Source: Actinomycetota bacterium (GTDB taxonomy: Bacteria; Actinomycetota; Aquicultoria; SKW223). From it: a DNA stretch of 58,672 nucleotides. The stretch is from positions 1 through 58,672 of the forward strand of contig JAOADC010000022.1 of the NCBI GenBank assembly GCA_026417515.1, in the 5' to 3' direction. The notes beneath the pieces were generated by a model. The model was not told where the DNA came from. It did not search any database and saw only the letters and a program-made list of their open reading frames with translations. Shown here one piece after another: positions 1 to 58,672 of this stretch. The translations under genes were made by a program, and so were the position numbers. Within the stretch, counting starts at the first letter, position 1, and every line of letters begins with the position of its first letter.

Positions 1-517
1 AAAAGAAATAATGAGTTCTATGGGCTTAATTGTTCCTGGAGTTTCTTCATTTGGAGCTTGTGTTGAAAAACTTAAAGAGAAAGGCTTATTTGAATTTCTT
101 CAAAAGTACATTGAATCAGGAAAGAAATATCTTGGTATCTGTCTTGGTTATCAACTACTTTTTGAAAGTTCTGAAGAATCTCCTGGTATCGAGGGTCTAT
201 GTATCTTCAAAGGTACAGTAAAGAGATTCGGAAGCGGCATAAAAGTTCCTCATATTGGATGGAATACCGTTCAGCCTGTGACTGGGAAAACGATGTTTAA
301 AGATGTCAATTCGCTCTACTACTACTTTGTCCATTCATACTATGTTGAACCAAATAATAAGGATATTGTTAGCGGATACACAGATTATGGTATCAACTTC
401 GCATCTTCAATCGAATATCAAAACATCTGGGCTTGCCAATTTCATCCAGAGAAGAGTTCAGCGTCCGGACTTCAACTTTTAAGAAACTTTGTTAGGTGGT
501 GCGAGGCAGATGATTAA
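1..517 (+). CDS. hisH: Imidazole glycerol phosphate synthase, glutamine amidotransferase subunit HisH (5' end cut by window edge)
   Basis: The reading frame is open to the window start. It has the class I GATase nucleophile motif GICLGYQLL and C-terminal FHPEKS, and directly precedes hisA/hisF. Confidence 0.9.
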   Translation, partial: KEIMSSMGLIVPGVSSFGACVEKLKEKGLFEFLQKYIESGKKYLGICLGYQLLFESSEESPGIEGLCIFKGTVKRFGSGIKVPHIGWNTVQPVTGKTMFKDVNSLYYYFVHSYYVEPNNKDIVSGYTDYGINFASSIEYQNIWACQFHPEKSSASGLQLLRNFVRWCEADD

Positions 518-1247
518 GATACTGCCAGCAATCGACCTCTATGACGGTAAAGTGGTCAGATTGAAAAAGGGAAGTTTCGATGAAATGACGGTTTATGGCA
601 CTGATCCTGTTTCCTATGCAAATGATCTTTATGAAGCAGGAGCAAGGTTCATCCACATTGTTGATCTAGAAGGTGCCAAAATAGGGAAACCTGTTCACAT
701 TGATGTTCTTCATAAGATTGCCACGCAAGTGCCTGTAAAGATCCAGTACGGTGGCGGTTTACGCTCAGCCATCTATATAGAAGATGCTCTTGAAGCAGGG
801 GCAGCGAGAGCAATTGTAAGCACTCGAGCACTTACTGATGAAGAATTCTTAAAAATAGTTTCTCAGAGTTTTACTGATAGGATAACTATTAGCATAGATG
901 TAAAGGATGGCTACGTTTTTGCAAAAGGCTGGCAGGAGAAGGCAATGCCACTGGAGGATGCGCTAAATCTCATATCAACATACTCTTTTCCACACCTTAT
1001 ATTCACAGACATCGAAAGAGATGGTACAAATGAGGGTGTAAACTTAGATCTGGTCGAGTATCTCTTAAAGAAATCACCAGTTCCTGCTATCGTTGCCGGT
1101 GGTATAAGTTCCTTAAATGATATCGAGCATCTTGCAAAATACGAGACAATAGGTCTTGAGGGGATAATTATTGGTAAAGCACATTATGAAGGTCTCATTG
1201 ACCTGAAACGAGTTTTTAATCTATTCCCACAGGAGGATGATTTTTAA
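510..1247 (+). CDS. hisA: ProFAR isomerase HisA
   Basis: ATG at 510 (MIKILPAIDL) overlaps the hisH stop. Motifs ILPAIDL and GGGLRS are present. The track start at 489 is an upstream TTG. Confidence 0.92.
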   Translation: MIKILPAIDLYDGKVVRLKKGSFDEMTVYGTDPVSYANDLYEAGARFIHIVDLEGAKIGKPVHIDVLHKIATQVPVKIQYGGGLRSAIYIEDALEAGAARAIVSTRALTDEEFLKIVSQSFTDRITISIDVKDGYVFAKGWQEKAMPLEDALNLISTYSFPHLIFTDIERDGTNEGVNLDLVEYLLKKSPVPAIVAGGISSLNDIEHLAKYETIGLEGIIIGKAHYEGLIDLKRVFNLFPQEDDF

Positions 1248-2003
1248 TTGCTGACAAGGAGAATAATCCCCTGTCTGGATGTGGATAGGGGAAGGGTTGT
1301 TAAGGGAGTTCGTTTTGTTAATCTAAGAGATGCCGGTGATCCTGTTGAGCTGGCAAGCGTCTATGACAGGGAATTGGCTGACGAACTTTGTTTCCTTGAT
1401 ATAACCGCCTCTTATGAAGAAAGAGATATTATGGTTAGTGTTGTAGAGTCTGTGGCAGAAAAGGTCTTTATACCTTTCACTGTGGGTGGTGGAATAAGAA
1501 CCATAGAAGATATAGAAAGGTTGCTTAAGGCAGGTGCTGATAAAGTAAGTATCAATACTCGAGCTGTTGAGAATCCTGATTTTATCACTGAGGCAGCCAG
1601 GAGATTTGGTTCTCAATCTATTGTTGTCGCCATAGATGCCAAACGAACCGACTTAGGATTTGAAGTATTTACTTATGGTGGCAGAAAACCAACTGGCATT
1701 GAGGCTATTTCCTGGGCAAAGGAGGTAGAATCATTAGGGGCAGGAGAAATACTTTTAACAAGTATGGACACTGACGGAACGAAGGATGGATTTGATATAG
1801 AACTTACCAAGAAAGTTGCTGATGCAGTGCAGATTCCGGTAATTGCGAGTGGAGGGGCGGGCAAACCAGAACATTTTTATGAAGTATTCACACAAACAGG
1901 AGCATCGGCTGCACTTGCTGCCTCGATTTTTCACTTTGCAGAGATAGTGATTCCAGAATTAAAAAAATATCTTTCAAGCAGAGGAATACCAATAAGAATA
2001 TAA
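1248..2003 (+). CDS. hisF: Imidazole glycerol phosphate synthase cyclase subunit HisF
   Basis: A TTG start abuts the hisA stop. HisF motifs [17 protein letters not shown] and ASGGAG are present. Confidence 0.95.
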
Positions 2004-2019
2004 GCCGGGAGGCAATCAA

Positions 2020-2367
2020 TTGGAGAAGATAAAAATCGATTTTGAAAAATCAGGTGGTTTGGTTCCTGCCATAGTCCAGGACATTGAAACAGGTGAAGTT
2101 TTGATGCTTGCTTATATGGATGAGAAGGCGTTGGAAAAGACTCTTACAACAGGGCGTACCTGGTTCTATTCGAGAAGTCGAAAAACCTACTGGTGCAAAG
2201 GAGAAACATCTGGGAATAAACAGTTTGTAAGAGAAGTCTATTATGATTGCGACGCAGACGCAATACTCGTGAAGGTGAAACAGATTGGTCCAGCTTGCCA
2301 TACTGGCAACAAAAGTTGCTTCTTTAATAAACTGGATGCTGTAGTGATTGAGGAGGACACTCAATGA
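2020..2367 (+). CDS. hisI: Phosphoribosyl-AMP cyclohydrolase HisI (stand-alone)
   Basis: The TTG start lies about 7 nt after GGGAGG. Motifs [15 protein letters not shown] and the Cys-rich [11 protein letters not shown] are present. Confidence 0.92.
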
Positions 2368-2648
2368 GCATCTCTTTCCTTTCCTACCTTGAAAAGGTAA
2401 TAGAAGAAAGAAAATCGGCAGCCCCAGAAAAATCTTACACAGCCAGACTCCTTAAAGGAGGAACAAAAAAGATCTGTGCTAAACTTGTCGAAGAATCTTC
2501 TGAAACTGTCTGCGCAGCACTGATTGAAAGCGATGAAAGGCTTCTTGAAGAATCAGCCGATCTTTTATACCATTTGATGGTGCTTCTTGCTTCAAGGGGA
2601 CTCACATTAGAGCAGGTCGCTGAAGTATTGGAAAAAAGACACAAGTAA
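2364..2648 (+). CDS. hisE: Phosphoribosyl-ATP pyrophosphatase HisE (stand-alone)
   Basis: It overlaps hisI by ATGA. The MazG-like motif [14 protein letters not shown] is present in a 94-aa protein. Confidence 0.9.
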
Positions 2649-2740
2649 TTCTTAACAGTCTTTGTCCATTGCTTTCTCTTATTTAAACTGCTGTTTAAGT
2701 ATGATATTATGATTTTTTGCAAATTGCTAAGGAGGTAGAA

Positions 2741-4918
2741 ATGTCAGAAGTATTTCTAAAAGAGTTTGAATTTTATGGTAAGTCAATTTCCTTTGAGTTT
2801 GGCAGAGTAGCCAAGCAAGCAAACGCTGCCTGTCTGGTTCGATGTGAAGACACGGTGGTGCTTGTGACGGCAACTGCATCAAAAACTCCAAGAGAAGGAA
2901 TTGACTTTTTCCCATTGATTGTTGATGTTGAAGAAAAAATGTATGCTGCAGGTAAAATACCAGGAAGTTTCTTCAAGAGAGAAGGAAAGCCAAGCGATAA
3001 AGCCATTCTGATTGCCAGGTTGATTGACAGACCACTGAGACCCTGCTTCCCAGAAGGTTTTAGAAACGATGTTCAGATCGTGGCATCTCCTCTTTCTGTC
3101 GACCAAATCAATCCTTTTGATGTTCTTGCTCTTAATGGTGCATCAGCTGCTCTCCACGTCTCTGACATTCCTTTCAACGGACCTGTCGGTGCTGTAAGAA
3201 TAGGTTTGATCAACGGAAGTTTTGTTGTCAATCCAACTTTTCAGGAGCTGGAACAGTCAGATCTTGATCTTGTCGTTGCTGGCAGCAGAGAAGGCATTCT
3301 GATGGTTGAGGCAGGATCAAAAGAAGTCCCTGAAGAAAAAATTTTGGAAGCGCTTGAGTTTGCTCAAAAGCCAATACTGGAACTCATTGAGATTCAGGAA
3401 GAAATTGCTTCAAAGATTGGCAAGGAAAAGATGGAAGTAGTTCTTGATGAAATAGACAGTGAAATCGAAAACAGAGTAATTGAACTCACAAAAGAAAAAA
3501 TACTTGAAGCAATCAGAAAAACAGAAAAGGCGGAAAGAGAAGAGGCTTTAAACTTGATTGAAGAAGAGATGCTATCAATTGTTGAACCTGAAGTGAAGAA
3601 GACAGGGAAGGAAGTTGTTGACGCTTCAGGCAACTTAATCGGGTACGTTTTCGAACCAGAACAGGAGAAGATAAGGCAGGCAAAATTAGCCTATAAGAAA
3701 CTTATTAAGAAACTGATGAGAGAGATGATTTTAAATGAAGGCATAAGAGCTGATGGTAGAAAACCTGATGAGATAAGACCAATTTCAATTGATGTTGGAA
3801 TTTTGCCCAGAACACATGGTTCAGGATTGTTTACAAGAGGTCAAACTCAGGTACTAACAGTCTGCACCCTGGGAACAACATCTGAGGAGCAGATCATTGA
3901 TGGTCTTGATGTCGAGGAAAGCAAAAGATATATGCACCATTACAACTTCCCACCATTCTCAACAGGGGAGGTATCCCCACTTAGAGGGCCAAGGAGAAGA
4001 GAAATCGGTCATGGTGCGCTGGCTGAGAGAGCGCTTGTTCCTGTGATTCCAGACGAAAAAGAGTTTCCTTATACAATTCGACTTGTTAGCGAAGTACTTG
4101 AATCAAATGGTTCCACCTCAATGGCATCTGTCTGTGGTTCCACACTAGCCCTTATGGATGCTGGCGTACCGATCAAAGCGCCTGTGGCTGGAATTGCTAT
4201 GGGTCTAATTTCAGAAGGAGATAATTATGAAGTTTTAACTGATATACTCGGTATGGAAGATGCTTTAGGAGATATGGACTTTAAAGTTGCTGGCACACAA
4301 AAAGGTGTGACTGCGCTCCAGCTTGACAATAAAATTGGTGGTTTAAAAATGGAGGTCCTCAAAGACGCACTTGAAAGAGCAAGAAAGGCGCGTCTTTTCA
4401 TTCTCTCAAAAATGCTTGAAGTAATTCCAGAGCCAAGAAAAGAACTCTCACCATTTGCACCTCGAGTTATCACTCTTAAAGTCGATTCTTCAAAGATCCG
4501 TGACATCATTGGACCTGGAGGAAAGACCATCCACAGCATTATTGACGAAACCGGTGTTCAAATCGATATTCAACAGGATGGTACAGTCTACATCTTTGCC
4601 AAGGACGAACTTGGAGGAGAAAAAGCGAAAGAAATCATTGAAAACATAACCAAGGATGTTAAAGTCGGAGAGCAGTATGTAGGAAGAGTAACAAGAATTG
4701 CCTCATTTGGTGCTTTCGTCGAAATCTCTCCTGGAAAGGAAGGATTGATTCATATCTCGAAAATAGCACCAAGAAGAATTGAAAATGTTGAAGATGTTTT
4801 TAAGGTTGGAGACAGGGTTCTTGTTGAAGTAACTGAGATTGATGCACTTGGAAGAATAAATCTGGCAACAGTTGAATATACGGAGGCGATGAGAAAGCGT
4901 GGCCAAACCAAAGGTTAG
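2741..4918 (+). CDS. pnp: Polyribonucleotide nucleotidyltransferase (PNPase)
   Basis: The ATG at 2741 lies 6 nt after AGGAGG. The protein has two RNase PH domains plus KH and S1 ([15 protein letters not shown]) domains. The track ORF begins at an upstream in-frame codon (2717). Confidence 0.97.
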
Positions 4919-6185
4919 AACAATTGGCTCCAGCGAAGGCGAAACCATAAACCTGATTGAAACTGACAAGTTTACATTTGCATACGAGAAGGTTCCCGGA
5001 TTTCAATCTGTTTCAGTTGGAGTCTGGTTTCCAGTTGGATCTCGATATGAACCTGAAAAAATAAGAGGAATATCACATTTCATTGAACACTTGATTTTCA
5101 AAGGAACCAGAAAATACAACGCACAGAAGATTTCAGAAATATTCGATTCGTTAGGAGCAAAGGTAAACGCATTCACTGGTAAGGAAATGACCTGCTACTA
5201 TCTTCATCTTCTTGCTTCAAACGCTGATAAAGCTTTATCTCTTCTTGCTGAGATGCTGAAAGAACCGGCTTTCAGAAAAAAGGATGTGGAATCTGAAAGA
5301 AATGTTATCCTGCAAGAAATCGCAATGTATGAAGATAGCCCTGACGAGCAGGTTCATGACTACTTTTCAGAAGTGGTCTTTCACGGTAGTTCACTTGGAA
5401 AACCAATTATTGGTAGCCGTGAAACTGTTTCAAGAATAAGCCGCGATAACATTGTTGACTTTTATAAAAAGTATTACAGGGATAATCGTTTTTATATCAC
5501 AGCTGCTGGTAGTGTCGAAGCTGATCTTATTCTTGAAAAACTTTCTGTATTGGATGGAAGCAGAAAAGAAGTAACAAAAATTAGAAAGCAGATTTTTAAA
5601 GACGAAAAAAATCATTATCTTGTTGAAAAAGATACCGCACAAACTCATATCTGTATTGGATTCAGAATTTTTGGTGCCAAGAGCGAAGATCGCTTTACTA
5701 TGTCAGTTCTTGATTCAATACTGGGTGGAATGATGAGTTCAAGATTATTCAAAGAAATCAGGGAAAAAAGAGGTCTTTCTTATTCAACATATTCCTATGC
5801 TACCTACTACAGGGATACAGGTTACATCTGTGCTTATTCTGGAACATCACACAAAAAGGTCTACGATGTTGCAAAAATAACACTCGAAGAATTCAGAAAA
5901 CTTGTCGATGAAAAGGTATCTGAAGAAGAACTGAAAAAAGCGAAGGAGCATGCAAAAAGTAGTATGGTTCTTGCATCAGAGAGTATGCGCGCACGAATGA
6001 CACTGCTTGGCAAACTTCTTCTTTCTAAAGAAGAGGTTCTGACGATAAGCGAAATGATAAAAAGAATCGATGCTGTCACTGCTGATGATTTACAGAGGCT
6101 GGCATCTAAATACTTCACATCAACTCCTAAAGTGGCAGCAATTGGTAAATTTGATTCTGAAAAACTCATAAAAGTTATTGGTTGA
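4899..6185 (+). CDS. M16 (pitrilysin/insulinase) family zinc peptidase
   Basis: It has the inverted zinc motif HFIEH and an M16 two-domain length (428 aa). The GTG start overlaps pnp by 20 nt. Its pnp-adjacent position matches mlpA/pepR. Confidence 0.85.
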
Positions 6186-6204
6186 GTGCCTGGGGGTGGT
6201 GTTT

Positions 6205-7002
6205 TTGATAAGAGTTGCTGTAAATGGCGCATCTGGAAAGATGGGCAGGGAAGTCGTAAAAGCAGTTTCCTCGCAAACAGACCTGATATTGGTTGGTGCC
6301 TGCGATATTAAAAACGTTGGAAAAGATGCAGGTGAAGTGGCCGGAATAGGCGCCATAGGGGTTCTTATAGATAAAGACTTAGAAAAGATGCTTGATGAAA
6401 AAAAGCCTGATGTGGTGGTTGATTTTACTTCTCCGCATTCTGTCTATGAAAATACACTTAAAATTCTTGAAAAAGCTCACGCAGTTATTGGAACAACTGG
6501 CCTTACTGACGACCAGATTGAAGCAATCAGGAACAAGACTGCTCTAACTGGTAAAAACGCAGCCATCTGCCCAAATTTTGCCATTGGAGCCATACTTATG
6601 ATCCATTTTGCTAAGATTGCCATAAGGTATTTCCCAAATGTTGAAATAATTGAACTTCATCACGACCAGAAGGTGGATGCACCTTCTGGTACTGCGATTA
6701 CCACTGCCAAACTACTCTCTGAACTGAGACCGGTTGAAGAAAGCCATTCTCCAAGAGAATCTAAAGAACTTTTTGAAGGCAGCAGGGGAGCCGATATAGG
6801 AGGTATAAGGGTTCATTCTGTTCGTTTGCCGGGATTTGTGGCTCATCAGGAAGTTATTTTCGGAGGTCTCGGACAAACCCTAACAATTCGCCATGATAGC
6901 ACTGATAGAAGTTCTTTTATGCCTGGTGTTTTACTTGCAATCAGGCAGGTTGTTGAGCGTCGTGGCCTGACATACGGTTTAGAATCGATGCTCGATATTT
7001 AG
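6205..7002 (+). CDS. dapB: 4-hydroxy-tetrahydrodipicolinate reductase
   Basis: It has the dinucleotide motif VAVNGASGKMG and the DapB signature ELHHDQKVDAPSGTA. The likely TTG start at 6205 follows GGGGGTGG; the track start is 6178. Confidence 0.9.
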   Translation: MIRVAVNGASGKMGREVVKAVSSQTDLILVGACDIKNVGKDAGEVAGIGAIGVLIDKDLEKMLDEKKPDVVVDFTSPHSVYENTLKILEKAHAVIGTTGLTDDQIEAIRNKTALTGKNAAICPNFAIGAILMIHFAKIAIRYFPNVEIIELHHDQKVDAPSGTAITTAKLLSELRPVEESHSPRESKELFEGSRGADIGGIRVHSVRLPGFVAHQEVIFGGLGQTLTIRHDSTDRSSFMPGVLLAIRQVVERRGLTYGLESMLDI

Positions 7003-7013
7003 GATTGGGGACG

Positions 7014-8732
7014 ATGAAAGTAATTACAAAAACAGAAAAAGCAAGAACCAGGAGTAAATCAACCCAGTCAAAAAGGGGCATTAAAAAAACTGAAAACATC
7101 GAATTTATTTTTTTAGGTGGACTTGGTGAAATCGGTAAGAATATGCTTGTTGTGGAAACGGATACGCAACTCTTTGTCATCGATGCAGGACTTATGTTTC
7201 CCACCGATGAAACGCCTGGAATAGATCTCATCCTTCCTGATCTAAGCTACTTATTCAAGAAAAAGGATAAGTTAGCTGCTATTTTCCTTACACATGGTCA
7301 CGAAGACCATATAGGTGCCGTTCCCTACATACTGAGAGAGGTTAAAGCCCCGGTATATGGAAGCAAACTAACACTTGGATTACTTAAAGCCAAGCTTGAA
7401 GAGCATAGAATTAAGGCTGAGTTAAGAGAGGTGAACAGTAGGAGCAAAGTTAAGTTTCAGGATTTAAAGTTTGAGTTCATACCCCAGATCCATAGTATAC
7501 CTGATGGATTCGCTATTGCAATTCACACTCCCTATGGAATCATACTTCACACAGGTGACTTTAAGTTTGATACATCACCACTACCTGGATTGAGAGTTCA
7601 CTATGAAAGATTTGCCGATCTCTCAAAGAAAGGCGTTAAAGTTTTATTATCAGATTCTACAAACGCCGATGAATCAGGGATAACCCCTCCAGAAAGAGTT
7701 GTTGCTGAAAGGTTGAAGGAAATCTTTGTGCGAGCCAAAGGCAAAGTTATAGTTGCCTCATTTGCATCTCATATTCATCGCATCCAGAACATTTTTGATG
7801 CAGCCAAAAACACTGGCCGCCTTGTTGCAGTATCTGGCAGATCGATGCGCCAATCAATGCAGGTTGCTTTAGAGACTGGACACCTAAAAATTGATGAGAG
7901 ACAACTTATTGATATTAACCAGATTTCCAGTTTTCCATCCCATCAAATTTGCATCCTATGCACAGGCTCACAAGGAGAACCACTTTCTGCGCTTGCGCTT
8001 ATTGCCTCACGTGAACACCGCCATATTCAGATAGAAGAAGGTGATACTGTAATAATTGCAGCATCTCCAATACCTGGCAACGAAAGAAGAGTCTCAAGCA
8101 TCATCAATTCCTTGCTTAAACTTGGAGCTGAAGTTATTTATCCAAAGGAATATGGCGTCCACGTGTCAGGGCACGCTTCGCAAGAAGAACTTAAGCTTAT
8201 GATTAATATGGTCAAACCTGAATACTTCGTTCCAGTTCATGGGGAATTCCGACACTTAATCCGACATGCAAAGCTTGCAGAGGAAGCTGGAGTAAAAAAA
8301 GAAAACATCCTAACGCTGGAAAATGGAAACTCCTTTGTTCTATCCAGGGATGGCGTAAGCATAGGAAAAAAAGTCGAAGCTGGCGTAATGTATGTTGATG
8401 GTCTGAGAATAGGAGATATCGGTCAGGCCATACTCAGAGATAGAGAAAATCTCTCCAAAGGTGGAATAGTTTTTGTGGTGGTCGCAATAGACGAGTTCAC
8501 AAGGAGAATCGTTTATGGTCCAGATATTATCTCGCGGGGTCTGGTTTTAAACGAAGACCTGCTCGAAGATGCAAAAGAACGTCTTACAAAGAAAATCAAT
8601 CAGATAATTAGCGAAGAAGAAATAGTGGATCTAGCGTTGCTGAGAAAAAGAATAAATGACAGTGTTTCTGGTTTTATCTTTGATAAAACGAGAAAAAGAC
8701 CTATGGTAATTCCATTTGTTTTTGAGGTGTAA
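7014..8732 (+). CDS. rnj: Ribonuclease J (beta-CASP metallo-beta-lactamase)
   Basis: It has THGHEDHIGA, a beta-CASP architecture, and about 570 aa. An alternative in-frame TTG lies at 7005. Confidence 0.93.
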   Translation: MKVITKTEKARTRSKSTQSKRGIKKTENIEFIFLGGLGEIGKNMLVVETDTQLFVIDAGLMFPTDETPGIDLILPDLSYLFKKKDKLAAIFLTHGHEDHIGAVPYILREVKAPVYGSKLTLGLLKAKLEEHRIKAELREVNSRSKVKFQDLKFEFIPQIHSIPDGFAIAIHTPYGIILHTGDFKFDTSPLPGLRVHYERFADLSKKGVKVLLSDSTNADESGITPPERVVAERLKEIFVRAKGKVIVASFASHIHRIQNIFDAAKNTGRLVAVSGRSMRQSMQVALETGHLKIDERQLIDINQISSFPSHQICILCTGSQGEPLSALALIASREHRHIQIEEGDTVIIAASPIPGNERRVSSIINSLLKLGAEVIYPKEYGVHVSGHASQEELKLMINMVKPEYFVPVHGEFRHLIRHAKLAEEAGVKKENILTLENGNSFVLSRDGVSIGKKVEAGVMYVDGLRIGDIGQAILRDRENLSKGGIVFVVVAIDEFTRRIVYGPDIISRGLVLNEDLLEDAKERLTKKINQIISEEEIVDLALLRKRINDSVSGFIFDKTRKRPMVIPFVFEV

Positions 8733-8735
8733 GAA

Positions 8736-9506
8736 TTGACTACGATCGATGCTTTTTTATTAGGAGCAATACAAGGATTGACAGAGTTTTTGCCCGTTTC
8801 AAGCAGTGGTCATCTTGTGATACTTTCAAGTATTTTTAAAGCCAAAAACTCGTTGACATTCGATATCGCTGTTCATTTTGCAAGCCTTATTGCCATACTG
8901 GTATTTTTTAGAAGAGACATAGCTAATGTTATAAAGGAAGTTTACCAGGTAAGATTTTTTGAAACACTCCTTTTTAAAATTCTTTTAGCCTCTGTTCCAG
9001 CAGCATTGGTAGCATTTGCTTTTGAAAATCAAATAGAAAAAGTGTTTCAACAAGAAGAACTGGCAGCCAGCATGCTTTATGCGACAACCTTTCTACTGGT
9101 TACTGCCGAACTTACATCAAGGTTTAAAAAGCAGAGAAAGGAGAAATTTACTCTTTTCGACTCCTTGATTGTTGGAGCATTTCAAGCACTGGCAATCATT
9201 CCTGGTATTTCAAGGTCTGGATCAACCATATCAGCTGGAATGATTACAGGTCACTCACGAGAAGCATCTGCAAGGTTTTCCTTTCTTCTTGTTATTCCTG
9301 CGATACTTGGCGCGCTTCTGCTGGACACTTTAAGAACTGGCTTTTCCAATTTATTGCAATTGCCAATCCTTGTTGGATTCTTCAGCTCTCTGCTTTTTAG
9401 CCTTTTAGCATTGAAAATTCTATATGCTGTCATTAAGAAATACAGTTTCTATCCTTTTGCAATCTACTGCTTTTTAGTCGCAACCACCTACCTCTTTTTC
9501 AGGTAA
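8736..9506 (+). CDS. uppP: Undecaprenyl-diphosphate phosphatase
   Basis: It has the BacA/UppP motifs TEFLPVSSSGHL and PGISRSGSTI in a polytopic membrane protein. Confidence 0.92.
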   Translation: MTTIDAFLLGAIQGLTEFLPVSSSGHLVILSSIFKAKNSLTFDIAVHFASLIAILVFFRRDIANVIKEVYQVRFFETLLFKILLASVPAALVAFAFENQIEKVFQQEELAASMLYATTFLLVTAELTSRFKKQRKEKFTLFDSLIVGAFQALAIIPGISRSGSTISAGMITGHSREASARFSFLLVIPAILGALLLDTLRTGFSNLLQLPILVGFFSSLLFSLLALKILYAVIKKYSFYPFAIYCFLVATTYLFFR

Positions 9507-9518
9507 AATCACAATTGC

Positions 9519-11657
9519 ATGGCAGGTAAGAAAATTAAATCAAAGAAAAACAACAAAAAGAAAACTTCTGAAATAAATGTTTACCGGGATATCGTAGCTC
9601 TGTCTTTAACTGCTTTTTCTATCTTTATTTTGCTTGCTCTGCTAAAACCAGAGGCTGCAGGTATCGCTGGCAAAATAGTTTCTTCTGGACTGCGATATCT
9701 TTTTGGAATTGGCTCTTACTTCCTTCCTGCAATTTTCTTCTTTTATGCGCTATCAATTTTGATTTCAAGCAATACTGGATTGCGCCTGCTTACTTACGGA
9801 CTTTCAATTTCCTTTGTTTCCTTTCTTGCTTTGATATCTCTTATAAAAATTAACGGAGAATTTTTCAAAATAGAAAAGGCAAGAGAAGCTGGAGGAATCA
9901 CAGGATCTCTTCTTGCTTATCCACTTGTTACACTCTTCGGAGAAAACGGAGCCTACCTGATCATCTTCACTTCATTCATCGTTAGCATCGTCATTATTCT
10001 CAATAAACCTGTTTCTGAACTTATTGAAGGACTAAGGAAAACATCTGAAACTAGCAGAGAACCAACAAAAACGCAGAAAGCACCATTGCTTGATTCCTTT
10101 TCAAGAAAAAGAGATAGAACCATTAAGATAGAAAGACCAGAAGTCACACAACCAATAGAATTCGTTCAGGAATCAGATAATGAGATTCACGAGAGCGAAG
10201 AACAGGTATCAGAGAAAATTGAAAGAACTGGAAAGACTTCTTCTGGATACGAATTTCCTCCGCTTTCACTCCTGAACAAAAAATCAGGTCAACTCGCAGA
10301 AACAGTTGGTGACTTCAAGCGTGTTATCGAAACGACACTCGAAGAATTTAACATTCCAGCCAGAGTTGTTGGTACGCAGGAAGGTCCAACAGTAACAACA
10401 TTTGAAGTTCAATTGGAACCTGGTACTCCTGTAAGAAAATTAACCTCTCTTCAAGACGATATCTCCATAGCATTGGCAACTCCAAATGTTCGAATAATCA
10501 CTCCTTTACCCGGGAAATCTGCAATAGGTATTGAGGTTCCAAATAAATTAAGAGAGCTCGTGACACTAAGGGAACTACTAGACACTGACGAGTGGAAATC
10601 TTCAAAAGATCCACTTCTTATTGCTGTTGGCAAGAGTTCTTCAGGTATTCCATACTATTATAGCCTTCGAAAAATGCCACATATGCTGATTGCCGGTGCA
10701 ACCGGTTCAGGCAAGTCAGTTTGCCTCAACAGCATCATACTTACGATACTTTTTAAAGCACATCCTGATGATGTTAAGTTGCTTCTTATTGACCCTAAGA
10801 GAGTCGAGTTCTCTCCATATAAAGATATACCTCATCTTCTTGCTCCTGTAGTTGTCGATCCAAATAAGGCTGCTTCAGCGCTCGCATATATGGTTCAAGA
10901 GATGGAAAGGCGTTATCAGGCACTATCATCGATGGTTGCAAGAGACATCGAATCTTACAATCGCAAAGCGGCAAAAGAAGGTGCTGAAAAACTCCCCTAT
11001 ATCATCGTCATAATAGATGAACTTGCTGACCTGATGCTTGTCTGCTCAAGAGAGGTTGAAGAATCCATTGTAAGGCTTGCTCAGATGGCTCGTGCTGTGG
11101 GGATTCATCTTATTGTTGCCACCCAAAGACCATCAGCAGATATCATCACAGGTCTAATAAAATCAAATATCACCACTCGAATAGCCTTCTCGGTCAGGTC
11201 ACAGATTGATTCAAGAGTAATTCTTGATGCTGTTGGTGCTGAAAAACTTATTGGTCAAGGTGATATGTTATTCCTTGCTCAATCGCTCCTTCATCCAGTG
11301 CGGCTTCAGGCACCCTATGTTTCAGAGGAAGAAATAGAGAAGGTAACCAATTTCGTGAAATCGCAAGCAAAGCCAGATTATAAGGAAGAGGTCTTTAGCG
11401 TAAAATTAGATAAAGCGAAAGATTCTGAAGTCGACGACGAACTTTACGATGAAGCAGTTGAAACCATATTAACATACGGACAGGCATCAACTTCTTTCCT
11501 TCAAAGAAAGTTAAAAATTGGATATGCAAGAGCTGCAAGAATAATGGATATGCTTGAAGCGAGTGGAATTGTAGGAAGTCAGGAAGGTTCAAAACCAAGA
11601 GAAATTCTCATTACAAGAGAAGAGTGGGAAGCAAGAAAGAGAAGGGCTCAGGAATGA
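9519..11657 (+). CDS. ftsK: DNA translocase FtsK/SpoIIIE
   Basis: It has N-terminal TM helices, Walker A GATGSGKS, Walker B IIVIIDELAD and a C-terminal winged-helix gamma domain (SFLQRKLKIGYARAARIMD). Confidence 0.95.
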   Translation: MAGKKIKSKKNNKKKTSEINVYRDIVALSLTAFSIFILLALLKPEAAGIAGKIVSSGLRYLFGIGSYFLPAIFFFYALSILISSNTGLRLLTYGLSISFVSFLALISLIKINGEFFKIEKAREAGGITGSLLAYPLVTLFGENGAYLIIFTSFIVSIVIILNKPVSELIEGLRKTSETSREPTKTQKAPLLDSFSRKRDRTIKIERPEVTQPIEFVQESDNEIHESEEQVSEKIERTGKTSSGYEFPPLSLLNKKSGQLAETVGDFKRVIETTLEEFNIPARVVGTQEGPTVTTFEVQLEPGTPVRKLTSLQDDISIALATPNVRIITPLPGKSAIGIEVPNKLRELVTLRELLDTDEWKSSKDPLLIAVGKSSSGIPYYYSLRKMPHMLIAGATGSGKSVCLNSIILTILFKAHPDDVKLLLIDPKRVEFSPYKDIPHLLAPVVVDPNKAASALAYMVQEMERRYQALSSMVARDIESYNRKAAKEGAEKLPYIIVIIDELADLMLVCSREVEESIVRLAQMARAVGIHLIVATQRPSADIITGLIKSNITTRIAFSVRSQIDSRVILDAVGAEKLIGQGDMLFLAQSLLHPVRLQAPYVSEEEIEKVTNFVKSQAKPDYKEEVFSVKLDKAKDSEVDDELYDEAVETILTYGQASTSFLQRKLKIGYARAARIMDMLEASGIVGSQEGSKPREILITREEWEARKRRAQE

Positions 11658-12388
11658 AATTAGGCGAAAGACTTAAAGAAGCAAGACACAAAAAGGGTCT
11701 ATCTCTAAAAGAGGTTCAAACGGAACTTAGAATTCGTAGTTCTTACCTGGAAGCAATGGAAAACAATAACTTCGACGTTATTCCTGGTGAAGCTTATCGT
11801 CGCGCTTTCCTAAGAACCTACGCTGAATTCTTGGGATTGGATGCAAACGAATTATTAAGAGAATACGAAACCATTTACGGAAAACCCGAACATTATGAAG
11901 GACCAGCAAAGGAATTCAAGTTTTCAAGCACGATTTTTCGCATCATTGCCATTTTAATAGGAGCAGGAATTGTTTTTGCTGCGATAAAGTTAGCTCTCCC
12001 TGAACAAAAACCTAAGCCTGAACTCCCTCAGGCACCTGTTGATATAACAAAAGAAACTACTGTTACAAGAGAGACTACAGAAACAACATCAAAGACTCCA
12101 TCCACAGGTAAGGGAGTCAAGAAATCTGAAGTTTTTTCCTTCAAGATAGAGGTAACTGAAGACAAATGCTGGATTGATATAAGAGAAAAAACAACAGGGA
12201 AAAGTTTAATCTCAAAAACATTGAATCAAGGTCAGTACTTCGAAACGACTTCTTCTACGACTCTTACCGCTATCATTGGTTTTCCAAAAGGAGTTGCCAT
12301 CTTTCATAACGAAAGGGAAGTAACTGCTATCCCAAGGCAGGGGGTTGTAAAACTCTACATAGATAGTGAAGGTGTGTCGTTCAAATGA
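11654..12388 (+). CDS. RodZ-like cytoskeleton protein (HTH - TM - C-terminal beta domain)
   Basis: The ATG at 11654 overlaps the ftsK stop. It has an XRE-type HTH (LGERLKEARHKKGLSLKEV), one TM helix, a T/P/E-rich linker and a DUF4115-like C-terminus. Confidence 0.7.
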   Translation: MKLGERLKEARHKKGLSLKEVQTELRIRSSYLEAMENNNFDVIPGEAYRRAFLRTYAEFLGLDANELLREYETIYGKPEHYEGPAKEFKFSSTIFRIIAILIGAGIVFAAIKLALPEQKPKPELPQAPVDITKETTVTRETTETTSKTPSTGKGVKKSEVFSFKIEVTEDKCWIDIREKTTGKSLISKTLNQGQYFETTSSTTLTAIIGFPKGVAIFHNEREVTAIPRQGVVKLYIDSEGVSFK

Positions 12389-13569
12389 AAGGGAATCCCT
12401 TCTTTTACGCTGATGAAGATGACATAAGGAAGGGTTTGGTTGCTGATGTCTACTTCCTTAGAGGTAAAAAAATTATGGAAAGTCTTGGTCTTAACCCCTT
12501 GGTTTATGGAGAGGTGACTGCGTCAGGAATTCCTGAAAATGGAAGTTTTGGCATCTTCTGTGGACTTGAAGAAGTACTCAGGTTGCTTGAAGGGCTTCCT
12601 GTTACAGTTAAAGCAATGCCTGAAGGAAGTCTATTCTATCCTGGTGAGCCTGTGCTTTCCATCGAAGGTGCATACAATGATTTTGGAATTTTTGAAACTG
12701 CTTTCTTGGGTTTTCTCTGTTTTTCATCTGGAATTGCCACCAAGTCTGCAAGGATGAAATTAAACTGTCTCGATAAACCTGTATACAGTTTTGGAGCAAG
12801 AAGGACCCATCCTTCTATCGCCCCTGCTGTTGAAAGAGCAGCATATATTGGTGGATGCGATGGCGTTGCCACAATCGCAGCTGCAGAAATTCTTGGCTTA
12901 AAACCAGTTGGAACAATGGCTCATGCCTACATCATTGCAATCGGAGATCCAAAGGAAGCATATATAAATTATGATCGATTCATTGATGAGGATATCCCCA
13001 GGGTTGCGCTCATTGACACATTTGAGGACGAAAAATTTGGTGCTTTGACGGCAGCAGAAGCGCTTGGAGAAAGACTCTATGCTGTTAGATTGGATACACC
13101 TGGATCGAGAAGAGGTAACTTTCGAAAAATAATTGAAGAGGTAAGATGGGAACTTAATCTAAGGGGATATTCGAATGTAAAGATATTTATAAGTGGAGGG
13201 ATTGATGAGAATACTGTAAAGGAGCTCTATGAAATCGTAGATGCCTTTGGAATTGGAACTGCCATTTCCAACGCAAGAGTGATTGATTTTTCTTTCGATA
13301 TCGTTGAAAAAGAAGGAAAACCAATAGCCAAAAGAGGCAAGAAAAGTGGGCGTAAACAGGTATATGAATGCAAGGATTGTTTGAAGCATAGAGTATTGCC
13401 TGAAGAAAGTGAAATTCCAACCTGTCCAGAGTGCTTATCAAAAATGGAACCACTTCTGCTAACTTACATCGATGGAGGTTTGAGAATTGTTAAGGAGGAA
13501 AAGCCACAGTTCAGCAGGGATAGAACTATCAAATATCTTAGAAAGATTAAGGAAGTCAGTTTGGATTAA
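12385..13569 (+). CDS. pncB: Nicotinate phosphoribosyltransferase, archaeal type with C-terminal zinc knuckle
   Basis: It has type II PRTase similarity and is 394 aa. The C-terminus carries CKDC...CPEC. It overlaps the preceding gene by ATGA. Confidence 0.8.
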   Translation: MKGNPFFYADEDDIRKGLVADVYFLRGKKIMESLGLNPLVYGEVTASGIPENGSFGIFCGLEEVLRLLEGLPVTVKAMPEGSLFYPGEPVLSIEGAYNDFGIFETAFLGFLCFSSGIATKSARMKLNCLDKPVYSFGARRTHPSIAPAVERAAYIGGCDGVATIAAAEILGLKPVGTMAHAYIIAIGDPKEAYINYDRFIDEDIPRVALIDTFEDEKFGALTAAEALGERLYAVRLDTPGSRRGNFRKIIEEVRWELNLRGYSNVKIFISGGIDENTVKELYEIVDAFGIGTAISNARVIDFSFDIVEKEGKPIAKRGKKSGRKQVYECKDCLKHRVLPEESEIPTCPECLSKMEPLLLTYIDGGLRIVKEEKPQFSRDRTIKYLRKIKEVSLD

Positions 13570-14632
13570 GTTCCTTCTTTTGCTGATTTTGTTTTTTGCA
13601 ATTAAAACCCCTATAAATGCTAGCAATAAGAAGATATTTTCAGAGAAACCTTCAGTTAAATCGACAAATTATGTTTTAATGGACTTTTCTTCAGGAACTG
13701 TACTTGCTGCAAAGGGCGAAAACGAGAGTCGCCCCATAGCTTCATTAACAAAAATTATGACGGCACTCTTGACAATTTCTGAGGTAAAGAAATTGGAAAC
13801 CACTGTTGTTGCAACGAAAAGTTCTGTTGATGCAGGAGAATCTGAGATCTATCTTGAACCGGGTGAAAAGCTTTATTTAAGGGAACTTATCTTTGCTCTT
13901 ATGCTTAAATCTGCTAATGATGCAGCCCTTGCCATAGCTGAAAGTGTTTCTGGAAGAAAGGAGATATTCACTGCTCTAATGAATAATAAAGCACTTGAGA
14001 TAGGTGCCAGGAATACTTCGTTTATGAATCCCCACGGGTTAGATGAAAGCGGTCACTATTCAACCGCTTATGATATGGCATTGATTGCTCGTGAAGCTCT
14101 TGCTTATCCGACTTTCAGAGATGTTGTTTCAACAAGAGAAATGCTTATAAGGTGGCTGAACAAAGATAAAACCTTTAAAGCATATAATCACAACAAACTG
14201 ATTTCTAAATACCCCTTCGTCAAGGGTATAAAGACTGGGTACACCAGAAAATCAGGTCACTGTCTTGCCACCTTTGCTGAGAAGGATGGAAAAAAATTGA
14301 TCTGTATCGTTTTGAACGCCCCTTCTGCAAAAGATTGCTATGATGATACATTGAAACTTCTCGATTATGGTTTTCGCTCTCTTGTGAAAACAAAAGTTCT
14401 TAAAAAAGGAAAAAGAATTGAAAAAATACGAATTAAGAAAAGAACATTCAGTATAATTCCTTATGCAAATTTGAGCATTTATTTGCCTTTTGGTGATAGA
14501 GAATCATTATCTTATAGATTCATTCCAACAAGAAAAACGAACGGCTCCAACCTCTACGGATTTTTGAAGATTTATTACAAAGGTAGATTGATTGGTGTTT
14601 CCACAGCAGATGCCGTGGAAATTAAGCCATAA
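13487..14632 (+). CDS. D-alanyl-D-alanine carboxypeptidase (peptidase S11, PBP5 type)
   Basis: A hydrophobic signal/anchor segment is followed by SLTK (SxxK), SAND (SxN) and KTG boxes. The TTG start lies 7 nt after GGAGG, inside the 3' end of pncB. Confidence 0.85.
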   Translation: MLRRKSHSSAGIELSNILERLRKSVWIKFLLLLILFFAIKTPINASNKKIFSEKPSVKSTNYVLMDFSSGTVLAAKGENESRPIASLTKIMTALLTISEVKKLETTVVATKSSVDAGESEIYLEPGEKLYLRELIFALMLKSANDAALAIAESVSGRKEIFTALMNNKALEIGARNTSFMNPHGLDESGHYSTAYDMALIAREALAYPTFRDVVSTREMLIRWLNKDKTFKAYNHNKLISKYPFVKGIKTGYTRKSGHCLATFAEKDGKKLICIVLNAPSAKDCYDDTLKLLDYGFRSLVKTKVLKKGKRIEKIRIKKRTFSIIPYANLSIYLPFGDRESLSYRFIPTRKTNGSNLYGFLKIYYKGRLIGVSTADAVEIKP

Positions 14633-14675
14633 ATTATTTGGATTGAACTTGTTTAATGAATAAAATTTAAAAGTT

Positions 14676-15785
14676 ATGACCAAGAGACTTCCAGCAGAAA
14701 AATGGCACATTTCAAAAAAGGCAAAGATGGTACCCTTTGCTGGTTATTATATGCCTCTTGCATACTCTGGCATCATAGAAGAACACCTTGCAGTAAGAGA
14801 AAGATCTGGATTTTTTGATATTTCTCATATGGGCCAGATACTTGTGAAGGGAATTGATGCAGCAGGCTGGCTAAACACGATGACATGTAACGACGTTTTT
14901 AATCTAAACCCAAATAAAGCACAGTACTCAATGTTTCTAAACGAAAATGGAGGAGTTATCGATGACATTATCGTTTATATGATCTCAGTCGATGAATTCC
15001 TCATAGTTGTCAATGCTGCCAACTTAGAAAAGGATTACAACTGGCTCAAGTCACACGAAAAGGGAATTGTTAAAGTCATAGATAAATCCGAGGAGTTTGG
15101 TCTTATTGCAATTGCTGGTAAGAAGTCGAGAGATATTCTCTCAAGAATTATTCCAACTAGCAATATACCAAACAGTTCCTTCCATTTTAAGAAAGGGGTT
15201 TATCGAGACTACGAGATTATCGTAAGTGCAACCGGATATACTGGCGAGGAAGTAACTTTTGAAATCTTCTTACCTGCTGATAAGACAGCTGAGTTTCTGG
15301 ATACCCTTTATTCAGTTGGATCAGAGTTTTTCTGCTTGCCATGTGGTATAGGCGCTCGAGATTCATTAAGAATCGAGGCATCTCTGCCTCTATACGGAAA
15401 TGAACTTAAGGAGGACAGGACACCCCTTGAAAGCGACCTAAAATGGGTTGTTAAGTTAAAGAAACCTTCAGATTTTATTGGTAAGAATGCAATTTCAAAA
15501 CAGTTAAACGAGGGATATGAAAATACCATTGGATATTTTGTTCTCAGTTCTGAGGGACCCATTCCAAGAACATCTCATAAAGTTTTTAATTCAAGTGGAG
15601 AAATAATTGGGGAAGTCACATCTGGAACATATTCTCCGTTACTTGAAAAACCAATTTTTATGGCTTTTGTAAACAAAAACTACGCAGTTCCTGGCTCGCA
15701 GGTTTATGTTGAGGTTCGAGACAAGAATCTTAGTGCTCTGGCTGTAGAGAAGCCATTCCTAAAACTGTGGAAAAAAGGAGGATGA
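14676..15785 (+). CDS. gcvT: Glycine cleavage system aminomethyltransferase T protein
   Basis: The N-terminus KAKMVPFAGYYMPLAYS and the overall GcvT pattern are present, and the gene heads the gcv cluster. Confidence 0.95.
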   Translation: MTKRLPAEKWHISKKAKMVPFAGYYMPLAYSGIIEEHLAVRERSGFFDISHMGQILVKGIDAAGWLNTMTCNDVFNLNPNKAQYSMFLNENGGVIDDIIVYMISVDEFLIVVNAANLEKDYNWLKSHEKGIVKVIDKSEEFGLIAIAGKKSRDILSRIIPTSNIPNSSFHFKKGVYRDYEIIVSATGYTGEEVTFEIFLPADKTAEFLDTLYSVGSEFFCLPCGIGARDSLRIEASLPLYGNELKEDRTPLESDLKWVVKLKKPSDFIGKNAISKQLNEGYENTIGYFVLSSEGPIPRTSHKVFNSSGEIIGEVTSGTYSPLLEKPIFMAFVNKNYAVPGSQVYVEVRDKNLSALAVEKPFLKLWKKGG

Positions 15786-16180
15786 TGAATTTGCAAAAGT
15801 ATCCAAACGATAGACTTTATTATGAACAACATGAATGGGTTAAGCAGGTTGATGAAAAAACAGTCATTGTGGGAATCTCTTATCATGCTCAGGATTCACT
15901 TGGTGACATAGTTTATATCTCAGAACCTGAAGTTGAAAAGGAAATACAAAAAGGGGATGAAATTGCTGAAATAGAATCTGTTAAAGCAGTCTCTCAAATA
16001 TACGCTCCAGTATCCGGAAGAATAGTCGAAGTCAACAAAAATGCAATAGATAATCCAGAAATAATTAACCGAGATCCTTATGAGGAAGGTTGGTTAGTAA
16101 AGATTGAATTAACCAACCCATCTGAACTTGAAGAACTGATGGATGCGAATGCCTATAGGTCTTTTGTGGAGGAAGGATAG
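15782..16180 (+). CDS. gcvH: Glycine cleavage system H protein
   Basis: It has the lipoyl-lysine motif ESVKAVS and YYEQHEWV. Tandem ATGs at 15782/15785 overlap the gcvT stop. Confidence 0.95.
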   Translation: MMNLQKYPNDRLYYEQHEWVKQVDEKTVIVGISYHAQDSLGDIVYISEPEVEKEIQKGDEIAEIESVKAVSQIYAPVSGRIVEVNKNAIDNPEIINRDPYEEGWLVKIELTNPSELEELMDANAYRSFVEEG

Positions 16181-17527
16181 GTGGACTTCGTTTCTCATAA
16201 CGATAGAGACATCTTAGAAATGTTAAAAGTAATCGGAGTCGATAATCTCGATGAACTGATCTCAAAAACCATACCAGAAAAGGCTCGCTTTTACGGACAT
16301 CTAAACTTGGGAAAACCAAAGTCTGAGCTCGAGGTGGTAAAGGAACTTGAGAAACTATCAAGGCTAAATTCACCAGAAAAAGGTTTGAAATCATTCTTAG
16401 GAGCAGGAGTCTATGACCACTTTATTCCATCAGTTGTTGAAGCAGTAACTTCTAGACCTGAATTCTTTACATCTTACACTCCGTATCAGGCAGAAGCCTC
16501 TCAGGGGACCCTTGCCGCCATCTTTGAATTTCAAACCATTATCGCCGAACTTACAGGTATGGATGTTGCAAATGCCTCTATGTATGATGGAGCAACAGCA
16601 CTGGCAGAAGCTGTTTTAATGGCACGAAGGCTTTCAAAATCTTCATTTCCAGGCAAGGTCCTTATTTTAGAACCTGTCCATCCTTTATATATCGAGGTTA
16701 CAAAGTCATACACCGAACCACATGGCATTGAATTAATAGCCAAAAAACACATAAACGGAATTCCCATGCTTGACGAATTACCAGATTCTTCTGATTTCTT
16801 TGCTCTTGTAATCCAGCAGCCAACTTTTTTTGGGACAATCCACGATTACACCGACATCATACGTAAGGCAAAAGAAAGTGGCATTCTTACAATTGTTGTC
16901 CACGACCCCCATCTTCTTTCCATCTTAGAGCCCCCAGGAACCATTGGTGCTGACATATGTGTTGGTGAAGCCCAATCATTTGGAAATCCACTTAACTTCG
17001 GCGGTCCTTTGCTTGGATACTTTGCAACCAAGAAAGAGCACCTCAGGCAAATGCCAGGCAGAATCGTTGGAGAGACTGTTGACGCTGACGGCAACAGGGC
17101 ATTTGTAATGACCCTTCAAACAAGAGAACAGCATATAAGAAGAGAAAGGGCGACATCAAACATCTGCACCAATGAAGCGCTTTGCGCTCTTGCAGCAACT
17201 GTTTATGCTTCATGGTATGGTCCTGAAGGTCTTAAAGAACTGGCAAAGACCATCCTTTTAAAAACAGATTATGCTTCAAACCTTCTCGGAAATCTGCGAA
17301 GCATCCCCTTCAGAGGTCCATTTTTCAAGGATTTTGTTGTTGCTTTAAAAAACGATGCAGAAAAAGTGGTCACTGATTCAATCGAGAAAGGTGTGATTCC
17401 AGGAATTCCCCTCAAACATATCCTGAAGGATGCAGACAGCAACCTACTTATGGTCTCTGTAACTGAAAAAAATACTAGGGAGGATATCGATCTTCTGGCT
17501 AAGATTATAGAAGAGGTGGATAGATGA
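16181..17527 (+). CDS. gcvPA: Glycine dehydrogenase (decarboxylating) subunit 1
   Basis: This is a split P protein; the GTG start follows GGAGGAAGG and the protein is 448 aa. Confidence 0.95.
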   Translation: MDFVSHNDRDILEMLKVIGVDNLDELISKTIPEKARFYGHLNLGKPKSELEVVKELEKLSRLNSPEKGLKSFLGAGVYDHFIPSVVEAVTSRPEFFTSYTPYQAEASQGTLAAIFEFQTIIAELTGMDVANASMYDGATALAEAVLMARRLSKSSFPGKVLILEPVHPLYIEVTKSYTEPHGIELIAKKHINGIPMLDELPDSSDFFALVIQQPTFFGTIHDYTDIIRKAKESGILTIVVHDPHLLSILEPPGTIGADICVGEAQSFGNPLNFGGPLLGYFATKKEHLRQMPGRIVGETVDADGNRAFVMTLQTREQHIRRERATSNICTNEALCALAATVYASWYGPEGLKELAKTILLKTDYASNLLGNLRSIPFRGPFFKDFVVALKNDAEKVVTDSIEKGVIPGIPLKHILKDADSNLLMVSVTEKNTREDIDLLAKIIEEVDR

Positions 17528-18978
17528 GAACTCCTATAATTTTTGACTATTCAAAGCCGGGAAAAAAAGCTTACAACCTTCCTGAGATAGATGTTCCAGA
17601 AAAGGAAATTTCAGAACTGATTCCTGAAAATCTAATAAGGAAAACTAAACCGAGGCTGCCTGAAGTGTCTGAGTTTGAAATTGTAAGACACTATCACAGT
17701 CTCGCCAGGCGCAACTACGCCATCGATGATGGTATTTATCCTCTTGGTTCCTGTACAATGAAATACAATCCTAGAGTCAATGAAAGAGTTGCCAAGTTGT
17801 CTGGATTTACCAATCTGCATCCACTAACACCTCAAGAACTATCTCAGGGCGCTCTCAAACTTATGTTTGACCTCGGTGAAATGCTTAAAGAGATAACAGG
17901 AATGGATGCTGTTAGCCTCGCTCCTGCTGCAGGTGCACACGGAGAACTTACCGGACTCCTTATAATGCGCACCTATTTTAAACATAAAAATGAAAAAAGA
18001 ACCAAGGTACTTATACCTGATTCTGCCCACGGCACCAATCCAGCTTCGGTAATGATGGCTGGCTTCGAACCAATCCAGATAAAGAGCAATGAAGACGGAT
18101 ACATAACCCTTAAAGAAGTTAAAGATCATCTTGATAAAGACGTAGCAGCACTTATGGTCACAAACCCAAATACGCTTGGTATTTTTGAACCAGAAATAGT
18201 GGAGATAATAGAGGCTCTTCATGAAAATGGTTCAATTGCTTATACAGATGGTGCTAACTTAAATGCTCTCATAGGAATATCAAGACCTGGCGATATAGGT
18301 TTTGATATCATACAGTTAAATCTTCATAAAACATTCTCCTCACCACATGGTGGGGGAGGACCAGGAAGCGGTCCTGTTTTAGTTAAAGAATACCTGAAAG
18401 ATTTTCTTCCAGTTCCTGTGGTTTCAGAGAAAAACGGTCATTACTTCTTAGATTACGATGTAAAAAATACCTGCGGAATGATAAAACTATTTTATGGAAA
18501 CTTCTCAGTGATGATAAAAGCCTTTACCTACATCCTAATGCTTGGCGAAAAGGGATTGGTAAAATCTTCAAAAACTGCCATTCTTAATGCAAATTATCTT
18601 AAGAAGAAGATAGAGAATCCTTATTTCAAGAACGCATCAAACCTGACACCTATGCATGAATTCGTTGTTTCGGCACTTCCTTTAAAGAAAGAAACAGGCG
18701 TTAGAGCCCTCGACATTGCAAAAGCCCTTCTTGATAGAGGACTTCATGCCCCAACAATGTATTTTCCTTTAATTGTTGAAGAAGCGCTAATGATAGAGCC
18801 CACTGAAACAGAAAGCAAGGAATCACTCGATAAATTCGCAGAGGTTATTCAGGACATAGTAAAACAAGCCTTAGAAAACAGGGATTCCATCATAAACACA
18901 CCTGTAAAAACACCCATCAAGCGAGTGAACGAAGCCCAGGCTTCTCGAAATCCAAAGTTAAAATGGCTGGCAGATTAA
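17524..18978 (+). CDS. gcvPB: Glycine dehydrogenase (decarboxylating) subunit 2
   Basis: It overlaps gcvPA by ATGA. The PLP-lysine region LNLHKTFSSPHGGGGPG is present. Confidence 0.95.
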   Translation: MRTPIIFDYSKPGKKAYNLPEIDVPEKEISELIPENLIRKTKPRLPEVSEFEIVRHYHSLARRNYAIDDGIYPLGSCTMKYNPRVNERVAKLSGFTNLHPLTPQELSQGALKLMFDLGEMLKEITGMDAVSLAPAAGAHGELTGLLIMRTYFKHKNEKRTKVLIPDSAHGTNPASVMMAGFEPIQIKSNEDGYITLKEVKDHLDKDVAALMVTNPNTLGIFEPEIVEIIEALHENGSIAYTDGANLNALIGISRPGDIGFDIIQLNLHKTFSSPHGGGGPGSGPVLVKEYLKDFLPVPVVSEKNGHYFLDYDVKNTCGMIKLFYGNFSVMIKAFTYILMLGEKGLVKSSKTAILNANYLKKKIENPYFKNASNLTPMHEFVVSALPLKKETGVRALDIAKALLDRGLHAPTMYFPLIVEEALMIEPTETESKESLDKFAEVIQDIVKQALENRDSIINTPVKTPIKRVNEAQASRNPKLKWLAD

Positions 18979-19739
18979 GATTTCTGCTTGAACCAGAAAG
19001 GTCAGGGCCTTTTAATATGGCCCGCGACTTTTACTTTCTTAAGCAACTTGATGAAAATCCTGAACTTCCTGGTATTTTTACTGTCTATTCATTTAAGAAA
19101 CCATGTCTTTCATTAGGCAAGTTTCAAAAATCAGATGACGAAATTGTTTTTTCTTCAAAAAGATGTGGATTCGATGTTGTAAGAAGACCAACAGGTGGAA
19201 GAGCCGTATTACATGGCCCTTTTGAAAAAACTTACTCTCTTATATTATCAGTGGAATATGGTTTTAAGCCACGAAAAATAAGAGAAACCTACAACAGCCT
19301 TATGCCTATTTTTGATAACTTTCTAATGCAGTTTGGAATAAAAACATCCGATTCAAAAATCTCCAAGAAGGATCTTAATACGACCCTCAAAAACATTTGC
19401 TTCCTCGAAATTCACAGGTCTGACGTTTCAGTGAACGGTAAGAAAGCATTTGGAAACGCTCTCCTCTGGTTAAGAAATGCCTTTCTAATCCACGGAAGCA
19501 TCTACCTACGATTTGATGAGGTTCTTTTTAAAGATATTTTCGGATATGAAGCCGCACAGATATTTAAAAGCCAAACTTTCTTCCTTGAAGATACTCTGAA
19601 AGAAAAAACGAATGATAAGGCCATTGTAGACGCTTTTCTTCGTTCTCTTCAAATGTTTGGTTTTGAAATTGAAAGGACAACAATCGCACCTGAAGAAGAA
19701 GCAGAAATCAAGAAACTGGAACATATATTTTCTATTTAA
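18963..19739 (+). CDS. Lipoate-protein ligase / octanoyltransferase family protein (BPL_LplA_LipB catalytic domain only)
   Basis: It has the RRPTGGRAVLHG motif, is 258 aa, overlaps gcvPB by 16 nt and sits next to its likely GcvH substrate. Confidence 0.75.
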   Translation: MAGRLRFLLEPERSGPFNMARDFYFLKQLDENPELPGIFTVYSFKKPCLSLGKFQKSDDEIVFSSKRCGFDVVRRPTGGRAVLHGPFEKTYSLILSVEYGFKPRKIRETYNSLMPIFDNFLMQFGIKTSDSKISKKDLNTTLKNICFLEIHRSDVSVNGKKAFGNALLWLRNAFLIHGSIYLRFDEVLFKDIFGYEAAQIFKSQTFFLEDTLKEKTNDKAIVDAFLRSLQMFGFEIERTTIAPEEEAEIKKLEHIFSI

Positions 19740-19784
19740 TTAAAATATTGTTAAACTGAAACTTTAAAGTTAAGATTAATTCTG

Positions 19785-20312
19785 GTGATTAAAATGTCCA
19801 ACAATAGTTTTGCAAAAATTGAAAAGGCTCTTCTTTCTCTTGAGAATCTTTCTCAGAAAGAAATCGAAAACTCACTTGAATTCCTTTATGAGGAAGAAAA
19901 AAGGTTATCCAAAAAGAGACGCGAACTACACTTAAAGATAGATGAAACCAGAAAAGAAATCCTTTTAAGGCTAAAGAATCAGAAGAGGAAGGTAAGAAAA
20001 GAGGTTCTTGAAAACCTTGTAAAATCCCTTCTCAATCCAATCTTGAATTTACCAAAAGAACTATTGGTAGAAGACGAAAGAAATCCTGACCTGACAGTTG
20101 ATGTTAAATCCCTCAATTTTGAAGAAATTGAAAACTACTATAACCAACTTAGGGAAGAGGAGGCTCTGGTAAGTTTTAAGAGAAGGCTTGTCCAGGGAAA
20201 AATTGATCTGTTAAAAAACTGGCTTAGCCTAAAACAGACTATGCAAGAAGGAGCAAGTGACGAAGAGTTTGCTCGTACGTTAACAAAGTTACTCTCTGAA
20301 AAAGGCTTTTAA
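19785..20312 (+). CDS. Coiled-coil protein with two RsiG-type E-x3-S-x2-R-x3-Q-x3-D motifs (candidate c-di-GMP-binding protein)
   Basis: The composition is helical and K/E/L-rich. Residues 38-53 read EKRLSKKRRELHLKID and residues 126-141 read EALVSFKRRLVQGKID, forming an internal repeat. The start is GTG 19785 or ATG 19794. Confidence 0.6.
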   Translation: MIKMSNNSFAKIEKALLSLENLSQKEIENSLEFLYEEEKRLSKKRRELHLKIDETRKEILLRLKNQKRKVRKEVLENLVKSLLNPILNLPKELLVEDERNPDLTVDVKSLNFEEIENYYNQLREEEALVSFKRRLVQGKIDLLKNWLSLKQTMQEGASDEEFARTLTKLLSEKGF

Positions 20313-20325
20313 AGGAGGGTTTAGG

Positions 20326-20589
20326 GTGGCAGAAAAAAGACTCAGCGAAATCATCATGAAGTTTTTTGAAGAGATGGCAGTGGATGTGCTCGAAGAAAGA
20401 GTTGTTCAATATATCATCCGAGAGCTCAAAAATGGAAGAAAACTCCAGGAAATACTCAAAGACCCCTATGTCACAAATAGAATTCCAGAAGAGAGAATTA
20501 CAGATTTGCTGGCAAACAAGGAACTAATAGAAACCCTTGAAAAGGAAATACAAAAAACATTTGAAAAAGATCTGAATGTCTTCGATTAG
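20326..20589 (+). CDS. Hypothetical 87-aa acidic helical protein
   Basis: The GTG start lies 6 nt after AAAGGAGGG. It is tightly spaced between the coiled-coil gene and the FHA gene. I recognised no family. Confidence 0.6.
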   Translation: MAEKRLSEIIMKFFEEMAVDVLEERVVQYIIRELKNGRKLQEILKDPYVTNRIPEERITDLLANKELIETLEKEIQKTFEKDLNVFD

Positions 20590-20598
20590 GGAGAGGCT

Positions 20599-21063
20599 AT
20601 GACTATCAGATGCCCGAAATGTGGCACTGAAAATGATGAAACAGCAAAGAATTGCAAGGGTTGTGGCTTTGATATAAAGGAGCAAACTGTTGCCTTCGGG
20701 CCGGAGGAATCTGAAATAGTCAAAGGACAGATTTTTATTAATGTTCTCCCAAAGAAGAAGACTTTAACTGTTATCTTTCCTGAAAATATCAAGGAAACTT
20801 TCGAACTTGAGAATGGAACATATAGGGTTGGTAGGAATGAAAACAGTGAAATATTTTTAAATGACCTTACAGTTTCAAGAAACCATGCTGAAATCACGGT
20901 TAAAGGATCTGAAGTAATCATAAGTGACCTTGGAAGCCTAAATGGTACTTTCATAAACGGAAAGATAATCGATGGACCTCAGAAATTAAGAGACGGAGAC
21001 ATTATACAGTTCGGTAGATTCAGGCTTCTCTTTAAGGTCGGAGAGGTGAAGGAAAGTGAGTGA
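20599..21063 (+). CDS. Zinc-ribbon plus FHA domain protein
   Basis: An N-terminal CPKCG...CKGCG zinc ribbon is followed by the FHA core YRVGRN...VSRNHAEI...DLGSLNGTFINGK...GDIIQFG. Confidence 0.88.
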   Translation: MTIRCPKCGTENDETAKNCKGCGFDIKEQTVAFGPEESEIVKGQIFINVLPKKKTLTVIFPENIKETFELENGTYRVGRNENSEIFLNDLTVSRNHAEITVKGSEVIISDLGSLNGTFINGKIIDGPQKLRDGDIIQFGRFRLLFKVGEVKESE

Positions 21064-21721
21064 TAGAACTTACTCAATAAGTAAGGTAGTCGAGATGCTA
21101 AAGAACGAATTTCCAGATCTAAGCGTTTCCAAAATACGTTTTCTTGAATCTAAAGGTGTAATCAGTCCCAAAAGAAAAGAATCTGGTTATCGTGTTTTTA
21201 CCGATGAGGATATCGAACTTCTTAGAAAAGTGCTCATCCTTCAAAGAGATTACTTTATGCCCCTTAAGGTTATTAAAGAGAAAATTTCAAAGGGAACCCT
21301 ACCTAAAATTCCTGGTTCGTCTTCTCTAAATTCTCAAAAATCACTTAAATACGATGAAGTAATGAGAATGTTTAACGTTAACTATGATTTCCTTGATGAA
21401 CTTGAAAAGTTTGGACTTATTCAGGGATATCACACACAAGAAGGAAAGTTTTTCAACTCAGATGATGTAGAAATTATCGATCTTGCAGTCAAGTTTAGAC
21501 AGTTCGGGATTGAACCGAGGCACCTGAGAGTAATAGAAAACCTGGTCTCAAAAGAAGCTCTGTCTTTTGAACAGATTCTCTTTCCAATTGTCAGGCAAAA
21601 AACTGAGGAAAGTATAGACAACGCAAAACAGGTTATGGATACACTTATAAATCTGGCTACCTCTTTTCACAAACTCCTCATACAAAAAAGTCTGAAGGAA
21701 AAATTTCCTGAACTTTTCTAA
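21056..21721 (+). CDS. MerR family transcriptional regulator, FtsR-like
   Basis: It has the N-terminal MerR HTH with FPDLSVSKIRFLESKGVISPKRKESGYRVFT and DYFMPLKVIKEKI, a pattern typical of actinobacterial FtsR/Rv1828-like proteins. The GTG start overlaps the FHA gene by 8 nt. Confidence 0.85.
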   Translation: MSDRTYSISKVVEMLKNEFPDLSVSKIRFLESKGVISPKRKESGYRVFTDEDIELLRKVLILQRDYFMPLKVIKEKISKGTLPKIPGSSSLNSQKSLKYDEVMRMFNVNYDFLDELEKFGLIQGYHTQEGKFFNSDDVEIIDLAVKFRQFGIEPRHLRVIENLVSKEALSFEQILFPIVRQKTEESIDNAKQVMDTLINLATSFHKLLIQKSLKEKFPELF

Positions 21722-21737
21722 ATCTGCTTAACAAACA

Positions 21738-22268
21738 ATGAGAACAGAAGAACCCCCAAGGCTAATTGTTGACGCTATGCTTGGTAGGCTTGCAAAGAAA
21801 CTTCGCCTACTGGGAATCGATGCTGCTTACCACAGAGGTTCAGACAGAGAACTTTTTAAGAGGGCATTAACTGAAAAGCGAATCGTCGTTACAAAAGATA
21901 CCGATGCAGTTCGCACGAAGGCAGCAAAGTCCGTATTATCGATTCTCATTCCTAAGGAACTTAATGATTATCGTTCTCAAACTAGCTTTCTAATTAACGA
22001 GTTGAAAAAATTGGGGTTTAAAACATACAGTTTTTTTGGGAGATGTAGTCTCTGCAATTCAACCCTTATTCAAGTTAAAAAAATTTCAGCAAGCAAGATA
22101 ATTCCTTCTTATGTTTACCTTTATACAGGCAAAAAAATAAAGTTATGCCCAGTTTGCTTAAGGGCTTACTGGGAAGGCACGCACTTCAAAAAATTTACCG
22201 AAGATTTAAAGGTAGTTATGGAAAGAAGTGAAGAAGACATTTCCAACAAGCAAGTTCAAAATCGATAG
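21738..22268 (+). CDS. Mut7-C RNase domain (DUF82, PIN-like plus zinc ribbon) protein
   Basis: It has the N-terminal LIVDAMLGRLAKKLRLLGIDA and C-terminal CSLCN...CPVC...YWEGTHF. Confidence 0.75.
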   Translation: MRTEEPPRLIVDAMLGRLAKKLRLLGIDAAYHRGSDRELFKRALTEKRIVVTKDTDAVRTKAAKSVLSILIPKELNDYRSQTSFLINELKKLGFKTYSFFGRCSLCNSTLIQVKKISASKIIPSYVYLYTGKKIKLCPVCLRAYWEGTHFKKFTEDLKVVMERSEEDISNKQVQNR

Positions 22269-22646
22269 CAGTCCAGAAAAAAGAAGCAAATAAGAAAGTC
22301 TAATATAGTTTTTCTTACTTTTTAGGTTTGATACAAAAGGAATCGACGTCGAGTAAATAAGCAGTAAAAAACTTGTAAGAAATTTTATGTTCATAGCACC
22401 TGATTTGCCAACGCCAAGAACAATCGCAAGCAGAAGCAAGAGAGTAGCAATCATAATGTAGGCGACACCAAACTTAAGCCTAACCTCTACAGCCTTGTAT
22501 ATTGGATCATCCTCTTTAAACTTTTTCATAACAATTAATGCCGTTGCACCAGAGGATGAAGCCAGCAGAAAAAATAAAACAGAAAAAACACCGGCAAGCG
22601 AATGAACAAAGCAAGATGTAATTGCCGTTTTTTCCATTACAAGCAC
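22206..22646 (-). CDS. Small integral membrane protein, about four TM helices
   Basis: Hydrophobic segments are seen throughout. It has a 63-nt convergent overlap with the Mut7-C gene. I recognised no family. Confidence 0.55.
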   Translation of the reverse strand: MLVMEKTAITSCFVHSLAGVFSVLFFLLASSSGATALIVMKKFKEDDPIYKAVEVRLKFGVAYIMIATLLLLLAIVLGVGKSGAMNIKFLTSFLLLIYSTSIPFVSNLKSKKNYIRLSYLLLFSGLLSILNLLVGNVFFTSFHNYL

Positions 22647-22692
22647 CCCAGCGTTTTTATAAATTTTAAGCGAATGGTTTAAAATTTAATAA

Positions 22693-23127
22693 ATGCCTTT
22701 AAAAAAGGATACATTAAAATCCAGCGACAAGAATAGCCAAATCAATAAGATTCACTTTGCCCATCCTTCAGAAAGGGTATGCGCAGAAATTCTTGACTAC
22801 TATGGCATCAAGTGGGAATATGAACCCCACACCTTTCCGATTGAATTCGATAAGAAGGGTAGGGTAATAACTTACTTCACCCCTGATTTCTACCTTCCCG
22901 AACTTGATCTTTACATTGAACTCACAACAATGAACCAAAAGCTGGTTACAAAGAAAAATAGAAAGGTCAGAAAACTAAAGGAACTCTTTCCTGAGATAAA
23001 AATAATTGTTCTTTATCAGAAGGATTTCCGCAATCTCATAATTAAATATGGACTGGTAAAAAAAGATAAGAGTTTACTGAAACCAGGCGAGCATAAGACA
23101 CCCGCAAAAGAAGGAAGGGGAGAATAA
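22693..23127 (+). CDS. Hypothetical protein, possible PD-(D/E)xK nuclease fold
   Basis: The PDFYLPELDLYIELT...K pattern resembles a restriction-endonuclease-like core. The tail is basic. It abuts hpt. Confidence 0.5.
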   Translation: MPLKKDTLKSSDKNSQINKIHFAHPSERVCAEILDYYGIKWEYEPHTFPIEFDKKGRVITYFTPDFYLPELDLYIELTTMNQKLVTKKNRKVRKLKELFPEIKIIVLYQKDFRNLIIKYGLVKKDKSLLKPGEHKTPAKEGRGE

Positions 23128-23128
23128 C

Positions 23129-23701
23129 TTGGATGACTTAAACTCCCTGGTAGAAAAATATGTAAAGAAAGTACTCTTTACAGAGGAAGAAATCCAACTG
23201 CGAGTCGCAGAAATTTCAGAAAGAATTAACGAAGATTACACTGGTTTAGAACCTGTTATCATCGCTGTGCTCAAAGGAAGTCTTTATTTTGTTTCAGATC
23301 TCACACGACAGTTGAATATACCGCTCAGTCTGGACTTTATGGCAATAGAAAGTTATGGCCCTCAACCAAGTTCTTCAGGTGCAGTCAAACTTCTCAAAGA
23401 CCTTGATCAACCTATAGAGGGTAGAGACATCATAATAGTTGAGGATATTATTGATACTGGGCTTACACTCAGTTACCTCATTAGAAATTTAAAAGCGAGA
23501 AACCCTCGATCCATTAGAGTTTGCACACTTCTTGACAAAAGCGTGAGAAGGTTGGTGCCAATAGAAATAACCTACAAGGGATTCGAAGTTCCTGATGTTT
23601 TCGTCGTCGGATACGGTCTTGACTTCGAACAAAAGTTCAGAAACCTACCATATATCGGCGTCCTTGACATCGATAGGGCAGTAGAGGACTTCTATGAATG
23701 A
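23129..23701 (+). CDS. hpt: Hypoxanthine phosphoribosyltransferase
   Basis: It has the PRPP-binding motif IIIVEDIIDTGLTL and FVVGYGLDF. The start is TTG. Confidence 0.93.
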   Translation: MDDLNSLVEKYVKKVLFTEEEIQLRVAEISERINEDYTGLEPVIIAVLKGSLYFVSDLTRQLNIPLSLDFMAIESYGPQPSSSGAVKLLKDLDQPIEGRDIIIVEDIIDTGLTLSYLIRNLKARNPRSIRVCTLLDKSVRRLVPIEITYKGFEVPDVFVVGYGLDFEQKFRNLPYIGVLDIDRAVEDFYE

Positions 23702-24701
23702 ACAATACTCGGTAATGAAAAGAATTATTTACGCTATATCGATGTTGGCCATACTTATTGCTGCAGGTACATCTGCCTATATGTATTTCGAAGGCTTCAA
23801 TTTTTGGGACGCTATCTATATGACAGTTATCACCATATCTACTGTTGGTTTTAGAGAGGTGAATCCGCTCTCACACAAAGGAAGAATAATCACTATGGCT
23901 CTGATCATTCTTGGCGTAGGACTTCTGTTTTATACCCTTGGAACTGCCATCGAGTACTTTTTCGGAGGTCTCCTTCAAACAAGAATGCGGCAAAGGAGGA
24001 TGCTTAAAAGAATGAATAGGCTTAAAAACCATTATGTTTTATGTGGCTATGGCAGGGTGGGCAAGGAAGTTGCAAAGGAATTAAAGAGGCAGAATCAAAG
24101 TTTTGTCATTATCGAAGAAGATGAAGAAAAGGTTCTAACGGCACAGGAAGAAGGTTTGCTGGCAATCCACGGAAATGCAACAGAGGAAAGGGTTCTACTT
24201 CAAGCAGGATTATCGCGTGCCAAGGGAGTTGCAGCCTGTGTAGGAAATGATTCAGACAACGTTTTTATTACTTTAACAGCAAGGTCTATGGAACCTGATA
24301 TCTTCATAGTTTCGAGAGCCAATACACCAGAAGTAGTAAGTAAACTTTATCGTGCAGGTGCGAACAGAGTGATTTCACCAGCTGAAATAGGAGGGAAAAG
24401 AATTGCAAGTCTGCTCACTCATCCAAGACTTTCAGAATTTTTAGACATAGTAAGTTTTGAAGAAGACATTGAGTTTCAGATGGAACAATATGAAGTTCCG
24501 CCTTCTTCAAGAATGGCTGGTAAAACTATTGGTGAATTGAAGATAAGAGACAAAACAGGTTGTATTGTGGTTCTTGTTAAATACCCTGACGGAAGACTTG
24601 AGAAAACACCTAAATCAAGCACTCTGATTCTTCCAGGCTCAAAACTGATTCTTCTAGGCACAATGGAACAGCTGACTGCTTTTGAACAAACCTTGCTTTA
24701 A
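23694..24701 (+). CDS. Two-TM potassium-channel-like protein with RCK (TrkA-N/TrkA-C) domains
   Basis: It has a pore helix plus filter region TISTVGFRE, a Rossmann motif VLCGYGRVG, and a TrkA-C domain at the C-terminus. Confidence 0.85.
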   Translation: MNEQYSVMKRIIYAISMLAILIAAGTSAYMYFEGFNFWDAIYMTVITISTVGFREVNPLSHKGRIITMALIILGVGLLFYTLGTAIEYFFGGLLQTRMRQRRMLKRMNRLKNHYVLCGYGRVGKEVAKELKRQNQSFVIIEEDEEKVLTAQEEGLLAIHGNATEERVLLQAGLSRAKGVAACVGNDSDNVFITLTARSMEPDIFIVSRANTPEVVSKLYRAGANRVISPAEIGGKRIASLLTHPRLSEFLDIVSFEEDIEFQMEQYEVPPSSRMAGKTIGELKIRDKTGCIVVLVKYPDGRLEKTPKSSTLILPGSKLILLGTMEQLTAFEQTLL

Positions 24702-24706
24702 CACTA

Positions 24707-25780
24707 CTAACGCTTGGGAAATATTATTTCGACCTCTATCTTGGCAACTCCGCTGAATCCCAATGCTTCAGCGCAAGCACGCGAAAGATCAAATTCTCTA
24801 CCTGGTATAAATGGACCTCTATCAGTGACTTTGGCAACTATTGCTCTATCTCCTCTGCGAATAAGTACAAAAGTCCCGAATGGAAGAGACCTGTGGGCCA
24901 CTGTAAAGTCCCATTGATTGAATATCTCTCCACTTGCTGTTCGTCTTCCGTGGAATTCGTTTCCGTACCAACTGGCATAACAACTCCAACTCTTTCCTGA
25001 AGATTCGTATTCTTCTGGCATCCTTTCGCTCGTAAGAAATGCTTCATCGTAAGGACTTACTCTGACAAACTTCTTTGGAACCAACTCGTCAGGACGGTAT
25101 CCTCCGCCCCTTACTATATAACCTCTAGAAGCATACTTTCTGATACCTTTTGGAGACAGCATTATGCTGTATTCACGCTTTGCGCGTTTCAATGTATCTT
25201 GTAAAGATTCTTTAAGCGATTTAAGTTGGAGTTTTTTCTGTTCGTAAACAGCCAGGTATGATTCGGTTTTTTTCTTACTGTCGTTCAAAACAAGTAGCAA
25301 CTCATTTTCTTTCCTTCTTAAATTTTTTAATTCATCAATGTTCTTTGCTTCTGCTTTAGAAATAAAAGTCAGGAATTTAATACGGTTTATAAAATCCCAG
25401 AAACCTTCGCTGTCAAGTAAAATGATGATTCCATATTGTCTATCCTGTAAATAAAGTTGTTTAATCCTTTTTCTTAGAATATCTTCTCTTTGCTTAATTT
25501 CTTCCTGAACTTTCTTCAATTTTTCTTGCGATACATTAATTTCTTTCTTTAACCCTTCAAGCCTTCCACTCAAAGAAACCATTTCTTCTTCGATTGATGT
25601 AATCTGCTTATCTACGTCCGATATCTGCTGCTGAAGTTTTTCTATCTCTTGCTTTTTTTGAATAGGGTCTGTTGCAAAAGAAGGATGGGTTACTGTTAAA
25701 GTTAAACCTAATATTAAAGTTGAAAGCAGAAAAACTTTTAACCTTTTGTTTAGCATCACTTTTAAGTAATCGTCAAACAT
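24707..25780 (-). CDS. RlpA-like lytic transglycosylase family protein with N-terminal coiled coil
   Basis: A signal peptide and long coiled coil are followed by a C-terminal DPBB domain (ASWYGNEFHGRRTASGEIF...VTDRGPF). Confidence 0.8.
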   Translation of the reverse strand: MFDDYLKVMLNKRLKVFLLSTLILGLTLTVTHPSFATDPIQKKQEIEKLQQQISDVDKQITSIEEEMVSLSGRLEGLKKEINVSQEKLKKVQEEIKQREDILRKRIKQLYLQDRQYGIIILLDSEGFWDFINRIKFLTFISKAEAKNIDELKNLRRKENELLLVLNDSKKKTESYLAVYEQKKLQLKSLKESLQDTLKRAKREYSIMLSPKGIRKYASRGYIVRGGGYRPDELVPKKFVRVSPYDEAFLTSERMPEEYESSGKSWSCYASWYGNEFHGRRTASGEIFNQWDFTVAHRSLPFGTFVLIRRGDRAIVAKVTDRGPFIPGREFDLSRACAEALGFSGVAKIEVEIIFPKR

Positions 25781-25818
25781 ACTTCGAACTTTAGAAAAAA
25801 CAGTGATTGGACTGTGTT

Positions 25819-25840
25819 TTTGCTGCGGTTATTTGCTGCG
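25819..25840. repeat. Direct repeat TTTGCTGCG x2 with 13-bp period
   Basis: Read directly from the sequence: TTTGCTGCG-GTTA-TTTGCTGCG, in the divergent intergenic region between the RlpA-like gene and the cassette. Confidence 0.6.
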
Positions 25841-25855
25841 ATAATTTTAGATATA

Positions 25856-25885
25856 TTACCACATATTTAAACTATCGGTTAAAAT
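25856..25885 (+). promoter_or_regulatory. Putative promoter giving a leaderless mRNA for the three-gene cassette (TTACCA-18-TAAAAT)
   Basis: The -10-like hexamer ends 6 nt before ATG 25892, and there is no SD sequence. Confidence 0.35.
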
Positions 25886-25891
25886 TTTTTC

Positions 25892-26203
25892 ATGCGAAAA
25901 GTATTTGGAAGTGCTTCAGACTTTTTTGAAGTTAAGCTTTATTATATTCAGGAAATAATACCTCAGGAATTTGATTGGGATGAACTCACAGCCTACATAG
26001 GACCAAGGACTCCTTTAGAACCAACAAGCAAAGCAAAATATGAAATTCAGTTCATAAGCAAGGAATCTGGTAAAGTCATAAAGAGGATAGAGTTTGAAAA
26101 TTCATCAGAAGCAAAACTAAAGTATCAGGAAGCAATTGACGATTTAAAAAATAGCGAGGTAATGGAGTTTACAAGTAAGTACGATCTGGTGCTGGAGGAT
26201 TAG
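25892..26203 (+). CDS. Hypothetical 103-aa protein (first gene of three-gene cassette)
   Basis: The ORF has no Shine-Dalgarno sequence, but a -10-like TAAAAT ends 6 nt before the ATG, suggesting a leaderless mRNA. Its stop overlaps the next start (TAGTG). Confidence 0.5.
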   Translation: MRKVFGSASDFFEVKLYYIQEIIPQEFDWDELTAYIGPRTPLEPTSKAKYEIQFISKESGKVIKRIEFENSSEAKLKYQEAIDDLKNSEVMEFTSKYDLVLED

Positions 26204-26649
26204 TGGGAATCTATTTTAATTATGATTACGAAGAAGGAAAGGAAGTTGAAAACTGGGTTCCTTGCTACTTGTGTGGAGAAAAGAAGGTTCTCTATGTCGA
26301 ATACCATATCAAGAAAGGACCTATCTATACGCTTCTTAACGATGAGGCTCGAAAATTATGGTCTGGGAGAGAGATAAAGATCGTCAGTGATACTTATTTA
26401 ATATGCGATGACTGCTATCAACAAAGACCTTCAGAAGATCTCATAATCTCAGAAATACTTAAGAAGAAGCGTCTATCCTCTCAACCACAAAAAGCAGAAA
26501 TCGATACAATAAAGGTTATAGAGAATGAAATCGAAGATGTTAAAGGCAAGATTACAGTACTTATGGAAAGGCTAGGGGAACTATACGAAAGGCTCGGTAG
26601 AGAAAAGGTCTTAAAGCAGAAAAAAATGCTTCAGAACAAGGAGGAATAG
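26203..26649 (+). CDS. Hypothetical zinc-ribbon (CxxC...CxxC) plus C-terminal coiled-coil protein, paralog A
   Basis: It has N-terminal MGIYFNYDY, four Cys in two CxxC pairs and a heptad-rich tail. It is a paralog of the next ORF. Confidence 0.65.
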   Translation: MGIYFNYDYEEGKEVENWVPCYLCGEKKVLYVEYHIKKGPIYTLLNDEARKLWSGREIKIVSDTYLICDDCYQQRPSEDLIISEILKKKRLSSQPQKAEIDTIKVIENEIEDVKGKITVLMERLGELYERLGREKVLKQKKMLQNKEE

Positions 26650-26651
26650 AG

Positions 26652-27089
26652 ATGGGTATTTACTTCAACTTTGATTTCAAGAACGGCAAAGAAGTGGAAC
26701 AGCCAGAAAGGTGCTATATATGCGGTAGACCGGATGTTTTATATGCTGAATACTACGTTCTTGATGGAGATGTATACCGTTTATATAAGAATGCTAGAAA
26801 AATTGTAAGAGGCAAGGAAATTCCTGTGGGCTCAAGAATTCATGCCATCTGCGAAGCCTGCCTTGAGAAATATCCTATGGAAGAGGATCTTGTTGAGGAA
26901 ATTCTTAAGAAACGCCACGAGGAAAAGAAAGCTGAAATTTATAAGGAAATACAGAATCTAACAAACGAAGCTGAAAACAAAAAACAGGAAATCGCGCTTA
27001 AAGAAAAAGAACTGGAAGTATTAAAGTCAGAGCTCGAAGAAATTTTAAACAGGATAGATAACCTAAAAAAGAACCTGGGTGAAAGTTAG
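26652..27089 (+). CDS. Hypothetical zinc-ribbon (CxxC...CxxC) plus C-terminal coiled-coil protein, paralog B
   Basis: It has N-terminal MGIYFNFDF and the same Cys spacing and EILKK linker as paralog A. A strong terminator follows. Confidence 0.65.
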   Translation: MGIYFNFDFKNGKEVEQPERCYICGRPDVLYAEYYVLDGDVYRLYKNARKIVRGKEIPVGSRIHAICEACLEKYPMEEDLVEEILKKRHEEKKAEIYKEIQNLTNEAENKKQEIALKEKELEVLKSELEEILNRIDNLKKNLGES

Positions 27090-27096
27090 ATAAGAG

Positions 27097-27126
27097 AAGG
27101 GCCAAAAACGGCCCTTTTCTTTTTTG
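27097..27126 (+). terminator. Rho-independent terminator of the three-gene cassette
   Basis: It reads AAGGGCC-AAAAAC-GGCCCTT followed by TTCTTTTTT. Confidence 0.8.
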
Positions 27127-27139
27127 GAAAGGAAATGCA

Positions 27140-27167
27140 ACGCAACATAATATATATTATCAGAACT
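27140..27167. other. dif-like (Xer recombination) candidate site
   Basis: The minus-strand reading is AGTTCTGATAA-TATATA-TTATGTTGCGT. The core GATAAT-N-TA-N-ATTATGT resembles recalled Firmicute/Actinobacterial dif sites. It lies exactly at the gene-orientation switch. Confidence 0.4.
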
Positions 27168-27174
27168 ATACGGA

Positions 27175-27720
27175 TTATTCTTCAGTGGTAAGTATTTCCT
27201 CTGCTGCTTTTAAGAAGGTAAGATAATCACCTTCCGAATAAAGAACGATTCTTATGGTTCTTATGTTCCTCAAATGAGGTACCATTCTTTTAATTGTTTT
27301 TAGAGATACAATTGCAGCCTCTTCAACGGGATAACCAAAGATGCCGGTTGAAATGGCTGGAAAAGCTATTGAATTGATACCATTACTCTCGGCGATTCTT
27401 AAACTGCTCTCAAAGCATTTTGCAAGCAAATCATCTTCAGGTTTATCTATACCGTACCTTGGACCCAGCGTATGTATAACATACCTGTTTGGCAACCTAT
27501 ATCCTGAAGTTATTACAGCACTTCCAACTTTAATCGGGGCAAATTTCTTACATTCATCGTATAATTCAGGGCCTGCTGCTCTATGTATTGCTCCAGCAAC
27601 ACCTCCTCCAGGTGCAAGCATTGGATTTGCTGAATTTACTATTGCTTCCATATCTTTCTGTTCTGTTATATCTCCCTTAACTATCTGAATATTCACGGAG
27701 CCCAATTTATACTCCTTCAA
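27175..27720 (-). CDS. Macro domain protein (ADP-ribose / O-acetyl-ADP-ribose hydrolase, MacroD/YmdB type)
   Basis: It has IVNSANPMLAPGGGVAGAIHRAAG and SIAFPAISTGIFGYP. The TTG start follows AAGGAAAGGAGG. Confidence 0.9.
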   Translation of the reverse strand: MKEYKLGSVNIQIVKGDITEQKDMEAIVNSANPMLAPGGGVAGAIHRAAGPELYDECKKFAPIKVGSAVITSGYRLPNRYVIHTLGPRYGIDKPEDDLLAKCFESSLRIAESNGINSIAFPAISTGIFGYPVEEAAIVSLKTIKRMVPHLRNIRTIRIVLYSEGDYLTFLKAAEEILTTEE

Positions 27721-27749
27721 CCCAATTCCTCCTTTCCTTTCGATATTTT

Positions 27750-27782
27750 AAAAAAAATGGGCAAGCTTTCTTAAGCCTGCCC
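27750..27782 (-). terminator. Rho-independent terminator of the peroxiredoxin gene
   Basis: The minus-strand RNA reads GGGCAGGC-UUAAGAAA-GCUUGCCC, 8 bp including one G-U pair, then A plus U8. Confidence 0.75.
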
Positions 27783-27825
27783 GTTATTAATCTTCTGTAT
27801 TTCAGAATATCAAAACTAATTAAGA

Positions 27826-28545
27826 TTAGAATGCTTCGTTTGGTTTCCAGACCTCCCAGACTCTACCAACGAGATCTGGACCTGGTTTAAGTGTTTTCTT
27901 TCCTGGCACCCAACCAGAAGGTGTAGCTTCTGCTCCTCCTGTGTTTCTTACATGCTGGAAGGCTTGTATCTGTCTCATTGTTTCAGACACATTTCTTCCT
28001 ACTGGTGGAGTAAGAATTTCAATTGCCTGCACAACTCCGTCAGGATCAATTATGAAGCGGCCTCTAACGTCAACTCCCAGTTCTTCGTCATATACTCCAT
28101 ACATTTTTCCGACAGTTCCAGCTGCATCTGAAAGCATAGGGAAAGGAATTCCGCCCTCTACCATCTTTGACAGTTCGTGTTCATTCCAGATTTTGTGAAC
28201 ATAAATGCTATCAACACTCATAGATAGGATTTCGACACCCAATTTTTGGAACTCTTCGTACTTCGACGCTACCGCCGAAAGTTCAGTTGCTCAGACGAAT
28301 GTAAAATCACCGGGATAGAAGCAAAGCAGTACCCACTTTCCGAGATAATCAGAAAGTTTTACTTGAACAAACTTGCCCTTATAATATGCCGGTGCAACAA
28401 AATCTGGCGCCTTTCTGCCTACCTGTACCATCCTCCTGACCTCCTTAATTGTTGTTTCTTCAATATTTGTTTGTTTAGAAATGTTATCTTCCCCTTCTCC
28501 ATGGGCACCTACAGGTCTTGAGCATCCAACCTTCAGTTCTTCCAT
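27826..28545 (-). CDS. Peroxiredoxin with in-frame UGA (predicted selenocysteine) at the peroxidatic position (PrxU-like)
   Basis: Two track ORFs (28291-28545 and 27826-28242) are in the same frame and are joined through TGA at 28291-28293: ...[17 protein letters not shown].... The canonical-length start is ATG 28431 (201 aa); the upstream in-frame ATG 28545 also has a strong SD. Confidence 0.8.
28250..28293 (-). promoter_or_regulatory. Candidate bacterial SECIS element immediately 3' of the in-frame UGA of the peroxiredoxin
   Basis: The mRNA reads UGAGCAACUGAACUUUCGGCGGUAGCGUCGAAGUACGAAGAGUU. The upper hairpin is CUU[U]CGGCG-GUAG-CGUCGAAG, with a bulged U at +16 and G22/U23 in the apical loop. 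A 4-bp lower stem pairs AACU with AGUU. Confidence 0.6.
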
Positions 28546-28565
28546 GTTTTCACCTCCCTTTAAGG

Positions 28566-28594
28566 ATTATAGCAGAATTTATAAACATTATAAA
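28566..28594 (-). promoter_or_regulatory. Putative sigma-70 type promoter of the peroxiredoxin gene
   Basis: On the minus strand it reads TTTATA-17 nt-TATAAT, ending about 20 nt upstream of ATG 28545. Confidence 0.4.
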
Positions 28595-28596
28595 TT
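28576..28596. promoter_or_regulatory. Perfect 9-3-9 palindrome AATTTATAA-ACA-TTATAAATT, PerR/Fur-family-like operator
   Basis: The palindrome was read directly from the sequence. Its core TTATAA-ACA-TTATAA is close to the Per box TTATAATNATTATAA. It overlaps the -35 and spacer of the prx promoter. Confidence 0.4.
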
Positions 28597-28646
28597 TTTA
28601 ATTAATAAAAATTCTTTATAGATGCTAAAAAAATTTTTCCACTGAC

Positions 28647-29102
28647 TTAAATGCCGGTGGAACCGAAACCTCCTTCTCCCCTGCTGGTCTCAGTAAGTTC
28701 ATCGACTTCAATAACTTCTGCGTGCTCAACCCTTTGAATGACGAGCTGCGCTATCTTTTCACCTTTCCTTATCCTGATTTCTTTTTCTGAATCAAGGTTT
28801 ATTAAGATGACTTTAACTTCCCCACGGTATCCTGCATCAATAAGACCAGGGGTATTCACAATTGATAAACCTTCCTTAACCGCTCTTCCGCTTTTTGGCT
28901 GGACAAACCCTGCGTATCCATAAGGAATTTCTATTTTGATTCCTGTGCTTACCAATTTCCTTTGCAATGGCAAGAGAACCACGTCTTCTGCAGAATAGAG
29001 GTCCAACCCCGCATCTCCTGGATGGGCATAACCTGGAAGAGGTATGGATTTATCAAGACGTTTAATTCTAAGCGTTATCTTTTCTGTGCTTTTTTCAAAC
29101 AC
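28647..29102 (-). CDS. dut: dUTP diphosphatase
   Basis: It has the dUTPase motifs [17 protein letters not shown] and [10 protein letters not shown]. It overlaps nrdG by 8 nt. Confidence 0.93.
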
Positions 29103-29841
29103 CTCTGAGCTCAGCCTCCATAAAACCTTTTATTCTTTGAACGGCGTCTTCGAGATATCTTCTTGGCAAGGGAGATCGAGTTCTTAAAGATTCATCAAGA
29201 GTAGATGAGTTTTGAAACTGTTGTATCACTAATTTTTCGGCGCCTATCTCCTTCAGTTTCTTTGCAGTTGCAACCACATCATCAACATTTAACAACCCAG
29301 GCACAAAGGTAAGCCTGAATTCATATTCCAATCCGTCAGACATTATTATTGTTTTTATTGATTCATAGATAGCCTCGAGGTCTACTGGGGCTCTTACAAT
29401 TTCAGGATACTTTTCAATTGGGCCTTTTATGTCCATAGCAATAAAATCGACAAGGCCATCATTTATGAGTTTCTTCAAGACCTTTGGTCTGCTTCCGTTT
29501 GTGTCGAGTTTTACTTTTAGCCCTGATTCTTTAAGCATTTTTAAGAATCCCGATATTCCAGGAGATATGGTTGGCTCGCCTCCAGTTACAACAATATGCT
29601 CAACCCACAATTTTCTTGAAACAAGATAGGAAACAAGATTATCGACATCTATGTCTTCATATTTTTCGTGGTCAATCACAAGTTCAAAGTTGTGACAGTA
29701 AGGACATCTAAAGTTGCATCCGGCAAGAAAGACAGTTGACGCCAATTTTCCTGGCCAATCGAGCATTCCTGAAGGGATGAAGCCTTTTATATGGATAGAA
29801 TTTTCTTTAACTCCGCTAATTCCGGAATCTCTCCTCTCCAA
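29095..29841 (-). CDS. nrdG: Anaerobic ribonucleoside-triphosphate reductase activating protein (radical SAM)
   Basis: It has the [10 protein letters not shown] cluster motif and DWPGK. The TTG start at 29841 is uncertain; the next canonical in-frame start is ATG 29766. Confidence 0.9.
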
Positions 29842-30050
29842 GACTTCACTTCCCTTCCGCTTTCATCGACAACTATTGTACTTGGTGTAGAAACAACCAT
29901 ATAGTAAGCACCTTCAGTAAGCCCTTCCAATTCATCTAAATTGTATGATTCAACAAAATCGTCTGAGATCTGAGAAATGACCTCTTTAGCTGCTGGGCAT
30001 TTCGGGCAATCTTTCTTGTAGAAAAACTTTACCTTGAACAACACCTGCAC
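29787..30050 (-). CDS. Thioredoxin-fold small redoxin (CPKC active site), NrdH/glutaredoxin-like
   Basis: It has KKDCPKCPAAK and is about 84 aa. AGGAGG lies upstream. Possible starts are GTG 30050, GTG 30044 and TTG 30041. Both ends overlap the neighbouring genes. Confidence 0.75.
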   Translation of the reverse strand: MQVLFKVKFFYKKDCPKCPAAKEVISQISDDFVESYNLDELEGLTEGAYYMVVSTPSTIVVDESGREVKSWRGEIPELAELKKILSI

Positions 30051-32229
30051 CTCCTACTGGTTTCAATGCTTCGCTCAAGTTGGTTCTTATTCTTTGTTTT
30101 AATTCTCCAAGCTTACCTTTATTCCAGGTTGTTGTCTTTGAAAAGTATCCAACAATTCTTGTTATTCCATAAACATCCTCTGAGCCGCACCTCAAACATT
30201 GTTCATGAAGCCCTCTTGTCGTTTTAAGACAATCATTACAAACAGTAAACTCTGGGCTGAAAGCTATTTGTTCTGCCTGTGTATGCTTGTAGGTCTTTAT
30301 AACAAACTCTTTGATGGCTCTATAATCAGGTTCGTGTTCTCCCATCCAGATATGAATGATTGCACCGGCTTCAATCAATGGATGGAACCTTGATTGCATA
30401 ATGACTCTATCTACATAGTCAACAGGGGCATCTGCAGGAAGGTGGATGCTATTCGTGTAGTAAATCTCTCCTCGATCAATAAATCCTTTAACAACTTTCG
30501 AAGCTTTTTCAGGGAACATTTTTAGATCAAGTTTTGCTAACCTGTAGCAGGCAGACTCAGCAGGGCTTTCCTCAATAACCAATCTAATCCCATATTTCTC
30601 TGAGTATTCGCGACACTTTAGATTGAGATAGGCAATAACTTTAAGTCCAAACTTATAGGCTTCTTCTGATTCATGAAGCTGCTTACCCAAGTGGTACTGT
30701 ACAAGTTCGTTTAAACCAAGCACACCAACAAGATAGGTTATTCTATCCATCCTTAAATAGGGCTCTCCATCTTTTTTGCTTGTAAAGAAAGCAAGAGGTC
30801 CTTCTTCTCCAAGCGAAAGCAATGTCTCGATAAATTTTTTCTTCTGTAAATGTGCTTTTACCACTAAATCGAATAGCCTATCCAGTTCTCTGAATAACGC
30901 TTCATCGCTTCCTTCAGCTTTATATGCCACACGTGGAAGGTTAATGGTTACATTCTGTAGTGCTGTAAATCTCATTTTCTCAGGAGTCTTTGCTTCTTCC
31001 AGATCCTTCTCACCGAGTCTTAACTTCAATCGACAACATTGTGAGACAGACACCGAATCTCCTCTGTCAAATACGAAGTAAGTTATTCCCTGATGGGCAG
31101 CTACCTTACATGCAAGATCAAGCATTTCTTCCCATCCTGGAGTAACAAAAAACTGGTCATTTATGTGAAGGAGCGGCTTTGGAAAGACAAATGTCTTACC
31201 GGTGGCATCCCCTTCATAGTAAATCTCAAAAAGCGCTTTTAGGAAAAGGTTTGCCTCTTTTTCGAAATCAGCATAGGTAAGGCATCCTTCCTCAGGTTCA
31301 TCGAGATAGACGATTTCTCCGTCAACCTCTTTCATATACTTTCCACCAGGACCAACTGCAGGTGTCTCGCGAAAATGCTTTGGAATACCATAGTAGAGGT
31401 TAAAATCTGTAAATACAACTTGAGAACCTCTGGCACCTGCCAGCTGATTGAACTCGTAGATTATCATCTGTGCAAGTTGCTTCACCCTCTTGTACTCCAA
31501 GCCTCTTAAAAATGGTGCAAAGAACATATTTACAGCTTCCCAGCCTATTGCTCCGGCATAGTGCGATTGAAGAGTAGAGGCCATCTTAACCATATGGCCT
31601 ATTAGGACTTCTGGATGCCTCGCTGGCTTTGACGTAGATGTTATATTCGGAAGATGAAGACCGTATTTCTTGATATATTCGAGTGAATGGCCGCCACAGT
31701 ATGGTCTTGTAATAAAACCAAGGTCGTGCAGGTGAATATCTCCTGATAAATGTGCTTCTGCAACATCGTAGGAAAATACCTTGGTTAATGCATATTGCTT
31801 CAGTATGCTTTCTGCCAATGTAAGGTTTATGGATTCTGGATTATGGGTTGTATTGGAATTTTCCTTGTTGGCATTAAAAATTATTTGTTCAACATCGAAA
31901 GCAGGAAGACCGAGAATTGTATGCTCTCTCTGAAGTTTTTGAAGGCCTCTTTGAACAAGTTCAATATCTACAAGTTCCCTTATCAGGCTTGTTGTTACTG
32001 TCTGTATACCAGCAGAAAGAAGTTTCCTTTCAACTTCCTCTGCAATCTCTTCAGCAATCTCCTTGGTCAGCCTGATCTCTCTTACAAGACTTTCAACAAT
32101 TTTTGTCCTGTCCCAGGAGTTCACTTCAGACTTAGATGTGGTTGTAACCATCAATGCAATATCTGTAGAATCTGCTTCTGCACTCCCTGCTGCTTTTGCT
32201 GCTTCCATCAGTTTTTGTTCCGGTGTCAT
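29986..32229 (-). CDS. nrdD: Anaerobic ribonucleoside-triphosphate reductase (class III)
   Basis: It has an N-terminal ATP-cone, a C-terminal Zn site CNDC...CLRCG and the glycyl-radical motif TRIVGYFS. It is 747 aa. Confidence 0.96.
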   Translation of the reverse strand: MTPEQKLMEAAKAAGSAEADSTDIALMVTTTSKSEVNSWDRTKIVESLVREIRLTKEIAEEIAEEVERKLLSAGIQTVTTSLIRELVDIELVQRGLQKLQREHTILGLPAFDVEQIIFNANKENSNTTHNPESINLTLAESILKQYALTKVFSYDVAEAHLSGDIHLHDLGFITRPYCGGHSLEYIKKYGLHLPNITSTSKPARHPEVLIGHMVKMASTLQSHYAGAIGWEAVNMFFAPFLRGLEYKRVKQLAQMIIYEFNQLAGARGSQVVFTDFNLYYGIPKHFRETPAVGPGGKYMKEVDGEIVYLDEPEEGCLTYADFEKEANLFLKALFEIYYEGDATGKTFVFPKPLLHINDQFFVTPGWEEMLDLACKVAAHQGITYFVFDRGDSVSVSQCCRLKLRLGEKDLEEAKTPEKMRFTALQNVTINLPRVAYKAEGSDEALFRELDRLFDLVVKAHLQKKKFIETLLSLGEEGPLAFFTSKKDGEPYLRMDRITYLVGVLGLNELVQYHLGKQLHESEEAYKFGLKVIAYLNLKCREYSEKYGIRLVIEESPAESACYRLAKLDLKMFPEKASKVVKGFIDRGEIYYTNSIHLPADAPVDYVDRVIMQSRFHPLIEAGAIIHIWMGEHEPDYRAIKEFVIKTYKHTQAEQIAFSPEFTVCNDCLKTTRGLHEQCLRCGSEDVYGITRIVGYFSKTTTWNKGKLGELKQRIRTNLSEALKPVGGAGVVQGKVFLQERLPEMPSS

Positions 32230-32249
32230 TTTTTATTCCACCCTCCTAA

Positions 32250-32265
32250 CCACAAAATATTGCTA
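32250..32265. promoter_or_regulatory. NrdR-box-like site 1 upstream of nrdD
   Basis: CCACAAAATATTGCTA matches the recalled consensus acaCwAtATaTwGtgt at 11 of 16 positions, with the core intact. Confidence 0.5.
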
Positions 32266-32282
32266 CATTCAATGCTTCTATA

Positions 32283-32298
32283 CCACAAAATATAGATT
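32283..32298. promoter_or_regulatory. NrdR-box-like site 2 upstream of nrdD
   Basis: CCACAAAATATAGATT matches at 12 of 16 positions and starts 33 bp from site 1. An adjacent half site ATATTGTGT lies at 32306-32314. Confidence 0.5.
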
Positions 32299-32369
32299 TT
32301 ATTGGATATTGTGTCAACAAGTTTTTTATAAAAATTTTTCAAACTTTTTCAACAGTTTTAAAAACTATG

Positions 32370-32398
32370 TTACCATAATCAAACACTTGTTCTATAAT
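32370..32398 (+). promoter_or_regulatory. Putative lexA promoter (TTACCA-17-TATAAT), near-leaderless
   Basis: The -10 ends 8 nt before GTG 32407. Confidence 0.45.
32381..32392. promoter_or_regulatory. LexA (Cheo-type) box in the lexA promoter
   Basis: The minus-strand reading GAACAAGTGTTT differs from GAAC-N4-GTTC at one position. It lies in the spacer between TTACCA and TATAAT. Confidence 0.55.
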
Positions 32399-32406
32399 AA
32401 TTTTAG

Positions 32407-33012
32407 GTGAGACAATTGGATGAAAACAAAAAAAACAATCTACAGAAAGTCCTTGAATTCATTAAGGATTATCTGGATAGGAACCAGAAAACACCCACTG
32501 TAAGGGAGATTGCCAGTGCTATTGGAGTATCTTCCACATCAACAGTTGTCTATTACTTAAGGAAACTTGAGAAGAAGGGCTTCATCTCAATCGAGGGAAA
32601 GAAATCGAGAAACATAAAACTAAAGGAAACTGCTTTTTTAAGAAAACAAATCCCTATATTGGGATTAATAAGAGCAGGGATACCAACTTATGCAGAAGAA
32701 AATATTGAAGGCTATCTTAATGTTGATGATTTCTTATTTCAAAAGGGAGATTTTTTGCTCAGGGTAAAAGGAGATAGCATGAAAGACGCTGGAATTTTTG
32801 ATGGGGATTTAGTCCTTGTCAAGCAAACACCTGTTATAAATCCTGGAGAAATCGGTGTGTTTATGATTGATGGGGAATCAACGATAAAGCAGTTAGGTTT
32901 AGAAAACGGACATCCTGTTTTGATACCAAAAAACAGGGACTACTCACCTATATATCCAAAGGAACTTGTTGTAATTGGTAGGGTTACAGCGGTCATTAGA
33001 GACCTTGATTAA
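32407..33012 (+). CDS. lexA: LexA repressor
   Basis: It has a winged-helix N-terminus and S24 peptidase motifs GDSMKDAG and TIKQL. The start is GTG 32407 or TTG 32416. Confidence 0.93.
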   Translation: MRQLDENKKNNLQKVLEFIKDYLDRNQKTPTVREIASAIGVSSTSTVVYYLRKLEKKGFISIEGKKSRNIKLKETAFLRKQIPILGLIRAGIPTYAEENIEGYLNVDDFLFQKGDFLLRVKGDSMKDAGIFDGDLVLVKQTPVINPGEIGVFMIDGESTIKQLGLENGHPVLIPKNRDYSPIYPKELVVIGRVTAVIRDLD

Positions 33013-34187
33013 TAAATTTTTGTCTTCAAAGCATTGATGCCTACGAGTGCCTCAGCTATCTTATCTTTAAGTTCTTCGAGTCCTTTACCTTTAAGCGCAG
33101 ATATAAAAACGCTATCTGAATATTCTTTCTTTAGCCTTTCCAGCAAAGCTTCTTCAACAGCATCGACTTTGTTAAACACGCTGATCCTTGGAATATTAGC
33201 AGCGCCTATCTTTTCAAGTGTTTTCTCAACAACCCTTAGATGTCTTATGAAATCCTTATTGCTAGCATCAATCACATGTAAGAGAAGGTCAGATTCCACA
33301 ATCTCTTCGAGTGTTGAATGAAAAGCTACAATTAACTCTGTTGGAAGGTTATCTATAAAGCCAACTGTATCTGAAATAACTACATCAAAAGATAGAAATG
33401 AATTCTTCTTTTCCTCGTCAAGAATATCCGAGGGAATACTTAAAATGTTTTTCTTAAGGTTGAGTTTTCTAACTGTGGGATCAAGAGTTGCAAAAAGTTG
33501 GTCGGTAGCAAGAACAGAAGAAGTTGTAAGAGCATTTAAAAGCGTTGATTTACCTGCATTGGTATAGCCAACGAGAGAAATCTGATACGCGTGCTTCTTT
33601 CTTGCGTTCCTGATCCTGGTTCTGTGCTTCTCGATTTCATACAATTTTTTTCTGAGCGTTTGGATTCTTTTTTTAATCCTTCTTCGGTCAACCTCGAGCT
33701 TTGTTTCTCCTGGACCTCTAGTGCCAATACCACCGCCAAGCCTTGATAGTTCTGTGCCTCTTCCTATCAGCCTTGACTGAAGATATGTCAATTGAGCAAG
33801 TTCCACCTGAAGTTTACCTTCAAGGCTCCTAGCATGAGTGGCAAAGATATCAAGAATGATGGCAGTTCTATCAAGAACTTTTAATCCTGTTATCTCTTCT
33901 AAATTTTTCATCTGCGAGGCAGATAGCCTTGCATCGATAGCGAGGGCGGTCGCTGAAAAAGCATCTGCAATTGAGCCTATTTCTTTTGCCTTTCCCCTTC
34001 CTATGTAAGTTTTTGGATCAGGCGTGTCTCGTCTTTGAATAACCCTGAATACTGCCTGGCCTCCTGCAGTATCAATAAGGCTTTCCAGTTCTTCAATTGA
34101 ACTTAGGACTCTCTGTTCTTCATCTTCTCTTGTAATTATGGTTGCTGTTATAAACTTCTCTTTCTCTTCTTGAGTCTTATGCTCCAT
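33009..34187 (-). CDS. hflX: GTPase HflX
   Basis: It has an HflX N-domain and G motifs GYTNAGKSTLLN, DTVGF and NKVD. Its stop shares TTAA with the lexA stop. Confidence 0.93.
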   Translation of the reverse strand: MEHKTQEEKEKFITATIITREDEEQRVLSSIEELESLIDTAGGQAVFRVIQRRDTPDPKTYIGRGKAKEIGSIADAFSATALAIDARLSASQMKNLEEITGLKVLDRTAIILDIFATHARSLEGKLQVELAQLTYLQSRLIGRGTELSRLGGGIGTRGPGETKLEVDRRRIKKRIQTLRKKLYEIEKHRTRIRNARKKHAYQISLVGYTNAGKSTLLNALTTSSVLATDQLFATLDPTVRKLNLKKNILSIPSDILDEEKKNSFLSFDVVISDTVGFIDNLPTELIVAFHSTLEEIVESDLLLHVIDASNKDFIRHLRVVEKTLEKIGAANIPRISVFNKVDAVEEALLERLKKEYSDSVFISALKGKGLEELKDKIAEALVGINALKTKIY

Positions 34188-34196
34188 TTAAATTGT

Positions 34197-35354
34197 CTAC
34201 TTTAAATTCTTTAATCTTTCCATTGCTTCTTTAAGCCTCTCGTCCTTAACAGTCAAACTGATTCGAAAGTATCCTTCGCCAAATTTACCGTAAGCCGAAC
34301 CTGGAGAAACGACAATTCCTGCTTCATCAATCAGTTTCATTGCCCAAGTATCTGAGGTATACCCATCAGGAACCTCGGCCCAGACATAGATAGTTGCTGG
34401 TGAGATGTGGTAACTGATGCCCAATTCGTTAAGAACATCTAAGACCATCTGCTTTCTTCTTTCGTAAATCAAACACATCTTCTCTGGAAAATCAGATAAG
34501 TCAGTCAGGGCCTTGATTCCTGAATACTGAATTGGATTAAAAATTCCTGAGTCTATATTCGTTTTCAGGTTTGCCAGATATTTAACGGAATTGGCGTTTC
34601 CAGCCAGAAAACCTATTCTCCAACCCGTCATATTAAAACTCTTCGAGAGAGAGTGGAATTCGACGCAGACCTCTTTTGCACCTTCGAATTCTAAAATCGA
34701 AGGTGCCTTGTAACCATTGAAAGTGATTTCTGAATATGCATTATCATGGGCAATAAGAAAACCGTACTTATGAGCAAGTTCAATTGCTTTTTTAAAGAAC
34801 TCATCAGTTGCTACAGCAGTTGTTGGATTGTTTGGGTAATTAATAAACATAAGTTTGGCTCTCCTTAAAACATCACTCGGTATTGAATCAAGATCGGGCA
34901 AGAATCCGTTCTCTTTTAGAAGAGGCATCTTATATGGAGTTGCTGATGACAACATTGAGGCTATTTCATATACAGGATAAGCTGGATCAGGAACCAGCAC
35001 AATATCGCCTTCATCAACCAAAGCCCAGGGCAGATGAGCAATTCCTTCTTTGGAACCAATCAATGGAAGAATCTCATTATCAGGATCCAATTCGACCCTA
35101 AACCTTTTCTTGAACCAAAGGGATGCAGAAATCCTAAATTCGCGTAAACCATAATAAGAGGGATATCTATGGTTTTCAGGGTCCTTAAGTGCTTCGTTAA
35201 GGGCATCGATAATTGGCTGTGGCGTTGGTTCAACAGGATCTCCTATCCCTAAACTGATCACGTCAACGCCTTCTGCTTTCTTTTTTTCAATCAATTCATC
35301 AATTCTTGCAAACAAATAAGGTGGTAACTGGGCTATCCTTTTAGCAGGCTTCAA
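34197..35354 (-). CDS. dapL: LL-diaminopimelate aminotransferase (class I aminotransferase)
   Basis: It has LPPYLFARID, LGIGDP, LIGSKEGIAH and SLSKSFNMTGWRIG (PLP Lys), and is adjacent to dapF. Confidence 0.8.
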   Translation of the reverse strand: MKPAKRIAQLPPYLFARIDELIEKKKAEGVDVISLGIGDPVEPTPQPIIDALNEALKDPENHRYPSYYGLREFRISASLWFKKRFRVELDPDNEILPLIGSKEGIAHLPWALVDEGDIVLVPDPAYPVYEIASMLSSATPYKMPLLKENGFLPDLDSIPSDVLRRAKLMFINYPNNPTTAVATDEFFKKAIELAHKYGFLIAHDNAYSEITFNGYKAPSILEFEGAKEVCVEFHSLSKSFNMTGWRIGFLAGNANSVKYLANLKTNIDSGIFNPIQYSGIKALTDLSDFPEKMCLIYERRKQMVLDVLNELGISYHISPATIYVWAEVPDGYTSDTWAMKLIDEAGIVVSPGSAYGKFGEGYFRISLTVKDERLKEAMERLKNLK

Positions 35355-35376
35355 GTTAAATATTCACCTCCAGAAA

Positions 35377-36252
35377 TTAATCTTTAAGATAATTTTCGGT
35401 AAATTCCACTGATAAAAATCCATTAAAGACATGTTCAGCTACTCCTTCAAGGTGAGAGTTCCCCTCTGAATCGAATTCTACGAATAAATGCCCACCTGGA
35501 AGGTCAACACGAACAGGTTGTTCGGTCAATCCAGTCTTTACAGCAGCTGCAGCAGTAGCAACTGCACCTGTACCACACGCAAGCGTTATGCCTGCTCCCC
35601 TTTCCCACACCCTAGCCTTTACAAGGTTTGAAGATAAAACTGTAGCAAACTCAACGTTGGTTTTTCTTGGAAATGCCTCGTGATTTTCAATCAAAGGTCC
35701 AATTTTCTCCAGATTTATTCTGTCAACTTCATCAACAAAAATTACACAGTGAGGGTTTCCAACAGAAACACAGGTAACTACCAACTCCAGGTTATCTATT
35801 TTTAATGGAACTTCAACTGCTTCTTCTCCCTCGCTTAGAAGAGTAGTTGGAATATCTTCAGCCTTAAAGGAAACTTTTCCCATATTTACGCGTGCACCAA
35901 TTGCGTTGCCTCTTTCGAAGAAAAGTTCAACTTCTTTTATCCCTGCTCTTGTATCTATGAGCATAGTTTTTTTGCTAACGATATTCTGATCGTATAAAAA
36001 CTTAGCAAAGCATCGAATTCCGTTGCCACACATCTCAGCAATGCTTCCATCTGGATTGTAAAACAACATATATGCATCTGCGTTTTTTGTTCTTCTGGCT
36101 ATAATAAGTCCATCTGAACCTATACCATAGTGTCTATCGCAGAGAATTCTTACCTGCTCTTCAGTCAGGTTGAGAACTCCATCCATATCGTTGATGATGA
36201 TAAAATCGTTCCCAGCAGCTTGGTATTTGGAAAACTCAAGCATTTCGTCCAT
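35377..36252 (-). CDS. dapF: Diaminopimelate epimerase
   Basis: It has the two catalytic Cys motifs EMCGNGIRC and LACGTGAVA. Confidence 0.93.
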   Translation of the reverse strand: MDEMLEFSKYQAAGNDFIIINDMDGVLNLTEEQVRILCDRHYGIGSDGLIIARRTKNADAYMLFYNPDGSIAEMCGNGIRCFAKFLYDQNIVSKKTMLIDTRAGIKEVELFFERGNAIGARVNMGKVSFKAEDIPTTLLSEGEEAVEVPLKIDNLELVVTCVSVGNPHCVIFVDEVDRINLEKIGPLIENHEAFPRKTNVEFATVLSSNLVKARVWERGAGITLACGTGAVATAAAAVKTGLTEQPVRVDLPGGHLFVEFDSEGNSHLEGVAEHVFNGFLSVEFTENYLKD

Positions 36253-36301
36253 TGATATTCCTCCTAACGCAATAATAAGAAAATTAAATTTTACTTAATA
36301 A

Positions 36302-37222
36302 TCAGCAAAGGTATCTATTGAGTATTTTTTCTACTGCCTCTTCAATGCTCAAGCCTGAAATATCAATCGCTGTAAAGTTATTATCATTCTTAAACCACGA
36401 AATTTGTCTTTTAGCGTAGTTCCTTGTCCTTCGCTTTATGGTTTCCACTGCGTTTTCAAATGATATCTTTCCTTGTAAATAATCTGCTATCTCCTTATAT
36501 CCTATTGCCTGCGAAGCGGTTTTTCCAAGATTAAAATTCTCAATCAGAAATTTAACCTCATCAACAAAACCTCTTTGAATCATCCTTTCCACTCTGAGAT
36601 CAATACGTCTGTATAGTTCCTCTCTCTCGCAGTAAAGCCAGAGATTGAGCGAGTTATAGACAGGTTTTCTATTCTTCCAACGTCGATATAAATCAGAATA
36701 CCTGACTCCAGCCTGCATATAAATTTCTATGGCTCTTATAAGCCTGCGACCATTTCTAAGATCAATAATATCTAGCGCATCTGGATCGATTTCATTTAAC
36801 TTCTTTATAATGCTTGATGGATCCTTTCTATATTCCTGTAGCAAAGATTCTCTTAATCCATCCTTCTTCACTTCTTCAGGTATTTCTATATCAAAAAGCA
36901 AGGCGGTCATATAAAGTGGTGTTCCTCCTACAACAATCGCTTTTTTATTCCTTCTAAAAACACCATTTAGACATTTTTCTGCAAGAGTTTTATATTCAGC
37001 AACAGAGAAGTCTTTGTCTGGCATACAAATATCTATCATATGATGTAACGGATTTAGTCTATTCTTAACTGGGATCTTTGCAGTTCCAATATCCATATAA
37101 CAATAGACTTGAAAGGCATCAGCAGAAACCACTTCTGCATCCAAGGCATTGGCAATAGCAATTGAAAGGTCTGTCTTGCCAGAAGCCGTTGGACCTGCGA
37201 TTGCAATTATATCGAACGTCAA
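36302..37222 (-). CDS. miaA: tRNA dimethylallyltransferase
   Basis: It has the P-loop GPTASGKT and the MiaA pattern VGGTPLY. Confidence 0.93.
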   Translation of the reverse strand: MTFDIIAIAGPTASGKTDLSIAIANALDAEVVSADAFQVYCYMDIGTAKIPVKNRLNPLHHMIDICMPDKDFSVAEYKTLAEKCLNGVFRRNKKAIVVGGTPLYMTALLFDIEIPEEVKKDGLRESLLQEYRKDPSSIIKKLNEIDPDALDIIDLRNGRRLIRAIEIYMQAGVRYSDLYRRWKNRKPVYNSLNLWLYCEREELYRRIDLRVERMIQRGFVDEVKFLIENFNLGKTASQAIGYKEIADYLQGKISFENAVETIKRRTRNYAKRQISWFKNDNNFTAIDISGLSIEEAVEKILNRYLC

Positions 37223-37240
37223 TCTGTCCCCTCAATCCTT

Positions 37241-38536
37241 TCAATCTTTGATTAACTCGCCAACCAAGTGATGGGGTCCAGCATCTTTTATTAAAACTTT
37301 TACTTTTTCGCCTACTTTATGGTAACCATTTTTGAAAAGAACGACCTTTCCTGTTTCGGTTCTTGCCTGAACAAATCCTCTTGTTTTGGATTTTCCTTCA
37401 ACAATAGCATCAAGCGCATCGCCAACGAGCCTCAGGTTCTGCTTTAGATTTACTTCCTTAACCTTTTCAGTAAGAATTTGAAATCTCTCCTTTTTAACGT
37501 CTTCTGGTATCTGGTCTTCATATTTAGACGCTTCAGCAAACGGTCTTGGAGAGAACATAAATGTAAATACCTGATCAAAAGAAGCCACTTCGACAAGTTC
37601 TATCGTCTCATTAAAGTCCTTATCTGTCTCGCCAGGAAAGCCTACGATAATGTCAGTGGTAAGCGAGAGATTTGGAATCTTTCGTATTTTTTCAACTATC
37701 TCTAAATAGCGCTCTCTTGTATATCCCCTTTTCATTCGCATCAATACTCTGTTCGAACCAGATTGAACTGGTAGGTGAAGTTGTTTACTGATATTTCCTT
37801 TCGAAGCCATAAGTTCGATAAGTTGATCCTGAAAATCAGCAGGATGAGAGGTGGCAAAAGAAACTTTTCTAAATCCTATGTTTGCTATCTCATCCAAAAG
37901 ATTGACAAAATCCGTTTTTCCATAAATATCCTTACCATAAGCATTTACATTTTGACCGATCAGGGTTATATCAAGAACACCATCGTTAAAAAGTTTTTTT
38001 GCCTCATTGATGATGTCTTCTCTTTTTCTTGAAACCATCTTTCCACGTGCGTAAGGCACAACACAATAGCTGCAGAAATTGTCGCATCCCTTGGTAATCA
38101 ATAACCATGCGTGGTGAGGAGTTTCTCGCTTAGAAGGAAGTTCTGAGGCAAAAAAATGGGTATCGAATTCTGTTGCAACAGTACGCCTACCATTGATTGC
38201 CTCTGAGACAAAAGTTAGAAGATCATCAATCTCATCAGGGCCAAAAACAAAATCAACGAATGGTATCTCTTTTAATAGTCGCTCCTTTTCAATCTGGGCA
38301 ACACAGCCTGCGATGCCAATAACAGCTCCTCTTTTTTTGGGCTTTCCTAACGATCTTACATAACCTTTCAGACGCTTTACAGCATTTTCCCTTACAGCAC
38401 AAGTATTTACAATAATTACGTCTGCATCATTGGAGCTGCTTGCAGGCAAAAATCCTGCCACCTCAAGCAGTCCAGAGATTCTTTCAGAATCATGCTTATT
38501 CATTTGGCAGCCAAAAGTTTTTACAAAATACCTCAT
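37241..38536 (-). CDS. miaB: tRNA-2-methylthio-N6-dimethylallyladenosine synthase (methylthiotransferase)
   Basis: It has an MTTase N-domain (TFGCQMN), the radical SAM motif CDNFCSYC and a TRAM C-terminus. Confidence 0.92.
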   Translation of the reverse strand: MRYFVKTFGCQMNKHDSERISGLLEVAGFLPASSSNDADVIIVNTCAVRENAVKRLKGYVRSLGKPKKRGAVIGIAGCVAQIEKERLLKEIPFVDFVFGPDEIDDLLTFVSEAINGRRTVATEFDTHFFASELPSKRETPHHAWLLITKGCDNFCSYCVVPYARGKMVSRKREDIINEAKKLFNDGVLDITLIGQNVNAYGKDIYGKTDFVNLLDEIANIGFRKVSFATSHPADFQDQLIELMASKGNISKQLHLPVQSGSNRVLMRMKRGYTRERYLEIVEKIRKIPNLSLTTDIIVGFPGETDKDFNETIELVEVASFDQVFTFMFSPRPFAEASKYEDQIPEDVKKERFQILTEKVKEVNLKQNLRLVGDALDAIVEGKSKTRGFVQARTETGKVVLFKNGYHKVGEKVKVLIKDAGPHHLVGELIKD

Positions 38537-38569
38537 GCGTTCTATTTTACAAATAAAAAACGAATTTTT

Positions 38570-39391
38570 CTAAATGCCGACTGCTTCGAGAAATACCCTT
38601 TCGTACTCATCTGGAAGTTTAATTTGGCCAATACTATATCCTCTTTCGGAATCAGGGCCATGAGCATCTGATCCACCCAGAATTAAAAGTCCATACCTTT
38701 TTGCTAATTCAAGAAATTCGATTATCTGATCTTCTGTATGATCTGGATGAAAAACTTCTATACCTTTAAGACCTGCATCTACCAAATCTTCAATGGGTAA
38801 AGAAACCCTGTAATCCCCTGGATGGGCTAAAACCGGGATTCCAGACGACTTAATAACAAGATTTATTTGCTCAAAGGGGGTTACAATAAACTTCTCCCTG
38901 AAGCAGGGCTTATTTCTCGAAAGCCAGACATTGAAGGCTTCTGAAACCGAATTGATGTAACCCTTATTCACCAACACTCTTGCTATATGCGATCTTCCCA
39001 CCGCCTCAGAAGATCCTGCAATTTCTAAAAGGTCTTCCACTTCAATTTCATAGCCGAATTCTTTCAGGCAGTCGACTATCTCAATGAGCCTTTCTATGCG
39101 TTTCTTTTTAAATAATTCAAGTGAAGATAGAAGTTCTTCGTTTTTAAAATCTATACCGTAACCCAGAATATGTACATCCTCGTCTTTATAAACAGAGCTG
39201 AGTTCTATTCCTGGAACGACTTTAATTCCTGAACGATTGGATTTTTCAACTATTTCTTTAATGCCGCCAACACTATCATGATCTGTTAAAGAAATGGAGG
39301 TTAACTGTTTTCTTTCAGCCTCTTCAATTATCTGATCAATGGTATACGTTCCATCAGAATAATTGGAGTGAATGTGGTAGTCAGCAGGCAT
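38570..39391 (-). CDS. PHP-domain metal-dependent phosphoesterase
   Basis: It has DYHIHSNYSDG, LTDHDS and GGSDAHG. Its start abuts the spoVS stop (TAAATG), and its SD lies inside the last spoVS codons. Confidence 0.85.
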   Translation of the reverse strand: MPADYHIHSNYSDGTYTIDQIIEEAERKQLTSISLTDHDSVGGIKEIVEKSNRSGIKVVPGIELSSVYKDEDVHILGYGIDFKNEELLSSLELFKKKRIERLIEIVDCLKEFGYEIEVEDLLEIAGSSEAVGRSHIARVLVNKGYINSVSEAFNVWLSRNKPCFREKFIVTPFEQINLVIKSSGIPVLAHPGDYRVSLPIEDLVDAGLKGIEVFHPDHTEDQIIEFLELAKRYGLLILGGSDAHGPDSERGYSIGQIKLPDEYERVFLEAVGI

Positions 39392-39661
39392 TTACTCCTC
39401 TTTTGCTTCTACCTTCAGCTTAATGGCAGTCTTTATCTTTCCATCAACTTCTATTTCTCTGAAGGAAGGGGCACAGACCAAATCATATCCTGCAGGAGCA
39501 AGAAATCCTCTAGCAATGGCTATAGCCTTTATGGCTTGGTTCAAGGCACCAGCACCAATCACCTGAATTTCAACTGAATTTTCTTCTTTGATAATACCTG
39601 CGATTGCACCTGCAACTGAATTAGGGTTTGATTTTGATGATACCTTGAGCACCTGTACCAT
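39392..39661 (-). CDS. spoVS: Stage V sporulation protein S family protein
   Basis: The 89-aa protein reads LKVSSKSNPNSVAGAIAG...GAGALNQAIKAIAIARGF, characteristic of SpoVS. Confidence 0.9.
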   Translation of the reverse strand: MVQVLKVSSKSNPNSVAGAIAGIIKEENSVEIQVIGAGALNQAIKAIAIARGFLAPAGYDLVCAPSFREIEVDGKIKTAIKLKVEAKEE

Positions 39662-39748
39662 TTTATCCTCCTAAGTGCTTTGTCTGTTTCTGCATCTATG
39701 CTGCTACAATATTTTTCGACAACTTAAACGATTAGTTTAAATAATTTA

Positions 39749-40789
39749 TTAAAATTCTTCTGAAGGTTCAAGCGTTACTTGAATCTTTATCTGTCCTCTA
39801 GATTTAATCTGCTTAACTTCAATCAGTTCATATGAATATCTTTTTAAATGAGGTTCAAGGACTTTTCTGACTCCTTCAGTTATGACCTTCCAATCTTCAG
39901 GTAAGATACCGGAAACCTTAGATGTGCTTCCACTTGAAAAAACGCGCCTTATTTGTTTACCGATTGAAACAGGCTTTGAAACTTCTCCGCTTAGTATTCT
40001 GTAGGCAGTCCTTTGAGAGATCTGAATGCCGAGTTTTCTAGCAAAATCTACGAGTCCATCTGCATCAAAATTCTTTAATTCATTAGCGCTGCGAAGCGCA
40101 TTAAAACTCGCATGGTTAGATATTAATGCAATGACTTCAGCAGGACTTCCAAGATATACCTCGATATCGGGATGCTTTAAATAAAAATCAAGAATAGTAA
40201 AAAGAATGTTCTTCTGTCCTTTTATTTCATATCCTTCAGATGTCTTCACGATTTTCGGTTTCTCTGCCTGGTTTTTTCTCTCCGGTATCACTTGAAGATC
40301 AAAAAGAACTCTTATACTCGTTCCTGCATATGGCTTCGAGTAGCAAACTCTTGCATCACCTGCATTGAGTCGTATGGAGTAAAGTGCCATACCTCTTCCG
40401 TGAACTCCATACTCGTCCTCTACGTAATCTTTAACCCTTGAGGTTACGCGTGGCTCAAAGATGATTTCATGGAAGCCGTCAGGAATACCGATACCATTAT
40501 CAATAACGATTATCTCTCTGTAGCGACCCTCGTGAAGACTTGTGCCAACTGCAATTGCTGTTGCTTTTGCATCTCTTGAGTTTCTAAGCAACTCAAGAAG
40601 CGCATCTTCAACCCACCGTATGTCGTGTTTTGCCTGCCTTTTCTCAGCTTCCTGAATTCCGAGTTTGAAAAATCCTGAACCCAAATCCTTCTCTATAAGA
40701 GATTCGGAAAAAGTTGAAAATCTCTTATAGAAAGCGATGTCTTCGCCTTTTTTATCACTACTTGGCATATTCGACTGCTCTTCTCTCAC
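39749..40789 (-). CDS. Orphan GHKL-type ATPase (HATPase_c) with uncharacterised C-terminal domain
   Basis: It has an N box [10 protein letters not shown]1 DNGIGIP and G2 GVHGRGMA. There is no DHp/His box. The C-terminal segment [14 protein letters not shown] is HTH-like. The start is GTG 40789 or ATG 40768; both overlap the rny 3' end. Confidence 0.7.
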
Positions 40790-42296
40790 GTATAACAGTA
40801 ACCTTTATCTGACCAGGATACTCCATTTCACTTTCTATTTTTTTTGCAAGCTCGCGAGCAATTATCTCGGCTTCTTCGTCACTTATTTCGTCCGGCTTAA
40901 CAATCACCCTAACTTCCCTTCCTGCCTGCATTGCATAGCACTTTTCCACTCCTTTAAAAGAGCTTGCAATCTTCTCCAACTGTTCCAATCTTCTTATATA
41001 ACTTTCCAATGTCTCTCTTCTTGCTCCTGGTCGTGATGCAGAGATCGCATCTGCTGCCTGTACAAGCACTGATTCAATTGATGTAAAGGGCGCCAGACCG
41101 TGGTGGGCTTCGATGGCATTTATAACAACCTCTGATTCACGATATTTGCGCGCTATCTCTGAACCAATCTTATCGTGACTGCCTTGTATTTCGTGGTCAA
41201 CGGCTTTGCCAATGTCATGGAGAAGTCCCGCTCTCCTGGCTAATTTTGAATCGAGACCGAGCTCATCAGCCATAATGCTAGCAATATAGGCAACTTCTAT
41301 GGAGTGCTGCAGAACATTCTGACCGTAGGATGTTCGAAATTTTAACCTACCAAGCAATCTCACTATTTCAGGATGTATGCCTGAAAGACCTAACTCGAAT
41401 ACCGCTTCTTCTCCGACCTCTTTAAATTCCTCTTCTATTTCTTCCTTCACCTTCTCATAAATCTCTTCAATCCTTGCTGGATGGATGCGACCGTCCAGAA
41501 TTAGCTTTTCCAGTGTTCTCTTCGCTATTTCACGTCTGATTGGATCGAAACTCGACAAGGTAACGGCTTCAGGTGTGTCATCAATGATGAGATTGATTCC
41601 TGTTAGGTTTTCAAAGGTTCTTATATTTCTACCTTCTCGCCCTATGATTCGCCCTTTCATATCATCGCTCGGTAATGTAACAACAGATACCGTTGTTTCT
41701 GCTGCAAGGTCGCTTGCGTATCTTTGAATGGCAGTGGAAATAATCTCCTTTGCTTTCTTATCTGCTTCCTGAAGTGCTCGCTCTTCTTCTTCTTTAAATA
41801 TTTTGGCTGCTTCAAGTCGGGCTTCTTCTCTCGCTTTCTCAAGCACTATTTCTTTTGCCTGCTCCATCGTAAGTCCAGAGATTCTTTCGAGCTCTTTCAG
41901 TTGCTTCTCAAGAATCTCCTCGGCTTCCTGTTTGAGTTTTTCCGACTCCTGTTTAAGAGCAAGTGCCATCATTCTTGATTCTTCAGCTTCTTTGATTCTC
42001 TGATCTAAATCCTCTTCTCTTTTAAGGATTCTTTCCTCAAGTCTCTGGATTTCGTTCCTTCTGAGTTTCAACTCGTTCTCTACTTCTTCTCTTAACTTCG
42101 CTGCTTCTTCGCGAGCCTTTAGCGAAGCCTCTCTCAATATCTCCTCTGATTTCTTTTTTGCCTCTTCAATTATCTGATTTGCTCTTTCTGTGAGGCTTTT
42201 ATTGCGAAGAGTGAGGTAAAAGTAAAAACCTGCAACACCAATAGCTATTCCTGCAATTAGGAAAACCATTGTTAAGAGTGTATTTAAACCATTCAT
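40758..42296 (-). CDS. rny: Ribonuclease Y
   Basis: It has an N-terminal TM helix, a long coiled coil, a KH domain ([12 protein letters not shown]) and an HD domain (GLLHDIGK). Confidence 0.96.
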
Positions 42297-42340
42297 AATT
42301 CAATCCTCCTTCCATAGTAAGCCCAGCCCTTTAACAAAAT

Positions 42341-42361
42341 AAGCCGGGCAGAGCCCGGCTT
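42341..42361 (-). terminator. Stem-loop AAGCCGGGC-UCU-GCCCGGCUU followed by AUUUUGUU (terminator or rny 5' leader structure)
   Basis: This perfect 9-bp GC-rich stem was read directly. It lies 45 nt upstream of the rny start. Confidence 0.7.
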
Positions 42362-42408
42362 AATAAAGATTTTCTATGCAAAAACAAACCTTTATTTCTT
42401 TATTTAAA

Positions 42409-42425
42409 CTGCTCCAGTGGAGCAG
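42409..42425 (-). terminator. Stem-loop CUGCUCC-ACU-GGAGCAG downstream of recX
   Basis: The 7-bp stem is followed by UUUAAAUAAAG, a weak U tract. Confidence 0.45.
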
Positions 42426-42505
42426 TGTTTGAAACCGAACTCTGCCAAAAGCAAAGAATTCTAAACATAAATGTTAAATAATTTCGTAGTAAAAATCAAA
42501 CTGGA

Positions 42506-42988
42506 TTAATCCTCCTGGTTCTCCTTAAACTCTGCCATTGCTTTGCTTACTGCTTTTAAACAAACATCGATACTGAAACCTCTACTTGCAAGGAAACGCA
42601 GGAGTTTGTTCTTGATGTCCTTAGAATGGGCACTTTCCAACTTTTTAAGCTTCGTTCTTGCAATCTCAACAGCAGTATTAAATTCACTTTCATAACTGCT
42701 TTTCTTAAGAACCTGCTTAATAATTTCGTTAGAAAAACCTCGTTTTCTTAATTTTTGTTCAATTGAAAATCTACCGAATTTTTTTGCATAAGATTCAGCC
42801 AATAGTTCACATGAGCGGAACTCATCCAGGACACCGATCTCTTTGAGTCTATTTATTATCTGCTGCGCGTGCTCTCCGCATCCCTTTTTTTCTAAATATT
42901 CAAGAAGTCTCGATTCAGAGCAAAGATATCTTGAGGCGTAACCTATTGCCAATTTATAGCATTTTTCCTGGCCTGACTTATCTTTCAA
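42506..42988 (-). CDS. recX: Recombination regulator RecX
   Basis: It shows a three-repeat helical RecX pattern and lies immediately downstream of recA. Confidence 0.85.
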   Translation of the reverse strand: MKDKSGQEKCYKLAIGYASRYLCSESRLLEYLEKKGCGEHAQQIINRLKEIGVLDEFRSCELLAESYAKKFGRFSIEQKLRKRGFSNEIIKQVLKKSSYESEFNTAVEIARTKLKKLESAHSKDIKNKLLRFLASRGFSIDVCLKAVSKAMAEFKENQED

Positions 42989-43002
42989 CCTATACTTTAA
43001 GT

Positions 43003-43995
43003 TTATAATTTGCCTAATCCGATAGATTCTCTTACTTTGTTTTCTATCTCCTTGCAGATCTCTGGATTCTCAATCAAGAAATCTCTGGCTTGTTCTCTTC
43101 CTTGTCCAAGTTTTATATCCCCATAGGAAAACCAACTTCCACTTTTTTCAACGATACCTTTTTGAACAGCAAGGTCAAGAACGCTTCCTTCCTTCGATAT
43201 TCCTTTTCCATAGATGATGTCAAATTCAGCATTCTTAAAAGGTGGTGCAACCTTGTTCTTAACAACCTTGGCCCTGATTCTTGCTCCAATATCTTCAGTT
43301 CCTTTTTTAAGAGATTCGATCTTTCTTACATCGATACGAACACTCGCCCAGAACTTTAAAGCCCTACCACCCGGAGTAACTTCAGGATTTCCAAACATAA
43401 CTCCGATTTTTTCTCTCAACTGGTTGATAAAGATAACTGCGACCTGAGATTTGCTTATTGAACCAGCCAGTTTTCGAAGCGCTTGACTCATAAGTCTTGC
43501 CTGTAGACCAACCTGAGCATCACCCATCTCGCCTTCGATTTCAGCGCGTGGAACAAGGGCAGCAACTGAATCCACAACAATTACATCTACAGCACCGCTT
43601 CTAACCAGAGTTTCTGCTATTTCTAAAGCCTGTTCCCCGGTATCAGGTTGTGATACAAGAAGGTTATCTATATCCACACCTAAGTTTTTGGCATACATTG
43701 GATCGAGCGCATGTTCAGCATCTATGAAGGCTGCAATGCCTCCCATTTTCTGTGTTTCAGCAATAATCTGAAGCGCTAGGGTAGTCTTACCACTGGATTC
43801 TGGACCAAAAATCTCGATGATTCTACCTCTTGGTATACCTCCAACTCCCAATGCAACGTCAAGCGTTAGGGCTCCTGTTGGAATGACCTGAATGCCTTCC
43901 TCTATTGGCCTTTCTCCTAACTTCATTATCGAGCCTTTGCCATACTTTTTTTCGATCTGCATTCTTGCAAGTTCAAGCATCTTTTCCTTGTCCAT
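43003..43995 (-). CDS. recA: Recombinase RecA
   Basis: It has Walker [10 protein letters not shown], Walker [11 protein letters not shown] and the L2 region [14 protein letters not shown]. Confidence 0.98.
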
Positions 43996-44054
43996 TTGAT
44001 CCTCCTATTTTTATCCTGTATTAAATATTACAATACCATTTCCACATCTTCTAT

Positions 44055-44612
44055 TTAAGGAACCGATTTTAGTTCAATCGAGTACAGAACTTCATAAATA
44101 GGTCCTTTTGGTGTTAAGGTGGATTTAAAAATCTTCACAGAATTAGCAGTTACCTGGAAAACTTCTAATCCAGATTTCCTTATCCCCTCGATCTCTCTTG
44201 AAATGTTTGAAGGTCTTTTAAACCTTCCAATGGTTATGTGTGGAACAAATCTTTCTAATTTAGCGATATTGAATTCTTGTACCACTGATTGCACATCTTC
44301 TGCTAAGGATATAATCCTATCAGCCCCCTCCTTAACTCCAAACCACAACACCCTCGCATTTCTCTCAGAAGGGAATGCCCCCAATCCACTTATCGAAAAA
44401 TTAAAAATTTGATGCTTATTTAGCACTGATCTTAATTTTTCATAAATTTGCCTGAGCATTTGTTCATCAGTTTCTCCTAAGAATTTAAGAGTCAGATGAA
44501 TGTTGTTTGCAGAAACTGGCCTGTAATTTCTTTCCAAAAAGTACCTGTTTATATCAACCATCTTTTGAGAAACATTCTCAGGGATATCAATAGCAATGAA
44601 AGATCTGACCAT
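44055..44612 (-). CDS. thpR: RNA 2',3'-cyclic phosphodiesterase (2H family, ThpR/LigT)
   Basis: It has two HxT motifs: HLTLKFLG and HITIGR. Confidence 0.88.
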   Translation of the reverse strand: MVRSFIAIDIPENVSQKMVDINRYFLERNYRPVSANNIHLTLKFLGETDEQMLRQIYEKLRSVLNKHQIFNFSISGLGAFPSERNARVLWFGVKEGADRIISLAEDVQSVVQEFNIAKLERFVPHITIGRFKRPSNISREIEGIRKSGLEVFQVTANSVKIFKSTLTPKGPIYEVLYSIELKSVP

Positions 44613-44629
44613 AAACTTATCCTACCATT

Positions 44630-45214
44630 TTAAACGTTTTCAATTGATCCATGATGGTTTAGAGCGATTACCAACAATCCTAAAATCACGAAATCTGAAG
44701 CACTCTTTCTTACATCGTTTCTTTCTCCTGCAAACTTCTGAGTCCAGGTTATGTTTCTATCTGGCATCGAGAATCCAAAACAAACAGTTCCGATTTCTCT
44801 ATCTTCATCGCCTCTTCTGGGCCCAGCATATCCGGTAACCCCATATGCGATTTTGCTCTTAAATACTCTTCTGGCAGCAATCGCCATTTCTCTTGCTGTC
44901 CACTCAGACACAACTCCCTTGTAATTAAGCATTTCTTCGTCGATGCAAAGAATATTTATCTTTGAACTGACTGAATAAGTAACTGCTGCTCCAAGAAAGT
45001 AATCAGAAGAACCTGGAACAGAAGTGATAAGCGATGCAATCATTCCACCGGTTATGGATTCTGCTCCTGAAAATGTTAACTTCTTCTTAACTGATTCATT
45101 TTTCAGTTCCTCGCACACTTTCTCAATGCTAAAGTTAAAGATAGCATCTGGAATTGAAAAATCATTGAAACACCTCACCAAACCATCGTAAACCTCTGTA
45201 CTTATTTTCGACAA
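44630..45214 (-). CDS. cinA: CinA C-terminal domain protein (nicotinamide-nucleotide amidohydrolase PncC type)
   Basis: It has AESITGGMIAS...VPGSSDYF, the CinA_C pattern, and no MoCF N-domain. It sits in the pgsA-cinA-recA position. Confidence 0.88.
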   Translation of the reverse strand: MSKISTEVYDGLVRCFNDFSIPDAIFNFSIEKVCEELKNESVKKKLTFSGAESITGGMIASLITSVPGSSDYFLGAAVTYSVSSKINILCIDEEMLNYKGVVSEWTAREMAIAARRVFKSKIAYGVTGYAGPRRGDEDREIGTVCFGFSMPDRNITWTQKFAGERNDVRKSASDFVILGLLVIALNHHGSIENV

Positions 45215-45217
45215 AGG

Positions 45218-45787
45218 CTACCCCTCCCCTTTTGAGGACTCGCTCTTTGACATCATTAAAATAGTACTTCTTAAATAATCATAGGCTGAATAAACAGTTA
45301 GTACTAGCGCACCAGCTAAAAAAAACCATGTTATTAAACCAGTTGCTCTATTGAGACTCAGCTGGTTCTTATCAAAAACGACACAGAGCAATATGGCAAT
45401 TATTTGAAAAAATGTCTTTGTTTTTCCGAGTTTTGAAGCGGGTAAACCCATACCCTTTGAATGCGTGAGTGTTCTAAGCGCGCTCACAAGAAATTCCCTT
45501 GCAATGATTACGACAGCAAACCAGGCGCGAAGTTTTTGAGCTTCAACAAGAGATATCAACGCTGCAGAAACAAGCATCTTATCAGCAAATGGATCAAGAA
45601 TTTCTCCAATTTTTGTTGTCTCCCTTCTCAGACGAGCAAGATAACCATCGAATGTATCAGTTAAAGCGGCAACGCCAAAAACAATTGCAGCAAGGTAGTT
45701 GCCATAAGGAAAATCTGAAAAAAATAGAGCCATAAAGACGGGTATGAGAACCACTCTTACAAGAGTAAGAAGATTGGAAATATTCAT
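45218..45787 (-). CDS. pgsA: CDP-diacylglycerol--glycerol-3-phosphate 3-phosphatidyltransferase
   Basis: It has the CDP-alcohol phosphatidyltransferase motif DTFDGYLARLRRETTKIGEILDPFADK. Confidence 0.92.
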   Translation of the reverse strand: MNISNLLTLVRVVLIPVFMALFFSDFPYGNYLAAIVFGVAALTDTFDGYLARLRRETTKIGEILDPFADKMLVSAALISLVEAQKLRAWFAVVIIAREFLVSALRTLTHSKGMGLPASKLGKTKTFFQIIAILLCVVFDKNQLSLNRATGLITWFFLAGALVLTVYSAYDYLRSTILMMSKSESSKGEG

Positions 45788-45789
45788 CC

Positions 45790-47103
45790 TTAAACCAGTT
45801 CTCCCAAGAAATCTACACCTGATGAAGTTTTGAGCCTTACCTGAGCAAAAGTTCCTGGCTTTAGGTCGGCCTCCAATGAAATCAAACCATCTACTTCAGG
45901 AGCTTGAAAATAAGCACGACCAGTGGAAGTCCTTCCATCTGAACTTTCTACAAGCATCTTAACAACTGAACCCTCCTTTTCTGCTGCTTTTTCTTCCATA
46001 ATTTTATAGACAATTTCGGACAGATAATTCAATCTATCTATAATTATTCTCCTGCTTAGTTTATCTTTTGCCCTGAAAGCAGCCGTTCCTTCCATATCTG
46101 AGTAGCCAAAAACCACTGCATAGTCCGGCCTTAGTTTATAAAGAAAATCGACAGTTTCTTCAAAATCCTTTTCTTCTTCCCCTGGAAAGCCTACAAGAAA
46201 GGTCGTTCTTAACGATAAGTTCTTAATCCTTTCTCTAAGCATTCCGATTCCCTCCAAGATATCCTCAGGTGCCCTTTTTCTGTTCATTAGTTTAAGAACT
46301 CTTTTTGAACCTGATTGAACAGGCATTTCAAGATAAGGCACAACCTTTTCATTAGAAAGTAGATTGAAAAGCCTATGAAAATCGATATTATCAGGATTTA
46401 AATAAAGTAATCTTATCCAGATTTGTTCGTTTTCAAGAGATTCAGAAAGCTTATTAACTAAATCATAGATTGTTATATCGCTATTCCTGTCCCTTCCATA
46501 TGATGCAAGATCCTGCGAGATCAAGTTGATTTCTTTGACTCCTGTTTGAACAAGCCTCAAGGCCTCCTCAATAATAGCATCAGAAGTTATGCTTTTTAAA
46601 CTCCCTCTGATTCTTGGAATCAAACAGTACGAACAATTATTGGAGCATCCTTCGGCAATTTTCAGGTAAGCATATGGACGAGATTCCTGAGAGGTTTTGT
46701 ATGTGGAACAATCAAAATCATTTTCATCCCATTCAAGGAACAAACCGCCTTCGTCGTTATTTTTCAAAATATCTGTTGTATTAAGCAGTGCTGCAGTTGA
46801 AAGATAATAATCTGCATAAACTGCTTCTCTTATTTTTTCCCTGAAATAATTAACAGCGCATCCTCCAAAAATAAACTTTTGCCCTTTCTTTAGCATAGAT
46901 TTAATTTCATATGCAGTGGTAAGGGTTTCTTTAACTGCATCCTCTATAAAAGCACAGGTATTAAGGAGCACAAAATCTGCGCTCTCTATTGAATCGGCCT
47001 TAACGTAACCTTCTTCTTGAAACCTCTTTTCAAGAAGGCTTGAATCAAACTCGTTTTTCGCACATCCCAGGGTAACGATAAAGTAACTTCTCTTTCTAAC
47101 CAT
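45790..47103 (-). CDS. rimO: Ribosomal protein S12 methylthiotransferase RimO (second MTTase paralog)
   Basis: It has an MTTase N-domain (LGCAKNE), the radical SAM motif CSNNCSYC and a TRAM-like C-terminus. It is distinct from miaB at 37241. Confidence 0.8.
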   Translation of the reverse strand: MVRKRSYFIVTLGCAKNEFDSSLLEKRFQEEGYVKADSIESADFVLLNTCAFIEDAVKETLTTAYEIKSMLKKGQKFIFGGCAVNYFREKIREAVYADYYLSTAALLNTTDILKNNDEGGLFLEWDENDFDCSTYKTSQESRPYAYLKIAEGCSNNCSYCLIPRIRGSLKSITSDAIIEEALRLVQTGVKEINLISQDLASYGRDRNSDITIYDLVNKLSESLENEQIWIRLLYLNPDNIDFHRLFNLLSNEKVVPYLEMPVQSGSKRVLKLMNRKRAPEDILEGIGMLRERIKNLSLRTTFLVGFPGEEEKDFEETVDFLYKLRPDYAVVFGYSDMEGTAAFRAKDKLSRRIIIDRLNYLSEIVYKIMEEKAAEKEGSVVKMLVESSDGRTSTGRAYFQAPEVDGLISLEADLKPGTFAQVRLKTSSGVDFLGELV

Positions 47104-47106
47104 ACT

Positions 47107-48111
47107 CTATATCAACTCTATTTCAGGCTTGGGCGCTCTGAGCATCAGAGAATTTACACTTTCGCGAGGACTTTTTCTTTCATAAATTATTCTGTAAACC
47201 TCTCCTACTATGGGCATTTCAACTCCATACTTCTCTGAAAGCTGCAAAACTGATCTGGCATTTACAACTCCTTCAACAAACATCTTTGTAGAACTCAAAA
47301 TCTCTTCAATCTTTCTCCCTTTACCTACCTCTTCTCCAAAATTTCTGTTTCTTGAATGTCTTGAAGTTGCCGTAGCAATTAAATCACCAATTCCTGAAAG
47401 ACCTAAGAAAGTAAGTGGATTTGCTCCCATTTTCTTGCCTAAACGAACCATCTCTGCAAGCCCTCGAGTTATGAGCGTTGCTCTTGTATTGTCACCATAA
47501 CCAAGCCCATCTGAAATGCCCACAGCAATTGCAATAACATTTTTCATAGTACCTGCTAACTCAACCCCTACAACATCGTTATGGGTATACACTCTAAAGT
47601 AGTCCCTCATAAGTATTTTTTGCAGTTCTTCAGCCAGCTTCATATTTTCTGAGGCAACTACTGTGGCTGTTGGTATCCTTTTAATCACCTCTTCAGCATG
47701 GTTCGGGCCTGATAAGACTGCAATTGACGAGTTGCTTACACCAAAAACTTCGCTGATTATCTCAGACATTCTTAACAATGAATCTGCTTCAATACCTTTT
47801 GTTACACTTAAGAAATTTGTGTTTCTATCAACATAGGGAACCATTGAGTTGCAAACTTCTCTGAAGTGCTTTGAGGGAACGGCCATTATTACGAGATCAG
47901 CATTTGAGATAGCGATTTTAAGGCTGTCAGTAGCAATGATTTTTTCAGGAAGCCTTACACCTGGAAGGTAGGTGCTGTTAGATCGATATGCGTTTATCTC
48001 TTCAGCAATCTCTTTTCTCCTTGCCCAGAGAACAACCTCATCTACAATCTCAGAAAGCAATGAAGCCAGAGTTGTTCCCCAGCTTCCTGCACCAATGATT
48101 GCTATTTTCAT
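47107..48111 (-). CDS. gpsA: NAD(P)H-dependent glycerol-3-phosphate dehydrogenase
   Basis: It has KIAIIGAGSWGT and the GLKN-like motif TMKNVIAIAVG. Confidence 0.94.
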   Translation of the reverse strand: MKIAIIGAGSWGTTLASLLSEIVDEVVLWARRKEIAEEINAYRSNSTYLPGVRLPEKIIATDSLKIAISNADLVIMAVPSKHFREVCNSMVPYVDRNTNFLSVTKGIEADSLLRMSEIISEVFGVSNSSIAVLSGPNHAEEVIKRIPTATVVASENMKLAEELQKILMRDYFRVYTHNDVVGVELAGTMKNVIAIAVGISDGLGYGDNTRATLITRGLAEMVRLGKKMGANPLTFLGLSGIGDLIATATSRHSRNRNFGEEVGKGRKIEEILSSTKMFVEGVVNARSVLQLSEKYGVEMPIVGEVYRIIYERKSPRESVNSLMLRAPKPEIELI

Positions 48112-48752
48112 CTTCGACCACCAAAGTTAAAGATATTTTCGTTACCATTGAATATTTTTTCAATGTTTATCCTGTGCCTATAAAAGATTAAGATTACTGT
48201 GATTAATACGAAGATTTGAGCTGATATGTTATCAGAATAGAGCACTAAAACACAGAAGGCGACCAGTGTTGAAGCACATAAGGACGCAATCGAGATAACC
48301 CTTGTAAGGAGAGCAATAAAGACAAATGTTAAAAGGCCCAGAAGAGTTGGTACAGGGAAGAGCGCAAAAGCAGCGCCAAAGGAAGTGGCAACTCCCTTTC
48401 CACCAGAAAACCGTAGGAAAGGCGAGTAAGAATGACCTAGTACTGAAAAAAATGCTCCAACAAAGTGAAAGTAAGTTGGCTGAAAAAAACCACCTTTTAT
48501 GCTTGCATCAACGAAGAGATTCGCAGCCAACACTGAAATATAACCTTTAAAAGCGTCCAAGAAAAGCACAAGTACACCAAATGATAAGCCCAAAGTTCTC
48601 GCCACATTAGTTGCACCAATATTTCCGCTTCCTTCGCGAGTTATATCCTTTCCTTTAAGCCTGCCAAGCATATAGCCAAAAGGCAGACTTCCTATAAAAT
48701 AGCAAAGAAACGAATAGAGGATAAACTGGAAAAAGGAAATGTCCATCGTCAC
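48108..48752 (-). CDS. plsY: Glycerol-3-phosphate acyltransferase PlsY
   Basis: It has GSGNIGATNV and GGKGVAT in a polytopic membrane protein. Confidence 0.93.
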   Translation of the reverse strand: MTMDISFFQFILYSFLCYFIGSLPFGYMLGRLKGKDITREGSGNIGATNVARTLGLSFGVLVLFLDAFKGYISVLAANLFVDASIKGGFFQPTYFHFVGAFFSVLGHSYSPFLRFSGGKGVATSFGAAFALFPVPTLLGLLTFVFIALLTRVISIASLCASTLVAFCVLVLYSDNISAQIFVLITVILIFYRHRINIEKIFNGNENIFNFGGRR

Positions 48753-50074
48753 TCACTGTTCCTGAAGTAAATCTTTATAGGGGTTCCAGTAAAACCAAAG
48801 GATTCTCTAAGTCTGTTCTCTAAGAACTTCTTATAATTTTTCTTTACCAACGATTTATCGTTAACAAAAAAGACAAATTCAGGCGGTTCAACGTCTGTTT
48901 GAACACAGTAGTAAACTTTAAGTTTTTTGGCACCAGACACAACCGTATATCCTTGTTGTTTGAGATTTTCCATCCACTTATTGAGTTCAGAGGTCCTTAT
49001 TCTTTTTCTGTACTCTGAAAGAACCTGTTCAACATTTTGAAAAATCTTATTGATATTTCTTCCTGTTTTTGCTGATATGTGCAGGAAAGGCGCATAATTG
49101 AGAAAATAGAGTTTTCTTTCAATACTTGCATAAATTTTCTTTCTCTTATCCTCAGTATCGACTAAATCCCATTTATTTAGCAGTATGATGCAGGCATTTC
49201 CCTTTTCTTCAATCAATTCTGCAATTTTTTGATCCTGCTTAGTTACTCCTTCGCTCGCATCTATTAAAAAAAGACTGACATCGCTTCTTTCGATGGCCCT
49301 CAAAGCCCTTAAAAAACTGTAAAAGAACAGAGGCTCTTCTTTGTCTGATTTCTTTTTTATACCAGCAGTATCTATTATTCTATATATCTTTCCGTTGAAC
49401 TGATAATAACTATCAACAGCGTCTCTTGTTGTTCCAGGTATATCAGAAATTACAGACCTCTCTTCACCTAAAATGCGATTGAGTGTTGAAGATTTTCCAA
49501 CATTTGGTCTTCCAACAAGCGTGATAGCAGCCTCAACTTCAATGTTTTCAGTAGATTCTTTCTCTGGCAAGTTTTCAACAATCTTATCAAGAAGGTCGCC
49601 GGTGCCAACTCCATGGAGAGCAGAAACTATGACAGGCTCTCCCAGTCCTAAGTTTAAGAATTCGAAAGCCAAAGCCTCATCCTGAAGATTCTCAACTTTA
49701 TTTGCTACTAAAATCGTCTTCTTGCCAAGGCTTCTTAAAAGTGAGGCTATTTCCTCGTCTTCAAGGGTTATACCTGCCTTCACATCCACGACAAAGAGTA
49801 TTAGATCTGCTTCCTTAATTGCAACTTCTGCTTGTTTTCTGATTGAACTTGTTAACTCATCTTCCTTTGAAAAAACGATTCCACCTGTATCGACAAGAAG
49901 AAACTCCCTGCCTCTCCAATCGCAATCTGCATAAATCCTATCTCGAGTCACTCCTGGTAGATCATGAACTACTGCTTCCCTCTTTTTAATCAATCTATTT
50001 AACAGAGTTGATTTTCCAACATTCGGTCGACCTATGATAGCCACCAGGGGTAAAGCATCTCTCGCCCTAGGCAA
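48749..50074 (-). CDS. der: Ribosome biogenesis GTPase Der (EngA)
   Basis: It has tandem G domains (GRPNVGKST twice) and a KH-like C-terminus. The start is TTG. Confidence 0.95.
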   Translation of the reverse strand: MPRARDALPLVAIIGRPNVGKSTLLNRLIKKREAVVHDLPGVTRDRIYADCDWRGREFLLVDTGGIVFSKEDELTSSIRKQAEVAIKEADLILFVVDVKAGITLEDEEIASLLRSLGKKTILVANKVENLQDEALAFEFLNLGLGEPVIVSALHGVGTGDLLDKIVENLPEKESTENIEVEAAITLVGRPNVGKSSTLNRILGEERSVISDIPGTTRDAVDSYYQFNGKIYRIIDTAGIKKKSDKEEPLFFYSFLRALRAIERSDVSLFLIDASEGVTKQDQKIAELIEEKGNACIILLNKWDLVDTEDKRKKIYASIERKLYFLNYAPFLHISAKTGRNINKIFQNVEQVLSEYRKRIRTSELNKWMENLKQQGYTVVSGAKKLKVYYCVQTDVEPPEFVFFVNDKSLVKKNYKKFLENRLRESFGFTGTPIKIYFRNSE

Positions 50075-50909
50075 GATTTTTCACCGCCTCAGCAACCCTC
50101 TGGACTATCTCCTTTGGTGTAGATGCTCCTGCTGTGATGCCAACCTTTTCTACCCTTATAAACCATTCTTTTTTCAAATCCATTTCACTTTCAACATGAT
50201 AAGTATTTGGATTGATACCTTTTGCAATCTCGTAAAGTCTTTTTGTGTTTCCACTGTTTTTACCACCAACAACAATCACAACATCGCTTTCAGCAGCAAT
50301 CTCTCTTGTTTCATTCTGGCGATCTGTTGTGGCAGAACAGATTGTATTAAACAACCTCAACTCGAAAGCCTTCTTAACTATCTCTGCTGCAAATATATCT
50401 ATCGTTTCAAGCGACTGGGTAGTCTGAAAAACAACACCAAGTCTTTTTTGGTAAGGAACTTTCGAAAGTTCTTCCGTTTTTTCAATCACAAAAGCTGAAT
50501 CGCCTGCGTAACCTTTAATGCCGACCACTTCAGGATGATCCTTTTCGCCAACTATAAGAACTGTATATCCCTCGTCACTCAACTTCTTTGCAGCAACCTG
50601 CGCTCTTCTCACGTATGGACAGGTAGCGTCTATAATCTTTGCTTGCTTTTCTTCGAGTTCACGATAAACATCTGGTGGCACTCCATGAGACCTGATCACA
50701 ACCACCGCACCAGGGGGCACCTCTTCAACCGATTCAACAACTCTGATACCTGAAGAAGATAGCTCTTTAACAACTATGGGATTGTGGATTATTGGTCCCA
50801 ATGAAACAACTTGACTTCCAGCGCTTAGCGCTTTTTTTGCTATATTGATTGCCCTTTCTACACCGTAGCAGTAACCTGCATGATGAGCAATCTTAATCTC
50901 CAAGTTCAT
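50067..50909 (-). CDS. ispH: 4-hydroxy-3-methylbut-2-enyl diphosphate reductase
   Basis: It has three conserved Cys (GYCYGV, ATCPYV, NTICSAT) and is 280 aa. Confidence 0.94.
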   Translation of the reverse strand: MNLEIKIAHHAGYCYGVERAINIAKKALSAGSQVVSLGPIIHNPIVVKELSSSGIRVVESVEEVPPGAVVVIRSHGVPPDVYRELEEKQAKIIDATCPYVRRAQVAAKKLSDEGYTVLIVGEKDHPEVVGIKGYAGDSAFVIEKTEELSKVPYQKRLGVVFQTTQSLETIDIFAAEIVKKAFELRLFNTICSATTDRQNETREIAAESDVVIVVGGKNSGNTKRLYEIAKGINPNTYHVESEMDLKKEWFIRVEKVGITAGASTPKEIVQRVAEAVKNLA

Positions 50910-51486
50910 TGTACATCCTTTCTAATCGATTTTTCATAATACGCAGATATTCTTCTTCAGCAACCGTTCGGGGATCGATTTCAAAACTTTCAAACTTCAA
51001 TTTTATCTTATTTGGAAATGGCAATAACCTTCGCTTAAAAAGCGGACGAGTTCCTCTTATAGCACAAATAATCACAGGCGCTTGGCTTATCTTAGCAATT
51101 GCATATATGCCTGGTTTCAGTTCCCCAATCCCTTCTTGCTTGACTCTTGTTCCTTCAACGAATATACCCAGCACATCTCCGGTCTTCAAGATTTTTATAG
51201 AAGTCTTTAAAGCACCAATATCTGCAGCTCCTCGCTTGACAGGAAAAGCACCCAGAGAGGTTATAAGCGAATTTAGTAGGGGTATCTTAAAAAGTTCAGC
51301 CTTAGCAATAAAACGTACCTTTCTTCTTGCCGCTATTCCAATTATCACAGGATCCAACCAGCTCTTATGGTTTGAAGCTATGATTGCTGGTCCCTTTTCT
51401 GGCAATAAATCGATATTTTTAAATTCGATTCGAAAAATAGGCTTTAAGAAAATTCCTAAGAGATGCCTAAGCAACCAGTAAAGCAT
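50893..51486 (-). CDS. plsC: 1-acyl-sn-glycerol-3-phosphate acyltransferase
   Basis: It has the HxxxxD motif NHKSWLDP and FVEGTR. Confidence 0.88.
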   Translation of the reverse strand: MLYWLLRHLLGIFLKPIFRIEFKNIDLLPEKGPAIIASNHKSWLDPVIIGIAARRKVRFIAKAELFKIPLLNSLITSLGAFPVKRGAADIGALKTSIKILKTGDVLGIFVEGTRVKQEGIGELKPGIYAIAKISQAPVIICAIRGTRPLFKRRLLPFPNKIKLKFESFEIDPRTVAEEEYLRIMKNRLERMYNELGD

Positions 51487-52170
51487 CTACTTCATTCCTT
51501 TTCTTACGAAGGAAACAATAGTTTCTGCAACTTCCTCAGGTTTGAGTTCAGTCGTATCAATCCATATGGCGTCAGGGGCAGCAACCAAAGGTGAGGCATC
51601 ACGATTAGAATCTGTAGTATCTCTGAAGATTATGTTTTCTTTAACTTCCTCAAGCGTAGTTTTTATTCCCTTCTCAATCAACTCTCTATACCTTCGTTCT
51701 GCTCTAACGCTTGGATGCGCAGTCAAGAAAAACTTGAATTCTGCGTCTTTAAATACAAAACTCCCCATATCTCTTCCGTCGCATACCACATCGTGTTCAT
51801 GAGCAAATTTATGCTGGTAATAAAGCATCTTTTCCCGCACTTTTTTATGCTTTGCCACAACACTAACAGCCTCAGAAACCTCAGAAGTTCTTATCTCTTC
51901 TGAAACATCTCTTCCATTCAGATAACAGGCAAAGAATTTTCTTCCTTTTCTGTTCTCTTCCTTAAACTCAAGGTTTATGCTTTCTAAAACCTCCAGGACT
52001 TCTTCTTCATTTTCTATGTCAACCTTCCTTTCCAGGCACGCAAGAGTTAAAGTCCTGTAAATGGCACCTGAATCTAAATACGAAATACCGAGCATCTCAG
52101 CAACAAGCCTTGCAACAGTGCTCTTACCTGCACCTGCTGGCCCATCGATTGTTACTATCAAAAGAACCAC
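51487..52170 (-). CDS. cmk: Cytidylate kinase
   Basis: It has the P-loop IDGPAGAGKST. The likely start is TTG 52161, 6 nt after GGAG; the track start is GTG 52170. Confidence 0.93.
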   Translation of the reverse strand: MVLLIVTIDGPAGAGKSTVARLVAEMLGISYLDSGAIYRTLTLACLERKVDIENEEEVLEVLESINLEFKEENRKGRKFFACYLNGRDVSEEIRTSEVSEAVSVVAKHKKVREKMLYYQHKFAHEHDVVCDGRDMGSFVFKDAEFKFFLTAHPSVRAERRYRELIEKGIKTTLEEVKENIIFRDTTDSNRDASPLVAAPDAIWIDTTELKPEEVAETIVSFVRKGMK

Positions 52171-52249
52171 TCCGAATCTTGGTTTTCAAATCAAAAAGAT
52201 TATAAGATAGGTCTCCAGTAATCTAACCTAAATGTAATGGCATACCAAA

Positions 52250-53563
52250 CTACTGAGAGACAATTTTTCTTATATCATCGAAAAACGAGGGATAAGAAAC
52301 ATCAATACAATCAGGATTCAGAAGAACACTTTGCCCGTGAGCAAACAAAGACGCGATAGTGAACGCCATAGCAATTCGATGATCTCCAAAACTATCCAAG
52401 GTTGATCCTTCTACAAAACCTTTGCCCTCAATTAAAAGATCATCATTCTTAACTTCAACTTTAACTTTCATTTTTCTTAGATTCTCAGCAACGGCATTTA
52501 ATCTATCAGTTTCTTTAACTCTCAACTCTGATAAACCTTCGAAATAACTTTCACCTTCTGCAAAAGCAGCCACCACTGCAAGCACTGGAATTTCATCAAT
52601 AAGAGTTGGCACTTCCTCTTTTAGAATCTTAAATCCTTTCAGATTTCGACCTGATCTTACCAATATATCACCAAAAGGCTCACCACATTTCATTCCTTTT
52701 TTGTTTACTTGAATATCCGCACCTGCTCTTTTTAATGCCTCCACAAAGCCAGTTCTTCTTGGATTTAAATTTACATTAACGATTGCCAGCTCGCCTGATT
52801 TAGCAATTACACTTGCTGCAACCATAAAAGCTGCTGAAGAAGGATCTCCAGGAACTTCAAACCGGAAATCGCCCTTGATATTTGCATCTCCTGAGACTTC
52901 TATCAAACCATCTTCCACCCTTATTTGAGATCCTATTTCTTTAAGCATATTTTCAGTATGATCTCTTGAATTTCCATTTTCATATATAACGGTTTTACCC
53001 TCAGCAAATATACCTGCAAGAATGATAGAAGACTTTACCTGAGCGCTTGGAATCTCCATTTTGTATTCTATTGCACGAAGTTTTCCACCTTTTATACAGA
53101 GGGGTGGATAACCACCAGAACGGGACATTATGAAAGAACCCATAAGTGTTAGTGGTTCTATTATTCTTTTCATCGGTCTGCGTACCAGATATTTATCACC
53201 TGTAAAAACAAAAAGATGTGGAAGTGATGAAAAAAGTCCAGTTAAAAGCCTCATAGTGGTTGCTGAATTTTTTGCATCAAGAATGCATTCAGGTTCAGAA
53301 AAATTTCTGGCACCTTTGCTTATGATTGTTGCCCTGTTGGAAGCGTTGTCGATACTTACTTCAACACCAACTGCTTTTAAACATTCAACAGTCGCCATAG
53401 TGTCTCTTGAAATAAGGAAATTCTCAACAATAGATTTACCTTTCGAGATTGCTGATAAAATAACAGCTCGATGGCTTATGGATTTATCAGGTGGGGGCTC
53501 GTAAAATCCTTCCACCTTTGATACAGGCTTAATAATTAATCTATCTTTCTTGATTTCAATCAT
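52250..53563 (-). CDS. aroA: 3-phosphoshikimate 1-carboxyvinyltransferase (EPSP synthase)
   Basis: It has PPDKSISHRA, GNSATTMRLL-like NSATTMRLL and DHRIAMAF. Confidence 0.95.
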   Translation of the reverse strand: MIEIKKDRLIIKPVSKVEGFYEPPPDKSISHRAVILSAISKGKSIVENFLISRDTMATVECLKAVGVEVSIDNASNRATIISKGARNFSEPECILDAKNSATTMRLLTGLFSSLPHLFVFTGDKYLVRRPMKRIIEPLTLMGSFIMSRSGGYPPLCIKGGKLRAIEYKMEIPSAQVKSSIILAGIFAEGKTVIYENGNSRDHTENMLKEIGSQIRVEDGLIEVSGDANIKGDFRFEVPGDPSSAAFMVAASVIAKSGELAIVNVNLNPRRTGFVEALKRAGADIQVNKKGMKCGEPFGDILVRSGRNLKGFKILKEEVPTLIDEIPVLAVVAAFAEGESYFEGLSELRVKETDRLNAVAENLRKMKVKVEVKNDDLLIEGKGFVEGSTLDSFGDHRIAMAFTIASLFAHGQSVLLNPDCIDVSYPSFFDDIRKIVSQ

Positions 53564-53567
53564 TTAA

Positions 53568-54662
53568 TCACCCATCCTGGCTGATAGTTGCTTCAAAACC
53601 TGCTGCCTGAAGTATGCTCAATGCTCTTTCTGCGTTTTCTTCGCCGCATACATCAACAAAAAGAAGCCCCTGCCCTTCACCATGAACCATCTCGATGTTT
53701 TCTATATTTATTCCTTGCTGGCCAAAAAGAGCGGTAACCTTGGCAAGCTGACCAGGTTTATTAGGAAGAACCACTTCAAGCCTGAAGATTTTTCCTTTAG
53801 CCTCTGAAGCTCGATATATCTCAAATCTTTTGTCTCTTGCTGGCTTGATGATTTTTTCTATTTCTTCCCTGCTTCCAGATTCGATTGCCGATTTCAAGGA
53901 AATTATTTCTTTAATACATAAATCGATTGCTTTTGAAACCTTATCTTTATTTTCACTCAGAATCAGAGACCAGAGAGAAGGAGATGACATTGAAACTCGG
54001 GTCATATCCCTATAACTTGGGCCACCAAATCGAGCTGCAATGTCAGCGGTTCTGTCTTTTAAAGCCATTGAAACTATCGCCCAACTGATAACGTGAGTTA
54101 GATGAGAATTGTACGCCACTGCATAATCATGCTCTTCAGGAGTTAGTGTTACTGGCTTTGCTCCCAGTGATTTTATAAGCCAGTGGACTTCAGAAATTGC
54201 CATTTCGCTTGTATTTTCAACCGGTGTTATGATGTAAGGTTTTCCAATAAAAATCTCATGGTGTGCAGCATCAAAACCTCCTTTTTCTGAACCAGCCATT
54301 GGATGACCACCAATAAAATTTTCAGGATAAGGAAGTATGGTTTCTGCCAGTTTATGGACCTTCATTTTTAAACTGCAAACATCGGTTACAACCTTATCAG
54401 GAGTCTGATGCTTTGCGATGTATTGAAAAACCTCTTTAACCTTATCAAGCGGAGTGGCTACAATTATCAAATCAGAACTTTGAACAACCTGAGCACCTTC
54501 TTCGAAGCACTCATCAATTGCACCAACTTCTTTTGCTTTTCTTATATGTTCCTTATTTAAATCATAACCATAAATGTAAACTTTATCTTTATACTTATTC
54601 TTTAATGCAAGTGCTATCGAACCGCCGATTAATCCGACTCCAACGATGCCAACCTTCTTCAT
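53568..54662 (-). CDS. tyrA: Prephenate dehydrogenase with C-terminal ACT domain
   Basis: ATG 54662 (MKKVGIVGVGLIGGS) overlaps the aroF stop (TGATG). The upstream 31 codons in the track ORF lie inside aroF. Confidence 0.9.
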   Translation of the reverse strand: MKKVGIVGVGLIGGSIALALKNKYKDKVYIYGYDLNKEHIRKAKEVGAIDECFEEGAQVVQSSDLIIVATPLDKVKEVFQYIAKHQTPDKVVTDVCSLKMKVHKLAETILPYPENFIGGHPMAGSEKGGFDAAHHEIFIGKPYIITPVENTSEMAISEVHWLIKSLGAKPVTLTPEEHDYAVAYNSHLTHVISWAIVSMALKDRTADIAARFGGPSYRDMTRVSMSSPSLWSLILSENKDKVSKAIDLCIKEIISLKSAIESGSREEIEKIIKPARDKRFEIYRASEAKGKIFRLEVVLPNKPGQLAKVTALFGQQGINIENIEMVHGEGQGLLFVDVCGEENAERALSILQAAGFEATISQDG

Positions 54663-55675
54663 CAAAGTTTCCTTCCAAGCGCCTGCGCAACTTGCCTCAA
54701 TTCTTCCATCATCATTTGAAATTGTTTGAGATCCAGAGATTGTGGACCATCGCATAAGGCATTTTTAGGGTCAGGGTGAACCTCAACAATCAAACCATCT
54801 GCACCTGCTGCAATTGCTGCAAGACAGAGTTCTGGAACTATATCTGATCTTCCAGCTGCATGGGAGGGATCAACAACAACAGGTAAGTGAGTAAGTCTTT
54901 TAAGTACAGGTATGGCACTGATATCAAGAGTGTTTCTTGTGCTCACTTCAAACGTTCTTATCCCTCTTTCGCATAGGAGTATCTGATCGTTACCTTCCCT
55001 CGCTATATATTCAGCAGCCATCAGGAGCTCCTCTACAGTGTTTGAAAAGCCTCTCTTAAGAAGGACCGGTTTACCAGTTTTACCAACTTCAGATAGCAAA
55101 TTGAAATTCTGCATATTTCTGGCACCTATCTGTAAAATATCAGCGTGCTCCTTAACATCTTCTATCTGGCGCACATCCATAACTTCTGTAACAACCGGAA
55201 GTCCCGTAATCTCACTAACTTCTTTAAGAAGTTTCAAACCTTCAATGCCAAGACCCTGAAATGAATAAGGTGAGGTTCGTGGTTTAAAAGCACCTCCCCT
55301 AAGAATCTTGGCGCCAGCGTTTTTCACTGCTTCAGCCGTCATAAAAAGTTGTTCCCTGGTCTCCACCGAACAAGGTCCTGCCATTACAGTGAAGTTACCG
55401 CCTCCAATTTTTACACCTCTAACGTCAACAACCGTAGGCTCTGTTCGAAATTCTAGAGAAACAAGTTTATATGGTTTTAAAACCGGCATCACTTTTTCAA
55501 CTTCAGGCCAGGCTTCAAGGGGAAGACTCCTTATGGCTTCTTCCTCGCCAATAACACCAATTATGGTCCTGAACTTGCCTTTTGAAATGTGAACATCAAG
55601 ACCCTGTGATTTTATCTTTTCAACTACTTGATTTATTTGCTCATCGGTTACCTGTGGCTTTAAAACTATAATCAT
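54662..55675 (-). CDS. aroF: 3-deoxy-7-phosphoheptulonate (DAHP) synthase, type I-beta with N-terminal ferredoxin-like regulatory domain
   Basis: It is 337 aa. An N-terminal ~65-aa extra domain precedes a KDO8PS-like barrel (MAGPCSVE, KPRTSPYSFQG, DPSHA). Confidence 0.92.
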   Translation of the reverse strand: MIIVLKPQVTDEQINQVVEKIKSQGLDVHISKGKFRTIIGVIGEEEAIRSLPLEAWPEVEKVMPVLKPYKLVSLEFRTEPTVVDVRGVKIGGGNFTVMAGPCSVETREQLFMTAEAVKNAGAKILRGGAFKPRTSPYSFQGLGIEGLKLLKEVSEITGLPVVTEVMDVRQIEDVKEHADILQIGARNMQNFNLLSEVGKTGKPVLLKRGFSNTVEELLMAAEYIAREGNDQILLCERGIRTFEVSTRNTLDISAIPVLKRLTHLPVVVDPSHAAGRSDIVPELCLAAIAAGADGLIVEVHPDPKNALCDGPQSLDLKQFQMMMEELRQVAQALGRKL

Positions 55676-56817
55676 CAGAAATCACCTCTCCTGATCTCCT
55701 CAACAACAAGAGGAAACTCGCTAAGGAAGCGATCATTTTCTTCTGGTGTGCCAATAGTCACACGCAGAAAGGTTTTAAAACGTTCTCCAAAAATTGATCC
55801 GTCTCTTGTTATTACTCCCTTCTTGAGTAATTTTTTAAAGACTAACGTGGAATCAACGGAAGAATCAACGAAAATGAAGTTTGCCTGTGACCTGTAGACC
55901 GTAAATCCTGAACTGGAAAGCTCTGCTTCCATCCTCTCTCGTTCTCTAATGACAATCTGTCTTATCTCCTCATACTCCTCCTCACAATCAAGACAGGCAA
56001 GCGCTGCCGCCTGTGCAACAAGATTTATATTGAATGGCTCACGAATTCTATTTACTGCATCAGCAAGCTCTTCAGGTACAAAACCATATCCCAATCGTAG
56101 ACCGGCTAGACCGTAGGCTTTAGAAAATGACCTTAAAACACAAACATTGGGTAAGCCTTCTTTAAAAATCTCAACTCCTGATACAAAATCCTTATCGGTA
56201 ACAAATTCAGCATACGCTTCATCAAACATTATGAGTATATGTGGAGGAACATTTTTCAGAAAATCATAGATCTGTTTCTTGCGTGTTATGGTTCCAGTTG
56301 GGTTGTTTGGATTGCAGATGATGACCATGGTTACACTATCATCGATCATCTCAAGCATACGATTGAGATCGTGTGCCAAATCATCAGCGGTAAGTGGAAC
56401 CTCAACTTTAACTGCTCCTCTTGACGTAGCAACAATTGGATACATTACAAAAGATGGATCAGCATAAATAACTCTGTCTCCTTCGACAATCACAGCGTCA
56501 GCAATTAGTTTTATCAACTCTGAGGAACCGTTTCCAAAAACAATACATTCTGGGCTAATTCCAAACTTTTCAGAAATTTTCTGCCTCAAATAATACGAAT
56601 GTGAATCAGGATATCTATTGAGTTCTTTTGCAACCTCAAAAACAGCTTGCCTTACCTTCAAGGGTGGTCCATACGGAAGTTCATTTGAAGCAAGTTTTAT
56701 AACATCTTCTATACCTAGTTCTCTTTTAACTTCATCAATTGGTTTTCCAGGAATATAGGGAGATACTCTGTAAATTTCAGGTCTGATTTTAAATCCTCTG
56801 TTGGAATTTGGACGCAT
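55675..56817 (-). CDS. hisC: Histidinol-phosphate / aromatic aminotransferase (class II)
   Basis: It has NPNNPTG and SFSKAYGLAGLRLGY (PLP Lys). It is the first gene of the aromatic operon. Confidence 0.85.
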   Translation of the reverse strand: MRPNSNRGFKIRPEIYRVSPYIPGKPIDEVKRELGIEDVIKLASNELPYGPPLKVRQAVFEVAKELNRYPDSHSYYLRQKISEKFGISPECIVFGNGSSELIKLIADAVIVEGDRVIYADPSFVMYPIVATSRGAVKVEVPLTADDLAHDLNRMLEMIDDSVTMVIICNPNNPTGTITRKKQIYDFLKNVPPHILIMFDEAYAEFVTDKDFVSGVEIFKEGLPNVCVLRSFSKAYGLAGLRLGYGFVPEELADAVNRIREPFNINLVAQAAALACLDCEEEYEEIRQIVIRERERMEAELSSSGFTVYRSQANFIFVDSSVDSTLVFKKLLKKGVITRDGSIFGERFKTFLRVTIGTPEENDRFLSEFPLVVEEIRRGDF

Positions 56818-56894
56818 TTATGACACCTCAGCGCAATTTTTAAGAATTATATAGAATAAGAAAGGATTTAAAAGAAAATTATCTACTAGATGTG

Positions 56895-57470
56895 TTATTT
56901 CTTACCAACAATATCGAAGTTGAATTCAAACTCCTGTTTTGAAAAGTCATAATTTGAACCTGGAACCGGAATGGACTCTCCACCAAAAGTGAACTTTACT
57001 TTATCTATACCTGTGGTCATAGTCAGGCTATTTACAATAGAATAAATGAAGAGGTTTTCTCCTGTGCTTCCCTTTGGATAATAGTCAATGTCAGATTTAA
57101 GAAAATCAACAACTATAACATCATCTTCAACGTTAACTTTAGGAATACTCATATTTTCAGGAACTGTCATCATATAACCCGAAGGGGCAGGACCCTTAAA
57201 AAGTATTTCGATCACTTTTTTAGCCCTTTCTTCCTTTGAATCAATGTCGTCGTATTCAAATGGCCATAGATACATTGCTTCTTTGTCTGCAAAGTAAACT
57301 GTAACAGTATTCTTTGGCTTTTCAGTTGTTTCTTCACTTTGAGTAGCGGGTTTCTTTGTGCTAGTTTTTTCTTCGACTTTTGAATTTTCCTTCTTTGAAG
57401 TGCATCCTGAACCAACAACCAGTGCAAGAACGAGGAGTATTACGAAAACAATAAAGAATAACTTTCTCAT
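56895..57470 (-). CDS. Lipoprotein with GerMN-like domain
   Basis: It has the lipobox VGSGC, a low-complexity K/E/T linker and a C-terminal domain resembling GerMN (VTVYF..., LFKGP). Confidence 0.6.
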   Translation of the reverse strand: MRKLFFIVFVILLVLALVVGSGCTSKKENSKVEEKTSTKKPATQSEETTEKPKNTVTVYFADKEAMYLWPFEYDDIDSKEERAKKVIEILFKGPAPSGYMMTVPENMSIPKVNVEDDVIVVDFLKSDIDYYPKGSTGENLFIYSIVNSLTMTTGIDKVKFTFGGESIPVPGSNYDFSKQEFEFNFDIVGKK

Positions 57471-57627
57471 AATTGCACCTCCTTCCCGCTTTGATTATAG
57501 ACCTCCAAAAACAGGAATAACAGAGAAGAGAGACTTTTTTATTTAATAACAGCACATATAAAATCTTTAATTTTTCATTGCGTGATAGTTTTGTTAAATG
57601 AAAGGCAAATAAAGATATTCTTTGAGT

Positions 57628-58620
57628 TTAGAATTTATGCTCGTATCCATCAGGAAGATTGCCTAAAAACAAGCCTGAGAATTTAATTCCCCTTTCTTTT
57701 TCTACTACCCTTCCTACAACAGTAAATTCGATATTTTTATTTGCCAAATCTCTAATTGTTGGTTCATCAGCTACAAACACAAGCTCATAATCATCGCCAA
57801 AGGAGACGGCGATCTTTAGAGGTTCGATTTCAGGAAAAATTGATTGCAAAACTTTTAACTCTCTGGCAACAGGTATTTGATCAGTAAAAACTTCAAATCC
57901 AACTTTGCTTCTTTCAGCAATGTTTCTGAGTTCTCTAACCAAACCATCGCTCACATCTTCACAACATAAAACTCCTGATGAAGCTAAAATTTTTCCTTCT
58001 TCTATCCTTGGTTTTGGTTTTAAAAACCTTTCTACAGCATTCTCAAAGCCCTCAAAATCTATTCCTTTTTCAAGAACAAAAAACCCTGCAGCTGAAAGCC
58101 CCAGAGTACCCGTTATGCAAACAAAATCTCCTGGCTTTGCCCCACTTCTTGACATTTCATTCTTTGCAAAACCAACTGCCGTTACAGATATAAAAAGAAT
58201 GTCTGATCTATTCGTATCCCCACCAGCAAGCACGCATCCAAAATCTTTACAGGCCTCCTCTACACCTGAAAAAAAACTGGACAGATCATCCAATCGAAAT
58301 CCAGGCTTCAAGCCAACAGTAAGGAAAAGAAAAGCAGGATAAGCTCCGTGACTTGCAAGATCAGAGACATTCACAGCAATGGAACGATAACCCAGGTCTT
58401 TCATTTTGAAGTAAGAAAGATTAAAGTGAACGTTTTCAACTAAAGCATCAGTTGTTACAACAATTTTTTCGCCCCTTTTGCTTCTGAAAGAAAAGCAATC
58501 ATCACCTATTGGTACAGATATCCTCTTATAAAATTTGGAATGTGCTGACGTTCTTTTAAAAATACTTTCAGCAATTCTAATTACATCTGATTCTGAAACC
58601 TTCTTCTCATCAGCAAACAT
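57628..58620 (-). CDS. thiL: Thiamine-monophosphate kinase
   Basis: It has the AIR-synthase-like fold motifs PIGDDCFSF, VTTDALVENVHF and GGDTN. Confidence 0.9.
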   Translation of the reverse strand: MFADEKKVSESDVIRIAESIFKRTSAHSKFYKRISVPIGDDCFSFRSKRGEKIVVTTDALVENVHFNLSYFKMKDLGYRSIAVNVSDLASHGAYPAFLFLTVGLKPGFRLDDLSSFFSGVEEACKDFGCVLAGGDTNRSDILFISVTAVGFAKNEMSRSGAKPGDFVCITGTLGLSAAGFFVLEKGIDFEGFENAVERFLKPKPRIEEGKILASSGVLCCEDVSDGLVRELRNIAERSKVGFEVFTDQIPVARELKVLQSIFPEIEPLKIAVSFGDDYELVFVADEPTIRDLANKNIEFTVVGRVVEKERGIKFSGLFLGNLPDGYEHKF

Positions 58621-58672
58621 CGATATCGGTTCCTAAGTGCTTTCTAACTATCTCAATTGCACAGAACGGTCC
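58610..58672 (-). CDS. 3' end of an unidentified CDS running off the window
   Basis: Only one minus-strand frame is open from the window edge (...GPFCAIEIVRKHLGTDIDVC*). Its TGA overlaps the thiL start by 11 nt. Confidence 0.3.
   Translation of the reverse strand, partial: GPFCAIEIVRKHLGTDIDVC

Follow-up and report, generated by a model that had tools for sequence, protein, structure and literature searches.

A gene in the 58.7-kb window analysed here, by which we mean the whole stretch of DNA, encodes what its sequence marks as a clear member of the RsiG family. RsiGs are small proteins that use c-di-GMP to keep a sigma factor inactive. To our knowledge, they provide the only sigma/anti-sigma pair under c-di-GMP control and have been reported solely from Actinobacteria (Actinomycetota). 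The reading that we favour, and regard as fairly likely, is that this is a twin-motif RsiG with swapped repeat units, encoded at an ancestral-looking locus, which would sequester in a c-di-GMP-dependent manner a WhiG-type sigma-28 factor encoded elsewhere. The host is probably an uncultured, low-GC (39%) bacterium that branches deeply in the Actinomycetota. The protein itself is an ordinary family member, already recognised by Pfam. Two other aspects appear to be undescribed: the swapped order of its units relative to the studied Streptomyces RsiG, and the conserved rsiG-fha-ftsR locus in which its gene resides.

The rsiG-like gene and its product

The open reading frame recognised in the first-pass annotation is real, but its start is not. 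That annotation began translation at GTG 19785, giving 175 aa, whereas public gene calls and all orthologs use ATG 19794 (MSNNSF...), which is preceded by a Shine-Dalgarno-like GGTGA; the GTG adds three residues. Renumbering from ATG 19794 turns residues 38-53 of the earlier annotation into 35-50 and residues 126-141 into 123-138. The gene and the elements of its product are as follows.

19794..20312, + strand: rsiG-like coding sequence, 172 aa plus stop (ORF list, database gene calls, Pfam RsiG-like and PDB RsiG matches)
19854..19985, + strand: long helix 1, residues 21-64, repeat unit 1 with 'B' flavour, most similar to helix alpha5 of S. venezuelae RsiG (AF2 DSSP, crossed profile domains against 6pfj_T, half-HMM scores, NJ tree)
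19896..19943, + strand: motif 1, of the c-di-GMP-binding type, E35-x3-S39-x2-R42-x3-H46-x3-D50 (EKRLSKKRRELHLKID; ortholog conservation)
20118..20246, + strand: long helix 2, residues 109-151, repeat unit 2 with 'A' flavour, most similar to single-motif RsiGs and to helix alpha1 of S. venezuelae RsiG (AF2 DSSP, phmmer to 7lq2/7lq3/7lq4 and 6pfj, hhalign)
20160..20207, + strand: motif 2, of the c-di-GMP-binding type, E123-x3-S127-x2-R130-x3-Q134-x3-D138 (EALVSFKRRLVQGKID; ortholog conservation)

The Pfam RsiG-like model, PF22802, which we take to represent the family of Gallagher 2020 and Schumacher 2021, matches the protein in two stretches with 61.5 bits against a cut-off of 27 (E 6.3e-17). 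Searches with the single sequence (phmmer) find the solved RsiGs of R. radiotolerans (7lq2/7lq3/7lq4, E about 1e-4) and S. venezuelae (6pfj, E 0.004). With a profile of 18 relatives, these E-values improve to 2e-13 and 8.8e-16, respectively. The proposal that this is an RsiG-type twin-motif protein, for which a profile search had been named as a check, is thereby upheld. Its nearest named relatives are metagenome-assembled genomes of Gaiellales and Solirubrobacterales; like the score of the nearby FtsR above its actinobacterial equivalog cut-off and the FHA-ftsR pairing (PMC6683498), this points towards Actinomycetota. Neither the RsiG-clade alignment nor the FtsR alignment found a relative when scanned against GTDB species-representative genomes.

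Both E-x3-S-x2-R-x3-[Q/H]-x3-D motifs read from the translation are present in the 172-aa protein. A six-frame scan of the window, covering every ORF segment of 60 aa or longer (34,811 residues in total), finds the pattern just twice, and both matches fall in the rsiG-like protein, in agreement with the earlier observation that the other coiled-coil proteins of the window lack it. Shuffling the protein 200,000 times at constant composition gave 30 sequences with at least one match and none with two, so that the twin motif is unlikely to be an artefact of composition, as had been argued. The internal repeat also proves real: an ungapped local alignment of 66 residues scores 71 (z = 5.7), a score reached by 2 of 2,000 shuffles.

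Conservation among orthologs had been put forward as a further check, and the motif residues are indeed kept. The 12 close orthologs share every one of the ten motif positions, except for one sequence in which F replaces H46. Across 18 family members with identities down to 25%, no variation occurs at E35, S39, R42, D50, E123, S127, R130 or D138; H46 persists in at least 90% of them, and every sequence has either Q or H at position 134. Judged by these alignments, the motifs appear to be under selection, being conserved to 25% identity while the surrounding sequence diverges; the shuffles place their occurrence far beyond chance. The Q-to-H change in motif 1 noted earlier is present, but it is no departure from RsiG, since this state is common in the family. 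The RsiG authors report finding it often in homologs, at the helix alpha1 motif (PMC8325347), and in the RsiG sample gathered for this analysis His is also the usual residue of the alpha5-type motif. Compared with single-motif RsiGs, unit 1 no longer has the aromatic residue that follows Ser or the Gly that follows Q/H.

The protein is predicted to form an antiparallel two-helix hairpin with its motifs side by side. An AlphaFold2 model (pLDDT 79, pTM 0.71), of the kind proposed earlier as a check, contains two long helices at residues 21-64 and 109-151, and its top Foldseek match in the PDB is S. venezuelae RsiG (6pfv_E) with probability 0.99 and TM scores of 0.51/0.55, but an E-value of only 0.19. 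The remaining PDB matches are antiparallel coiled coils. Residue numbering fits motifs that lie face to face, because the index sums E35+D138 and D50+E123 both equal 173, which is also the sum for the two helix ends that the linker connects (64+109).

A conserved rsiG-fha-ftsR locus

The rsiG-like gene is followed by a series of tightly spaced genes in the same orientation.

20326..20589, + strand: orf87, encoding a small helical protein; 13 nt 3' of rsiG, conserved, found only in low-GC clades
20599..21063, + strand: gene for a Zn-ribbon and FHA-domain protein, the positional equivalent of odhI/garA (Pfam FHA E 1.7e-21, plus Zn-ribbon domains)
21056..21721, + strand: gene for an FtsR-type MerR regulator, sharing 8 nt with the FHA gene (NCBIfam TF_FtsR_Actino, 187.5 bits; cut-off 150)
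21738..22268, + strand: gene for a Mut7-C domain protein, closing the run of tightly spaced, co-oriented genes (Pfam Mut7-C E 1.2e-31)

Genes of the rsiG block are 10-13 nt apart or overlap, and no terminator-like site was found on the + strand from 19739 to 22268. Probably, rsiG is co-transcribed with the FHA gene and ftsR. The product of orf87 has no match in Pfam, PDB sequences or PDB folds; its orthologs in loci L001, L004, L007 and L009 are 49-76% identical, and the Mut7-C gene is syntenic in the same four loci.

Part of this block corresponds to the odhI/garA-ftsR cluster, which we take to be cg1630-cg1631 of C. glutamicum and Rv1827-Rv1828 of M. tuberculosis. As in that cluster, the FtsR equivalog lies immediately 3' of the FHA-protein gene and the two overlap; the Rv1828_C domain is found in orthologs of the FtsR-type regulator. 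Unlike OdhI and GarA, the FHA protein of the window carries an N-terminal Zn ribbon, and it scores 76 bits against the NCBIfam OdhI equivalog, below the cut-off of 200. In the window, rsiG and orf87 lie directly 5' of this pair, and where the window has a Mut7-C gene downstream, the classical four-gene cluster has a bifunctional nuclease and a second MerR regulator (PMC6683498). The gene ftsR is reported downstream of odhI/garA throughout Actinobacteria, and the region upstream of odhI is called just variable in the same paper (PMC6683498).

The FHA and FtsR-like neighbourhood pointed out in the first-pass annotation is not peculiar to this contig; it is where deep-branching lineages consistently keep rsiG. 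The 18 basal-type loci that were fetched (19 with the window) all have rsiG directly upstream of the FHA gene, and ftsR comes next in every contig that extends far enough. RsiGs of the single-motif, A-A, x-A and B-A types in these loci are all encoded directly 5' of the Zn-ribbon-FHA gene, in flanks that are otherwise unrelated and range from 38% to 73% GC. In contrast, canonical A-B RsiG genes have no fha-ftsR neighbours in any of 25 loci with at least 1.5 kb downstream, a scan based on the tight alignment, as the broad one is too divergent. The GC content of canonical loci is about 71%, compared with 39% for the host of the window. A position immediately upstream of an odhI/garA-like FHA gene and ftsR looks like the ancestral rsiG locus; inheritance from a common ancestor (positional orthology) accounts for its conservation no less well than a new partner would. 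In the paper collection searched, no paper names both RsiG and FtsR. Apparent fusions of RsiG to FHA (P0348) or to Zn-ribbon domains (P0305, P0325) were rejected as frameshift artefacts, because the long-read contigs from which they come (ERZ250395xx) carry many fragmented genes.

Such a neighbourhood could also mean that the protein is a c-di-GMP sensor whose main target is encoded by a neighbouring gene of the same operon. It would then control FtsR, the Zn-ribbon-FHA protein or the orf87 product instead of, or besides, WhiG, and the output would be ftsZ transcription or the 2-oxoglutarate node. The persistence of rsiG 5' of the FHA gene despite unrelated flanks and widely different GC contents would suit this idea, as would the close spacing of the window genes with no terminator-like site between them and the presence of a GGDEF gene 1-2 kb 3' of ftsR in Gaiellales-like loci. 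Moreover, the stimulus that controls FtsR is not known (PMC6683498). Adjacency, however, can be inherited gene order, and the single-motif type encoded at this very locus has been shown experimentally to bind WhiG and c-di-GMP (PMC8325347). Canonical RsiGs work away from fha-ftsR, the fusions that would have tied RsiG to FHA or Zn-ribbon domains are spurious, and no paper in the collection searched mentions RsiG and FtsR together. We consider a main target within the operon unlikely, if the least so of the alternatives.

Sigma factor and c-di-GMP context

No sigma factor is adjacent to rsiG, as had been noted, and none is encoded anywhere in the window. Searches with E. coli FliA (tblastn) of the window and 96 RsiG loci found no sigma-28 gene. 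Counting two further loci, none of the 98 RsiG loci fetched has a sigma-28 gene in its flanks (tblastn for L001-L096, gene tables for L098 and L099). The window also has no GGDEF, EAL or HD-GYP gene, no site matching the sigma-28 promoter consensus TAAA-N14-17-CCGATA and, in an Rfam scan at gathering thresholds with a tRNA scan, no c-di-GMP riboswitch, rRNA or tRNA. The shorter sequence GCCGATA occurs twice, against 2.2 expected sites, which makes the promoter scan uninformative. For the favoured reading, the absence of sigma-28, GGDEF, EAL and HD-GYP genes from these 58.7 kb is a point against.

The earlier suggestion, that the lack of a neighbouring sigma factor implies a novel partner or output, is not supported. 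In S. venezuelae, rsiG is about 1.5 Mbp from whiG, and RsiG was discovered there through a two-hybrid screen rather than by synteny (PMC7005675); the absence of a sigma gene next to rsiG is therefore uninformative on this question. In favour of a WhiG-type partner, a survey of 673 actinobacterial genomes always found RsiG accompanied by a WhiG homolog (PMC12871210).

Swapped order of the repeat units

The best-studied relative is the RsiG of S. venezuelae, which we take to be AmfC (Vnz_19430, PDB 6PFJ/6PFV), a twin-motif, monomeric anti-sigma factor of WhiG. Like it, the window protein combines two E-x3-S-x2-R-x3-[Q/H]-x3-D motifs and two long helices in one chain, is of similar size (172 aa compared with 176 aa for the solved chain) and is encoded away from a sigma gene. 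The two proteins differ in the order of their units. Canonical RsiG has an alpha1-type unit (S-[YF]...[QH]-G) at the N terminus and an alpha5-type unit at the C terminus, whereas the N-terminal unit of the window protein is alpha5-like and the C-terminal one is alpha1-like.

Several comparisons agree on this reversal. Profile domains cross when aligned to 6pfj_T, with positions 103-153 matching alpha1 and positions 11-69 matching alpha5, and the strongest hhalign alignment to a canonical profile does not run colinearly (probability 98%, E 2e-13). Half-HMM scores, an anchored BLOSUM comparison, an NJ tree and its bootstrap values (200/200 and 189/200) all support the reversed order. Of 161 retrieved sequences, 65 have the A-B order and 22 the B-A order; 12 of the latter are close orthologs of the window protein. 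The N-terminal unit of the window protein does not resemble canonical alpha5-type units more closely than its C-terminal counterpart in the same chain (122/200 bootstraps), and the two halves of the window protein are more alike (mean BLOSUM 0.72) than those of canonical RsiG (0.20).

The C-terminal, alpha1-like unit looks ancestral. Its residues from about 100 to 170 align across the whole of the single-motif RsiG, including the short C-terminal helix. This homodimeric type is represented by R. radiotolerans RsiG (PDB 7LQ2/7LQ3/7LQ4) and found in Rubrobacteria and Thermoleophilia, and metagenomic single-motif RsiGs are encoded at the same locus, 5' of Zn-ribbon-FHA and ftsR. Unlike them, the window protein has both units in one chain, so homodimerisation is not needed.

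Having the alpha5-like unit first and the alpha1-like one last should move the connecting loop to the other end of the coiled coil. In the solved complexes, sigma regions 2 and 4 are contacted by extensions of RsiG that lie beyond the coiled coil. The reversed order would place such extensions differently, and partner specificity could differ as a result. This raises the alternative that the protein is a c-di-GMP-dependent anti-sigma factor that has been retargeted by the swap to a sigma factor outside the WhiG2 clade. Rearrangement of the regions outside the coiled coil would allow it, and the failure of RsiG to bind WhiG1-clade sigma factors (PMC12871210) indicates that specificity is tunable. 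On the other hand, the retention of both alpha1-like and alpha5-like flavours suggests the same asymmetric partner, and the window holds no candidate alternative sigma factor, which leaves retargeting quite improbable.

RsiG reportedly serves as a worked example of a symmetric fold that evolved through one intragenic duplication. That swapped, A-A and intermediate forms share one locus suggests that the duplication or the subsequent specialisation of the copies occurred more than once, or else that the gene underwent circular permutation. Any of these routes would refine the published scenario for RsiG evolution.

Proposed function and implications

That the protein is a generic coiled coil whose motif matches are an artefact of composition, with no nucleotide binding, is very improbable and effectively refuted by the sequence evidence: its K/E/L-rich helical composition and weak Foldseek E-values (best 0.19), which are expected for coiled coils, would suit this view, but no shuffle reproduced two motifs, the motif residues persist to 25% identity while their surroundings diverge, and the profile matches to solved RsiGs are significant.

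Our preferred reading, a twin-motif RsiG that acts on WhiG, can be put as a sequence of steps. The protein would fold into the antiparallel two-helix hairpin of the structural model. By homology to the solved RsiGs, its two motifs would lie opposite one another in the hairpin and hold a c-di-GMP dimer between them. Once loaded, the protein would presumably sequester a WhiG-type sigma-28 factor whose gene lies in another part of the genome.

The ancestral-looking locus may bear on more than the history of one gene. In Streptomyces sporulation, cell division is the process governed by WhiG. If rsiG was originally linked to odhI/garA-ftsR, the locus offers a testable lead from c-di-GMP/WhiG signalling to cell-division control. 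A bolder and rather doubtful extension is that rsiG-fha-ftsR is a functional module in deep-branching Actinomycetota, in which the c-di-GMP signal reaches both WhiG and the FHA/FtsR switch, directly or via co-expression. If so, that switch would set ftsZ transcription and 2-oxoglutarate metabolism, the long-sought input of FtsR would be supplied, and the swapped-unit form would be an independently specialised twin-motif sensor.

RsiG family membership and twin motifs

RsiG is a c-di-GMP-dependent anti-sigma factor of WhiG. The rsiG-like ORF of the window is real and lies on the + strand. However, the first-pass annotation began it at GTG 19785, whereas public gene calls and every ortholog start at ATG 19794, which has GGTGA upstream and yields 172 aa (MSNNSF...). 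Residues are counted here from this ATG and are therefore three lower than in that annotation. Both RsiG-type motifs that it proposed are present:

Motif 1, residues 35-50: EKRLSKKRRELHLKID
Motif 2, residues 123-138: EALVSFKRRLVQGKID

Across all six-frame ORF segments 60 aa or longer (34,811 residues), the pattern E...S..R...[QH]...D has two matches in the window, both in this protein. They are not a composition artefact, since 200,000 composition-preserving shuffles give one match in 30 cases and two in none. The two halves also form an internal repeat, as had been proposed, aligning ungapped over 66 residues (score 71, z 5.7; this score is reached in 2 of 2,000 shuffles). Motif 1 does carry His where a Gln-to-His substitution had been noted, but this is not a deviation: His is reported to be common in the alpha1 motif of RsiG homologs (PMC8325347), and it is also the usual residue in the alpha5-type motifs sampled.

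Judged by its sequence, the protein is a well-conserved RsiG-family member already recognised by Pfam. PF22802 ('RsiG-like') matches it in two stretches (E 6.3e-17; 61.5 bits, cut-off 27). As a single sequence it matches two solved RsiGs, that of R. radiotolerans (chains 7LQ2/3/4) at E about 1e-4 and that of S. venezuelae (6PFJ) at E 0.004. A profile of 18 relatives matches the same two proteins at E 2e-13 and 8.8e-16, respectively, bearing out the kinship first drawn from the motifs. Only 12 close relatives occur among 5.8 billion clustered proteins, all of them metagenomic; they keep the ten motif positions except for one sequence with F at H46. When 1.84 billion representatives were searched exhaustively with a profile, 479 matched at E <=1e-3. 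MAGs of Gaiellales and Solirubrobacterales hold the closest named relatives of the protein. In the alignment of 18 relatives, which reaches down to 25% identity and has a mean column identity of only 45%, E35, S39, R42, D50, E123, S127, R130 and D138 are invariant, H46 is retained in 90% or more, and every sequence has Q or H at position 134.

Reversed order of the repeat units

Motif helices across the RsiG family come in two flavours. Single-motif RsiGs, like the alpha1 helix of canonical twin-motif ones, carry the A flavour, x-S-[YF]-x-R-R-x-x-[QH]-G-[KR]-x-D. The B flavour, found in alpha5 of canonical RsiGs, is without the aromatic residue after Ser and the Gly after Q/H.

Motif architectures among 161 retrieved RsiG-family sequences
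A-B (canonical): 65
B-A: 22 (10 are more distant representatives; the others are the window protein and 11 close orthologs of it)
A-A: 11
Single-motif: 14
Mixed or intermediate: 21
Unclassified: 28

The metagenomic family is far more varied than the two published architectures (A-B and single-motif). It includes A-A twins in Solirubrobacterales MAGs, intermediate x-A twins in Gaiellales MAGs and short B-B-like proteins (family members P0087 and P0116). Single-motif forms of 86-115 aa are very abundant, with about 8,000 clusters at E <=1e-6.

Compared with S. venezuelae RsiG, the window protein has its alpha5-like unit first and its alpha1-like unit second, and sequence comparison supports a reversal of unit order relative to canonical RsiG in several ways. 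Canonical N-terminal units score about 20-37 bits on the C-half HMM of the window clade versus about 0-15 on the N-half HMM, and canonical C-terminal units have the converse preference. When an anchored alignment is bootstrapped, all 200 of 200 replicates put the window N-terminal unit nearer to canonical C-terminal than to N-terminal units, and 189 put the window C-terminal unit nearer to the canonical N-terminal ones. With hhalign, the B-A profile aligns best to the A-B profile in a non-colinear way, pairing columns 99-182 with 18-97 (probability 98%, E 2e-13). HMMER likewise reports two crossed domains against the solved S. venezuelae protein, profile positions 103-153 falling on alpha1 (chain 21-71) and 11-69 on alpha5 (chain 115-173). 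The window C-terminal unit also aligns across the whole of a single-motif RsiG (probability 99.4%).

An AF2 model built from the ortholog alignment (pLDDT 79, pTM 0.71) has long helices at 21-64 and 109-151. Of the PDB structures compared by Foldseek, S. venezuelae RsiG (6pfv_E) fits it best (probability 0.99, TM 0.51/0.55, 163 columns), with an E-value of only 0.19; weak Foldseek E-values are usual for coiled coils. Other PDB matches are antiparallel coiled coils. Were the two helices to pair end to end across the linker, position i of the first would lie opposite position 173-i of the second. This pairing would set E35 against D138 and D50 against E123, so the motifs are probably in register and juxtaposed across the predicted hairpin. 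In an antiparallel hairpin, swapping the units would keep the motif-to-motif geometry and move the connecting loop to the other end.

The two window units resemble each other as closely as they resemble the corresponding canonical units (122 of 200 bootstraps; mean BLOSUM 0.72 in both comparisons). A-A forms from Solirubrobacterales MAGs occupy the same locus as the window-type RsiG, upstream of fha-ftsR, as do intermediate Gaiellales forms whose N-terminal unit is without the aromatic residue and keeps the Gly. On both counts we tentatively favour the view that the N-terminal copy diverged in place, by separate or reciprocal specialisation, over circular permutation of an A-B gene.

A conserved rsiG-fha-ftsR locus

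In the window, rsiG belongs to a block of lplA, rsiG, orf87, Zn-ribbon-FHA, FtsR and Mut7-C genes, which are 10-13 nt apart or overlap; no terminator-like sites were found between them. With 187.5 bits, FtsR clears the cut-off of 150 set for the actinobacterial FtsR equivalog.

19794-20312, + strand: rsiG-like ORF
20326-20589, + strand: orf87, sitting between rsiG and the FHA gene and encoding a conserved helical protein of 87-90 aa
20599-21063, + strand: FHA protein at the odhI/garA position, with an N-terminal Zn ribbon (CPKCG...CKGCG)

Basal-type RsiG loci sampled (18 loci: L001-L016, L098, L099)
Window clade: L001-L006, GC 40-45%
Second low-GC clade: L007, L009, GC 38-39%
Gaiellales-like: L008, L012, GC 72%
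Solirubrobacterales MAGs: L010, L011, GC 62-65%
Single-motif, about 89 aa: L013-L016, L098, L099, GC 71-73% (L013-L016)

Leaving aside orf87/orf90, which separates the two genes in the low-GC clades only, the FHA gene is the next gene downstream of rsiG in all 18 loci (tblastn; gene tables for L098 and L099). ftsR follows it in 16; L016 ends within the FHA gene, and the L098 contig has fragmented genes. The outer flanks are wholly different, the gene upstream of rsiG being pgsA, PBP or lplA. By comparison, neither FHA nor FtsR genes were found near canonical RsiG in the 25 loci whose downstream sequence extends 1.5 kb or more, out of 80 high-GC loci from JGI metagenomes. We read rsiG-fha-ftsR as the ancestral order, retained in deep-branching lineages and lost in crown groups.

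In Actinobacteria ftsR always follows odhI/garA, the region upstream of odhI is variable, and the stimulus controlling FtsR is unknown (PMC6683498). None of the papers searched describes the rsiG-fha-ftsR locus or names both RsiG and FtsR. For the single-motif type, PMC8325347 reports experimental evidence of WhiG and c-di-GMP binding. Since this type sits at the same locus, the window gene is best seen as a positional ortholog of bona fide RsiG.

The orf87 product is 49-76% identical in L001, L004, L007 and L009, and none of the sampled loci of the Gaiellales, Solirubrobacterales or single-motif groups contains orf87. Neither Pfam nor the PDB, by sequence or by fold, gives a match for the product (AF2 single-sequence model, pLDDT 84). 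The N-terminus of known OdhI/GarA is a phospho-acceptor tail. The window FHA protein instead carries the Zn ribbon and scores below the OdhI equivalog cut-off; the same Zn-ribbon-FHA form is seen again in L010, L011, L014 and L015, which belong to the Solirubrobacterales and single-motif groups.

Genes with a GGDEF domain are found no more than a few kb from rsiG-fha-ftsR in L008 (13156-14608), L012 (13152-14596), L007 (18219-19034) and L099 (1-667). A FliW gene adjoins the GGDEF gene in the Gaiellales-like loci, with no equivalent in the window. In L011 (1-9936), pyrH, frr, uppS, cdsA, dxr, rseP, ispG and proS precede pgsA and then rsiG-fha-ftsR. Streptomyces and Bacillus carry whiG/sigD just upstream of rpsB-tsf-pyrH; if the same holds in this Solirubrobacterales lineage, the distance from whiG to rsiG there could be no more than about 10-15 kb.

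The window as a whole (39% GC) follows a classic Gram-positive core order: pnp, M16 peptidase, dapB, RNase J, uppP, ftsK and rodZ-like, with a second run of pgsA, cinA, recA, recX, rny ... miaB, miaA, dapF, hflX, lexA and nrdD/nrdG. No rRNA or tRNA was found in it. Its anaerobic ribonucleotide reductase and RNase Y genes, together with split GcvPA/GcvPB, make an unusual mix if the organism belongs in Actinomycetota. It is probably a deep-branching, uncultured member of that phylum, judging by the FtsR equivalog score, the FHA-ftsR pairing and RsiG itself with its Gaiellales and Solirubrobacterales relatives. GTDB species representatives, scanned twice, yielded no relative. Three small co-oriented ORFs (103, 148 and 145 aa) occupy 25892-27089 (+). 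The latter two are tandem paralogs that both start MGIYFN, and in each a coiled coil comes after Cys-x2-Cys pairs. L001 and L004 have ORFs of corresponding size at the corresponding place, with no Pfam hits.

Partners and mechanism

Homology suggests that the window protein, as a predicted two-helix hairpin, would hold a c-di-GMP dimer between its motifs and sequester, in a c-di-GMP-dependent manner, a WhiG-type sigma-28 encoded elsewhere. No sigma factor, GGDEF/EAL gene or sigma-28-type promoter was found in the 58.7-kb window. The first-pass annotation was correct that no sigma factor is adjacent, but such absences say little because this is a contig of housekeeping genes. In S. venezuelae too, rsiG is some 1.5 Mbp away from whiG (PMC7005675), and no sigma-28 gene was found in the flanks of 98 RsiG loci. 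The new partner or output that it proposed is possible but not supported by the evidence put forward for it.

The main rival reading, that the protein signals to its operon partners FtsR, FHA or orf87, seems unlikely. The conserved rsiG-fha-ftsR adjacency is what favours such signalling. Apparent RsiG-FHA and RsiG-Zn-ribbon fusion proteins are rejected as artefacts, as they occur on long-read contigs full of fragmented genes. The ENA ERZ250395xx contigs (L013, L014, L098, L099) have many split genes, with proS, ispG and ftsR in pieces. This indicates indel errors, and proteins predicted there, including domain fusions, are untrustworthy.

The RsiG family itself was already known. Family membership and conserved twin motifs place the window protein within it by sequence, and what it adds, at the same level of evidence, is a swapped order of units and a conserved rsiG-fha-ftsR locus.

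Follow-up and report, generated by a model that had tools for sequence, protein, structure and literature searches.

The locus raises the question of what three small genes without a recognised family do beside a putative dif site, and whether they belong to the resident chromosome or to an accessory region. A sequence-only reading of the window, which is the whole analysed stretch of 58,672 nucleotides, had described a tightly coupled operon, two of whose products are paralogs, between a divergent RlpA-like gene and a dif-like orientation-switch point. The coordinates, the TAGTG overlap, the 2-nt gap and the terminator that it gave are all present in the sequence. The features discussed here are collected in Table 1.

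Table 1. Features of the three-gene cassette and its surroundings, with positions in the window.
Feature	Position	Strand	Description
Secreted PcsB-type coiled coil and DPBB (RlpA-like) putative peptidoglycan hydrolase gene	24707..25780	-	DPBB_1 E 5.2e-19, CC_PcsB E 3.4e-08 (Pfam)
Three direct repeats [A/G]CTG[C/T]G, ~13-nt spacing	25809..25840	+	Read from the sequence; shared divergent promoter region
-10-like TAAAAT	25880..25885	+	6 nt before the ORF1 ATG, without Shine-Dalgarno
ORF1	25892..26203	+	ATG start, 103 aa, orphan protein
ORF2	26203..26649	+	GTG start, 148 aa, paralog of ORF3
ORF3	26652..27089	+	ATG start, 145 aa, paralog of ORF2
Intrinsic terminator closing the operon	27097..27126	+	Hairpin 27097-27116, then U-run
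Dif-like 28-mer ACGCAACATAA-TATATA-TTATCAGAACT	27140..27167	+	Context feature, outside the operon

The anatomy of the genes supports the tight coupling that had been claimed. The stop codon TAG of ORF1 (26201-26203) and the GTG start codon of ORF2 have a G in common, the ATG of ORF3 lies 2 nt past the ORF2 stop codon, and GGAGG-type ribosome-binding sites precede both ORF2 and ORF3. The start codons and ribosome-binding sites of the cassette are conserved. The terminator folds with -21.9 kcal/mol (z = -4.4), and none of 200 shuffled sequences was as good. At the same place, relatives have hairpin-like sequences followed by T-runs, as judged by eye and unfolded, and these are unrelated in sequence. 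Strong purifying selection acts on all three ORFs, with dN/dS values against the closest relative of 0.049 for ORF1, 0.073 for ORF2 and 0.051 for ORF3 at a dS of 0.75-0.98. Searches with the individual proteins of the cassette gave 13, 22 and 7 homolog clusters, with conserved length. The three ORFs are demonstrably real, translationally coupled genes. The locus was also sought in sequencing runs, where no RNA run contains it. One hot-spring DNA run contains the cassette locus.

The paralogy of ORF2 and ORF3 was borne out by BLASTP, with an identity of 43 % over 120 residues (E 2e-29) and of 46 % over the first 90 residues. The shared motifs MGIYF and GKEVE were found, as were a CxxC at 21/24 and a second CxxC, which lies at 67/70 in ORF3 and at 68/71 in ORF2, so that 42-43 residues separate the two Cys pairs. 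ORF2 and ORF3 sequences form reciprocally monophyletic clades, and the two genes stem from one duplication that is older than the sampled radiation and of which both copies have always been kept. No further paralogs of them are present in the window. Although the two CxxC pairs exist as described, not all four Cys are invariant. In 36 sequences, only C21, C24 and C70 (ORF3 numbering) are, alongside G2, Y4, F5, G12-K13-E14 and E16, whereas C67 is replaced by Gly in 6 of the 23 aligned ORF3-clade sequences, which form one sub-clade. There, the conserved His64 could take its place.

Both proteins are predicted to have a small beta head, in which the two Cys pairs lie, and a subsequent heptad helix of about 65 residues. 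In the AF2 model of ORF3 (pLDDT 92.3), the head spans residues 12-66 and has five strands; C21/C24 lie between the first two of them, and C67/C70 at the junction of strand 5 and a short helix. Residues 77-141 form one continuous helix (pLDDT 95-98), and residues 1-10 have a pLDDT of 69. In ORF2, the head with its Cys pairs is followed by a variable, Pro-containing linker and then by the heptad helix, which carries an LGELYERLGRE motif. The heptad coiled-coil tails noted beforehand are evident from hydrophobic a/d columns at 3-4 spacing, which are conserved and occupy the same alignment columns in both paralogs. This periodicity covers at least four heptads on a continuous helix, as is characteristic of a dimeric coiled coil. 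The g-e' charge counts are nearly neutral and do not distinguish the heterodimer from the homodimers: attractive versus repulsive pairs number 3-4 versus 2-3 for the ORF2/ORF3 heterodimer, 2-4 versus 4-6 for the ORF3 homodimer and 2-4 versus 2 for the ORF2 homodimer.

The ORF1 product is acidic (pI 4.7) and contains neither Cys nor His. Its predicted structure comprises three strands followed by two helices (model pLDDT 78). According to hhalign, it is unrelated to the ORF2/ORF3 head. A Foldseek search of the model against the PDB gave no fold match (best E 0.22), and a search of its profile against PDB sequences gave nothing meaningful. The proteins of the cassette are hydrophilic (GRAVY -0.55 to -0.77) with an acidic pI, and no transmembrane segment or signal peptide is evident in them by eye.

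That no family can be recognised for any of the three proteins was upheld by all searches. Scans against Pfam, NCBIfam, PADLOC and PHROGs resulted in coiled-coil or CxxC noise only, and a Pfam scan of the 36 isolated heads yielded no match above threshold. The matches to curated Zn-ribbon and Zn-finger family models were all below threshold and included DZR_2 (16 bits at a cut-off of 27), zf-RING_5 and Zn_ribbon_TFIIS; DUF2039 was matched below threshold in 17 of 36 members (best E 0.007). PDB sequence and profile searches with ORF2 and the head profile returned nothing relevant, and Foldseek found no significant match for the ORF3 model (best E 0.43 against the PDB and 0.11 against BFVD). An exhaustive HMMER profile search of 1.84 billion (1.84e9) representatives recovered three real clusters only. 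A fourth match, P0046, was rejected since it is a eukaryotic C2H2 repeat protein in which only an H..C.EC motif was matched. Sensitive profile searches and Foldseek therefore agree in placing the proteins in no characterised family. An Rfam scan of the window gave no match.

The phyletic distribution of the cassette is restricted to one clade. All named relatives are Candidatus Aquicultoria (Ca. Geothermocultor, Geothermocultoraceae) or unclassified Actinomycetota, and no homolog was found by sequence outside the clade. The other sampled lineages have the same gene order as far as their contigs extend, and ORF1 is present in each such case. The lowest identities among the relatives are 32 % for ORF1, 48 % for ORF2 and 52 % for ORF3. 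A Geothermocultor-like branch shows that strict adjacency is not required: two other genes separate ORF3 from dif there, and an MBL-fold gene separates ORF2 from ORF3. No copy of this MBL-like gene was found in the window. The GC composition of the cassette is native, and neither a viral_contigs scan nor tblastn against phages and plasmids detected relatives. The cassette is a vertically inherited, lineage-specific core operon of Candidatus Aquicultoria, an uncultured class of thermophilic (hot-spring) Actinomycetota. It is regarded as a core operon and not as a defence or mobile module because of its clade-wide synteny, the lack of a family match and of phage, viral or plasmid relatives, and the lack of a second dif site. 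The suggested accessory-gene hotspot thus did not hold, since the cassette is fixed and syntenic, with native composition and no marks of mobile elements.

The orientation switch beside the cassette was confirmed, as both GC skew and gene strand switch at about 26-28 kb. The dif-like 28-mer coincides with this strand switch and with the cumulative-skew maximum, and it is unique in the window. Compared to the reference dif sequences, which were confirmed in PMC3025954, it matches 19 of 28 positions in B. subtilis and 17 of 28 in E. coli, with the central TATATA and the inner arms matching. With its uniqueness, its 11-6-11 layout and the skew shift, the putative site has the properties of a chromosomal dif. 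It occurs in the same orientation in every locus extending past ORF3, and the cassette lies at most ~1.6 kb upstream of it across the loci and 50 nt upstream here. The surroundings are core housekeeping genes, including FtsK, RecA, LexA and NrdD; no xer gene is present in the window. On the other side of the cassette, the divergent RlpA-like neighbour was confirmed by its DPBB_1 match, and the hydrolase gene is found in the same divergent position at all loci with a contig long enough to include it. Since synteny among relatives extends over the whole 20-kb neighbourhood, the nearness of the cassette to both this gene and dif may be no more than a frozen gene order.

Of the direct repeats in the shared control region, at least two are kept at a spacing of 11-13 nt in L019, L020, L004 and L001, with varying flanks. 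They are degenerate in L024 and L026 and are clear only in nearer lineages. These repeats may be an operator for a direct-repeat-binding regulator. A promoter scan identified TTACCA-18-TAAAAT at 25856-25885, and five lineages have kept TAAAAT at the same distance from the ATG; the arrangement suggests that the ORF1 mRNA is leaderless. A candidate SOS box at TTCGAAC (25786) was dropped due to the absence of a second half-site and the lack of conservation of the motif.

Our tentative proposal, to which we give somewhat less than an even chance, is that ORF2 and ORF3 form a cytoplasmic coiled-coil dimer that, with ORF1 as an accessory subunit, has a scaffolding or adaptor role, possibly in division or in handling the terminus, and that is encoded by a class-specific core operon. 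The Cys pairs would bind one structural Zn in a treble-clef-like manner, with a beta-hairpin knuckle holding the first pair and a strand-to-helix junction the second. The helical stalks would pair in parallel and in register, which would result in a two-headed ORF2/ORF3 heterodimer. The acidic ORF1 would be a third, stoichiometric subunit, and the invariant, poorly ordered N-terminal MG[IV]YF peptide may be a docking strand. The complex would act as a cytoplasmic scaffold or adaptor and not as an enzyme. The weakest step concerns its job, which may be in cell division or the handling of the chromosome terminus. This is considered because the operon is always divergent from the PcsB-like hydrolase gene, with a repeat-bearing control region in common, and because the cassette is always the last leading-strand operon before dif.

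A more specific version would be a class-specific terminus-handling complex, in which a two-headed Zn-binding dimer and its acidic partner work at or near dif, either as an Xer/FtsK accessory factor or as a link between terminus and divisome. We regard this as distinctly improbable. If true, a deep-branching actinobacterial lineage would have its own functional counterpart to MatP/ZapB, non-homologous to them and with a head fold for which the searched structure libraries gave no significant match.

Among the alternatives to a scaffold, the best surviving one, albeit unlikely, is that ORF2 and ORF3 are nucleic-acid-binding regulators. Their heads would read the repeats upstream of ORF1 or other DNA or RNA and control the operon and the hydrolase gene, with ORF1 as a modulator. 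DNA-binding proteins commonly have Zn-knuckle heads carried by a dimerising stalk. Also in line with this reading are the conserved triple direct repeats in the shared promoter region, the near-neutral head of ORF3 (pI 7.6, with an acidic tail) and the weak sub-threshold matches to TFIIS, RING and ribosomal Zn fingers. However, no HTH or known DNA-binding family was detected, the head of ORF2 is acidic (pI 5.0), and direct repeats spaced by 11-13 nt would suit sites for response regulators better than a parallel dimer with two heads.

The two CxxC pairs resemble rubredoxin knuckles, and NrdD, NrdG, a thioredoxin-like gene and AhpC are located within 6 kb of the cassette. Both would fit rubredoxin-like redox or metal-handling proteins that serve these neighbouring oxygen-sensitive or oxidative-stress genes, namely those of the anaerobic ribonucleotide reductase NrdDG, the thioredoxin-like protein and the peroxiredoxin. 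Nevertheless, such a role is very unlikely: these genes lie past dif on the other replichore, in convergent orientation, and the presence of AhpC and Macro varies independently of the cassette. Moreover, a sub-clade has lost one Cys, a coiled coil of 65 residues is foreign to rubredoxins, and Foldseek gave no match to rubredoxin-like folds.

Less probable still is an accessory island near the terminus in which the cassette is a small module of the defence type, as had also been suggested beforehand, or of the toxin-antitoxin type. Three small, tightly coupled genes without an assigned function beside dif would be in line with this, as would a PADLOC match of ORF3 to LmuB (E 5e-05), but this match covers only the coiled-coil segment and 64 of 1007 profile positions. 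The PADLOC-DB matches to LmuB, Cas10 and AbiLii are all confined to this segment and amount to coiled-coil noise. In addition, the cassette occupies the same syntenic site in every sampled lineage, diverges like a core gene under a dN/dS of 0.05-0.07, has a native GC content and lacks phage, plasmid or viral relatives. That the cassette is what remains of a mobile element inserted at dif through Xer recombination (IMEX) is hardly credible, despite the dif-like site 50 nt away, since the cassette is ancient and vertically inherited. Such an element would be flanked by two dif sites and carry mobile-element genes, whereas between 24.5 and 27.1 kb no second dif-like site was found (the best candidate matches at 16/28, a background score that chance alone produces 52 times in the window), no genes for an integrase, replication or phage functions are present, and viral and plasmid collections contain no relatives. 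Finally, spurious ORFs in a non-coding region, as the absence of annotated homologs and expression data might suggest, are practically impossible, since the codon-level conservation at a dS of ~0.75-1 already refutes them and the homolog clusters of conserved length, the confident AF2 model and the conserved start codons and ribosome-binding sites speak against them as well.

If the scaffold reading is right, the cassette represents a previously undescribed protein family, whose head has no significant match in PDB or BFVD searches, and a core operon that is fixed across an uncultured Actinomycetota class beside the dimer-resolution site. It would add a lineage-specific part to the little that is known about how cells of deep-branching, thermophilic Actinomycetota work. 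Otherwise the result is modest, as conserved hypothetical operons are common and the function proposed here is one that we infer. The three proteins of 103-148 residues provide a small, clean target set for structural genomics, and the conserved dif site marks the terminus in Aquicultoria MAGs.

Several known systems resemble the cassette in part. MatP and ZapB of Escherichia coli are small coiled-coil proteins that act at the replication terminus and the division site, where they link Ter to the divisome. The terminus-proximal position of the cassette genes near dif allows a functional analogy only, as there is no sequence or fold similarity and the location of a gene near dif is no evidence that its product acts there. 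In DksA of the DksA/TraR family (PF01258), a CxxC-N17-CxxC finger follows an antiparallel coiled-coil hairpin. Members of the family share the length of about 150 residues and a coiled coil with ORF2 and ORF3, and they have a C4 zinc finger where the cassette proteins have a putative metal site, in a CxxC-N42-CxxC head followed by a single long C-terminal helix. No Pfam match to this family was found at E-values up to 1 for the full proteins and up to 5 for the isolated heads, nor was there an NCBIfam or Foldseek match.

The only recurring Foldseek look-alikes are the scaffolds XRCC4 and SAS-6, which are not significant (E 2-4, TM 0.18-0.35). In them, too, a small beta-rich head precedes a single long helix through which they dimerise, but the likeness is an analogy only, as they are eukaryotic and bind no metal. 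RbpA, an actinobacterial RNA-polymerase-binding protein, has a Zn-binding beta core (Cys/His) and a helical tail. Like the cassette proteins, it is restricted to Actinomycetota and combines a small beta core with a helical tail, whereas the latter have a 65-residue heptad coiled-coil tail, and their genes are duplicated and in an operon with ORF1. Neither a Pfam match to RbpA nor a Foldseek match to RbpA structures in the PDB was found.

In the COG1579 / PF02591 (zf-RING_7) proteins, such as Helicobacter pylori HP0958, the coiled-coil hairpin comes first and the zinc ribbon last. The domain order of the cassette proteins is the reverse, their head has five strands with about 42 residues between the Cys pairs, and no Pfam match was obtained at any threshold examined. 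Nevertheless, both are small bacterial proteins, cytoplasmic in the case of COG1579 and predicted to be so here, that join a long coiled coil to four Cys. These form a zinc ribbon in the COG1579 proteins, which are adaptors or chaperones and not enzymes, and would, if our proposal is right, likewise hold Zn in an adaptor.

The three ORFs lie where the sequence-only reading had placed them and form a tightly packed, translationally coupled operon. The stop of ORF1 shares one base with the start of ORF2 (TAGTG), ORF2 and ORF3 are 2 nt apart, and ribosome-binding sites of the GGAGG type are located within the 3' ends of ORF1 and ORF2. The ORF1 transcript is probably leaderless since no Shine-Dalgarno sequence precedes ORF1 and 6 nt separate a -10-like hexamer, TAAAAT, from its ATG, an arrangement kept in five lineages. 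Leaderless transcripts are common in Actinomycetota. The strong terminator claimed to close the unit was recovered as a hairpin with a U-run, and in relatives hairpin-like sequences of unrelated sequence, followed by T-runs, were recognised at the same place by eye rather than by folding. The direct repeats upstream of ORF1 may be a response-regulator-type operator; four related lineages keep at least two copies with a spacing of 11-13 nt, and in lineages further away the repeats are degenerate.

Features in the window and, where L numbers are given, in fetched loci of relatives
Feature	Position	Strand	Details
ORF1	25892-26203	+	ATG start, 103 aa
ORF2	26203-26649	+	GTG start, 148 aa
ORF3	26652-27089	+	ATG start, 145 aa
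Direct repeats [A/G]CTG[C/T]G, three copies	25809-25840		~13-nt spacing; 111-nt divergent promoter region between RlpA/PcsB-like gene and ORF1
Terminator hairpin and U-run	27097-27126	+	fold -21.9 kcal/mol, z = -4.4
dif-like site	27137-27167 (core 27140-27167)		ACGCAACATAA-TATATA-TTATCAGAACT; 50 nt past ORF3
RlpA-like divergent gene	24707-25780	-	PcsB-type coiled coil and DPBB
FtsK	9519-11657	+	15 kb upstream of dif-like site
RsiG-like protein	19785-20312	+	Pfam RsiG, E 6e-17
AhpC/peroxiredoxin gene	27826-28545	-	in-frame TGA at 28291-28293
LexA	32407-33012	+	among minus-strand genes right of cassette
Left of cassette		+	PNPase, RNase J, FtsK, glycine cleavage system, RsiG-like, FHA, Rv1828-type MerR, PRTase, TrkA-type K+ channel
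Right of cassette		-	Macro, peroxiredoxin, dUTPase, NrdG, NrdD, HflX, DapF, MiaA, MiaB, RNase Y, RecA, Der, AroA
MBL-fold gene	L008 5280-5978; L011 5265-5969; L015 7261-7983; L022 1196-1909		between ORF2 and ORF3 orthologs
Extra small ORF	L008 4354-4542; L015 6156-6476; L022 159-350		directly upstream of and overlapping ORF1 ortholog

All three are real genes. Spurious ORFs, the outcome expected if homologs and expression were absent, are contradicted by dN/dS values of 0.049, 0.073 and 0.051 for ORF1, ORF2 and ORF3 against the closest relative (L019), at dS 0.75-0.98. In word-indexed searches covering 5.8 billion proteins, homolog clusters were few (7, 13 and 22, respectively), all of conserved length and either unnamed or annotated as hypothetical. 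Using the window proteins in tblastn against 21 fetched loci, all three genes were found in unchanged order wherever the contig reaches, with lowest identities of 32 %, 48 % and 52 %, and the gene-size pattern is repeated in further loci.

The distribution of the cassette is narrow. According to the genome records, its carriers are Candidatus Geothermocultor quzhuomuensis and Candidatus Geothermocultoraceae, both of the class Candidatus Aquicultoria, as well as uncultured Actinomycetota and unclassified MAGs; among public runs, the window locus is present in one, a metagenome from hot springs. The 90-residue head of ORF2/ORF3 was searched exhaustively as an HMMER profile against 1.84 billion cluster representatives; this yielded only three real clusters, a fourth match, to a eukaryotic C2H2 repeat protein, being spurious. 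Since so few real clusters were recovered and no relatives were found in a scan of viral contigs or by tblastn in phages and plasmids, the family appears restricted to this class, in which the operon is inherited vertically.

Within the class, the branch containing Ca. Geothermocultor (L007-L013, L015-L018 and L022) differs in content. ORF3 is separated from dif by two genes on the minus strand, one a weak GGDEF and the other encoding an unknown protein of 208 aa. An MBL-fold gene (Lactamase_B_3, E 1e-16 to 5e-23), of which the window has no copy, lies between ORF2 and ORF3 and overlaps the ORF2 stop in L007 and L008. Its product may be a non-catalytic subunit, because the HxHxDH metal motif is degenerate (TLPQREY, SIGEDH, HNDPDH). 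Most of these loci also have a further short ORF (62-106 aa) ahead of ORF1, which is missing in the L011/L012/L013 lineage and absent from the window's branch; it contains Cys in L015 and has no Pfam match.

The window is core chromosome, and the GC content of the cassette (0.366 vs a window mean of 0.390, sd 0.020) indicates that it is native. Both the gene strand and the GC skew switch at about 26-28 kb, where the cumulative skew peaks. The dif-like site found there is single-copy within the window, matches B. subtilis dif at 19/28 and E. coli dif at 17/28 positions (reference sequences checked in PMC3025954), and is conserved without change of orientation in all loci reaching beyond ORF3, with adjacent intergenic DNA not conserved. 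Judged from sequence, this site identifies the terminus of replication in these uncultured Aquicultoria. The cassette is thus the final operon on the leading strand of one replichore ahead of dif. A mobile element integrated at dif by Xer recombination (IMEX) could occupy such a position, but no second dif-like site flanking the cassette was found, and this origin is disfavoured. The window ORFs scanned included neither xerC nor xerD.

The proposed setting between an RlpA-like gene and a dif-like switch point was thus seen, and it is fixed across loci: the operon is always divergent from the PcsB-coiled-coil/DPBB gene and beside dif. The domain architecture of this neighbour suggests an FtsEX-controlled wall hydrolase. 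Translation of this gene is unlikely to begin at its most upstream ATG, as a signal-peptide-like segment starts at Met9 and orthologs have 351-353 aa. Further left is the RsiG-like protein, a member of a family of coiled-coil anti-sigma factors, encoded upstream of a conserved FHA and Rv1828-type MerR pair. The left side of dif never varies, and the right side does (Macro and AhpC present or absent). The AhpC gene, called as two ORFs, is one continuous frame, and it is a candidate selenocysteine peroxiredoxin because its in-frame TGA falls exactly at the peroxidatic-Cys position. Gene prediction divides it in L001, L004 and L019 too, and the L020 ortholog has Ser (TCA) at this position. A small hairpin starting about 9 nt after the TGA folds no better than shuffles (z = 0.28), and no Rfam match was found.

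ORF2 and ORF3 are paralogs, as noted by eye: they align over 120 residues with 43 % identity (E 2e-29). Because their clades are reciprocally monophyletic, the phylogeny indicates that a single duplication preceded the sampled radiation, with both copies retained since. The AF2 model of ORF3 (36-sequence alignment, pLDDT 92.3) has strands at residues 12-19, 29-38, 41-53, 55-59 and 62-66, a short helix at 68-73 and one continuous helix at 77-141. The turn joining strands 1 and 2 carries C21 and C24, and C67 and C70 are at the junction of strand 5 and the short helix. Read from secondary structure, this geometry would correspond to a zinc knuckle plus a helix-N-terminus half-site, treble-clef-like. 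Invariant in both clades are G2, Y4, F5, G12, K13, E14, E16, C21, C24, E33, Y34, G39, Y42, G54, E56, C70, E77 and I84. C67 is Gly in one sub-clade (6 of 23 aligned ORF3-clade sequences), where the conserved His64 might replace it. Residues 1-10 are the most conserved, yet only moderately ordered (pLDDT 69), which suggests a docking peptide. The tails have conserved hydrophobics at heptad a/d spacing in alignment columns shared by both paralogs; in nearer-clade ORF2 proteins, a variable Pro-containing linker precedes the helix, and an LGELYERLGRE motif is conserved. ORF1 is acidic (pI 4.7), contains neither Cys nor His, and is modelled with three strands and two helices (pLDDT 78); on comparison, it is unrelated to the ORF2/ORF3 head. 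All three proteins are hydrophilic, with no membrane or signal segment evident by eye.

From these features, we infer that each head binds one structural Zn and that ORF2 and ORF3 pair in parallel. A heterodimer would be most economical, given that neither copy is ever lost and that the two are co-translated. ORF1 would be a subunit of the complex, which would act as a scaffold or adaptor. The conserved position and the shared repeat-bearing control region hint at a link to division or terminus handling, only faintly because the whole neighbourhood is syntenic. Taken as a whole, this model is tentative and falls somewhat short of an even chance. A serious alternative is that the cassette proteins form a nucleic-acid-binding regulator. 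A redox role is disfavoured, as is the defence module considered in the sequence-only reading; of that reading, the operon, the paralogs, the absence of a recognised family and the setting stand.

In Pfam, NCBIfam, PADLOC and PHROGs, all that appeared was sub-threshold coiled-coil or CxxC noise, and searching PDB by sequence and by profile yielded nothing. The best Foldseek E-values were non-significant (ORF3 0.43 against PDB and 0.11 against BFVD; ORF1 0.22 against PDB), and the sole recurring look-alikes, also at non-significant scores, were SAS-6 and similar head-plus-stalk scaffolds. The cassette represents a new protein family with a narrow distribution and a generic architecture, a putative metal-binding head on a coiled coil; its most notable properties are a confidently modelled head without a significant structural match and a strict terminus association across the class.

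What the first reader, a model, noticed from the sequence alone, without database searches (positions are those of the whole stretch)
27826..28545. Peroxiredoxin whose peroxidatic cysteine codon is an in-frame TGA: predicted selenoprotein (PrxU-like)
The ORF track splits this gene into two pieces (28291-28545 and 27826-28242). They are in the same frame, 51 nt apart, and the only interruption is TGA at 28291-28293. Translation through it gives ...[14 protein letters not shown]-[TGA][28 protein letters not shown]... In the universal Prx motif this reads PxDFTFVCPTE, so the stop codon sits exactly where the peroxidatic Cys belongs. A single stop at the one catalytic redox residue, with intact sequence on both sides, is the classic signature of Sec rather than decay. 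A Sec-containing peroxiredoxin (PrxU) is known from Eubacterium acidaminophilum. With the canonical start at ATG 28431 the Sec would be residue 47 of a 201-aa protein. The C-terminal half has no Cys, so the mechanism would be 1-Cys(Sec) type or would use Cys in the LLCFYP segment.
Basis: partly seen in the sequence, partly recalled or inferred. Interest (0 to 1): 0.7.

Follow-up and report, generated by a model that had tools for sequence, protein, structure and literature searches.

The report
Selenocysteine peroxiredoxin (PrxU) gene
This is an intact gene for a peroxide-destroying enzyme whose catalytic residue is selenocysteine, encoded by a recoded TGA stop codon; it belongs to the already curated PrxU family, so it is a correct call but not a surprise.

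Summary
The minus-strand ORF 27826-28545 has one in-frame TGA (28291-28293), exactly at the peroxidatic-Cys codon of the PxDFTFV(C)xTE motif.

The interpretation as a PrxU-like selenoprotein is supported:
- The protein scores 415 bits on NCBIfam NF040737 "peroxi_PrxU" (cutoff 270).
- 77 of 78 close homologues from many phyla carry TGA at the same codon.
- A hairpin 13 nt downstream has a GU loop. It pairs in 95.6% of cells, with 113 double-sided compensatory changes.
- Syntenic relatives from four independent samples keep the TGA. Their codon differences are mostly synonymous on both sides of it.
- TGA ends 16 of the 62 window ORFs, so the genetic code is standard.

Two details need correction. 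The family model, the homologues, the promoter and a strong SD put the start at ATG 28545. That gives 239 aa with Sec85, not Sec47 of 201 aa.

The internal ATG 28431 keeps a conserved AAGGAGGT across phyla, so a 22-kDa short isoform may also be made.

The contig carries no Sec machinery and the rest of the genome could not be reached.

This is a new member of a known kind, of low-to-moderate interest.

The parts
28566..28594 (-). Promoter-like site: TTTATA, 17-nt spacer, TG-extended TATAAT
   Evidence: 10 of 12 matches, TG before the -10. It would place the transcript start a few nt upstream of the SD of ATG 28545. Consensus match only; function is inferred.
28551..28560 (-). Shine-Dalgarno sequence (AAGGGAGGTG) for the long-form start
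   Evidence: 8-nt match (GGAGGTGA) to the SD consensus, with about 5-6 nt spacing. 62 of 73 homologous loci have an SD of at least 5 nt at the equivalent start.
27826..28545 (-). prxU coding sequence, long form: 239 aa plus stop, with Sec at residue 85
   Evidence: (NF040737 covers residues 5-236 = profile positions 1-232 of 233).
28432..28545 (-). N-terminal extension (residues 1-38): G-C-S-R-P motif followed by a charged, variable linker
   Evidence: the extension is present in frame in about 74 of 78 loci, and Cys8 is at least 90% conserved. AF2 of a Cys-form homologue gives pLDDT below 56 for residues 1-36, so the arm is predicted flexible. No solved structure covers it.
28513..28527 (-). 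G7-C8-S9-R10-P11 motif (Cys8 codon TGC at 28522-28524), candidate resolving thiol
   Evidence: The role is inferred, not shown.
28439..28446 (-). Internal in-frame Shine-Dalgarno sequence AAGGAGGT, 7 nt before ATG 28431
   Evidence: 65 of 74 loci have an SD of at least 5 nt here. Mean match length is 6.68 against 3.72 after synonymous resampling. In the window the motif is built from minor codons (AAG GAG GTC AGG AGG).
28429..28431 (-). Internal ATG (Met39), possible start of a 201-aa, 22.4-kDa short isoform.
   Evidence: Met at least 90% conserved; masses. Use of this start is inferred. It is absent in the syntenic relative L081.
28321..28323 (-). Cys75 codon (LLCFYP), family-specific invariant Cys
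   Evidence: invariant in 99 sequences. It is Phe in typical 2-Cys Prx (alignments).
28291..28293 (-). UGA codon read as selenocysteine (Sec85), the peroxidatic residue
28260..28282 (-). SECIS hairpin: UUUCGGCG-GUAG-CGUCGAAG (8 bp, 28280-28261). An alternative fold has 9 bp with a bulged U (28282-28260). The loop G and U sit at +22 and +23 from the U of UGA.
   Evidence: Syntenic relatives have the same hairpin, with loops GUGG or GUUG. The family-wide hairpin covaries. It is absent in the TGT (L066) and TCA (L085) forms.
27922..27924 (-). Thr208 codon at the position of the canonical C-terminal resolving Cys (EVCPAGW in 2-Cys Prx, EATPSGW here)
27750..27782 (-). Intrinsic terminator-like hairpin GGGCAGGCTT-AAGA-AAGCTTGCCC followed by a T run
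   Evidence: The unit is therefore probably monocistronic.

Best explanation
The locus is an intact, monocistronic prxU gene for a thioredoxin-dependent peroxiredoxin of the Prx1/AhpC fold. The peroxidatic residue is selenocysteine.

Recoding: during translation, the UGA at 28291-28293 is read by SelB and Sec-tRNA(Sec). A SECIS hairpin 11-13 nt downstream (28260-28282) recruits them. It presents a G-U dinucleotide in its apical loop.

Catalysis: the Sec85 selenolate sits in the P78-x3-T82-x2-U85 plus R161 active site. It reduces H2O2 or an organic hydroperoxide and becomes a selenenic acid.

Recycling: the canonical C-terminal resolving Cys is replaced by Thr208. The selenenic acid is therefore most likely captured as a selenenylsulfide by one of two family-specific cysteines. 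One is Cys8, on a flexible 38-residue N-terminal arm (G-C-x-R-P motif). The other is the invariant Cys75 (LLCFYP). A thioredoxin-type reductant then recycles the enzyme.

Start sites: the main product starts at ATG 28545 (239 aa, 26.6 kDa). A conserved internal SD plus ATG 28431 may additionally give a 201-aa, 22.4-kDa form without the arm.

What is shown and what is inferred: gene integrity, family membership, the conserved UGA, the SECIS structure and the conservation of the extension are shown. Sec insertion in this organism, the identity of the resolving thiol, the reductant and use of the second start are inferred.
For: - Sequence and frame.
- Domains: Pfam AhpC-TSA 8e-39. NCBIfam NF040737 peroxi_PrxU equivalog, 8e-125, 415 bits against cutoff 270, covering residues 5-236.
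- Fold: the core, residues 41-226, aligns with solved typical 2-Cys Prx (BAS1 5zte 4e-49, PRDX2, AhpC). The stop falls on CP, and Thr falls on the canonical CR.
- TGA conservation: 77 of 78 homologous loci have TGA at the CP codon and one has TGT. The loci come from Desulfobacterota, Spirochaetota, Gemmatimonadota, Chloroflexota, Bacillota, Actinomycetota and others.
- SECIS: 8 pairs, 95.6% of cells paired, 113 cells changed on both sides. Covariation is 0.472 against 0.146 in shuffles (0 of 500 reach it), and 34-75% of cells pair when the partner is slid. The loop-closing G-C and A-U pairs covary, 41 to 35.
- The window and its syntenic relatives share a hairpin with the 3' arm shifted by 1 nt and loop GU(A/G/U)G.
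- The hairpin is lost in the Cys form L066 and the Ser form L085.
- Four independent samples keep the gene order dut, prxU with TGA, macro.
- Codon differences to these relatives in the core are 88-92 synonymous against 32-33 non-synonymous.
- TGA is the ordinary stop of 16 of 62 window ORFs.
- Sec-Prx is an experimentally established selenoprotein family (PMC13188914 Table 1 and its ref. 83; PMC1794560).
- Long start. RefSeq annotates the long form for a Cys homologue.
- Conservation of Cys8 and Cys75.
Against: - No tRNA-Sec, selA, selB or selD lies on this 58.7-kb contig. The rest of the genome could not be reached, so Sec decoding in this organism is not demonstrated.
- The local hairpin alone is not stronger than shuffled sequence (z = 0.28). 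Its support comes from comparison with relatives.
- Part of the hairpin's sequence conservation could reflect constraint on the encoded S-A-V-A-(S/E)-K peptide.
- One close syntenic relative (L085) has replaced Sec by Ser and lost the hairpin. Decay of this gene therefore does occur in the lineage.
- AF2 does not dock the N-terminal arm, so there is no structural support for Cys8 as the resolving residue.
Confidence: 0.88

Rival explanations
1. Pseudogene: a nonsense mutation inactivated an ordinary Cys peroxiredoxin, and the two pieces are decaying.
For: An in-frame stop splits the ORF. One syntenic relative (L085) shows real decay of the redox residues. Sec machinery has not been shown.
Against: - TGA sits at exactly this codon in 77 of 78 homologues across phyla.
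- There are no other disruptions.
- The excess of synonymous over non-synonymous differences to relatives, 88-92 against 32-33, indicates purifying selection.
- The SECIS hairpin is retained.
- The full-length HMM score is far above the cutoff.
Confidence: 0.04
2. Sequencing or assembly error: the true codon is TGC or TGT.
For: Single-base errors occur in metagenome assemblies, and the read data are not available here.
Against: Syntenic relatives from four independent samples and assemblers (ENA ERZ650669, JGI 3300020139, SRR7067823, SRR11866717) all have TGA. The downstream SECIS hairpin is specific to the TGA forms and is missing in the TGT and TCA forms.
Confidence: 0.02
3. Alternative genetic code: TGA is read as Trp or Gly throughout this organism. 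Public gene calls give 'W' at this position in many homologues.
For: Many database homologues carry W at the CP position.
Against: TGA terminates 16 of 62 well-supported ORFs in the window, and there is only one in-frame TGA. The W comes from TGA in ordinary-code genomes of many phyla. Trp or Gly at the peroxidatic position would abolish catalysis.
Confidence: 0.01
4. The gene model of the first reader is the only one used. Translation starts only at ATG 28431 (201 aa, Sec47), and the upstream 38 codons are an untranslated or separately acting leader.
For: - The internal ATG has a perfect AAGGAGGT at 7 nt. This is conserved in 65 of 74 loci beyond what the amino acids require.
- The short form has the 22-kDa size that I recall for purified E. 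acidaminophilum PrxU (from memory; the paper is not held).
- In L085 the core is translated from this ATG alone.
- L045 lacks the extension.
Against: - The extension stays in frame and free of stops in about 74 of 78 loci despite variable length. The G-C-x-R-P motif is conserved at the protein level.
- Some members have no Met at the internal site: L081-L083, L050, L056 and L063.
- The curated NF040737 profile and RefSeq models include the extension.
- The promoter and a strong SD sit directly before ATG 28545.
Confidence: 0.1

Closest known systems
PrxU, the selenocysteine-containing peroxiredoxin of Eubacterium (Peptoclostridium) acidaminophilum (Söhling et al. 2001). Curated as NCBIfam NF040737 'peroxi_PrxU' and listed as the verified selenoprotein family 'Peroxiredoxin (Prx), TxxU' in PMC13188914 and PMC9312934.
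   Same: - Full-length HMM match far above the cutoff.
- Sec at the peroxidatic position of PxxxTxxU.
- No C-terminal resolving Cys.
- N-terminal extension covered by the profile.
- SECIS hairpin directly downstream of UGA.
   Different: - At most about 78% identity to any sequence retrieved.
- It comes from an uncultured lineage whose nearest named RecA relatives are deep-branching Actinomycetota MAGs, such as Ca. Aquicultor, at 73-76% identity.
- Its SECIS uses a 3' arm shifted by one nucleotide and a GUAG loop, not the family's usual (G/A)GU(C/U) loop.
Typical 2-Cys peroxiredoxins of the Prx1/AhpC subfamily (e.g. Arabidopsis BAS1 5zte, human PRDX2 1qmv, AhpC 1we0)
   Same: - Same fold and active-site residues (Pro, Thr, Arg) over residues 41-226, E = 4e-49.
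- Same 1-cysPrx_C-type C-terminal region.
   Different: - CP is Sec instead of Cys.
- The C-terminal resolving Cys (VCP) is Thr (ATP).
- There is an extra invariant Cys75, where these enzymes have Phe.
- There is an extra 38-residue N-terminal arm with Cys8, and no solved structure covers it.
Bacterial SECIS elements bound by SelB (E. coli fdhF, Moorella thermoacetica fdhA). This comparison rests on established knowledge, not on a tool result.
   Same: - A hairpin starts about 11 nt after UGA.
- An exposed G-U lies in the apical loop, about 22-23 nt from the U of UGA.
- The alternative fold has a bulged U 6 nt 5' of the loop G, as in fdhF.
   Different: - No sequence similarity beyond the GU.
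- No Rfam model matches it.
- Binding to SelB has not been tested.
Prx-like thiol:disulfide oxidoreductase selenoproteins (UxxC/UxxU) and thiol peroxidase Prx-SUH (CxxU), from PMC13188914 Table 1
   Same: AhpC-TSA or thioredoxin-fold selenoproteins of anaerobes.
   Different: Their Sec lies in a UxxC or CxxU redox motif, not at the TxxU peroxidatic position. The window protein has FTFVUATE with no adjacent Cys, so it is not one of them.
Bacterial genes that give two in-frame isoforms by internal initiation (ClpB, IF2, CheA). From established knowledge; relevant only to the secondary observation.
   Same: A conserved in-frame SD plus ATG inside the ORF, about 38 codons downstream of the first start.
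   Different: Use of the internal start is not demonstrated for any PrxU in the material I could read.

Membership tests
PrxU selenoperoxiredoxin (NCBIfam NF040737) | Whole-protein HMM score above the curated cutoff, with end-to-end coverage | tested here: met
   415.1 bits against cutoff 270. Residues 5-236 match profile positions 1-232 of 233. The next best model is AhpC TIGR03137, at 188.8 bits, below its cutoff of 272.
PrxU selenoperoxiredoxin (NCBIfam NF040737) | Sec (UGA) or Cys at the peroxidatic position of PxDFTFV(U/C)xTE | tested here: met
   TGA at 28291-28293. 77 of 78 homologous loci have TGA and one has TGT.
PrxU selenoperoxiredoxin (NCBIfam NF040737) | SECIS hairpin immediately 3' of the UGA | tested here: met
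   The window has a hairpin of 8-9 bp with loop GUAG at 28260-28282. The family helix is 95.6% paired, with covariation 0.472 against 0.146 in shuffles. The window's hairpin register is shared with syntenic relatives L081-L084.
PrxU selenoperoxiredoxin (NCBIfam NF040737) | N-terminal extension with a conserved Cys (G-C-x-R/K-P), and absence of the C-terminal resolving Cys | tested here: met
   [11 protein letters not shown]... The extension Cys (Cys8 in the window) is at least 90% conserved. EATPSGW replaces EVCPAGW.
PrxU selenoperoxiredoxin (NCBIfam NF040737) | Host encodes the Sec insertion machinery (selA, selB, selC, selD) | not testable with these tools
   None of these lies on the contig. 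The window is the entire contig. The source genome is not in the genome collection scanned.
PrxU selenoperoxiredoxin (NCBIfam NF040737) | Selenium incorporation and thioredoxin-dependent peroxidase activity | not testable with these tools
   This needs 75Se labelling or mass spectrometry, plus enzyme assays.
Typical 2-Cys peroxiredoxin (Prx1/AhpC subfamily) | Prx fold with active-site Pro, Thr, CP and Arg | tested here: met
   P78, T82, U85 and R161 are invariant columns and align to BAS1 and PRDX2. The AF2 core of a homologue has pLDDT above 90.
Typical 2-Cys peroxiredoxin (Prx1/AhpC subfamily) | Resolving Cys in the C-terminal arm (VCP motif) | tested here: not met
   Thr208 occupies this position (ATP). 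There is no Cys after residue 85.
Bacterial SECIS (SelB-binding hairpin) | A stem-loop starting about 11 nt after UGA, with G (and U) exposed at the start of the apical loop | tested here: met
   The stem starts 11-13 nt after UGA. The loop is G28272 U28271 A G, and the GU is invariant in all 77 TGA-bearing sequences (columns 25-26 of A2).
Bacterial SECIS (SelB-binding hairpin) | Binding by SelB and Sec-dependent read-through | not testable with these tools
   This needs a reporter or binding assay.

The most novel reading that the evidence does not exclude
PrxU genes across many phyla may encode two in-frame products from one mRNA. The long form carries a disordered N-terminal tether ending in a G-C-x-R-P cysteine. 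The short form is a 22-kDa catalytic core, started at a nucleotide-level-conserved internal SD plus AUG. The tethered Cys8, possibly together with the invariant Cys75, would act as a built-in resolving thiol. It would capture the Sec85 selenenic acid as a selenenylsulfide and hand it to thioredoxin. That would be an N-terminal-arm variant of the 2-Cys mechanism, perhaps working in mixed long/short oligomers. One relative (L085) has lost Sec, lost Cys75 and disconnected the Cys8 peptide together, which fits a functional link between the three. I found no description of this arm or of the internal start in the papers I could search. The curated NCBIfam profile does already include the extension.
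Probability: 0.25. Interest if true: 0.5.

Novelty: new member of a known kind. Interest (0 to 1): 0.3.

Why it matters
The practical value lies in annotation. Standard gene callers split this gene into two fragments, as the ORF list does here. Others translate the TGA as Trp: many public homologues carry 'W' at the catalytic residue. The correct model is a 239-aa selenoprotein.

The gene also marks this uncultured, probably deep-branching actinomycetotal anaerobe as a likely Sec user. Its peroxide defence would then depend on selenium.

It adds nothing to the biology of selenoproteins as a class. Sec-peroxiredoxins have been known since 2001 and are common in anaerobes (PMC1794560, PMC13188914).

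The modest extra interest lies in the family-wide features seen on the way: the N-terminal Cys arm, the invariant Cys75 and the conserved internal start signal. These bear on how a Sec-peroxiredoxin without a canonical resolving Cys is recycled.

Tried and rejected
- Rfam: no hit at gathering thresholds on the whole window. A permissive scan of 28150-28350 gave only a chance hit. This is uninformative, because no Rfam model matched this hairpin.
- ARAGORN found no tRNA or tRNA-Sec on the contig.
- A scan for other TGA-split genes, requiring at least 40 aa on each side, found no other plausible one. It is not exhaustive for Sec close to a protein end.
- Folding the 67-nt segment alone gave z = 0.28. 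That does not discriminate, so I relied on comparative analysis instead.
- An exact look-up of the dUTPase product found nothing, probably because the gene start was called differently.
- The genome-contig scan did not contain the source genome (best identity 76%), so the Sec machinery could not be sought.
- I considered walking along the 291-kb contig of a relative. I rejected it as too costly and unlikely to reach the sel genes.
- The RecA search gave only a coarse placement. The nearest named hits are Actinomycetota MAGs at 73-76%.
- The original PrxU paper is not held. A search with the Proteocatella PrxU did not retrieve a named E. acidaminophilum entry. The figures '203 aa, 22 kDa, Sec47' for the published protein therefore rest on my memory only.
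- AF2 of the closest Cys-form homologue, with 99 aligned sequences, left residues 1-36 at low confidence. This gives no structural evidence for or against docking of Cys8 at the active site.
- I considered a lipoprotein or signal-peptide reading of the N-terminal Cys and rejected it, because no hydrophobic segment precedes it.
- I considered a formylglycine (CxPxR) motif and rejected it, because the motif is C-x-R-P.
Full report
OBSERVATION

The minus strand from 28545 to 27826 is one reading frame of 240 codons. Its only interruption is TGA at 28293-28291, in the context ...[47 protein letters not shown].... With Cys substituted for the stop, the product matches Pfam AhpC-TSA (8e-39), Redoxin and 1-cysPrx_C. 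Residues 41-226 align end to end with solved typical 2-Cys peroxiredoxins: BAS1 5zte at 4e-49, then PRDX2 and AhpC. The stop lies exactly on the peroxidatic Cys.

IS IT A REAL SELENOPROTEIN GENE?

Five independent lines of evidence say yes.

(i) Family membership. The protein scores 415 bits on the NCBIfam equivalog NF040737 "peroxi_PrxU", whose cutoff is 270. The match covers residues 5-236 and profile positions 1-232 of 233.

(ii) The TGA is conserved in relatives. A scan of one genome per species returned 80 close homologues at 62-76% identity. They come from Desulfobacterota, Spirochaetota, Gemmatimonadota, Chloroflexota, Bacillota, Actinomycetota, Calditrichota and other phyla. In 78 of them the motif could be read. 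Of these, 77 have TGA at the same codon and one (L066) has TGT. Many homologues in the protein collection show "W" at this residue. That is TGA translated as Trp by the gene caller.

(iii) A SECIS element.
- In an ungapped alignment of 77 TGA-bearing sequences, a hairpin begins 13 nt after the UGA (columns 17-34 of A2). It pairs in 95.6% of cells.
- 113 cells are changed on both sides. The arms include UUUCGGC/GCCGAAA, UCUCCGC/GCGGAGA, UAGCGGC/GCCGCUA and UGUCGGC/GCCGACA.
- The covariation score is 0.472 against 0.146 in shuffles, and 0 of 500 shuffles reach it. When the partner is slid by 1-3 columns, pairing drops to 34-75%.
- The loop is always x-G-U-x'. The flanking G-C and A-U pairs covary, 41 to 35.
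- By established knowledge, an exposed GU is what SelB recognises.
- The window's own hairpin is UUUCGGCG-GUAG-CGUCGAAG (28280-28261). RNAfold prefers an alternative of 9 bp with a bulged U, spanning 28282-28260.
- Its 3' arm is shifted by one nucleotide relative to the family majority, because the encoded peptide is AVASK rather than AVAEK. The GU stays at the same distance from UGA, at +22 and +23.
- The same shifted hairpin occurs in the syntenic relatives L081-L084, with loops GUGG or GUUG.
- The TGT form (L066) and the TCA form (L085) have no such hairpin.

(iv) It is not a sequencing error or a dead gene. Contigs from four independent samples carry the same gene order: nrdD, small Trx-like ORF, nrdG, dut, prxU, macro. 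The samples are ENA ERZ650669, JGI 3300020139, SRR7067823 and SRR11866717. All keep the TGA. In the core, codon differences to the window are 88-92 synonymous against 32-33 non-synonymous.

(v) The genetic code is standard. TGA terminates 16 of the 62 main ORFs, and this is the only in-frame TGA.

WHAT COULD NOT BE SHOWN

The window is a complete 58,672-bp NCBI contig made up of housekeeping genes. These include his, pnp, dapB, rnj, ftsK, the gcvTHP genes, hpt, nrdDG, lexA, hflX, miaAB, rny, recA, der, ispH, aroA and others. It has no tRNA gene, no Rfam hit and no selA, selB or selD. The source genome is not in the genome collection.

The lineage is uncultured. The nearest named RecA relatives, at 73-76% identity, are Actinomycetota MAGs including Ca. 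Aquicultor. Neighbouring genes in relatives hit the actinobacterial families RsiG and Rv1828_C.

GENE MODEL

The evidence favours ATG 28545, giving 239 aa, 26.6 kDa and Sec85.
- Most homologues are 233-242 aa long.
- The curated profile covers the extension.
- RefSeq annotates the long form for a Cys homologue, P0276, which starts MSYCDRP....
- ATG 28545 is preceded by AAGGGAGGTG and by a TG-extended TATAAT promoter-like site at 28594-28566.
- The extension remains in frame and free of stops in about 74 of 78 loci, even though the linker varies in length and sequence.
- Several members, including the syntenic L081-L083, have no Met at the internal position.

The extension begins with a conserved G-C-x-R/K-P motif (GCSRP here, usually GCARPTGGxVGE). 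Its Cys is at least 90% conserved. A charged linker follows. AF2 leaves the linker at low confidence: pLDDT is below 56 for residues 1-36, while the core is above 90.

A terminator-like hairpin at 27782-27759 closes a monocistronic unit.

A SECONDARY OBSERVATION: THE INTERNAL START SIGNAL

The internal ATG 28431 is itself preceded, at 7 nt, by AAGGAGGT. In the window this is built from minor codons (AAG GAG GTC AGG AGG) in a 39% GC genome. Across the family, 74 loci have this ATG and 65 of them have an SD match of at least 5 nt. The mean match is 6.68 nt, against 3.72 after synonymous resampling with each gene's own codon usage. GAG and AAG are enriched there, at 0.76 and 0.67 against 0.48 and 0.52 elsewhere in the genes. 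This points to selection at the nucleotide level for an internal initiation site.

The short product would be 22.4 kDa. From memory only, that is the size reported for the purified E. acidaminophilum protein; the paper is not held.

One relative, L085, has a TAG between the arm and the core and starts the core at this ATG. The same gene has Ser (TCA) for Sec, has lost Cys75 and has lost the hairpin. It is a single case, but all three redox-candidate residues are lost or disconnected together.

MECHANISM

Shown: a Prx1/AhpC-type active site, with P78, T82, U85 and R161 as invariant columns, and Sec at CP. The canonical resolving Cys is replaced by Thr208 (EATPSGW against EVCPAGW). The only other cysteines are Cys8 and Cys75, and both are family-specific and conserved.

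Inferred: Sec85-Se(-) reduces the peroxide and becomes a selenenic acid. This is trapped as a selenenylsulfide by Cys8 on the flexible arm or by Cys75, or is attacked directly by thioredoxin. Thioredoxin then regenerates the enzyme. The family product name is "thioredoxin-dependent peroxiredoxin". A small CPKC thioredoxin-like ORF lies about 1.2 kb away, between nrdD and nrdG. Its link to PrxU is speculative.

COMPARISON WITH WHAT IS KNOWN

Sec-containing peroxiredoxin is one of the experimentally verified prokaryotic selenoprotein families. It is listed as "Peroxiredoxin (Prx), PF00578, TxxU" in PMC13188914 Table 1, which cites Söhling et al. 2001. Twelve were already counted in 2006, in Syntrophus, Syntrophobacter, Geobacter metallireducens, Anaeromyxobacter, Alkaliphilus, Symbiobacterium and others (PMC1794560). 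prxU is mentioned for Desulfotignum and Desulfobacterium (PMC4046663).

The window gene meets every sequence-level criterion of that family. It fails the typical 2-Cys criterion of a C-terminal resolving Cys, as the whole PrxU family does. It is not one of the UxxC or CxxU Prx-like selenoproteins.

VERDICT

The finding is correct and well observed, but it describes a new member of a known, curated family. Interest is low to moderate (0.3). The most novel reading not excluded is the dual-isoform, tethered-resolving-cysteine model for PrxU. It rests on conservation statistics only. I give it about 0.25 probability.

Noticed in passing
L085:857-1566 (JGI 3300043544 contig Ga0453690_003828), syntenic with window 27826-28545: This is a close relative in the same dut-prx-macro context. 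The Sec codon is TCA (Ser). The LLCFYP Cys is gone (MMIFYP), so the core has no Cys at all. The SECIS hairpin is degraded. The N-terminal GCARP peptide is a separate 35-aa ORF, ending in TAG just before the retained internal SD plus ATG. All three redox candidates are lost or disconnected together.
   Followed up: partly
window 28429-28446 (-), and the equivalent site in 74 related loci: An in-frame internal Shine-Dalgarno (AAGGAGGT) plus ATG lies inside prxU and is conserved across phyla at the nucleotide level. The SD match is 6.68 nt, against 3.72 expected after synonymous resampling. This suggests a second, 22-kDa isoform.
   Followed up: partly
window 29787-30050 (-): An 87-aa thioredoxin-like ORF with a CPKC motif lies between nrdD and nrdG and overlaps the 3' end of nrdD by about 65 nt. 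It is conserved as an 84-aa ORF (Thioredoxin_3, weak hit) in the syntenic relatives. It could be a NrdH-like reductant for the anaerobic ribonucleotide reductase, or for PrxU.
   Followed up: no
window 25892-27089 (+): Three small ORFs lie in tandem. The last two (26203-26649 and 26652-27089) are paralogues, starting (M/V)GIYFN(Y/F)D(Y/F)..., each with two Cys-x-x-Cys pairs (CxxC...CxxC) and a coiled-coil tail. The equivalent genes in relatives have no Pfam hit.
   Followed up: no
protein collection, e.g. P0001, P0002, P0008, P0018, P0028: Many public PrxU homologues are stored with Trp (W) at the catalytic position, because the gene caller read TGA as Trp. This annotation artefact hides the selenoprotein and would mislead alignments.
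   Followed up: partly
window 14676-19739 (+): A complete glycine cleavage cluster (gcvT, gcvH, gcvPA, gcvPB) is followed by a lipoate-protein ligase-like gene. There are no glycine reductase selenoprotein genes (grdA, grdB) on the contig.
   Followed up: no
whole window; L081-L084: The contig belongs to an uncultured lineage. The nearest named RecA relatives are deep-branching Actinomycetota MAGs (Ca. Aquicultor, Ca. Oleimmundimicrobium) at 73-76% identity. Unnamed relatives at 90-96% occur in several metagenomes. GC is 39%, and many genes start with TTG or GTG.
   Followed up: partly
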